Source: Hormoscilla sp.
GTDB lineage: Bacteria; Cyanobacteriota; Cyanobacteriia; Cyanobacteriales; Desertifilaceae
Direction: 5' to 3'
Assembly (NCBI GenBank): GCA_051439505.1
Contig: JBFRWI010000060.1
Location: 1 to 33,515 of the forward strand
Length of the DNA stretch: 33,515 bases
The translations under genes and the position numbers were made by a program. Below the pieces are notes generated by a model, which saw only the letters and a program-made list of their open reading frames with translations, searched no databases and was not told where the DNA came from. Each line of letters opens with the position of its first letter. Position 1 is the stretch's first letter. Positions 1-33,515 of this stretch are shown piece by piece.

Positions 1-365
1 CCCTGCTGCTTTAAGTAATTACCCAGATTAAGCAAAGATAGCACGTAAGCTTCAAACCCTAGTAAAATGAACAGGGTATACAGGGGAATGAGCACCAGGG
101 TTACGATCCACACGGAGTAATTTTGGCGAATATCTTCAATTAGGTGAATGGTATCGGTTAACACGTAGGGGGCGTTGGGCAAAAAGGCGACAAAAACCAA
201 GCATACTGCCCACCATAACAGCGATCGGGACCTGGTGGAGCGGAAAAGCCAGAAACTTAGGCACAATGGGATAAAGGCCAAAAACAGATTCCAACCCATC
301 CAGGGACTATTTTTCAGGATAATATCCCAGGCCAAGGCGATCGGGTTAAACAGTTGCACTTTCAT
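1..365 (-). CDS. DUF1361-family membrane protein, 5' part (runs off the window; absent from the ORF track)
   Basis: Hand translation from the ATG at 365 is open to position 1: MKVQLFNPIALAWDIILKNSPWMGWNLFLAFIPLCLSFWLFRS...FLPNAPYVLTDTIHL... The WNLFLAFIP and FLPNAPY.LTD..H motifs match DUF1361; several hydrophobic segments. Confidence 0.85.
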   Translation of the reverse strand, partial: MKVQLFNPIALAWDIILKNSPWMGWNLFLAFIPLCLSFWLFRSTRSRSLLWWAVCLVFVAFLPNAPYVLTDTIHLIEDIRQNYSVWIVTLVLIPLYTLFILLGFEAYVLSLLNLGNYLKQQ

Positions 366-550
366 GTTATGGCTTAAAGTAGTAGTCTGCTAATCCCAAT
401 ATAGCGACTAGCTGGCTAGGTGGTTGTTTGGTGATTTTTCCGGAACGGTGGATCCCTGGGGGAGTTGGTATAAATTTTTGTGAAATTCCTGGCTCAACGG
501 GTTATACTGGAGGAAAGCATGAAAGTGCAGACTAGGGCTGCAATAGAGCG

Positions 551-1687
551 ATGAAACATGATAACCGGCTCCCGGCATCGATCCGTTACTCCTTGGCAAG
601 ACTGCGCCCTTTAATGAGTCCGGGATTTTGGGGCTCGACAGCAATGCTGTTATTGGCGGTGCTAGCGGTCTGGGAAGTAGGAAAAAATCCAGATGCCATC
701 AGGTCTTGGCTCCAGAATTCCGACTCGTCCGATGTAGAACTGGAACTGTTAGCAGATGAGGAAATAGAAGGAGATTCGATAACTGCTACATCGGAACTGT
801 CGGCGGCAGAAAGGGCGATGGCCGAGGTAGATGAATTGGAGAGATTAATTAAGGAGTTAGATATCAATATTACAGTAAATCCCGAAAAACCGCAATCAAA
901 AAGTCGCGCTTCATCCCGTCAGAAACCATCTGGGACCAGTTCATTAACTTTAGATCCTCAATTCCAGGACCAATTAGTTTCTACCGATGAGTTGACGTAC
1001 CCTGGGGTTGCAGAAGGGACAACAGATGCGTCAAAACTACCAGACACCGGATTCTATAATCCAGAAATGTCGATCGATAGAACCAAGCCGAAAGATCGGA
1101 ATCTACCAGTGCATCCGCTAAAGTCAGCATTAGAGAGACGACTTTCAACTAACTCGACACCGGGGCGATCGCAAACACCGGTGCTGCCAAAACCAGAAGT
1201 AAGACCCGACCAATTGAGACCTAGTGCCTACGGTGCGATCGTACCATCCCAGTCAGACTCGAAGCAATTGAGACCTAGTGCCTATGGCACAAAGCTGAGA
1301 CCCCAGTCACCATCCACATCGGACCAATTAAGACCTAGTGCTTATGGGGCGATCGCACCTGAAGTCTTACCATCGCCATCAGCTGTCGGGAGGCCGGAGA
1401 CCCCAGGCCCAAGTACCTATACTCCCGTGCCGATCGATTCCTACAATTATGTGATGCAAACACCCCCAGGCGGTGGCCCAGCTGTGCCATACTTAATTGC
1501 GCCTGTGGGCCGTCCAGGTCTGATCCCACAACCGGGGTTGCCTAATCCTAACCCAGGAGTCGCTAACAATTTATATAATCAACCACAGCAGCAACCGTTG
1601 ACAACCCCAGCCTCTTTGTCTAACTCCACTCAAGAACAGACAAATCGCCGAGATGGAGATCCATTCGATTGGTTCTTTAATCCCTAG
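551..1687 (+). CDS. Hypothetical protein with N-terminal hydrophobic anchor and Pro/Ser-rich tail carrying three QLRPSAYG repeats
   Basis: 378-aa ORF; hydrophobic stretch TAMLLLAVLAVW, acidic helical region, then low-complexity P/S/T tail. Confidence 0.8.
   Translation: MKHDNRLPASIRYSLARLRPLMSPGFWGSTAMLLLAVLAVWEVGKNPDAIRSWLQNSDSSDVELELLADEEIEGDSITATSELSAAERAMAEVDELERLIKELDINITVNPEKPQSKSRASSRQKPSGTSSLTLDPQFQDQLVSTDELTYPGVAEGTTDASKLPDTGFYNPEMSIDRTKPKDRNLPVHPLKSALERRLSTNSTPGRSQTPVLPKPEVRPDQLRPSAYGAIVPSQSDSKQLRPSAYGTKLRPQSPSTSDQLRPSAYGAIAPEVLPSPSAVGRPETPGPSTYTPVPIDSYNYVMQTPPGGGPAVPYLIAPVGRPGLIPQPGLPNPNPGVANNLYNQPQQQPLTTPASLSNSTQEQTNRRDGDPFDWFFNP
1208..1354 (+). repeat. Three intragenic direct repeats encoding (D/K)QLRPSAYG
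   Basis: Copies start at 1208, 1262 and 1322 with core caattRagacctagtgcYtaYgg. Confidence 0.9.
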
Positions 1688-1740
1688 GCTGTTTGTAGTT
1701 AAGGACTTTAGTTGGAACTGCTAACTTCGAGCGTTCCGTT

Positions 1741-1816
1741 TGTAGTAGGGTGTGGTCCTGCACCATCTGGTAAAAAAATACCACGCCCACTCATAGTGGG
1801 CGGTGCCCACCCTACG
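1741..1816. repeat. REP-like palindromic repeat (GTAG type)
   Basis: tgggcggtgcccaccctacg at 1797-1816 is identical to 12545-12564 (minus strand reads CGTAGGGTGGGCACCGCCCA). The upstream gtggtcctgcaccatctggta...taccacgcccactcatagtgggcggtg resembles 14206-14284. Confidence 0.75.
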
Positions 1817-2047
1817 ATCACACTACATCTGGGTGCAATTTAATTGCCAGAATATACAGAACTTTAATAAATTAGAGGGCCGACCCTTGACAAGCAGGTA
1901 GGATATGGTTATGATAGAAGTATAGGAAAAACCAGCCGCTTGCAGTGAGCGGAGTCGAACTGCCGGGCTCGTTGACAAGGAAAAAATGGCCGAGAGGAAG
2001 AAATGCAGGAGAAAAGAGTAGAAAAAGAATTAAAAAAGGGGAAAACC

Positions 2048-4426
2048 ATGAATTTATTAGAGTGGAACCCGGAGGAGACGGTAAATCTGACTAATTGCGA
2101 TCGCGAACCGATCCATATTCCGGGCCACATTCAGCCCCACGGCATCCTGTTTGTCCTCTCGGAACCTGACCTGCGGATCGAGCAAGTCAGCAACACGACA
2201 ACGGCGATCCTCGGCATCCCCCCCCAGGAAATGCTGGGACAACGCCTAAAAACCTGGATGTCACCCGCAACAATGGCGAAAATTCCGCCAGCACTAGCAA
2301 CAGCAGGGGATTTTGCCCACCTCAACCCCCTGAAGGCGGAACTGCAAATCTCTCAAAAGGTTTTGACATTTAATGGCATCGTTCACCGATCGCCACAGGA
2401 CAAGATAATCCTGGAACTAGAACCACGCACCTTTTCCGAAGAGAATCCCTTTTTCCAGTTTTACAAACTTACTAAGGGAATCCTCGGGCAGATGCAACGG
2501 GCAACTAACCTCACGGAACTATGCCATCTGACAGTGGCAGAAGTGCGAAAACTTACCGGGTTCGATCGGGTGATGATCTATAGGTTTGCCCCGGATGGTT
2601 CTGGTGAGGTCATTGCCGAAGACAAACTGGCAGAAATAGAACCATATTTAGGACTGCATTATCCAGACACGGACATTCCCAAACAGGCAAAACATCTCTA
2701 TTGCTTCAACTGGTTGCGGTTGATTCCCGATGTGGACTACCAACCCGCCGCCCCCATCCTCATGGCATCCCCAGAGGAAACAGCAGTGGCAGAGACAGCA
2801 GTATTTTCTCCGTCAAGTCTCGACCTGAGTTATACGGTTCTCCGTAGCGTTTCTAGCATTCACATTGAGTACCTGAAAAATATGGGCGTCGGGGCCTCCA
2901 TGTCTATCTCTCTACAGAAGGAAGGTAAACTCTGGGGCCTGATTGCTTGTCACCACCTCACCCCCCGCTTTGTTTCCTACGAAATTCGCACGGTCTGCGA
3001 GTTCTTAGGACAGGTGATGTCTCTGGAATTGACATCCAAAGAGGAAAGGGAAAACCAGTCTGAGAAAATTAGTCTGAAGAAGATCCAGACTAAGTTTGTC
3101 GATCGCCTCTCTGCTGCTGATAATTTACTCGATGCCTTAGTGGGCACCGAAGAAGATCGGGCGACATTGCTAGAACTGGTAAATGCTGAAGGTGCCGTTG
3201 TTTGTCTCGATGGGGATTTTACCTACATCGGCAAAACCCCTAACTCAGCAGAGATTCGCGACCTGCTAGTTGGCTTAGAAGACAAATTCCAGCAGCATTT
3301 GTTCGTTACCGATCGCCTGCCCCACCTGTATCCCCAGGCAGCAGAATTTCAAGAAGTAGCTAGCGGACTGTTAGCACTTGAGATCGCCAAGGTGCAGCAA
3401 AACTATATACTCTGGTTTCGTCCGGAGATTCTGCAACAAGTTACCTGGGCAGGGAACCCCAACAAAAACAAGCGCCTGGAAGAAGATGGCACCGTGACTC
3501 TCTCGCCTCGCGAGTCCTTTGCCCAATGGCAGGAGACGGTCTATCAAACATCTCTGAACTGGCAACCCTGGGAAATTGAAGGGGCCGTGGAACTCCGCAG
3601 CGCGATCGTCAGCATTATGCTGCGCAAAGCTGAAGAAATGACTGCCATTAACCGGGAACTAGAACGTAGCAATATCGAACTAGATGCCTTTGCCTATATC
3701 GCCTCCCACGACCTCAAGGAACCCCTGCGCGGCATTCACAATTACTCCACCTTTCTGTTAGAAGACTATAGCAATGTTCTGGATGCAGAGGGAGTTGATA
3801 AACTGGAGACCCTGGTGCGCCTGACTAAGCGCATGGAAGACCTGATCGAGTCTCTGCTGCATTTTTCTCGCCTGGGACGACAGGATTTGAATTTGCAATT
3901 CCTCGACTTGAATGCTTTAGTCAAAAATGTTATGGAAGTGATATCCATGAGTAAGGTAGAGGAGAACGTCGAAGTTCGCATTCCTCGTCCCCTGCCTCAA
4001 GTATGGGGCGATCGGGTGATGATTGAAGAACTGCTAACGAACCTAATTGGCAATGCAATAAAATACAACAATAGAGCAGAAAAATGGGTGGAAATTGGCT
4101 ATAAAGATGAGAGAGAATCCTTACCCCCAGTCAACTATAACTCAGAAGGACATTATTGGCAAAGCTTTTACATTCGGGATAACGGCATCGGCATCCGAGA
4201 AAAACACCTGGATAGTATATTCCGCATCTTCAAACGGTTGCACGGTCAAAATAAGTATGGTGGCGGTACTGGGGCCGGGTTAACCATTGTCAAGAAAATT
4301 GTCGAACGTCATGGTGGTAAGATTAGAGTCGAGTCAGTTTACGGTGAAGGCAGCACATTTTATTTCACATTACCCCAAAAAAAAGATGAATCAAAAAAAC
4401 AAAATAATTCTAGTTGTAGAAGATAG
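2048..4426 (+). CDS. cphB: Bacteriophytochrome-type (CphB/AphB-like) PAS-GAF-PHY histidine kinase
   Basis: N-terminal LTNCDREPIHIPGHIQPHG carries the biliverdin-binding Cys. GAF has the DIP motif (DTDIP) and LRSVSSIHIEYL, lacking the Cph1-type Cys. PHY tongue LSPRESF; H-box SHDLKEPLR; HATPase G boxes. ATG at 2048 follows AAGGGG (ORF-track start is 2003). Confidence 0.92.
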   Translation: MNLLEWNPEETVNLTNCDREPIHIPGHIQPHGILFVLSEPDLRIEQVSNTTTAILGIPPQEMLGQRLKTWMSPATMAKIPPALATAGDFAHLNPLKAELQISQKVLTFNGIVHRSPQDKIILELEPRTFSEENPFFQFYKLTKGILGQMQRATNLTELCHLTVAEVRKLTGFDRVMIYRFAPDGSGEVIAEDKLAEIEPYLGLHYPDTDIPKQAKHLYCFNWLRLIPDVDYQPAAPILMASPEETAVAETAVFSPSSLDLSYTVLRSVSSIHIEYLKNMGVGASMSISLQKEGKLWGLIACHHLTPRFVSYEIRTVCEFLGQVMSLELTSKEERENQSEKISLKKIQTKFVDRLSAADNLLDALVGTEEDRATLLELVNAEGAVVCLDGDFTYIGKTPNSAEIRDLLVGLEDKFQQHLFVTDRLPHLYPQAAEFQEVASGLLALEIAKVQQNYILWFRPEILQQVTWAGNPNKNKRLEEDGTVTLSPRESFAQWQETVYQTSLNWQPWEIEGAVELRSAIVSIMLRKAEEMTAINRELERSNIELDAFAYIASHDLKEPLRGIHNYSTFLLEDYSNVLDAEGVDKLETLVRLTKRMEDLIESLLHFSRLGRQDLNLQFLDLNALVKNVMEVISMSKVEENVEVRIPRPLPQVWGDRVMIEELLTNLIGNAIKYNNRAEKWVEIGYKDERESLPPVNYNSEGHYWQSFYIRDNGIGIREKHLDSIFRIFKRLHGQNKYGGGTGAGLTIVKKIVERHGGKIRVESVYGEGSTFYFTLPQKKDESKKQNNSSCRR

Positions 4427-4841
4427 CGACGAAGATTTTACTGCCTTCACCCGGATAATGCAGGAATTGGACAGTCCTCACCAAATTACTCGTGTTGAGG
4501 ATGGGGATGAGGTACTCGACTATCTCTACCACGAAGGTGCTTATGCTGACCCCAAGACTGCTCCCCGTCCTGCTATTATTTTGATGGACTTAAATCTGCC
4601 GGGAACCGATGGACGAGAAGTTATCCAACAAGTCAAGCAGGACGATCGCCTCAAAGATATTCCGATCGTCGCTTTTACTACATCCTCTAAGGCCAGAGAT
4701 ATTGAAGATTGTTACAACTATGGAGTCAATAGTTACATGCTTAAACCCATGGGAGTTACCCTGTTGAGGGAAACCATTCGAGAATTGTTTGATTACTGGT
4801 TTAAATATGCTGTCCTGCCTAGCGAACGGGATCAAATTTGA
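4386..4841 (+). CDS. rcpB: Phytochrome-cognate single-domain response regulator (Rcp/RcpB-like)
   Basis: MNQKNKIILVVEDS...RPAIILMDLNLPGTDG...FTTS...NSYMLKP...YWF, typical of phytochrome-associated regulators. Overlaps the phytochrome 3' end by 41 nt. Confidence 0.88.
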   Translation: MNQKNKIILVVEDSDEDFTAFTRIMQELDSPHQITRVEDGDEVLDYLYHEGAYADPKTAPRPAIILMDLNLPGTDGREVIQQVKQDDRLKDIPIVAFTTSSKARDIEDCYNYGVNSYMLKPMGVTLLRETIRELFDYWFKYAVLPSERDQI

Positions 4842-4861
4842 ACAATTGAGATTAGCCTCAT

Positions 4862-5074
4862 GGCCCGCCGGGGGTTAAAAGATGCTGTGGGCGAATTACC
4901 AGATCATACGCTATAAGCAGGGAGCAGGGAGCAGGGAGCAGGGAGAGGGGAGAGGGGTGAAATCATTGATTTCTCGTGGTTGGGGAGAATTGGGGGGTGG
5001 AACCCCCCAGTTAATTACCCCACAGTATCTTAAAACCCAAGGGCTTTTAGCTAAAGTGGGTTAAAACCCACTAG
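4862..5074 (-). repeat. REP-like double-hairpin unit (family A), interrupted by MITE-1
   Basis: With the insert removed it reads ggcccgccgggggttaaaacccaagggcttttagctaaagtgggttaaaacccactag, a near reverse complement of 6036-6092. Confidence 0.85.
4880..5030. mobile_element. MITE-1 copy 1 (151 bp, imperfect 19-bp TIRs, 4-bp TSD TAAA)
   Basis: Ends agatgctgtgggcgaatta / taattaccccacagtatct (16/19 inverted match). TAAA at 4876-4879 and 5031-5034. Internal (AGCAGGG)x4. Confidence 0.85.
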
Positions 5075-5140
5075 ATGTCTTGTCTATTTAGTAGGCTTGT
5101 CAGCCCTGGAAACAGAATAGCTAGCCCGCAGGCCAGCTAA

Positions 5141-5214
5141 AATATTTGGCTTCGTTATTCCGGGCGATCGCGCGAAACTGTTTGTTATCATATTGGGGAG
5201 GGGAGAATAAAGAT
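5141..5214 (+). repeat. 74-bp direct repeat, copy 1 (duplicate of the transposase leader)
   Basis: 73/74 identical to 5476-5549. Confidence 0.9.
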
Positions 5215-5304
5215 GATATCAATTGATGTTGAGCGAGAATGAGGTTCAAACCCCTTAGCTGCGCTGTTATCGCCGGTGGTAAAAACATCTTCGCTGCGCT
5301 GTTA

Positions 5305-5360
5305 GCCCGCCGTGGGTTAAAACCCACGGCTAATAGCTAAAGTGGGTTAAAACCCACTAA
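5305..5360 (-). repeat. REP-like unit (family A), uninterrupted
   Basis: gccgtgggttaaaacccacggc and agtgggttaaaacccact hairpins separated by taatagctaa. Confidence 0.85.
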
Positions 5361-5386
5361 AAGCATTATCAGATGCGCGTTTTACC

Positions 5387-5436
5387 CTCGTTTCCACAGG
5401 CGACCCCTGGGAACGCGCGGCGCGAGGCGGAGCCTC
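5387..5436. repeat. REP-like unit (family B)
   Basis: ctcgtttccacaggcgacccctgggaacg...gaggcggagcctc resembles gaggcagagcctc...ctcgttcccaggctccgcctgggaacgag at about 14310-14357. Confidence 0.65.
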
Positions 5437-5475
5437 AGTTGCGACTGGTGCAAGATATGAGTTAAAATCGACGAC

Positions 5476-5549
5476 AATATTTGGCTTCGTTATTCCGGGC
5501 GATCGCGCGAAAATGTTTGTTATCATATTGGGGAGGGGAGAATAAAGAT
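5476..5549 (+). repeat. 74-bp direct repeat, copy 2; contains the purine-rich RBS of the transposase
   Basis: Ends GGGGAGGGGAGAATAAAGAT, one base before the ATG at 5551. Confidence 0.9.
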
Positions 5550-5550
5550 T

Positions 5551-5997
5551 ATGGCTTTATGGCGACTATATTATCATCTGGTTTGGGCAACCAAGCAGCG
5601 TCAGCCTCTGATCGATCCCAAGCAAGAACCGGAACTTTACAATTATATAATTGGTAAAGCTGACTCCCTCAATTGTATTGCCCATGTGATCGTTGGGATA
5701 GAAGATCATATTCATTTGGTGGTTTCTATACCTCCCAAGCTATCTATAGCGGATTTTGTCAAAAACATCAAAGGAAGCAGTGCCTATCATATGAATCATT
5801 TGGATCCAGGACCGAAAAAATTTGCCTGGCAAGACGGCTATGGTGTGTTTTCTATGGGAACGCAACAACTGGATACGGCGATCGCCTACGTGCAAAAGCA
5901 GAAAGAACATCATTCTCAAGGGACGGAAATAGCATCTTTAGAAAAAATGACCCATCTAGACGATCGCCCACAGCGCCAGGGGTTTAACTTCCATTAA
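5551..5997 (+). CDS. tnpA: IS200/IS605-family Y1 HUH transposase, probably REP-associated (RAYT/TnpA-REP-like)
   Basis: YHLVWATKQR, HUH motif DHIHL, KNIKGSS, WQDGY, catalytic Y..KQKEHH. No tnpB. Flanked by inverted REP-like units. Confidence 0.9.
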   Translation: MALWRLYYHLVWATKQRQPLIDPKQEPELYNYIIGKADSLNCIAHVIVGIEDHIHLVVSIPPKLSIADFVKNIKGSSAYHMNHLDPGPKKFAWQDGYGVFSMGTQQLDTAIAYVQKQKEHHSQGTEIASLEKMTHLDDRPQRQGFNFH

Positions 5998-6035
5998 TTA
6001 CCATCAAAGGTAAACAACTCCCTCAGAAAAAATCT

Positions 6036-6099
6036 CTAGTCGGTTTTAACCGACTTCAGCTATTAGCCGGGGGTTTGAACCCCCGGCGGGCCAGGAGAC
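6036..6099 (+). repeat. REP-like unit (family A), uninterrupted; shows the empty target site of MITE-1
   Basis: ctagtcggttttaaccgact-tcagctatta-gccgggggtttgaacccccggc-gggccaggagac. Confidence 0.88.
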
Positions 6100-6130
6100 G
6101 AATTGACTGTAGTTTTTGAGGCTATTATTA

Positions 6131-9100
6131 ATGACAAATCCCATCACAGTTATGATAGTTGAGGACTCCCCAGAAGACCGGGACATGTACCGCCGGTTTC
6201 TAACTAGGGACAACCCCAACAGGTATAAAATCTTAGAATTTGAGTCTGGTTCTGAGGCAATTGACTGGTGCTTGCATTCCTGTCCCGTTAACGAAACTCC
6301 GCCCGACCTGATCCTGTTGGACTACAATTTGCCGGATATGAATGGACTGGAGTTTATGCTGGAACTCAATTTAGAGCAAAAGAATAACTGTAGCAACTGG
6401 CATCGTCAGATTCCAGTCATCTTGCTGACGGGACAGGGAAGTGAAGAAATTGCCGTCCAGGCAATGAAAATGGGAGCTGAAGACTACCTGGTTAAAGGTC
6501 AACTTACCCGGGAGAAACTGTGCAGTGTCATCAACATAGTGCTGAAGCAGATGGCGGTACAGTATGAACTTCAGCAAGCAGAAAAGCAGCAGCAGTTAGT
6601 GGCCAGCACGGCCTTGAAAATTCGCCAGTCGGTCAAGTTAGAAACAGTGTTGCAAATCACGGTGTCGGAAGTGCAGCAGTTACTCCAGGCAGACCGAGTC
6701 CTAGTTTACCGGTTCAACCCGAATATGAGCGGTAAAATTGTTGCTGAAGCAGTGGTCCCTCCCTGGACTAGCTGCTTGCATTTTGATTTTGAAGATACTT
6801 GTTTTCCCAAAAATATTCGAGGTGAATATCGGGAAGGTAAGAAGTGGGTGGTGCCCGATATTTACAAAGCTTCCTTGACTGATTGCCATTTGGAAATGCT
6901 CTCACAGTTTGAAGTTAAGGCGATTTTAGTAGTGCCGATCGTGGTGCAAGATGACAATAATTCAGATCGCCTTTGGGGGTTACTGATTTCCCACCAATGT
7001 TCCGGACCTCACCAATGGGAAGCTTGGGAAGTGGAGACGATCGAGCAACTGGCGGTGCAGATAGAAATCGCGGTTCAACAGGCGGAACTTTATAAAAAAC
7101 TGGAAAATAAAGTTGCGGAAAACAGGGAGGCCCTAGCAGCGCGAAAACTGGTGGAAGCTCAATTACGTAAAAGTGAAGCACATTTAGCAGCCGCTCTGCG
7201 TATTGCTAATGTTGGCAGTTGGGAATTTAACCTGCTAACTAGGTCCATTAGTTTGTCAGCCGAAACCTTGAGAATTTTCGGGCGCAACCCGAACCAGGGC
7301 GCACCTACCTACAAACAATTGCGCCAATACCTGCACCCGATGGACCGCTCTCGCCACGATCGAGCTGTCAAGCAGGCAGCGGAAAAGGGACAACCCTACG
7401 CGATCGAATTTCGCTTTCATCGGGATGATGGCAGTTTGGGTTACGCCCAGACCCGGGGAGAAGTAATTAGGGATGCTAGGGGAAACCCAGTGCAATTGTT
7501 GGGCACGGTCCTGGATATTACTAATCTCAAACAGACGTCCCAACAACTGCAAGCCCTTTCCGATCGCCTGAGTTTGGCAGTCAAGTCAGGGGCGATCGGG
7601 ATCTGGGAATGGGATGTTCTGTCCGAAGAACTGATCTGGGACGATCGCATGTACGAACTGTATGGGATGGGTAAAGGTGATTTTACTCCAACATATCAGG
7701 GATGGTTGCAGTGCTTGCATCCAGACGATCGGGGTGAAGCTGATGCCGCAATTCAAAAAGCTTTGGCAGGTGAAAAAGAATTCGATACCGAGTTTAGAGT
7801 TGTTCACCCCAATGGTACCGTGAGATTTTTGAAAGCTTACGGTACCATCAAGTATAATGGGCAAAGGGAACTCCAAGGGATGATTGGCATCAAGTTCGAT
7901 ATCAGCGATCGCAAGGAAAGGGAAACCCAACTACGCCAGACCAACGAACAATTGACTCGTGTCAATGACGAACTGGCCCGGGCCACCCGCCTGAAAGACG
8001 AATTTCTGGCGAACATGTCTCACGAACTGCGCACTCCCCTGAATGCCATTCTCGGCCTGTCCGAGGGTTTGCAAGAGCAAGTGTTCGGGACGTTGAACGA
8101 TCGGCAGCTCCAGACAATAGGTACAATCGATCGCAGTGGCAAGCATCTGCTAGAATTGATTAACGATATCCTCGACCTCTCGAAAATCGAGTCGGGGAAA
8201 ATGGAACTGGAAATTACGGAGGTGACGGTTAAGTATCTCTGCGAGAACAGCATGACTTTCGTGCGGCAAATGGCAAAGAAAAAAAACATCCATCTTAGCA
8301 GTCGCATTGGCGACAGATTAGACAGTATCCAGTTGGACGAACGGCGCATGCGCCAGTTATTGATCAATTTGCTTTCCAATGGGGTAAAATTTACGCCATC
8401 GGGTGGGTCTGTAATTTTAGAAGTCCAGTTAGAAACAAATGAAAATTCGTCATCGGAACCAGTGGTAGCTTTCTCTGTACGGGACACTGGTATAGGTATT
8501 GCTAAGGAAAACATGGACAAGGTGTTTGCAACCTTCGTGCAAATTGACAGCAGTCTTAACCGTCATCATGCGGGGACTGGTCTGGGACTGGCCCTGGTTA
8601 AACGCATTGCGGAACTACATGGAGGGTGGGTGTCGGTGGAAAGTGAGTTAGGTAAGGGTAGTTGTTTTACCGTGGGCATTCCCTACCGTTCTGACAAGGA
8701 ATTGACTGATGGTTTATCACCAGAAACTCAGGAGATGGTTTCTCTACCATCGACAAAGGAATTCCCAGAGGTGCGAAAAAATCCTTATATCCTGCTAGCA
8801 GAGGACAATGAGGCCAACGTTATCACCATCTCCAGCTATCTAGAAAATCGCGGTTATCGGATAATTGTTGCCAAAAATGGCAGGGAATCCCTTGACATAG
8901 CCACAAGAGAAATGCTAGACTTGATTTTGATGGACATTCAAATGCCGGAAATAGACGGACTGGAGGCCATTCGACAGATTCGTAGCCAACCCCAACTGGC
9001 AGATATCCCCATCATTGCCCTGACGGCCCTGGCCATGGCCAGCGATCGGGCCAAATGTCTAGAAGCGGGGGCCAATGAATACATGGCGAAACCCTTGCAG

Positions 9101-9145
9101 TTAAAGCAACTAGCAAATCAGATTCAGCAGTTGACCAAGAGATAA
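6131..9145 (+). CDS. Hybrid sensor kinase REC-GAF(DXCF cyanobacteriochrome)-PAS-PAS-HisKA-HATPase-REC
   Basis: N-terminal REC (LLDYNLP); GAF with EDTCF and DCHLEML; two PAS_3 (HPMDR, HPDDR); SHELRTPL; G boxes; C-terminal REC (LMDIQMP). Confidence 0.9.
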   Translation: MTNPITVMIVEDSPEDRDMYRRFLTRDNPNRYKILEFESGSEAIDWCLHSCPVNETPPDLILLDYNLPDMNGLEFMLELNLEQKNNCSNWHRQIPVILLTGQGSEEIAVQAMKMGAEDYLVKGQLTREKLCSVINIVLKQMAVQYELQQAEKQQQLVASTALKIRQSVKLETVLQITVSEVQQLLQADRVLVYRFNPNMSGKIVAEAVVPPWTSCLHFDFEDTCFPKNIRGEYREGKKWVVPDIYKASLTDCHLEMLSQFEVKAILVVPIVVQDDNNSDRLWGLLISHQCSGPHQWEAWEVETIEQLAVQIEIAVQQAELYKKLENKVAENREALAARKLVEAQLRKSEAHLAAALRIANVGSWEFNLLTRSISLSAETLRIFGRNPNQGAPTYKQLRQYLHPMDRSRHDRAVKQAAEKGQPYAIEFRFHRDDGSLGYAQTRGEVIRDARGNPVQLLGTVLDITNLKQTSQQLQALSDRLSLAVKSGAIGIWEWDVLSEELIWDDRMYELYGMGKGDFTPTYQGWLQCLHPDDRGEADAAIQKALAGEKEFDTEFRVVHPNGTVRFLKAYGTIKYNGQRELQGMIGIKFDISDRKERETQLRQTNEQLTRVNDELARATRLKDEFLANMSHELRTPLNAILGLSEGLQEQVFGTLNDRQLQTIGTIDRSGKHLLELINDILDLSKIESGKMELEITEVTVKYLCENSMTFVRQMAKKKNIHLSSRIGDRLDSIQLDERRMRQLLINLLSNGVKFTPSGGSVILEVQLETNENSSSEPVVAFSVRDTGIGIAKENMDKVFATFVQIDSSLNRHHAGTGLGLALVKRIAELHGGWVSVESELGKGSCFTVGIPYRSDKELTDGLSPETQEMVSLPSTKEFPEVRKNPYILLAEDNEANVITISSYLENRGYRIIVAKNGRESLDIATREMLDLILMDIQMPEIDGLEAIRQIRSQPQLADIPIIALTALAMASDRAKCLEAGANEYMAKPLQLKQLANQIQQLTKR

Positions 9146-9149
9146 GCAA

Positions 9150-10214
9150 ATGCTACCATCTATTCTAGTCATAGATGACGAAATTGATAACTTTGACGTG
9201 ATTGAAACCTTGCTATACAAGGAAGGTTACCAATTACATTATGCCCCCAGCGCTGAGAAAGCGATCGGGCAATTAGCAATATTCCAACCAGACGTAATTT
9301 TGCTGGATGTAATGATGCCAGACATGGACGGGATAGAAGCATGTCGGCGGATAAAAGCAGATCAAGAATGGCAGGCGGTGCCGATAATTATGGTGACAGC
9401 ATTAACGGCAAAAGAAGACTTAGCGAAATGTCTGGATGCTGGTGCAGATGACTTTATCAGTAAACCGGTGAATGGTCTGGAATTGCGAGCCAGGGTGAAC
9501 TCCATGCTGCGCATCAAGCAGCAGCATGACAGTCTGGAAGAATTGCTGAAACTGCGAGAGGATATGGTCAAGATGATAGTCCATGACCTGCGGAATCCCC
9601 TGGGGACAATTTTTCTAGCAATTGACATGATAAGATTGCTGAAGTTATCGCCTGAAAAAATTAAAAAAACTATCGAAGAAATAGCGTTAAACGCCGCTCA
9701 CTTGCAATCACTAATTGATAGCATGCTGCTGATGGCAAAATTGGAATCTGGCAAAATGGCGATTGACCCTACAGAAATAGACCTTGAGGATATATGTAAG
9801 TCAACAGTAGCAGATTTTCAGGCGATCGCAGGTGAAAAGCAGTTGGAAATAATTAGCGATCTTCCCGAACCGGGAGGTAGGGTGAAGCTAGACCCCGCGA
9901 TATTTCGCCGCGTACTGGACAACTTGCTATCAAATGCCATCAAGTTTTCTCCCAGCAACAGCCAGATATTTCTGGGGGCTAGCTATCTAGAAACAGGAGG
10001 TGCCAAAATACAGGTAAGAGATTCTGGTCCGGGAGTAAGTGAAGAGTTGCGAGAGAAAATTTTCCAGCAATATGAAATTGGCAATATAATTAAAGGAGTT
10101 AAGCAAACGGGTTTAGGATTGGCCTTTTGCAAAATGGCGATCGAGGCCCACGGCGGTCAAATTACCGTGGCAGATAACCAACCCCAAGGGGCGATCTTTA
10201 CAATCTTGCTTTAG
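9150..10214 (+). CDS. Hybrid REC-HisKA-HATPase kinase
   Basis: ILVIDD...LLDVMMP...SKP; VHDLRNPL; NLLSNAIKF; GLGLAFC. Starts 4 nt after the upstream stop. Confidence 0.92.
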   Translation: MLPSILVIDDEIDNFDVIETLLYKEGYQLHYAPSAEKAIGQLAIFQPDVILLDVMMPDMDGIEACRRIKADQEWQAVPIIMVTALTAKEDLAKCLDAGADDFISKPVNGLELRARVNSMLRIKQQHDSLEELLKLREDMVKMIVHDLRNPLGTIFLAIDMIRLLKLSPEKIKKTIEEIALNAAHLQSLIDSMLLMAKLESGKMAIDPTEIDLEDICKSTVADFQAIAGEKQLEIISDLPEPGGRVKLDPAIFRRVLDNLLSNAIKFSPSNSQIFLGASYLETGGAKIQVRDSGPGVSEELREKIFQQYEIGNIIKGVKQTGLGLAFCKMAIEAHGGQITVADNQPQGAIFTILL

Positions 10215-10230
10215 ATAGGAGGCGGGAATG

Positions 10231-10255
10231 GAGAATTGAGAATTGAGAATTGAGA
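10231..10255. repeat. Short heptamer tandem repeat (GAGAATT)x3.5
   Basis: gagaattgagaattgagaattgaga. Confidence 0.8.
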
Positions 10256-10268
10256 TAGGGGCTATTTT

Positions 10269-10343
10269 CTATAGCGCTACGCGCACTGCGTATACGCAGC
10301 GATTCGCAATTAGCAGTAGATCTGGTAAGGTTGCAGATTTCAT
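10269..10343 (-). pseudogene. Truncated remnant of a probable RelE/ParE-like toxin gene
   Basis: ATG overlaps the upstream stop (ATGA). Reads MKSATLP, then runs into palindromic sequence and stops after 24 aa. Confidence 0.55.
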
Positions 10344-10570
10344 AATTTGTCATAGTCCATTGCTTGTGTTTTTCCTGCCGCTATCTCTTCTCGTGCTTGA
10401 AGAGCCGCCTTAATTAATTGACTTTGGGTTTTCTCAAATAAACTATCCCACTCAAGCTCGTCACGCAGATTTTCGATATATTCTCGGAGATGCTCGACAA
10501 GTTGCCCTTGAGCAGCTTCTGGTAAAGATTCCATCATTTTAATGACTGTGGTAATGTTTTCTGAGGACAT
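10340..10570 (-). CDS. Small acidic helical protein, putative type II antitoxin
   Basis: MSSENITTVIKMMESLPE...DELEWDSLF...AREEIAAGKTQAMDYDKL; AGGGGAG RBS upstream; resembles antitoxin-like cyanobacterial proteins (recalled, not searched). Confidence 0.7.
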   Translation of the reverse strand: MSSENITTVIKMMESLPEAAQGQLVEHLREYIENLRDELEWDSLFEKTQSQLIKAALQAREEIAAGKTQAMDYDKL

Positions 10571-10692
10571 ATTCAGCAATCTCCCCTTAACTTAACCGAT
10601 CTGATTATACGTGCGATCGGCCCTTGCTGGCTTTTCCATACTAACACCACAAACAGTTGACCGCAACTTATAGCTGACAGGAAAATTAACCA

Positions 10693-12270
10693 TCAACCAT
10701 GATTCTTCAGCATTTCTAGATGCTTGGCCAAAGGGGCCAGGGTATTGGCCGCGATCGCCCCACTAGCGGCCACTGCTGGCATGCCAATGCCGGGAAAGGT
10801 AGAATCTCCACAGCATAGCAGTCCGGGTAATGGGGTCGTGGGACCGGGAAAGAAACCCACTCCGGCAGGTATTGCGGGACCATAGGAACCCCGGTGCCGA
10901 CGCAAGAAGCGTTCGTGGGTTAAGGGCGTACCTACCAATTTTACCTCCATGCGAGAGCGAATGTCTGGTATTATCCGCTCTAAAGCTTGCCACATGACTT
11001 GCGATCGCACTTCTTTTTGTTTGTCGTACTCCTCCCTGGTGCGATCGAGTCCTTGCCAAACTGAGTAAGGTTCGTTCCCGGGAGTATATACGTGAATGAC
11101 ATGCTTTCCCGGGGGGGCGAGTCCGGGGTCTAGCATGGAAGGAATGGAAACTAGCACCACATTTTGATGAGCAGTTACGCCCAAATTCCAGTCATTGACG
11201 ACAATATAATGACAGGCTAAATTATCAGGCAATCCCGTAGCATCAATCCCCAGATGGAGATGCATGAAACTATGGCATCCGGGAATTGCATTGCGTTGAG
11301 AGATAAACTCTTTTGGCAGGGCATTTTCTGGTAATAGTTTGAGAGTATCCCAAATAGAAGCATTGGAGACCACCGCCCGACGGGCCCGGTAGATCCTACC
11401 ATCTCGCAAACGCACCCCAACGGCACGGTTCTTCTCGACAATAATTTCCTCCACGTGAGCATTTAGTTGCAACTGACCGCCATATCGCTGCATTCCCTGG
11501 ACCAAGGCATCAACTAATGCGCCACTGCCTCCCAGAGGATAATCTAATATAACGTTGGGTCGATACCATTCGGCAAACATAAATGCCATCTCGGCGGCAC
11601 TGGTTCCCGATGCTGGCAGTCCCGACAGCAGGAAACAGAGTAAATCTAACCAGTTGCGAATAAAGGGATCTGTGATGATATTATCGATGATGGCACTGAA
11701 GGGTCCTGTTAATTTGCCCATATTCGGTAAATGGGGCAGCAATGATGGAATATATCGACCTACTGTCATCACCGCACCCAGATCCCAGCGCAGGGCAATG
11801 GGCGGCAGGGCGATCGCGGCCTGGGAAAGTGGCGCGATCGCCCGCTGGAACGATCGCCATTCTGCCACTGCTCGATCTCCCCGCAGTCGGGCCAGAACCT
11901 GACAAAATTGGTCCGCCCCCACTTCCGTCAGAAAGTCACCTTCCGGCAAGCAGCAACCCCAAGTAGAATAGTTCGCCCAAGGCAGATCGGACCCGATCGC
12001 ATCTAGGACTTGTCGGAGAGGATTGGAAGAGGGACTATAGGATAAACCCGAGTATAGGGATGGTCCCGAATCAAACTTAAATCCATTGCGTGTAAAACCA
12101 TGAGCAGCACCGCCAGGAATGCCATGACTCTCGCAAACCCTCACCGAAAAGCCATACTTTCCTAGCAGGGCCGCGCAGCTTAAACCCCCTACCCCACTCC
12201 CGATCGCGACTACATCTGTTTCTTCTACACTCAAACTATTGTCCTTATTCGTAGTCGGATTTTTTCTCAT
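10693..12270 (-). CDS. FAD-dependent oxidoreductase, phytoene dehydrogenase / carotenoid isomerase (CrtH-like) family
   Basis: IGSGVGGL dinucleotide-binding motif, FDSGPS, GTPLTHERF, CGDSTFPGIG. Start codon uncertain. Confidence 0.85.
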   Translation of the reverse strand: MRKNPTTNKDNSLSVEETDVVAIGSGVGGLSCAALLGKYGFSVRVCESHGIPGGAAHGFTRNGFKFDSGPSLYSGLSYSPSSNPLRQVLDAIGSDLPWANYSTWGCCLPEGDFLTEVGADQFCQVLARLRGDRAVAEWRSFQRAIAPLSQAAIALPPIALRWDLGAVMTVGRYIPSLLPHLPNMGKLTGPFSAIIDNIITDPFIRNWLDLLCFLLSGLPASGTSAAEMAFMFAEWYRPNVILDYPLGGSGALVDALVQGMQRYGGQLQLNAHVEEIIVEKNRAVGVRLRDGRIYRARRAVVSNASIWDTLKLLPENALPKEFISQRNAIPGCHSFMHLHLGIDATGLPDNLACHYIVVNDWNLGVTAHQNVVLVSIPSMLDPGLAPPGKHVIHVYTPGNEPYSVWQGLDRTREEYDKQKEVRSQVMWQALERIIPDIRSRMEVKLVGTPLTHERFLRRHRGSYGPAIPAGVGFFPGPTTPLPGLLCCGDSTFPGIGMPAVAASGAIAANTLAPLAKHLEMLKNHG

Positions 12271-12544
12271 GTCTGCCCTAGGCAAATAGCCAAACTAATT
12301 ATAATAGTATCGGATATTTATTGTGCGAGCACTGCTATCAGATGCAGATTGTTATCTTAAAAGTTCAAAAATTATCTTTAGCCCCTCTATCATATCTCTT
12401 AAGCGATCGCCCAAAGAGAAGAAACTCTCAAGAGTGATATTTTTCATAAGTTCCCCATATCGCCCATCACTCCGATATCCCAGATATCCCCGATCGCGCC
12501 TTGATTATTGCCGGAAATGCACTCCTTGCGATCGTCCCTTCATC

Positions 12545-12564
12545 TGGGCGGTGCCCACCCTACG
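12545..12564. repeat. GTAG-type REP-like palindrome
   Basis: Identical 20-mer to 1797-1816. Confidence 0.75.
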
Positions 12565-12622
12565 CAAAAAAATAATTTAAGCCCGCGCAGGCGGGCAATG
12601 TTGCGGAGTAGCCCCACCCTAA

Positions 12623-12672
12623 AGGGTAGGGGTTTTAGGGTAGGGGTTTTAGGGTAGGGGTTTTAGGGTAGG
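12623..12672 (+). repeat. 14-bp tandem repeat (AGGGTAGGGGTTTT)x3.5
   Basis: Read directly; lies just downstream of the icd stop. Confidence 0.92.
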
Positions 12673-12682
12673 TAGTAGCTGA

Positions 12683-14104
12683 CTACTTGAAGTATTTAAT
12701 AATCGCGTCAGCAAACTCCGAACATTTCAGGGGTTTCACGGGAGGGTCCATTAACCGGGCCAAATCATAGGTTACCTCACCATTAGAGATGGCCTTCCCG
12801 AGGCCATCTTTAATCAGATCGGCAGCTTCCTGCCAACCCATGAATTCTAGCATCATCACCCCAGAAAGAATCAAAGAACCAGGGTTGACTCGATCCAAAC
12901 CAGCATGTTTAGGGGCCGTACCGTGGGTAGCCTCAAAAATAGCGCATTCATCGCCAATATTAGCCCCCGGTCCCATGCCCAAACCGCCGACAATGGCCAC
13001 TGCCGCATCCGAGATATAATCCCCATTCAGATTCATCGTCGCGAGGATGGAATATTCTCCCGGGCGCGTCTGGATCTGCTGGAAGATGCTATCGGCAATG
13101 CGATCGTTCACCATTACCTTATCCTTCCACTTGCCATTCCCGTGGGTATCCCAGATACTATTGAGAACGCTTTCCACTTCCGATCGCGCTTCCTCCTGTT
13201 TTTCCGCCGTCAGCGCGTCGTATCCGGGTTCCACCTTGCGGGCATTTTCCTCCAAAGTAATATTTGGGTTATCTTCTTTATTACCCAGGATCCAAGATTC
13301 CCGTTCCGTGACGCATTCAGCCCGAAATTCCGTCGTCGCCAGTTCGTAACCCCAATCGCGGAAGGCCCCTTCAGTATACTTCATGATGTTGCCTTTATGC
13401 ACGAAGGTCACCTTTTGCTTGGACTTGGGTAGTCGCAAAGCATTCTGGATAGCGCGGCGCACCAGGCGTTGGGTTCCCGTCTTACTAATGGGTTTGATGC
13501 CAATCCCAGAGTCCAGGCGGATCTGTTTGGAACCATGTTCCGGAGTAGCGGGAATCAGTTTGCTGTTGAGTAGTTCAATCAACTGATCGGCAATTTCCGT
13601 ACCCTGACGCCATTCAATCCCCAGGTAAATATCTTCGGTGTTTTCCCGATAGATAATCACGTCCAGTTTCTCCGGAGTTTTGTGAAGAGAGGGGGTGCCT
13701 GGGTAGTAGCGACAAGGACGGACGCAGGCGTAGAGGTCGTTAATTTGACGCAATGCTACGTTCAGGGAACGGATACCGCCTCCGATCGGGGTTGTCAGCG
13801 GACCCTTGATGGCAATACCATATTCCTTGATGGCATTGAGAGTATCTTCGGGCAAATATTGATACTGGCCGTACTGTTCGCAAGCCTCATCCCCAGCATA
13901 GATCTTAAACCAGGTGATCTGGCGCTTGCCGCCGTAGGCAGCTTTCACAGCAGCATCAAACACCTTTTCGGAAGCAGGCCACAGGTCTACCCCCGTGCCG
14001 TCGCCGCGAATGAAAGGAATGATCGGGTTGTCAGGGATGATCGGTTGACCATCTTGGAAGGTAATTTTTGCACCCGTGTTAGGGGGAGTAATCTTTTCGT
14101 ACAT
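12683..14104 (-). CDS. icd: NADP-dependent isocitrate dehydrogenase
   Basis: MYEKITPP...[59 protein letters not shown]. Confidence 0.97.
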
Positions 14105-14205
14105 AACTCTAGATAACCAGCTTTTGCAGGTTATCACGTCCCAGAATGATTATTTGTAGCTTTTGTCGCATTTATACTTTTTCTTAAGATTTATGCTTGT
14201 CCGAG

Positions 14206-14526
14206 GTGGGCGGTGGTCTTGCACCAGCTGGTAGTACCACACCCGCTCATTGTGGGCGGTGGTCTTGCGCCAGTTGGTAGTACCTCAGATCTTGCACCAT
14301 TCTCAACTAGAGGCAGAGCCTCTGGAACTCGTTCCCAGGCTCCGCCTGGGAACGAGGGGAAAAAATACTTTATTTATAAGGTAGAGAGTCGGTTTTCAAC
14401 CGACACAAAGCCGAGTTACCTGGCTCCCGCCTGGTAACTCGGGGGTTTGAACCCACGGCGGGCCAGGGGGCCGATCGACAATGGTGCGGCCCACCCAAAG
14501 AGATGCAACTAATGCATGACCACACC
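14206..14526. repeat. Mosaic cluster of REP-like palindromes and MITE ends
   Basis: 33-bp direct repeats at 14206 and 14252; ctcagatcttgcacc at 14284; family B hairpins at about 14310-14357; family A unit at about 14386-14466; MITE-2-type right end at 14506-14526. Confidence 0.8.
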
Positions 14527-14538
14527 GTCTTCGAGGTG

Positions 14539-14966
14539 TTACGGGGCCACTGCGGCGGGCGATCGGCCTGTCCTACTCCTTTGGGGCGAGTATAATTCCA
14601 GGAAATCTGGCACAGAGTATACAGTCGGTAAAGTATCCACCACACAGGGCATACTCGATCGAACTTCCTAACAAATTCCGCTGCCAAAATCTCGCTTTGG
14701 ACATTTTTCCCAATATCCAGGAGTATTTCCGTCTGGGGGGTACTTCCCAGTTTCGGGATAATGTTTTTGATTTTCGCTTCTAGTTCCGAACCTGACAACT
14801 CTTCTTCTGGATCGTACATTACCCAGAAATACCCATTATCATTGTATAGCTGTCCATCATATATATTATCTGGATCTTCACTGTAGTTACCGATAATTTC
14901 GACGAAATGCATAATTTCAGACTTGACAATAGTTATGCTGGTAACTAAAACAATTGTTTTAAGCAT
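14539..14966 (-). pseudogene. Putative immunity protein paralog 2, frameshifted near 14650
   Basis: MLKTIVLV...IYDGQLYN...YDPEEELSGSELEAKIK...LAAEFV. Adding 1 nt near 14650 gives ...PCVVDTLPTVYSVPDFL..., matching paralog 1, with TAA at 14539-14541. The 198-aa ORF-track tail is off-frame. Confidence 0.7.
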
Positions 14967-14997
14967 TTAATTACTTCCGTTATTTTAGATCTTTCTG

Positions 14998-15425
14998 TTA
15001 TTTCTGCTGTCCTGCTACTAGATGAGCGATCTGGGGGAGCCATACTTTCATAAATTCCGGTACAGAGTAGACGATAGAATCATCATCCTCCACTACACAG
15101 GACCATATTTGAGAGCACTTGCTGACAAATTCCGCTGCCAAAAAATCCCACTTGAAAAATTTTTGCCTATATCGATGAGGATCTGTGTTTGCGGCGGACT
15201 TCCCAGTTTTTCAGTAATGCTTTTAATTCTCGCTTCTAGTTCCGACCCTGATAACTCTTCTTCTGGATTGTACTTAATCCATAGATAGCCACCTGTATGA
15301 TTATGTAGCTGTCCATCATATACCCTATCCTCATTGGAAATGTCCGCTCCCATTGTTTGGAGAAACTGCATAAATTCAGAATGTGCAATTAGCTTACTCG
15401 CCACCAAAACAATTGTTCTCAGCAT
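14998..15425 (-). pseudogene. Putative immunity protein paralog 1, frameshifted in a T6 run (15140-15145)
   Basis: MLRTIVLV...VYDGQLHN...YNPEEELSGSELEARIK. The paralog has T4 at this site; correction gives LAAEFVSKCSQIWSCVVEDDDSIVYSVPEFM..., with TAA at 14998-15000. Confidence 0.7.
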
Positions 15426-15426
15426 T

Positions 15427-15927
15427 TTATTTACTCCTTAATCTCTGAATTTTCTGATTCAATTCTGATTGATTGACCGCCAGAATACCTCCGACATTGA
15501 TTACGGCGTTCCCCGCACCCTGCGTAATATTAGGGGCATACAAAATAACCGGTTTTCCCGTCATATTTAACCTCGTGTCAGTTAAGAACTTTTGAACTTG
15601 GCCTGCTTTATTTTTTGCTCTTGTTTTCACCTCAATAATCGCCTCTGCTACTTCTATATCAATTTCCCCAATCGGATTTTGACCACCGGTCTGAGGATTT
15701 ATGCTGTAAAATAAGGCGTTAAACCTGATTACCGTACATCCTTCTTGCTGGACATATCTGGCAACTGTTGCTTCTAACTGCTTATCGGGATCTGGCGACG
15801 CGGTAGCATTTGCAATTGCCTCATTTATATCAAGGGGGGAAGTGACGTAAATCTCCCAACCCTTGGCATCCACGCCGAGATTAATAGTTTTTGTGGGCAA
15901 GTCCCCCTCAAAAGATGAATTAGTCAG
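15427..15927 (-). CDS. PD-(D/E)xK restriction-endonuclease-fold protein, putative toxin domain (start uncertain)
   Basis: LEATVA...GEIDIE...IIEVK motif arrangement. No in-frame ATG; candidate starts are CTG 15927 (GGAGG 7 nt upstream) or GTG 15873. The N-terminus of the 227-aa ORF-track call is MITE-derived. Confidence 0.6.
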   Translation of the reverse strand: MTNSSFEGDLPTKTINLGVDAKGWEIYVTSPLDINEAIANATASPDPDKQLEATVARYVQQEGCTVIRFNALFYSINPQTGGQNPIGEIDIEVAEAIIEVKTRAKNKAGQVQKFLTDTRLNMTGKPVILYAPNITQGAGNAVINVGGILAVNQSELNQKIQRLRSK

Positions 15928-15962
15928 GCGATCGCCTCCTAGTATGGTGATTCTTTTATGAT

Positions 15963-16112
15963 GGGTGTGGTCAAAACCCGTCGATCGAAAATCCCATACC
16001 CCAGTCGCCGGATCCCCCCAAACCCCCCTTAGAAAGGGGGGCTTCCAGAACCCCCCCCTTTGGAAGGGGGGGTTTGGGGGGGATCGGAACCAACAAATGC
16101 ATGACCACACCC
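15963..16112. mobile_element. MITE-2 (150 bp, perfect 11-bp TIRs, 9-bp TSD)
   Basis: GGGTGTGGTCA...TGACCACACCC; TTTTATGAT at 15954-15962 and 16113-16121; internal C-run/G-run hairpins. Confidence 0.88.
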
Positions 16113-16166
16113 TTTTATGATAACATTTTTTCCAGTCAGGCGATCGCCTTCAGTTTAGTCTTCAGC

Positions 16167-18374
16167 TTAGATGAAAGTATTGCTAGTTCCGGACTCAGAC
16201 AAAGCCAGAGTACCAGCTAGATCGAAGGATTGCAAAAAGCCTGTAATTTCAGCAACAGTATTGCGGGTAGCATCTAAGGCAACAGCGCCGCTAATTAGAG
16301 AATCCCCGGTAAAGCCAAACAAATAACGGACAATCAAAATGCCATCAGTCAGGGCATCTGCTATGCCATTGCCATCTACATCCAGCATAGTGGTAAGCCC
16401 GCCCTCTAAGTAAGCAGCAATTGCCTCGGAACTGGCGCGACTGGCCCCAAGGCCGAGCGCATTATTAATCAGAGGCAAGTCTCTCAACCCGAAGAGATAG
16501 CGGATCGCCAAAGATCCATCTGTCAGGGCATCTGTTATCCCATTCCCATCAATGTCTAGATTAATCTCCTCGTTCTCTGAGTTGACGATGATGTTGACAG
16601 TAGCTGTGTCCGTACTGCCCAGGGCGTCGCTGATAGTATAGACGAAGCTATCTGCACCAGTAAATCCAGAGTCCGGGCTGTACAGCAGTCGGTCATCAGT
16701 CAAGTCATTTCTGGTGCCATTATCATCCCGACTGACAGTACCATTAGAAGCAGAACCAAAGTCAGTCAAGCAGATCGGGTCTCCATCTGCATTGGTATCG
16801 TTAGCCAGCACCTCAATGGTAATAGCTGTGTCTGCATCAGTAATGGTCCTGTCCGAGTTAGCCACAGGGGCCGAGTTAGCCACAGGAGTATTATTCTGGA
16901 GGTCCGTACTCCCGAAGATGACATAGCTTTGGGCGGGATTATTGTTAGTTTCTAGGCCATCGATAATCAGGTCATCTATCCCATCACCATTGATATCTCC
17001 AGCACCGCTGACAGAGATGCCTATATTGTTACCAGTAGACAGAGAGTCGATCGCGAAGCCATTGCTACCGTTTAGTTCATCCAGGTTTATGCTAGAAGCA
17101 AACCCCCCATCATTACCAAATAGCACATAGTTCAATCCACTGGATGTGCCACAGACATGAGTTCCTGGCGCACCGATAATCAAATCAGAAATGCCATCGC
17201 CGTTAATATCTCCGGCACCGCTAACCGAGGCTCCCACGCGGTCTCCTGGGGATATTCCTGCGATCGCGAAACCATTACTGCCGTTTAGTTCATCCAGGTT
17301 TATGCTCGCAGAAAATCCGCCATCACTGCCAAACACCACATAGCTTGAGCCACTTAAATCGCCATTTAGGTCAGCCCCTGGCGCACCGATAATCAGGTCA
17401 TCTATGCCATCGCCGTTAATATCTCCGGCATCGCTGACCGACAATCCCGCGCCCTCCCCACTTACTCCCCCATGCAGGGCGAACCCGTTGCTGCCGTTTA
17501 GTTCATCCAGGTTTATGCTAGAAGCAAATCCGCCATCACTGCCAAATACCACATAGCTAGAACCGGTTGAGGATCCACCTACATCAGCCCCTGGCGCACC
17601 GATAATCAGGTCATCTATGCCATCGCCGTTAATATCTCCAGCATTGCTGACTGACGTGCCCGTGTCGTCCTCGGCAGAAATCCCGTTCAGGGCGAAACCA
17701 TTGCTACCGTTTAGTTCTGATAGGTTAATACTGGCTGCTTCTTGGACATCACTGCCAAATACCACATAGCTAGTACCCATATAATTTGCAGTTATTGGTA
17801 CGCCGATAATTACATCATCTAAGCCATCCCCATTAATATCCCCCGCACCGCTGACTGCACTGCCTGAAAAGTTGTATGCATTGGCCCCGTCGATCGCGAA
17901 ACCATTGCTGCCGTTTAGCTCATCCAGGTTTATGCTGGCAGAAAATCCCTCATCACTGCCAAACACCACATAGCTCGATCCTGAAAATATGTCATTTGAG
18001 CCTGCCAATGGTGCCCCAATTATCAGGTCGTCTATACCATCCCCGTTGATATCTCCCGCGCCACTAACTGAACTCCCGGAAAAGTTATACGTACTTATGC
18101 CGTTGAGGATAAAGCCATTACTGCCGTTTAGTTCTGACAGGTTTATGCTAGCTGCCAATCGGCTATTCGAGCCAAAAACTACATATGTTTTCCCAGAGAA
18201 GCTGCCATTTGTCGATGCTGCTGGTGCCCCGATAATCAGGTCATCTATGCCATCCCCGTTGATATCCCCGGCACTCGTACTTATCAAGTTTGAGTTATCA
18301 TTCTCATCAAGCACCCTCATGACCACGCCGTTGTTGCCGTCTAGGTTTGAGAGGTTGAACGATAATCTTGCCAT
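16167..18374 (-). CDS. FG-GAP (integrin-alpha-like) repeat protein with cadherin/Ig-like domain and C-terminal paired DxDGNG motifs
   Basis: Seven GDINGDGxDDxIIG repeats; APVANSD...VLAND...FTGADSFVYTISD domain; two LD(I/V)DGNG..DALTDG motifs. No obvious signal peptide. Confidence 0.9.
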   Translation of the reverse strand: MARLSFNLSNLDGNNGVVMRVLDENDNSNLISTSAGDINGDGIDDLIIGAPAASTNGSFSGKTYVVFGSNSRLAASINLSELNGSNGFILNGISTYNFSGSSVSGAGDINGDGIDDLIIGAPLAGSNDIFSGSSYVVFGSDEGFSASINLDELNGSNGFAIDGANAYNFSGSAVSGAGDINGDGLDDVIIGVPITANYMGTSYVVFGSDVQEAASINLSELNGSNGFALNGISAEDDTGTSVSNAGDINGDGIDDLIIGAPGADVGGSSTGSSYVVFGSDGGFASSINLDELNGSNGFALHGGVSGEGAGLSVSDAGDINGDGIDDLIIGAPGADLNGDLSGSSYVVFGSDGGFSASINLDELNGSNGFAIAGISPGDRVGASVSGAGDINGDGISDLIIGAPGTHVCGTSSGLNYVLFGNDGGFASSINLDELNGSNGFAIDSLSTGNNIGISVSGAGDINGDGIDDLIIDGLETNNNPAQSYVIFGSTDLQNNTPVANSAPVANSDRTITDADTAITIEVLANDTNADGDPICLTDFGSASNGTVSRDDNGTRNDLTDDRLLYSPDSGFTGADSFVYTISDALGSTDTATVNIIVNSENEEINLDIDGNGITDALTDGSLAIRYLFGLRDLPLINNALGLGASRASSEAIAAYLEGGLTTMLDVDGNGIADALTDGILIVRYLFGFTGDSLISGAVALDATRNTVAEITGFLQSFDLAGTLALSESGTSNTFI

Positions 18375-18769
18375 AGCTTTTCACCTGCTATTGATGGTTA
18401 ATTTCTTGCCTTTCCCTTATGATACCACCAAATTTTCCTGTAGCTTCTCCTTAAGGAACTTGAAGAGCAACCGCCAGGTCTGATTAACTTATACTCATCC
18501 AGTTAGATAGTCATTATGATAATTTTTTTAAGAGCGAGTCCCATCACCGAAGGGACCTGCATAGGCTTGAATCCATCTAGAGAAAGAAGTTCAGCCCCAG
18601 CTATCTGACATGAAATGGCTCATTCTATCTGCAAATAATTAGCATTTGTCAGAAAAATATGACAAAAACTTAAAAAGACGTTATATAAAGACGTTATCTT
18701 ACGTAACATTCAGTATCCCCACTGGAGCGCTAGTCGCACCGGTGGCGATCCAGACCCAAAGTTAGCGAG

Positions 18770-18973
18770 ATGGAGGAATCGACGGTGGACCGAGGCGTAC
18801 AAGCAAAAGTAGGACTAATGCTGGCGATCGCAGGAGCAGTTTTGTTTATTGGGGGCGGTGGCTGCGTGTTCGCCGGTATATTAGCATTAGATAGCCTGCC
18901 GCCGGGATTTGCTGGCGTGGCCCTATTGATGGAAGTAGCTGGTCTAGGACTGACAGAGAAGAACCGAGACTGA
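18770..18973 (+). CDS. Small hypothetical membrane protein
   Basis: 67 aa with two hydrophobic Gly-rich segments. Confidence 0.5.
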   Translation: MEESTVDRGVQAKVGLMLAIAGAVLFIGGGGCVFAGILALDSLPPGFAGVALLMEVAGLGLTEKNRD

Positions 18974-19126
18974 TAAATATTTGAAATACTTCAAGTAGCC
19001 CAAACCCTTTCGGTGTCTTGGTTGGGGCGACAAACTTACCCTTGACAAAAAGCGAGGGTTCCTTCCCGTGCCGAGTATAGTAGCCGGAGTTGACGTTATG
19101 GGTGACCGTTATGGGTGACGATCGAT

Positions 19127-19798
19127 CTAGGGAGATTTATTGGTGGTGGCGATCGCGACTACGCCATAGACGGAAATACCCTGACGGTCCAGAACGCGAG
19201 CGGCTTCGCCTACAGTAGTACCGGTGGTATAGATATCGTCTAGCAGCAGCACCCGTTGCGGTCGCTTCTGAGTTAAGCTTTTACCCACACTCAAGGCGTC
19301 AGCCAACAGTTCTTGCCGTTCAGTAAGAGATAAACCAAACAACGGCTGAGTTGCCCGCACCCGTTCTAAACCCCGACGGTTCAAGGGTAAACCCGTGTAT
19401 TGGCAAAAGCTTTCTGCCAGCAGTTCGGCCTGGTTGAAGCCGCGCTGCTTGCGCTTATCGGCGTGCAGGGGGATAGGTACAACTACTGTTTTAACCTGAG
19501 AATGGGGTGATTTCATCCAAGCTTGGGCTAGCCAAGTACCGAGGGGACGGGCTAGCTGGGGCTGCTTTTCGTATTTGAGGGCCGCGATCGCTTGCTTGAG
19601 GATGCCGCCGTATCGGCCCCACACAAATACTGGCAACTGTCCTTCCCAAAACTGACCGGGATTGGTAAACTGGCACCGCAGCAGCGATCGATCGCAAGAT
19701 GGACATAATTCCCGATCGGCTGGACGCCCGCACAGAGGACAATTGGACTTCAGAAACAGATTCAAAAAGCTTTCTAACCATTGAGTCGGGCTGCTCAT
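19127..19798 (-). CDS. comF: ComF-family protein (Zn-ribbon plus phosphoribosyltransferase fold)
   Basis: CPLC...CPSC, PIPLH...RGFNQAELLA, LLDDIYTTGTT. Confidence 0.9.
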   Translation of the reverse strand: MSSPTQWLESFLNLFLKSNCPLCGRPADRELCPSCDRSLLRCQFTNPGQFWEGQLPVFVWGRYGGILKQAIAALKYEKQPQLARPLGTWLAQAWMKSPHSQVKTVVVPIPLHADKRKQRGFNQAELLAESFCQYTGLPLNRRGLERVRATQPLFGLSLTERQELLADALSVGKSLTQKRPQRVLLLDDIYTTGTTVGEAARVLDRQGISVYGVVAIATTNKSP

Positions 19799-19840
19799 CT
19801 TCCATACTCCTGCTGAGGAAGGATTATTTTCATTTTAACT

Positions 19841-22060
19841 GTGGATCTCTACTGGCTGGAGAAAATTCAACCAACGGACCGGGCCCTGGTAGGGGATAAA
19901 GCTTTTTACCTGAGCCAATTAATGCAGCGTGGCTATCCGGTAGTCCCGGGGTTGGTGGTACACAGCGGCATCTGGCGGCAGTTTCGGGAAACTCTTGATG
20001 GGTTAGAACTAGCATCAGGGGCTGTGGATAACCCCCGCCAACTGCAAGCAGAAGCTAAACGTCTCCGTCAGCTGATTACCTCCACCACCCTACCCCCAGA
20101 ATGCTTGGCAACCCTTTGTCAAGAGATCGAACAGTTGCAAGTTCCTGCGGTGATTTTTCGTCCTTCCGTCCATGTTTTGTCTCTAGGCGATCCTGTTACG
20201 GGACTTTGGCAATCTCATGTCAGCTTTACCAATAATGATGCGATCGCCCGCACCCTTCTCCTTGCCTGGGCGGAGTTATTTAGAGCCCGCAGCTTGTTTT
20301 TCTGGCAGCGTAGAGGTATTAACATCGAAGAGATTAACTGGGCAATATTGGTGCAACCGATCCACAAGGCGATCGCCTCTGGGGTTTTAAGGGCAAATAT
20401 GTCCCAGATGAGCATCCAGGCGACCTGGGGGTTAGGAATGTCTCTGGTAAAAGGAGAAGTCATCCCAGACTACTGGGAAGTGGAGGCGGAAACTGGCAAT
20501 ATCCAAGTGCAGATCCCCGGTCAAAAAAGCCTTGCCTATGACTTAGTTGCCGATGCCGATCGCCAGATGCCTTTACAAAGCTATACAGTCAGGTCCGAAC
20601 TAATCGCCACCAATTCCCTAGACCAAACTTACCTGCAACAGCTAATTGAGTTAGCAACGAAGATCGGAGCCGACTTTGGTCCTAGATTTACTTTAGAATG
20701 GACTATTCGGGAGACACCGTCAGGTAATGACCCGCAACTCGTGCTGACGCAAACAATTCCCAGAGGGAAAACTGAGGAAAATAGACGACCCTCTAGTCCC
20801 AGACCCCAACTAATGGATAATCTGAAATCTCCTACGCCAGTCCTCAGAGGACTGGCCGCTGCAACCGGACGCGCGATCGCCCCTGCGACGGTGCTTTCTC
20901 ACCCCAGAGAACCAGTCCCGGGGGGTACTATTTTAGTGGTGCGGGCAATTACCGCTGATTACTTGCCCCTGCTCAAACAAGCTGCTGGCGCGATCGCGGA
21001 ACGGGGAGGACTGACTAGCCATGGGGCGATCGTGGCCAGAGAATTAGGTATCCCAGCTATTCTCGGTGCCACTAATGCCACGCAAGTAATTCCCACTGGT
21101 GCGAGATTGCTCGTTGATGGCAGTAAGGGTGAAGTTTATCAGCTTTCCGAGCAAGAGTCCTTTGTGGCGGGACAACAGGTAAGCAAAGAAGAACAGCACA
21201 AGTCATTTTCCATTGCTACGCGACTGCTAGTTAATTTGAGTCAACCCAGTTCTCTGGCACGGGTGAAAGACTTGCCCGTAGATGGGGTAGGATTATTGCG
21301 ATCGGAACATATGGCTCCAGAGGTTTTAGAGCACAAGCATCCCAAGTGGTGGTTGCAGCAGGGGCGCGGGGCCGAGTTGATCGAGCGATGGCATCAGATT
21401 CTGCGGGAGTTTGCCACTACCTTTGCCCCCCGACCGGTATTTTATCGCTCTTTTGATTTGCGGTCTGACTCCGATGGTAATGATTTAGGTTTGCGAGGGA
21501 CTCTCAGCTATCAGTTAGATCCGACTTTATTCGATCTGGAACTAGCTGCTTTGGCCAAGTTACACCAGGAGGGTTTAACCAATGTTAATTTAATTTTGCC
21601 CTTTGTGCGTGCGGTCGAGGAGTTTTCCTTTTGTCGCCGTCGGGTAGAAACCTTTGCTTTTAGTTCTCTACAACTCTGGATCATGGCGGAGGTGCCTTCT
21701 GTCTTATTTTTATTACCCGAATATGTTAAAGCTGGAGTCCAGGGAATTGCTATTGGTACTAATGATTTGACTCAACTGTTGCTGGGGGTCGATCGGGACT
21801 CAACTGCCCTGGGAAATACTCTTAATGCCAGTCATCCTGCTGTTATGGGGGCGATCGAGCAGTTAATTACCATGGCCAGGCAAGCTGGAATTCCCTGTTC
21901 TATCTGCGGTCAGGCACCCGCGATGTATCCCGATTTAATAGATGCTTTAGTGCGCTGGGGGATCACCTCCATTTCTGTGGATGTTAGTGCGGTCCATAAC
22001 ACCAGAGAGGCGATCGCCCGGGCGGAACAACGCCTCCTCCTAGAAGCTGCTCGTCGTTGA
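19841..22060 (+). CDS. PEP-utilising enzyme (PEP synthase / pyruvate,water dikinase-like)
   Basis: VGDKA, GGLTSHGAIVARELGIP phospho-His domain, DGVGLLRSE, MAEVPS, IGTNDLTQ, SICGQ. Confidence 0.85.
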   Translation: MDLYWLEKIQPTDRALVGDKAFYLSQLMQRGYPVVPGLVVHSGIWRQFRETLDGLELASGAVDNPRQLQAEAKRLRQLITSTTLPPECLATLCQEIEQLQVPAVIFRPSVHVLSLGDPVTGLWQSHVSFTNNDAIARTLLLAWAELFRARSLFFWQRRGINIEEINWAILVQPIHKAIASGVLRANMSQMSIQATWGLGMSLVKGEVIPDYWEVEAETGNIQVQIPGQKSLAYDLVADADRQMPLQSYTVRSELIATNSLDQTYLQQLIELATKIGADFGPRFTLEWTIRETPSGNDPQLVLTQTIPRGKTEENRRPSSPRPQLMDNLKSPTPVLRGLAAATGRAIAPATVLSHPREPVPGGTILVVRAITADYLPLLKQAAGAIAERGGLTSHGAIVARELGIPAILGATNATQVIPTGARLLVDGSKGEVYQLSEQESFVAGQQVSKEEQHKSFSIATRLLVNLSQPSSLARVKDLPVDGVGLLRSEHMAPEVLEHKHPKWWLQQGRGAELIERWHQILREFATTFAPRPVFYRSFDLRSDSDGNDLGLRGTLSYQLDPTLFDLELAALAKLHQEGLTNVNLILPFVRAVEEFSFCRRRVETFAFSSLQLWIMAEVPSVLFLLPEYVKAGVQGIAIGTNDLTQLLLGVDRDSTALGNTLNASHPAVMGAIEQLITMARQAGIPCSICGQAPAMYPDLIDALVRWGITSISVDVSAVHNTREAIARAEQRLLLEAARR

Positions 22061-22067
22061 TAATAAA

Positions 22068-22106
22068 GACTAAAGTCCTTCCCCGTTTGTAGTAAGGACT
22101 TTAGTC
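22068..22106. terminator. 13-bp perfect inverted repeat between convergent genes
   Basis: gactaaagtcctt / aaggactttagtc; a related half copy lies at 1691-1712, also just after a stop codon. Confidence 0.55.
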
Positions 22107-22147
22107 CTTCCCCGGTTTTCGTTCTGAACTCTTAACTTGAAGCACAA

Positions 22148-22396
22148 TTATTCGGTTACAATTGTCAACTTCTTGGGCTGACCTTTCCTGATTTGGAAAG
22201 CCGTGACTTTCGCCCCTTCCTGTTCTAAATCTTCAATGTAACCTGGCAGTTCAACTTGAGCTTCCTTTGCTCTGGCAAATGGCCCAAAGTAGTAAATCCC
22301 TTGGGGAAATTCAGTCTTAATTTCTATCCATTCTGCCAATTGATACAGCTTTGATGTCACATACTCTGCACTTTTGCTGTCAAATTCATCTAGCAT
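22148..22396 (-). CDS. DUF1816-family protein
   Basis: WIEIKT..P...YYFGPF....EA....PGYIEDLEQEGA signature; GAGGAGGG RBS. Confidence 0.85.
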   Translation of the reverse strand: MLDEFDSKSAEYVTSKLYQLAEWIEIKTEFPQGIYYFGPFARAKEAQVELPGYIEDLEQEGAKVTAFQIRKGQPKKLTIVTE

Positions 22397-22506
22397 GCTT
22401 CTTTTCCCTCCTCTTCCTTATTACAGATCGGAACAAAGACGGCAATTAATAGGCATATATATACAACAGGCAATGCTCTCCCATCAATAACCGCTTCTAT
22501 GAACAA

Positions 22507-22884
22507 TCAACAATAAACTGCATCTAGCTTTCGGGCGATCGCCTGCATGAATTGCGTGTAACTTCCCTTCTTGTTTACATAATCATTATCACTTAAATCC
22601 ATCGATTGACTGCTATTTCCCTGGTCTGATTTCGATGTTAGGAAAATGAAAGGAGTATTTTTTAGACTTGCATCTTCGCGGATAATATGGAGCAGGCCAT
22701 AGCCATTGAGATTAGGCATGTTAATGTCACACAGGATCAGGTCAGGATGTAGATGTTTGGCTAACTGCAAGCCAACCAATCCATCTTCAGCACCAATGAC
22801 ATTAAACTCTTCTGCTTCTAGCATTTCGCACAAATCATTCCGCAGCATTTGCTCCTCTTCGATCAACAAAATTATTGGACTCAT
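22507..22884 (-). CDS. Single-domain response regulator (atypical), tandem paralog
   Basis: LILCDINMP, PFIFLTS; acidic pocket IEEE; no KP motif (DYVNKK). Confidence 0.85.
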   Translation of the reverse strand: MSPIILLIEEEQMLRNDLCEMLEAEEFNVIGAEDGLVGLQLAKHLHPDLILCDINMPNLNGYGLLHIIREDASLKNTPFIFLTSKSDQGNSSQSMDLSDNDYVNKKGSYTQFMQAIARKLDAVYC

Positions 22885-22928
22885 GCTTCTCTTCTCCTTG
22901 AGTTTATTCTCCTGTTTTCCTCAGCTAT

Positions 22929-23309
22929 TCACTGTGTCCTAACTGCATCTATTTGCTGGGCGATCGCCTGCAATAATCTCGTGAGCTTTCCGCCCTTCTT
23001 GACATAATCGTTAGCTCCTAACTCCATCGCTTGAGAGCGATTTGCCGGGTCCGATCTAGATGTCATAAAAATGAACGGAGTCTTTGCTGTAGTCGCCTCG
23101 GAGCGGATAATATGGAGCAGGCCATAGCCATTGATATTGGGCATATTAATGTCACACAGGATCAGATCTGGCTGTAGATGTTTCGCTAACTGTAAGCCAA
23201 CCCAGCCATCTTCAGCACCAATGACATTAAAGTTTTTTAATCCTAGCACTTTGCTCAAACCCGAACGCAGCAGATCATTAGCTTCTATTAACAAAATTGT
23301 TGTCCTCAT
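22929..23309 (-). CDS. Single-domain response regulator (atypical), tandem paralog
   Basis: MRTTILLIEAND...LILCDINMP...PFIFMTS...DYVKKG; same AAGGAGAAGAGAAGC leader as its paralog. Confidence 0.85.
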   Translation of the reverse strand: MRTTILLIEANDLLRSGLSKVLGLKNFNVIGAEDGWVGLQLAKHLQPDLILCDINMPNINGYGLLHIIRSEATTAKTPFIFMTSRSDPANRSQAMELGANDYVKKGGKLTRLLQAIAQQIDAVRTQ

Positions 23310-23659
23310 GCTTCTCTTCTCCTTTATATTATTCTCCTGCGTTCGGTTCTTCACTGTGTCCTGGAGCACTTTCCCTCCGACGATCGTTGATGGCGGATAT
23401 CGATAAGCGCTATCTGTAGATATGTAGTATACCCTCAGCTAATGTGGTACTGCAAATTGCCTACATCATCAGGGTTGAGCGCGTTTTTTCTGTATTACAC
23501 GTAAGAGAGCAACTGCTATAACTTATCTAGCTACAGTTCTAACTTAGAGAATAATTGTGAGGATTTTGTGAGCTGAGCGAAAAAATTTTCAGCACTATTT
23601 TGGCAAGGCCAACCGGACGACGATCGGATACCACCGGTTCCGAGAAAGAAGTAGCAAGC

Positions 23660-23730
23660 GTGAAACCCGGTTTCACGCCCATGCTATCTGTGGATCTATC
23701 AATGATGACGGCGAGAAACTGGGTTTCACC
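23660..23730. repeat. Pair of short GAAAC..GGTTTC palindromes (REP-like)
   Basis: gtgaaacccggtttcac and gagaaactgggtttcacc. Confidence 0.5.
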
Positions 23731-23818
23731 GACCGGCTCTCTAATGACCAGCGCCAGTAACCACGTATCATGCCTGCTGACCGCGCACCAGGCAGGCGAT
23801 CCGCCCGCCCTACGGAAA

Positions 23819-24193
23819 TTACCAGTTAAGGATCTCGGCGATCTGGTTAGCTAAATACTGGGGCTTAAAAGGTTTGGCGATCACTCCAGCTACCCCCAAA
23901 TCGATAAACTGCCGTTGTTCGCTAATCTGGGCTTTGGCAGTCAGGAAAATGGTTGGGATCTGGGCAGTGGCGGCATTTGCCTGTAACTTCCTGAAGGTCT
24001 CTGGACCATCCATCTCCGGCATCATTACATCTAGCAAAATGGCGTCTGGTTGCTCGGCGGCAGCTTTGGCTAATCCCTCGCTACCGGAAGTCGCAGTCAA
24101 TACTGAGTATCCCGCCGCCTCCTCCAGAGAGAATTGGATGATTTCTCTAATGCCATCTTCATCGTCAATCACTAGAATTCGCTTGCTGGTCAT
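23819..24193 (-). CDS. CheY-like single-domain response regulator
   Basis: MTSKRILVIDDE...LLDVMMPEMDG...FLTAK...AKPF; overlaps the end of the kinase gene. Confidence 0.92.
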   Translation of the reverse strand: MTSKRILVIDDEDGIREIIQFSLEEAAGYSVLTATSGSEGLAKAAAEQPDAILLDVMMPEMDGPETFRKLQANAATAQIPTIFLTAKAQISEQRQFIDLGVAGVIAKPFKPQYLANQIAEILNW

Positions 24194-27100
24194 GGTGATC
24201 CTCCCGTCTTGGCAATGTAAAGTTAAAACTGCTGCCCTCACCCAGGGTACTCTCAGCCCAGATCTGCCCGCCGTGCTGCTCGATAATGCTCCGGCAAATG
24301 GCTAGCCCCAAACCGGTCCCTCCTTTTTGGCGCGAGTCTGAGGCATCAACCTGACCGAAGCGCTCGAAGATGCTTTCCAGTTTATCAGCAGGAATGCCAC
24401 AACCTCGGTCTTTGACTTGAAATAGTATCGGCTGCGAGCAATCAGGGATTAGACAGTAGGGATGAGATTCAACGGAGTCATTACTGTCGTGGCAGGCAGA
24501 ACAGGATTCTCCGCTCTCTGATTGCTGTTGAACTGTCAACAAAACTGTGGAGCCTTTGGGGGAAAATTTGATGGCATTACTCAGCAGGTTGGTCAGTACC
24601 TGGATAATCCGATCGCTGTCTGCATGTAACTCTATGTCTTGGGAGCATACGGATATAGTTACTTCAGCTTGGTTGGCCATTACTTGGATCAGTTCTGTGG
24701 CTTTGAACATCAAGTCAGCTGCCTTCACCTGCTGCTTTGATAACTTGATTTTACCGGACTTCAAGCGTTCTAACTCCAGAATGTCGTTGACAAGTTGCAC
24801 TAGGCGATCGCTGTTTTCGGTGGTAATTTGCAGGATCCGCTTACCTCTGTCAGACTGAGGTTCCACTAGACCACTCGATAGCAAGTTCAAACCACCGTGA
24901 ATTGCCGTTAGGGGGGTGCGGAGTTCGTGGCTGACAACGGAGATAAACTCATCTTTCATCCGTTCGAGGGCGTAGCGTTCCGTGATGTCTTCTCCGATGC
25001 TCATGGTCCCGATCGCCTTTCCCCGGGCATCGTGCAGCCTGGTATTATTCCAGGCAATCATTCTCTCTTCTCCCGACTTGGTGAGAATTATGTTTTGGTA
25101 GTGGGGTTCAAAATCTCGTTCTAGGATTTCCCAGAAATATTCGTTTACCTGCGGTCGATCGCGCTTGGGCAGGAAGGTAGCAAACCAATCTGAACCTAAA
25201 ACTTCTGCTTCAGTATACCCCACCAATTCTAGAAAGAAGGGATTGACATATTCAACTTTCCCCGCGCGATCGAGTCCGACAACTACCAGGCGCACGTTCT
25301 CTAGGAGACTGCGCCAACGTCTTTCTGACTCTCGCAGGGTGCTAATGTCCCGGGCAATAGTGGAAAGCATATTCACCTTGCCGTCGGTTCCTTGATGAGC
25401 AATAATCAGTTGGGAGAGGGGCACTTCGCGGCCATCGCAGTTTAAGATAGCTGTTTCCCCGATCCAACTGCCATCTCGCATTGCTGTAGGAATACCCTCT
25501 GTTTGGATAATATCATTTACCCAGTCGGGATGTCCTGTGGAGATCTGGAAATTGTCAATCTCTTCATTTTCACCCAAACCGAGGATTTTCCGGGCAGCTT
25601 TGTTGAAGTATAATACCTGTCCATCAACGCTGCTGGAAGAGATGAAGTCAGGAGTGGCTTCGACGATCGCGATCAGTTTAGCTCGTTCTGCTTCGGCTAG
25701 TTTGCGATCGGTGATATCGATACAGGAGCCAATGTAACCTGCAAAGCTGCCATCAGCATTATATCGAGGAATGGCTCTATCTAAGAGCCAACGATACTCG
25801 CCATCGGCTCGTTGCAGGCGATATTCCATCTGAAAAGGTTTCCGGGCATGAAAGGAAGTCAGATAAATATCTAAGCAGTAGTGAAAATCTTCCGGATGCA
25901 CGTTTTCAGTCCAGCCGTTGCCCAGTTCCTGTTCTAGGGTCCGTCCGGTAAACTCTAACCAGGGTTGGTTGAAAAATGTGCAGAGGCCATCCGTTCCCGA
26001 TACCCACAGCAGCACCGGGGCGCTGTCTGCCATTGTGCGGAAGCGGGCTTCACTCTCCCGCAATGCTGCTACTCTGACTTCTAACAGATCGTGAGCTGCT
26101 TGTAAAGCTGACTCTATCCGTTTGCGATCGGTAATATCGCGAGCCACCCAGGTGACTGCATCCGTTGATATGGGCACGATATTGGCCGCAAACCAAACTT
26201 CGGACTCTTCAACCTGGATATAATACTCGAAATTAACGATCTCTTGTGTCTCTAAAGCCAGTCTAATTTGGCTGTAAAAATTTTCGGCCCGCTCGCCATC
26301 AACAAATTGTTCTATCGTTTTGTTGATAACGTCAGAGGTCTCACCGTAGAAGCGTTGGGGATTTGTCGGCGCAACTTTGATAGAATTTTCCGTGACATCA
26401 ATCACCAGGACTATATCAGTCATTGCCTCAAAGAAGGCGCGAAATTCTGCCTCCGAAGTGCGGATCTTCTGTTCGAGCAACTGGCGTTCCCTGATTTCCA
26501 GTTCCAGTGAGGCGGTCCGTTCAGTCACGCGCCGTTCCAGTTGGACATTCAGGCGGCGAATTTCTGCTCCTGAGCGTTGGCGTTCGGCAAGTTCCGTTTG
26601 TAATTTATGATATAGTTCATATTTCTGGATCGCGATCGCCACCTTAGTTACAATTTCTCCGAGCAAATCTATTTCCGACTGCTGCCATTTTCGGGGGGCC
26701 GAGCATTCTTGGGCAACCAGTAATCCCCACAGGCGATTATTACTTTCTGATTCGGTCTTTTCTACCTGGTCAAAACCCGTGGGTAAGGGATCCCCCCCTT
26801 CCGAAAGGGGGGGCTGGGGGGGGATCCGCACCTTTTCTACGGGAATATTCAGCAGGATGGGAATGACAAAGTTAGCTCTTACCTGCAACTGTTCCATCAA
26901 TTCAAGATAACATGGAGCTAGCTGGGAGCGGGAAATATCTTCTATGACCTGAATGGGATAACCTTGTCGGTATAGATCGATCTTGGCTGCGGGAAAACAA
27001 GGATCTGCGCTTACCTCCCTACCGTGAATTGACCAGCGTTCGTCACTAACCGCTTCGATGGCCACTTCTCCACTCCGGTCTGGACCAAAGCGGTAAATAA

Positions 27101-28067
27101 ACACCCGATCGCATTCTAGCCACTGACGCACTTCTGTCGCAGTATCCTGGAGAATTTCTGCTATATTTATTGATTGACTGATCTTAAGGGAAATGCTGGA
27201 TAATATTCGTTCTCGTTCCACCTGCTTTTGCAATACTTGTACGCGCCGATAGATTGCGGCTGGATCGATCGCTTGGAGAATGCTAGTCTGGGTGATGATC
27301 CCGGCTAAATTCCCGACAGCATTGCAGACGACCAAACGCCGGACCCGATACTGCTGCATTTGCTGATGGGCTACCCAAAGAGAATCTTCGGGGGATATGG
27401 GTAGCAAGGGCGTACTCATGACTGTCTGGGCGGGGGTGTGGCGGAAATCTAAGCCCAGATTTTGGTACTGGAGAATGTCCCGTTCGGTGACAATTCCTAG
27501 AGGGGCGATCGCCCCGTCAGCATCTGCGCGAGTAACAACAACGCAACTGACCGAGTTTTCAGCCATCAGTTGTACTAACTGCAATAGGGGAGTTTCAGGT
27601 GATGCGCGAACTACTTGAGAGTTCATCACTTCCTCTACCTGCCGCAGTTGCATTAAATCTGACGGTTGCAGGGCTTGGCGGAGGCTGCTATGTTCGATCA
27701 GTCCCACCAGTTGTCCCCGTCCATCTACAACTGGCAGGTGACGAATGCGGTGCTGGCTCATGATGTTCAGGATGGTCAAAAAATCCTGGGCTCGATCTTC
27801 TCTTAAGGCGATCGGTTCTCTGGTCATCACCCCATCAATGGTCGCCTCTTCTGTCAAGGTACCCGAGGCAATTAATCTGACCAAATCTCGTTCTGTAAAG
27901 ATACCAGTCAGACTCCCTCCCTCGACAATCAATATCGAACTGGATCGTGCTTGACTCATTTGAGCGATCGCCTTCTGAATGGCGGTATTGGGGCTAACCG
28001 TAAGTGGATGGCGATGCATTGCCATTCTCATCGGCATTGTCGGTACTGGTGGTTCTGTGGATGTCAT
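24165..28067 (-). CDS. Sensor kinase: 4xCBS-GAF(DXCF cyanobacteriochrome)-4xPAS-HisKA-HATPase
   Basis: GIFTERD and GIVTERD CBS motifs; GAF with ADPCF and PCYLELM; four PAS repeats; SHELRTPL; GTGLGLAIC. Confidence 0.92.
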   Translation of the reverse strand: MTSTEPPVPTMPMRMAMHRHPLTVSPNTAIQKAIAQMSQARSSSILIVEGGSLTGIFTERDLVRLIASGTLTEEATIDGVMTREPIALREDRAQDFLTILNIMSQHRIRHLPVVDGRGQLVGLIEHSSLRQALQPSDLMQLRQVEEVMNSQVVRASPETPLLQLVQLMAENSVSCVVVTRADADGAIAPLGIVTERDILQYQNLGLDFRHTPAQTVMSTPLLPISPEDSLWVAHQQMQQYRVRRLVVCNAVGNLAGIITQTSILQAIDPAAIYRRVQVLQKQVERERILSSISLKISQSINIAEILQDTATEVRQWLECDRVFIYRFGPDRSGEVAIEAVSDERWSIHGREVSADPCFPAAKIDLYRQGYPIQVIEDISRSQLAPCYLELMEQLQVRANFVIPILLNIPVEKVRIPPQPPLSEGGDPLPTGFDQVEKTESESNNRLWGLLVAQECSAPRKWQQSEIDLLGEIVTKVAIAIQKYELYHKLQTELAERQRSGAEIRRLNVQLERRVTERTASLELEIRERQLLEQKIRTSEAEFRAFFEAMTDIVLVIDVTENSIKVAPTNPQRFYGETSDVINKTIEQFVDGERAENFYSQIRLALETQEIVNFEYYIQVEESEVWFAANIVPISTDAVTWVARDITDRKRIESALQAAHDLLEVRVAALRESEARFRTMADSAPVLLWVSGTDGLCTFFNQPWLEFTGRTLEQELGNGWTENVHPEDFHYCLDIYLTSFHARKPFQMEYRLQRADGEYRWLLDRAIPRYNADGSFAGYIGSCIDITDRKLAEAERAKLIAIVEATPDFISSSSVDGQVLYFNKAARKILGLGENEEIDNFQISTGHPDWVNDIIQTEGIPTAMRDGSWIGETAILNCDGREVPLSQLIIAHQGTDGKVNMLSTIARDISTLRESERRWRSLLENVRLVVVGLDRAGKVEYVNPFFLELVGYTEAEVLGSDWFATFLPKRDRPQVNEYFWEILERDFEPHYQNIILTKSGEERMIAWNNTRLHDARGKAIGTMSIGEDITERYALERMKDEFISVVSHELRTPLTAIHGGLNLLSSGLVEPQSDRGKRILQITTENSDRLVQLVNDILELERLKSGKIKLSKQQVKAADLMFKATELIQVMANQAEVTISVCSQDIELHADSDRIIQVLTNLLSNAIKFSPKGSTVLLTVQQQSESGESCSACHDSNDSVESHPYCLIPDCSQPILFQVKDRGCGIPADKLESIFERFGQVDASDSRQKGGTGLGLAICRSIIEQHGGQIWAESTLGEGSSFNFTLPRREDHHDQQANSSD
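26757..26840. mobile_element. Deleted MITE-2 relative inserted in frame in the GAF domain (66 bp plus 9-bp duplication)
   Basis: CTTTTCTAC at 26757-26765 and 26832-26840. The interior shares tggtcaaaacccgt and the C-run/G-run...ggatc core with 15963-16112. Confidence 0.8.
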
Positions 28068-28150
28068 TTCATTTATCAGTCCTGGATCGATTTAATATCT
28101 ATTTTACCAAATTATAGCAGTTCTCAAATTAGTGTGATATGTTGTTGGGG

Positions 28151-28222
28151 AGATTGCTTCGGGGGGGGGTTGACTCATAAAGCATAAGTTGATCGCGGAG
28201 TACCCCCCCCCTCGCAATGACA
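28151..28222. repeat. Palindromic element with G9/C9 arms between co-oriented genes
   Basis: gattgcttc-G9-...-C9-tcgcaatgac. Confidence 0.6.
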
Positions 28223-28268
28223 AATAGGCTATGAAAGCTGTACCACATCAATGCCTTCGAGATGAGCT

Positions 28269-30653
28269 TTATTGCACGGGTAATACCCGATTTCGACCTG
28301 CTGCTTTAGCTTGGTAGAGGGTGGTATCAGCGGCCCGATAGAGTGCTTGCAGGTCAGTTCCATCCTGGGGATACTCGGCCACCCCCGCACTGAAGGTGAC
28401 ATAAAACTGGTGATTATTGGCATCGGTAAAGGCGTGCTGACGCAGGTTTTCCAGGAATGCGGTCAGTCGTTCCACGCCCATATCTTTGGACATCCCGTAG
28501 ATCCCGACGACAAACTCTTCGCCGCCCCAACGACCTACCACATCTTCACTGCGGAACTGTTGCTTGAGCAGTTCTCCCACCTGACTCAGGACCCGATCGC
28601 CTGCATCGTGACCGTGCTGGTCATTGACTTGTTTGAACTTGTCTAAATCCAATAGTATCAAACATAAAAGCTGTTTGTGGCGTTCTGCCAAATGCAGCAT
28701 GCGGGTGAGTTCCTGTTCCGATTTCCGCCGGTTTTTAATACCAGTTAGCCCATCAGTTTCCGACAGTTTGCGCCGCATGAAATGGCGTTCCAGTCGATTC
28801 ATAACCCGGGCAATTAGTTCTGGTGGTACAATTGGCTTCTGCACGTAGTCATCAGCGCCAGATGTAAACACCTGATGCAATGTTTCGGCATCTATGTGAG
28901 CTGATAAAAACAGCACGGGCAAATCATTCCACTGTGGGTCATTGCGCACTACTTTGCACAGGTCTATCCCGCTAAACTCTGGCATTTCTATATTTAAGAT
29001 TAGTAAATCTGGAGCAGATTGTTCTAGGGTATTCCAGAACTGCTTGGTGTCGTCTAGCAAGGTTATTTGAAATCCCCAAGGTTCTAGGATTGTGCGCAGC
29101 AGGTCCAGTATCTGAGGGTCATCGTCTACTATCAGCAGCTTGGCCACGGGCGGGTCGGTTTTTTCCATAACTTGAGCGATCTCCTCCATGATTTGAGTGG
29201 TAGATATGGGTTTCTGGAGAAAGCCCCGCGCTCCCAAACGAGCCACTTTTACCCGGTCAATAAAGTTCTCTTGAGCGGTAAATACTAACACGGGTACGGG
29301 GGATTGAGTCTGTTCTGCTAACAATTGAAACCCGTTTTCTGCCTGTTCGGGAAACCCGAGATCCAAGAGTATGACATCTGGTTGCTTGCGGGCGATCGCG
29401 GCTCTGGCCTGGGCGATATTCAAAGCCGCCTCTGCCTCCATTCCCCAGGCGATCGCCTCTTTTACCACTGCTTCTGCTAGGGCCACATCATCATCCACAA
29501 CTAATAATCTCGATTGCTTTATCGATGGAGATTTATGATAGTGGATACTGCTGATATCCCCCGAGCTAGATAATATGGGATTATCCGACGTTTCTGCCGC
29601 CCAGTCCGCAGTACCTTGCTCTATTTCCCGCCCTAGCGCTATTATCAGTTCTTCGAGATATTCCATCGAAGGGCGATCGGGCAATTCTTGAGCTTGCAAA
29701 ATCTCTTCTATTTCCCGGGATTTCAGAAAAGCTTCTCGAAAGCCAAAGCTACCTAAGGAGCCCGCTAGGGTGTGAACTTCCCGCAAAGCCTGCTGTCGCA
29801 ATTCTGGCGTCATCTGGTCCGATCTCCAAGCCGTTACCGCCCGATCGACTACCGCTAGGCGATCGCTATAGTTCTGCTTATATTGTTCCCAAATCGCTCT
29901 CACCTCTAGCCCTGTACCGTCTCCACTATCTGGGAATTTTTGCTTTTGACCTTCTTTCCTGGTTTTCTCTCCTTCTGCTTTTATTGATTTCAATCGATAT
30001 CCCAGTCCGTAAATAGTTTCTATAAAATCTGCTGGGGCACTTGCTTTTTTCAGCTTTTGCCGCAAGCCTTTAATCTGCGTTCTGACAGCATTTTCTGAAG
30101 GCGGTTCGTCAAATTCCCATATTTTATCTATCAGTACGGTTTGGCTGAATATCCTCTTGGGGTTGCGTAAAAATAGCTCCATTAGGGCATACTCTTTCGC
30201 CGTCAACTGCAACATTTCTCCGTCATATTTTACCTCGCAAATACTCGGGTCTAGACACAGCTTTCTCCATTCTAACACGGGCTTATTGGTCGCACTTCCG
30301 CGACGCAACAAAGCCCTGATTCTCGCTAATAACTCTTGGACATCAAAGGGTTTGACGACATAATCATCTGCTCCCGCATCTAATCCCTGCACCTTTTTCT
30401 TGCTACTGTCTTGTGCCGTGAGCAGCATAATGGGAGTGCGATCGCCCTTTGCTCGTAGTCTTTGGCACAATTCGATTCCGTTTAACTTTGGCAGCATCAA
30501 GTCCAGCACCATCAAATCATATTCTAATATTTTTGCCAGTTCCCAGCCCTCCTGACCAGCTGTCGCTATATCTACTTGATAATGCTGATTTGTCAGAGCT
30601 TTTTTTACTACTTCAGCAATGGCAGCGTCATCTTCCACTAGCAGTATTCTCAC
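28269..30653 (-). CDS. Multidomain response regulator REC-wHTH-HPt-REC-REC-GGDEF (RcaC-like with diguanylate cyclase domain)
   Basis: OmpR-type REC plus IETIYGLGYRL; HPt VHTLAGSLGSFG; two further REC domains; RSED I-site and GGEEF. GTG start. Confidence 0.92.
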   Translation of the reverse strand: MRILLVEDDAAIAEVVKKALTNQHYQVDIATAGQEGWELAKILEYDLMVLDLMLPKLNGIELCQRLRAKGDRTPIMLLTAQDSSKKKVQGLDAGADDYVVKPFDVQELLARIRALLRRGSATNKPVLEWRKLCLDPSICEVKYDGEMLQLTAKEYALMELFLRNPKRIFSQTVLIDKIWEFDEPPSENAVRTQIKGLRQKLKKASAPADFIETIYGLGYRLKSIKAEGEKTRKEGQKQKFPDSGDGTGLEVRAIWEQYKQNYSDRLAVVDRAVTAWRSDQMTPELRQQALREVHTLAGSLGSFGFREAFLKSREIEEILQAQELPDRPSMEYLEELIIALGREIEQGTADWAAETSDNPILSSSGDISSIHYHKSPSIKQSRLLVVDDDVALAEAVVKEAIAWGMEAEAALNIAQARAAIARKQPDVILLDLGFPEQAENGFQLLAEQTQSPVPVLVFTAQENFIDRVKVARLGARGFLQKPISTTQIMEEIAQVMEKTDPPVAKLLIVDDDPQILDLLRTILEPWGFQITLLDDTKQFWNTLEQSAPDLLILNIEMPEFSGIDLCKVVRNDPQWNDLPVLFLSAHIDAETLHQVFTSGADDYVQKPIVPPELIARVMNRLERHFMRRKLSETDGLTGIKNRRKSEQELTRMLHLAERHKQLLCLILLDLDKFKQVNDQHGHDAGDRVLSQVGELLKQQFRSEDVVGRWGGEEFVVGIYGMSKDMGVERLTAFLENLRQHAFTDANNHQFYVTFSAGVAEYPQDGTDLQALYRAADTTLYQAKAAGRNRVLPVQ

Positions 30654-30725
30654 CGATCTATTCCTCTCTTCTTTCTCCCTCTCCCTCCATTATACTCTAT
30701 CCTTCCCACTCTGACAACCCTTTTG

Positions 30726-30823
30726 GCTAATTGCTAATTGCTAATGGGTAATTGCTAATTGCTAATGGCTAATGGCTAATTGCTAATGGCTAATTGCTAA
30801 TTGCTAATTGCTAATTGCTAATT
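30726..30823. repeat. Heptamer tandem repeat (GCTAATK)x14, STRR-like
   Basis: 14 consecutive units, one variant (ggtaatt). Confidence 0.93.
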
Positions 30824-30845
30824 GTTCATCGTTCATGATTATTCA

Positions 30846-32483
30846 CTATTCACTATTCGCAAGTAAAGGAGCCGCTTGCAGCAGAGTTTGAGTGTAAGGA
30901 TGCTGAGGGTTAGTAAAGATATCGGTAGTGGAACCGAGTTCGACAATTTTACCTTGGTTCATCACGGCAATGCGATCACACAGAAACCTGGCCACCCAGA
31001 GGTCGTGAGTAATAAACAGATAAGTAAGGTCAAAATCCCGTTTGAGTTCTAACATTAAATCTAGCACTTGGGACTGGACGCTGGCATCTAGCATGCTGAC
31101 CGGTTCGTCGCAGATCAGCAGTTGCGGACGGGTAATTAAAGCCCGGGCGATCGCGACTCGTTGCTGCTGTCCCCCAGACAACTCACCCGGATATCTGTAA
31201 TAATAATCAGCAGTTGGAGTTAACCCGACTCTTTCTAACATGGACATTACTTGTGCTTTAGCATCACCTTGAGTAGCCAACTTGTGAATAAACAGCGGAT
31301 CTGCTATACTTTGTCCTACAGTCATCAAGGGATTTAGACAAGCATGGGGGTCTTGAAACACCATTTGCATTTGTCGGCGCCACCCCCGCAGACTGCGAGG
31401 TGAAGCTTTCGTTAAATTTTCTCCCAGAAACTCCACCTTGCCAGCGGTGGGGCGCACAAGCTGTAAAATGCTGCGAGATAGGGTACTTTTGCCGCAACCA
31501 GATTCTCCGACTAATCCCAGAATCTCCCCAGGATATAATTCTAAGCTGACTCCATCCACTGCTTTAATTATGGGAGTGTTTTTTCTAAACAGCTGTTCGA
31601 CAAAATTGCCTTCCAAGGTATAATGCTGCTGTAAGTCGGTAACCCGCAGTAGAGGCGAATTGTCAGTTTTGACTTCTGATATTTTATCCTCGAGGGCTTG
31701 AATGTGGAGTGCAGCTTGTAGGAGCGATCGGGTATAGTCATGTGTGGGATGTTGCAGCACCTGTTGCGTAGTTCCCATTTCCACGATCTCACCGCCATAC
31801 ATGACCGCAATGCGATCGCAGTATTCTCCGATCATAGCCAGATCGTGGGAAATTAACAGCAGCGCCAGGGTCCGTTCTTGACAGAGGCGCGTCAGTTCCT
31901 GGAGAATTTGTGCCGCTACCGTCACGTCCAAGCTAGTAGTGGGTTCGTCGGCGACAATTATTTTTGGGTTCAGCACCAATGCTAGGGCGATCGCCACCCG
32001 CTGTCGCATCCCACCACTAAACTCGTGAGGATACTGTCCCCAGCGATCAGCAGAAATATTTACCGCTTCTAAAGTAGAAATTGCTCTTTGCTTTGCTTCA
32101 CGGCGCGAAAGTTGCGGTTCGTGCGATCGCAGAGTTTCCAGACAATGTTCCCCGATCGTCATCAAAGGATCCAGACGAGTCATGGGGTCTTGAAACACCA
32201 GGGCCACAGCTTCTCCGCGAAAGCGGCGCAACAGTTTTGGAGAAAGATCGAACACCGACTCCCCCGCAAAAGTTACCCGTCCCTCCAGGCGAGAACCAGT
32301 GGGTAAAAGTCGCATCACCCCACGTCCCAGAGTAGACTTACCACAACCAGATTCTCCCACCAAACCCAATTTTTCTCCAGGTTTGAGAGTAAAAGAGACA
32401 TCATCCACCGCCCAACTAGCTGTTCCGTGAAGTTGGGGATAAGCGACTCGCAGATTTTCCACAGAAAGTAGGACTTCACTCAT
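30846..32483 (-). CDS. ABC transporter ATP-binding protein with two ATPase domains (peptide/nickel family)
   Basis: Two GESGCGKST Walker A motifs; FSGGMRQR and [12 protein letters not shown] and DEPV; HPYT. Confidence 0.95.
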
Positions 32484-32513
32484 TATTATTTGTTATTTGT
32501 TATTTGTTAGACA

Positions 32514-32697
32514 GGCCCGCCGGGGGTTTGAAGATGCTGTGGGCGAATTACGAGATCTCCGCGTTTGGGAGTAGGGAGTGGGGAGTGGGGAGTGGGGAGA
32601 AAGTCCCGGAGTGGTGGGGGTGGGGGAGATTTGGGGGGTTTCACCCCCCAGTTAATTGCCCCACAGTATCTTTGAACCCCCGGCGGGCCAGGAGACC
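32514..32697. repeat. REP-like palindrome (family A), interrupted by MITE-1
   Basis: ggcccgccgggggt-TTGA-[insert]-TTGA-acccccggcgggcc-aggagac; the right part is identical to the end of the 6036-6099 unit. Confidence 0.88.
32532..32671. mobile_element. MITE-1 copy 2 (140 bp, 4-bp TSD TTGA)
   Basis: Ends agatgctgtgggcgaatta / taattgccccacagtatct. TTGA at 32528-32531 and 32672-32675. Internal (GGGAGTR)x4. Confidence 0.87.
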
Positions 32698-32827
32698 AAC
32701 CTCCAATAGTGCAAGATCGCAAGTGTAAATTGTATCGCAGGATACAATTTATGGCAAGAAAACAGGCTGAAAGCCTATATTTGGCGGATATATAAGTTTT
32801 ACTTATCACCCAAACCCAAGGAGACAG

Positions 32828-32844
32828 GGGTTTTGACCACATCC
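32828..32844 (-). mobile_element. Solo MITE-2-type end
   Basis: Reverse complement ggatgtggtcaaaaccc versus gggtgtggtcaaaaccc at 15963 (16/17). Confidence 0.55.
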
Positions 32845-32891
32845 ATCCATTGTATCGCCCAAATGCGGGAGCCCTACAGGTGCTTCCCATC

Positions 32892-33252
32892 AGAGAGAAC
32901 AAAAAAAGGCCCTTTTGGGAAAACCACCAATTTTTACGGTCTAATATACCCCCCCCCTGTGGAGTTGTACAAAAATGGCCATAAAGGAAAGAAGCTTTGG
33001 TTACTCACACAATATAGTAAGCAATTCAAAATTCACATCACCAAATTATTGCATTGGGAAAGTCTTTAAGAGCAAGTAGCGGGGAGACTTTCATCTCCTG
33101 ATCTGTAGCAACCATTGGAAAATAACGATGACGGCGCAACACATAGTTGCGCCTTTCCTTAAGGTATTGGGGTGGCCCTTCCTATCTTGAGAGAGAACAA
33201 AAAAGGCCATTTTTGGGAAAACAGCCTATTTTTACGATCCATAACCTCCCCC
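32892..33252 (+). repeat. Two imperfect ~65-bp direct repeats (32892-32957 and 33190-33252)
   Basis: agagagaac-A6/7-ggcc..ttttgggaaaac...atttttacg.tc...cccc in both. Confidence 0.75.
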
Positions 33253-33380
33253 TCACAGGGGTATTTGGTTTGTTTGAGGGGGTGAGGGGGTAGTGAGGGG
33301 GTGAGGGGGTATAAAAGTCAATCAACATGGCTCTCTAATAGACAATTATGACAAAAAGCCGCTCCCTCAAGGGAAAAATT

Positions 33381-33515
33381 TCTTTTCTCGCCGATCGAAG
33401 GATCTTTTCTCGCCGATCGAAGGATCTTTTCTCGCCGATCGAAGGATCTTTTCTCGCCGATCGAAGGATCTTTTCTCGCCGATCGAAGGATCTTTTCTCG
33501 CCGATCGAAGGATCT
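33381..33515. repeat. Perfect 22-bp tandem repeat (TCTTTTCTCGCCGATCGAAGGA), at least 6 copies, runs off the window
   Basis: Six identical units plus a partial one; no spacers. Confidence 0.95.

Follow-up and report, generated by a model that had tools for sequence, protein, structure and literature searches.

Miniature elements with IS1182-type ends in the loops of REP-like hairpins in Hormoscilla

What places a short element without genes into the loop of a repeated DNA hairpin, twice on the same contig and each time with the loop duplicated? The question is raised by a 33,515-nucleotide stretch of a Hormoscilla sp. assembly (GCA_051439505.1, contig JBFRWI010000060.1, positions 1 to 33,515; hereafter the window), in which a reading of the sequence alone had noted two elements with inverted ends in hairpin tips, all features of which are indeed present in the sequence. 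On the basis of genome comparison, we consider it very probable that both are gene-less MITEs with IS1182-type ends, lodged in the loop of a REP-like hairpin and likely placed there in trans by an IS1182 DDE transposase.

Two miniature elements and their boundaries

MITE copy 1 occupies positions 4881 to 5029 (149 bp, forward strand), is free of ORFs, and has imperfect TIRs starting with GAT; its interior contains a short purine-rich tandem repeat, and its right end carries an internal G6/C6 hairpin. It is bordered by identical copies of TTAAAA, the 4-nt loop plus its closing pair, at 4875 to 4880 and 5030 to 5035, and it interrupts a double-hairpin repeat, A1, between the left arm (4862 to 4874) and a decayed right arm followed by the linker and the second hairpin (5036 to 5073), all on the forward strand. 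MITE copy 2 (32533 to 32670, forward strand, 138 bp, likewise ORF-free) has the end type of copy 1 and belongs to another interior lineage, with 68 of 93 aligned interior bases identical between the two. Its duplication is TTTGAA, at 32527 to 32532 and 32671 to 32676, and around it, on the same strand, lie the left (32514 to 32526) and right (32677 to 32689) arms of a symmetric A1 variant that is present in empty form on contigs C83, C135 and C166 of the window's own assembly (G000; 93% complete, 232 contigs). Empty versions of both loops within the window, also part of the earlier account, are confirmed at 5305 to 5360 and 6037 to 6099. Both elements are short, non-coding and bounded by TIRs and a target duplication, further copies are dispersed and have filled and empty sites, and both are confirmed as real MITEs.

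The sequence-only reading had described a 19-bp TIR with a 4-bp target duplication, which requires correction by one base at each end, as both window elements run from GAT to ATC and the duplication is 6 bp. In the window copies the 4-bp and 6-bp readings give an identical empty site, so that the decision falls to other copies. Wherever the repeat is exact (51 sites), the bases next to GAT and ATC on the outer side are part of the duplication. We rejected an element ending in A...T with a 4-bp duplication: its outer bases change from target to target, and at 16 of the 51 exact-repeat sites they are not complementary to each other. Moreover, the 4-bp reading is excluded by the duplications TTAGAT (contig C196) and ACGCAA (locus L137) and by the 7-mers at insertions in the hairpin family that we call C, and full-length IS1182 relatives likewise start at GAT.

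Chance does not account for the end pattern, which matches G000 exactly at 15 places, against none for a reversed control. G000 has 11 complete elements, one of which (on contig C147) is diverged, and about six single ends. With one mismatch allowed, the exact left-end pattern is found in 6 of 41 genomes, namely G000, all four congeners (G001 to G004) and G015, and a species-level genome scan returned 64 stretches, mostly from Hormoscilla and some from Symploca, Caldora and others; most, not all, of the end hits in the four congeners were retrieved. Merging orthologous insertions reduced 86 elements to 77 sites, 66 of them within the genus (five genomes), a merge that is imperfect in that L190 is possibly the same site as L030. 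Left out before the 66 sites were counted were a 1,772-bp false pairing, a duplicate pairing (L199) and elements from other genera. An exact duplication is present at 51 of the 66 sites, and measures 6 bp at 35, 7 bp at 15 and 9 bp at one.

Some observations stand beside these counts. A 231-bp copy in G000 (C121:10671-10901) contains about 100 bp of another high-copy repeat, an extra layer of nesting, and the same repeat family occurs at about 32722 to 32825 of the window. Related MITEs of 205-215 bp with 6-bp duplications are found in Symploca, Caldora and other cyanobacteria (L118, L126, L129, L138, L147, L166, L152, L021); several of them adjoin an A1-type linker motif, so that the pairing reaches beyond the genus. 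Elsewhere in the window are tandemly duplicated gene pairs at 22507 to 23369 and 14370 to 15425 (about 79% alike over 300 bp and about 77% over 150 bp), intergenic short tandem repeats with periods of 7, 14 and 22 bp (30703 to 30830, 12623 to 12672 and 33359 to 33512), and, at 16167 to 18374, a gene for a 735-aa protein built of 71-residue repeats (213-bp period), which by eye we take to resemble the FG-GAP/integrin type.

A probable IS1182 partner in a congener

The window elements were originally proposed to be non-autonomous. The proposal is supported: the elements are ORF-free and share their ends with an IS1182 element of the congener G001. That genome holds four intact copies, 1,867-1,868 bp long, in which perfect GAT-type ends enclose an ORF of 553 aa; its product scores 324 bits against the IS1182 model NF033551 (cut-off 270) and contains DUF772 and DDE_Tnp_1_6 domains. 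The intact elements have a subterminal hairpin as in the MITEs; when one of their ends (L052) is compared with the window copies, 23 of 27 bases agree at the right ends and 16 of 18 at the left ends, the subterminal G6/C6 hairpin being common to the intact end and both window right ends. Over the first 18 bases, the intact elements and the window ends differ at 2-4 positions. Full IS1182 elements duplicate 6-7 bp, and four of their six sites lie in one hairpin family, B. These resemblances between ends make a strong case for assigning the MITEs to the IS1182 family, and the window copies were likely moved in trans by a DDE transposase of that family. The Y1 transposase encoded beside copy 1 is not their mobiliser.

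The search for a full-length IS with the same TIRs, suggested by the earlier reading, has thus met with partial success, in that a closely matching IS1182 element exists in G001 but the exact end variant of the window (G at position 9) was not found. It was absent from full-length elements among the 64 stretches of the species-level scan, and it was not found in 23 metagenome relatives, being absent in the 16 for which paired ends were listed. Neither tblastn nor profile searches of G000 (93% complete, 232 contigs) found an IS1182 transposase. In a set of 401 class-level genomes, the end pattern was hit once or twice in 15 others, and none of 16 loci checked had IS1182 sequence within about 1.5 kb. 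One intact IS1182 type only was found in the genus, together with relics of more distant paralogues (52-64% identity) in G002 and G003. Most of the metagenomic relatives (50-57% identity) start with GAT; by eye, three have 6-bp duplications, and several without a duplication lie between palindrome arms, as with IS1272. At one locus of G003 (L077, contig C94), a MITE abuts the end of a truncated IS1182 copy within the same B-type repeat.

Hairpin families, end variants and independent insertion

Across the five genomes of the genus, 51 of the 66 insertion sites lie in one of four hairpin families, for which we coined the labels A1, A2, B and C, and 13 of these are in A1, the double-hairpin repeat of the window; A2 is a poly-C/poly-G hairpin. 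The remaining 15 sites are outside the four families, several of them lacking any hairpin. In G000 the families have 280 (A1), 158 (A2), 73 (B) and 158 (C) copies. The prediction that most copies would be flanked by REP arms with a 4-bp duplication did not hold for that genome, where three of the 11 complete copies are in A1, five are in any recognised family, and the duplication is 6 bp. What remains of the proposed REP-loop targeting is that a hairpin loop is hit and duplicated; the element has a wider target range than this REP, which holds 13 of the 30 sites with its end type.

Targets are instead sorted by end variant. G-type ends, those of the window, account for 30 sites (13 in A1, 10 in A2, 7 elsewhere), GATT ends, which include the full IS, for 9 sites in B and 5 elsewhere, and GATR/T ends for 18 sites in C, one in B and 3 elsewhere. 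End type and target family agree at 50 of 51 sites, the best of 100,000 shuffles reaching 34, a concordance that is overstated: both the end types and the target patterns were set with the data already in view, kin genomes and clonal bursts are non-independent, the flanks supplied the label at about 10 of the 51 sites, which have no exact duplication, and two labels were generous (L103 as A2 and C51 as B; 49 of 49 without both). Duplication length follows end type as well, with 6 bp at 25 of 26 exact-repeat sites of the G type and 7 bp at 13 of 15 GATR/T sites. The midpoint of the duplication falls on the hairpin axis at most sites in A1 (10 of 13), C (11 of 12) and B (4 of 6).

Could the hairpin be incidental, and G-type elements simply choose a primary sequence, TTNNAA in G/C runs? 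This consensus is present at most G-type sites, and the idea draws further support from A2, where the duplication is 0.5-1 base off axis at 7 of 9 sites, from the second hairpin of A1, which despite 253 copies with similar loops received none of the 13 insertions (binomial p ~3e-4), from the orientation bias in A1 (12 of 13 insertions in one orientation, the left end beside the same arm) and from several stemless sites. The empty second hairpin and the off-axis cuts in A2 do indicate that structure alone is insufficient for the choice of site. We nevertheless regard targeting by sequence with an incidental hairpin as unlikely: the arms of A1 (G-run first) and A2 (C-run first) are opposite, yet both are used; sister types cut other 6- and 7-mers, also at hairpin axes; a stem of at least 8 pairs accompanies 3.5% of sampled TTNNAA sites against 18 of 28 G-type sites (counted before final de-duplication); and metagenomic IS1182 relatives, too, lie between palindrome arms. 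In G000, A1 and A2 together account for 4.8% of the TTNNAA sites in non-coding DNA (by a crude ORF mask), and they hold 4 of the genome's 6 complete G-type copies (p ~7e-5 against that non-coding background) and 23 of 30 genus-wide. Base-pairing between element end and target as a guide was dropped by eye; type B has T-type ends and G-rich arms.

It also seems doubtful to us that one transposase serves all three end variants, the sorting being left by a few clonal bursts or by survival in neutral repeats. The genus did yield a single intact IS1182 type, several C-type copies are near-identical bursts within one genome, and insertions in intergenic repeats are tolerated. Against this, elements with the same end type and unrelated interiors enter the same repeat, while a shared interior enters another repeat when the end type differs; duplication length shifts with end type, the enrichment persists against a non-coding background, and distant IS1182 paralogues have left relics in G002 and G003. 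Under the reading with several enzymes, at least three IS1182 paralogues, each reading its own end variant, would have used different repeat families, with a stagger of 6 bp in A1 and A2, mostly 6 bp in B and 7 bp in C; of these proposed transposases, only the type B enzyme has been found.

That element and repeat are independent is indicated by comparison among genomes. We compared 56 insertions in other genomes with G000 by their flanks, and nine loci could be aligned on both sides. At four of the nine (L016, L103, L052, L054) G000 has an empty target, and the other five hold different repeats. L016 is a MITE in A1, for which the empty target shows one difference in the loop; L103 is also a MITE, and L052 and L054 are full IS, the empty target of L054 matching exactly. 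In G004, one A1 unit, upstream of the Y1 gene, is filled and has an empty counterpart; the 60 bases upstream of the two are the same throughout. Interior lineages are confined neither to a target family nor to an end type: over its last 59 bases the interior of copy 2 is identical to that of an element inserted in A2, and one lineage comprises both G-type copies in A1 and an element with GATR/T ends in target C (C2). Duplications in A1 are TTCAAA (8), TTAAAA (4) and TTTGAA (1), always identical on both sides. The earlier view that the window copies are independent insertions is borne out by their differing duplications and by interiors that cross targets, and the comparison of empty sites with relatives gave orthologous or twin empties for other copies but none for the two in the window. 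The genes flanking copy 1 (4000 to 4845 and 6130 to 7000) have no DNA match in G001 to G004; at the spot of copy 2, all four congeners have the upstream gene, lack the A1 repeat and the MITE and carry other repeats, and the right flank gave repeat matches only. The intergenic spot in front of this ABC gene (window positions 30846 to 32483 and its orthologues, L109-L112) carries a different set of palindromic repeats in each of the five genomes, a hotspot of fast repeat turnover.

That repeat and MITE form a single unit, founded by one or a few ancestral insertions and then multiplied by the Y1 transposase or by recombination, is very improbable and, as the main route, largely refuted, since the shared orientation of 12 of 13 A1 sites and the filled repeat just upstream of a homologous Y1 gene in both G000 and G004 are outweighed by three different duplications in A1, each identical on both sides, by the same interiors in A1, A2 and non-repeat targets, by empty orthologous and twin sites, and by copies near the Y1 gene that differ in their left interior between G000 and G004.

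How might independent insertion by an IS1182 enzyme proceed? DDE transposases perform staggered strand transfer, and gap repair then produces a target duplication. The IS1182 transposase would bind the MITE ends and excise the MITE, which would then be joined to a target extruded as a hairpin or cruciform, the staggered cuts spanning the loop; repair would copy the loop and its closing pair, giving the 6-bp duplication, and a sequence preference would be added to hairpin recognition. Such a route matches hypothetical pathway c, a loop-only duplication, in Fig. 13 of Wan et al. 2017 (PMC5678879). As described in PMC4923244 and PMC5678879, IS1272/TnSha1, of the IS1182 family, likewise pairs a DDE transposase with hairpin-forming targets; there, part of the stem-loop is deleted and no duplication arises, whereas here the loop is duplicated (6-7 bp; exact repeat at 51 of 66 sites), the targets are high-copy REP-like families, and the movers are mostly MITEs.

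The A1 repeat, its Y1 neighbour and known systems

Where does the target itself come from? A Y1 (HUH) transposase gene lies at 5551 to 5997 on the forward strand (148 aa; PF01797, 97 bits; NF033573, 88.9 bits with a cut-off of 55), between an empty A1 double hairpin upstream (5305 to 5360, forward strand, fold z = -6.8) and an inverted one downstream (6037 to 6099, reverse strand, fold z = -4.6); a further empty A1 hairpin is at 14440 to 14463 on the reverse strand. The suggestion that the target repeat is tied to a Y1 transposase accordingly finds support in the inverted repeats on both sides of the gene. With 280 copies in G000, 260 of them outside a crude ORF mask, and stable hairpins, A1 is a high-copy extragenic palindrome. 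Canonical REPs bear a terminal GTAG or CGTC tag, according to the description in PMC3733652; no constant foot of this kind was seen in the 70 of 280 A1 contexts inspected, and we therefore call A1 REP-like.

The motifs of the Y1 protein (DHIH, WQ, YVQKQKEHH) and its 148 aa fit TnpA-Y1 subclass 1.2, on a motif basis. It fails the RAYT model NF047646 (24.2 bits, cut-off 80) and lacks the Y---NP motif, while a single-copy gene between inverted, genome-abundant repeats is a RAYT-like feature; in G000 it gives a single tblastn hit with no close second copy, and three more distant Y1 matches. Table 1 of PMC6006769 lists subclass 1.2 as low-copy and cyanobacterial, and the window protein resembles it in its 148 aa, DH[IV]H, WQ and Y---Q--HH motifs, low copy number and cyanobacterial host; it differs in that its gene lies between inverted double-hairpin repeats of a family numbering about 280 in the genome, where the table's entry for REP is 'no'. 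Bertels' IS200 'Group 3', which the relevant part of PMC5581495 describes as unduplicated and tied to abundant 16-mers, may, at a guess, be the same as subclass 1.2.

Nine close Y1 homologues were considered besides the window's own and a distant one, three loci being unparsed; in each of the seven whose surroundings were covered, A1-like repeats adjoin the gene on one side or both, and such repeats also lie beside homologues in other families. At least six copies of the A1 linker motif are present in 10 of 10 genomes with a close Y1 homologue versus 8 of 31 without (Fisher p ~4e-5; 41 genomes), under a threshold set post hoc and with kin genomes that are non-independent; G002 and G003 have 57 and 50 linker copies, and a close Y1 homologue was not found in them. 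From this association, A1 was probably spread by the neighbouring subclass 1.2 Y1 transposase. The gene neighbourhood of Y1 differs among G000, G001 and G004, so the cassette of Y1 gene and repeats itself seems to be mobile. For families B, C and A2, no consistent adjacency to class 2 RAYT genes was seen at the 17 of 20 Y1 loci scanned.

Around the cassette, a 77-bp duplicate (5141 to 5217 and 5476 to 5552, 335 bp apart, 97% alike) has its second copy ending at the Y1 start codon; the upstream copy precedes no gene and resembles a remnant of a tandem duplication of the left part of the cassette. At L236 (G004:C13:155000-166000) and L244 a Y1 homologue lies between tandem arrays of 150-210-bp units, each with a repeat, and the G004 array has also been entered by an IS1-like gene (by eye) and a MITE. 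Genes for a phytochrome-like kinase, a response regulator and a hybrid kinase surround the window's cassette (2003 to 9145); two tested stretches of this cluster have no match in the four congeners, and it may be recently acquired or lost elsewhere.

Insertion into REPs has precedents. The passages of PMC1525189 on REP-targeting IS give a fixed insertion point for ISPsy8, ISRm22, ISPpu9/10 and ISPa11, at the symmetry axis for ISPsy8 and ISRm22, with 6-bp repeats on insertion of ISRm22; 'IS1182' and 'MITE' are absent from the main text of that paper. PMC3184786 cites IS1397, IS621 and, as a cyanobacterial case, Anabaena IS1594. These are autonomous elements, whereas those described here are mostly MITEs, and the passages treating them in the two papers do not describe sister elements that divide several REP families. 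Another known system is Nezha with its partner ISNpu3, a cyanobacterial MITE of 130-170 bp with filled and empty sites that shares TIRs with an IS that may survive only in related species; the likeness is one of description, and the account of Nezha in PMC3184786 states no REP-loop targeting. A search of openly accessible papers brought up none that treats IS1182 MITEs inserted in the REP loops of cyanobacteria, and none on end variants sorted among REP families. The nested system is nevertheless less new than the earlier reading suggested, since hairpin targeting by IS1182 elements was already published. The nesting of a MITE in a REP loop with an IS1182 partner is a clean case of known behaviour, mostly explained by family habit; what is added is the loop duplication, the way targets sort with the end variant and, for Y1 subclass 1.2, a partner repeat.

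Taken further, and tentatively, the pattern could reflect niche partitioning, in which sibling IS1182 transposases with ends 2-3 bases apart would each hold their own hairpin family, with a stagger (6 or 7 bp) fitted to its loop, and in which the largest niche would be the double-hairpin repeat spread by a subclass 1.2 Y1 enzyme, the A1 target being supplied by the adjoining gene.

The match between end variant, target family and duplication length offers a set of natural variants for how a DDE transposase reads a hairpin, and the MITE sites are real cases of a loop-duplication route until now only modelled for IS1272. Y1 subclass 1.2 had no settled function in 2018, and A1 is a candidate for its DNA substrate. 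If the partitioning of niches is true, this orphan subclass would gain a substrate and become a second, IS200-like disseminator of REPs.
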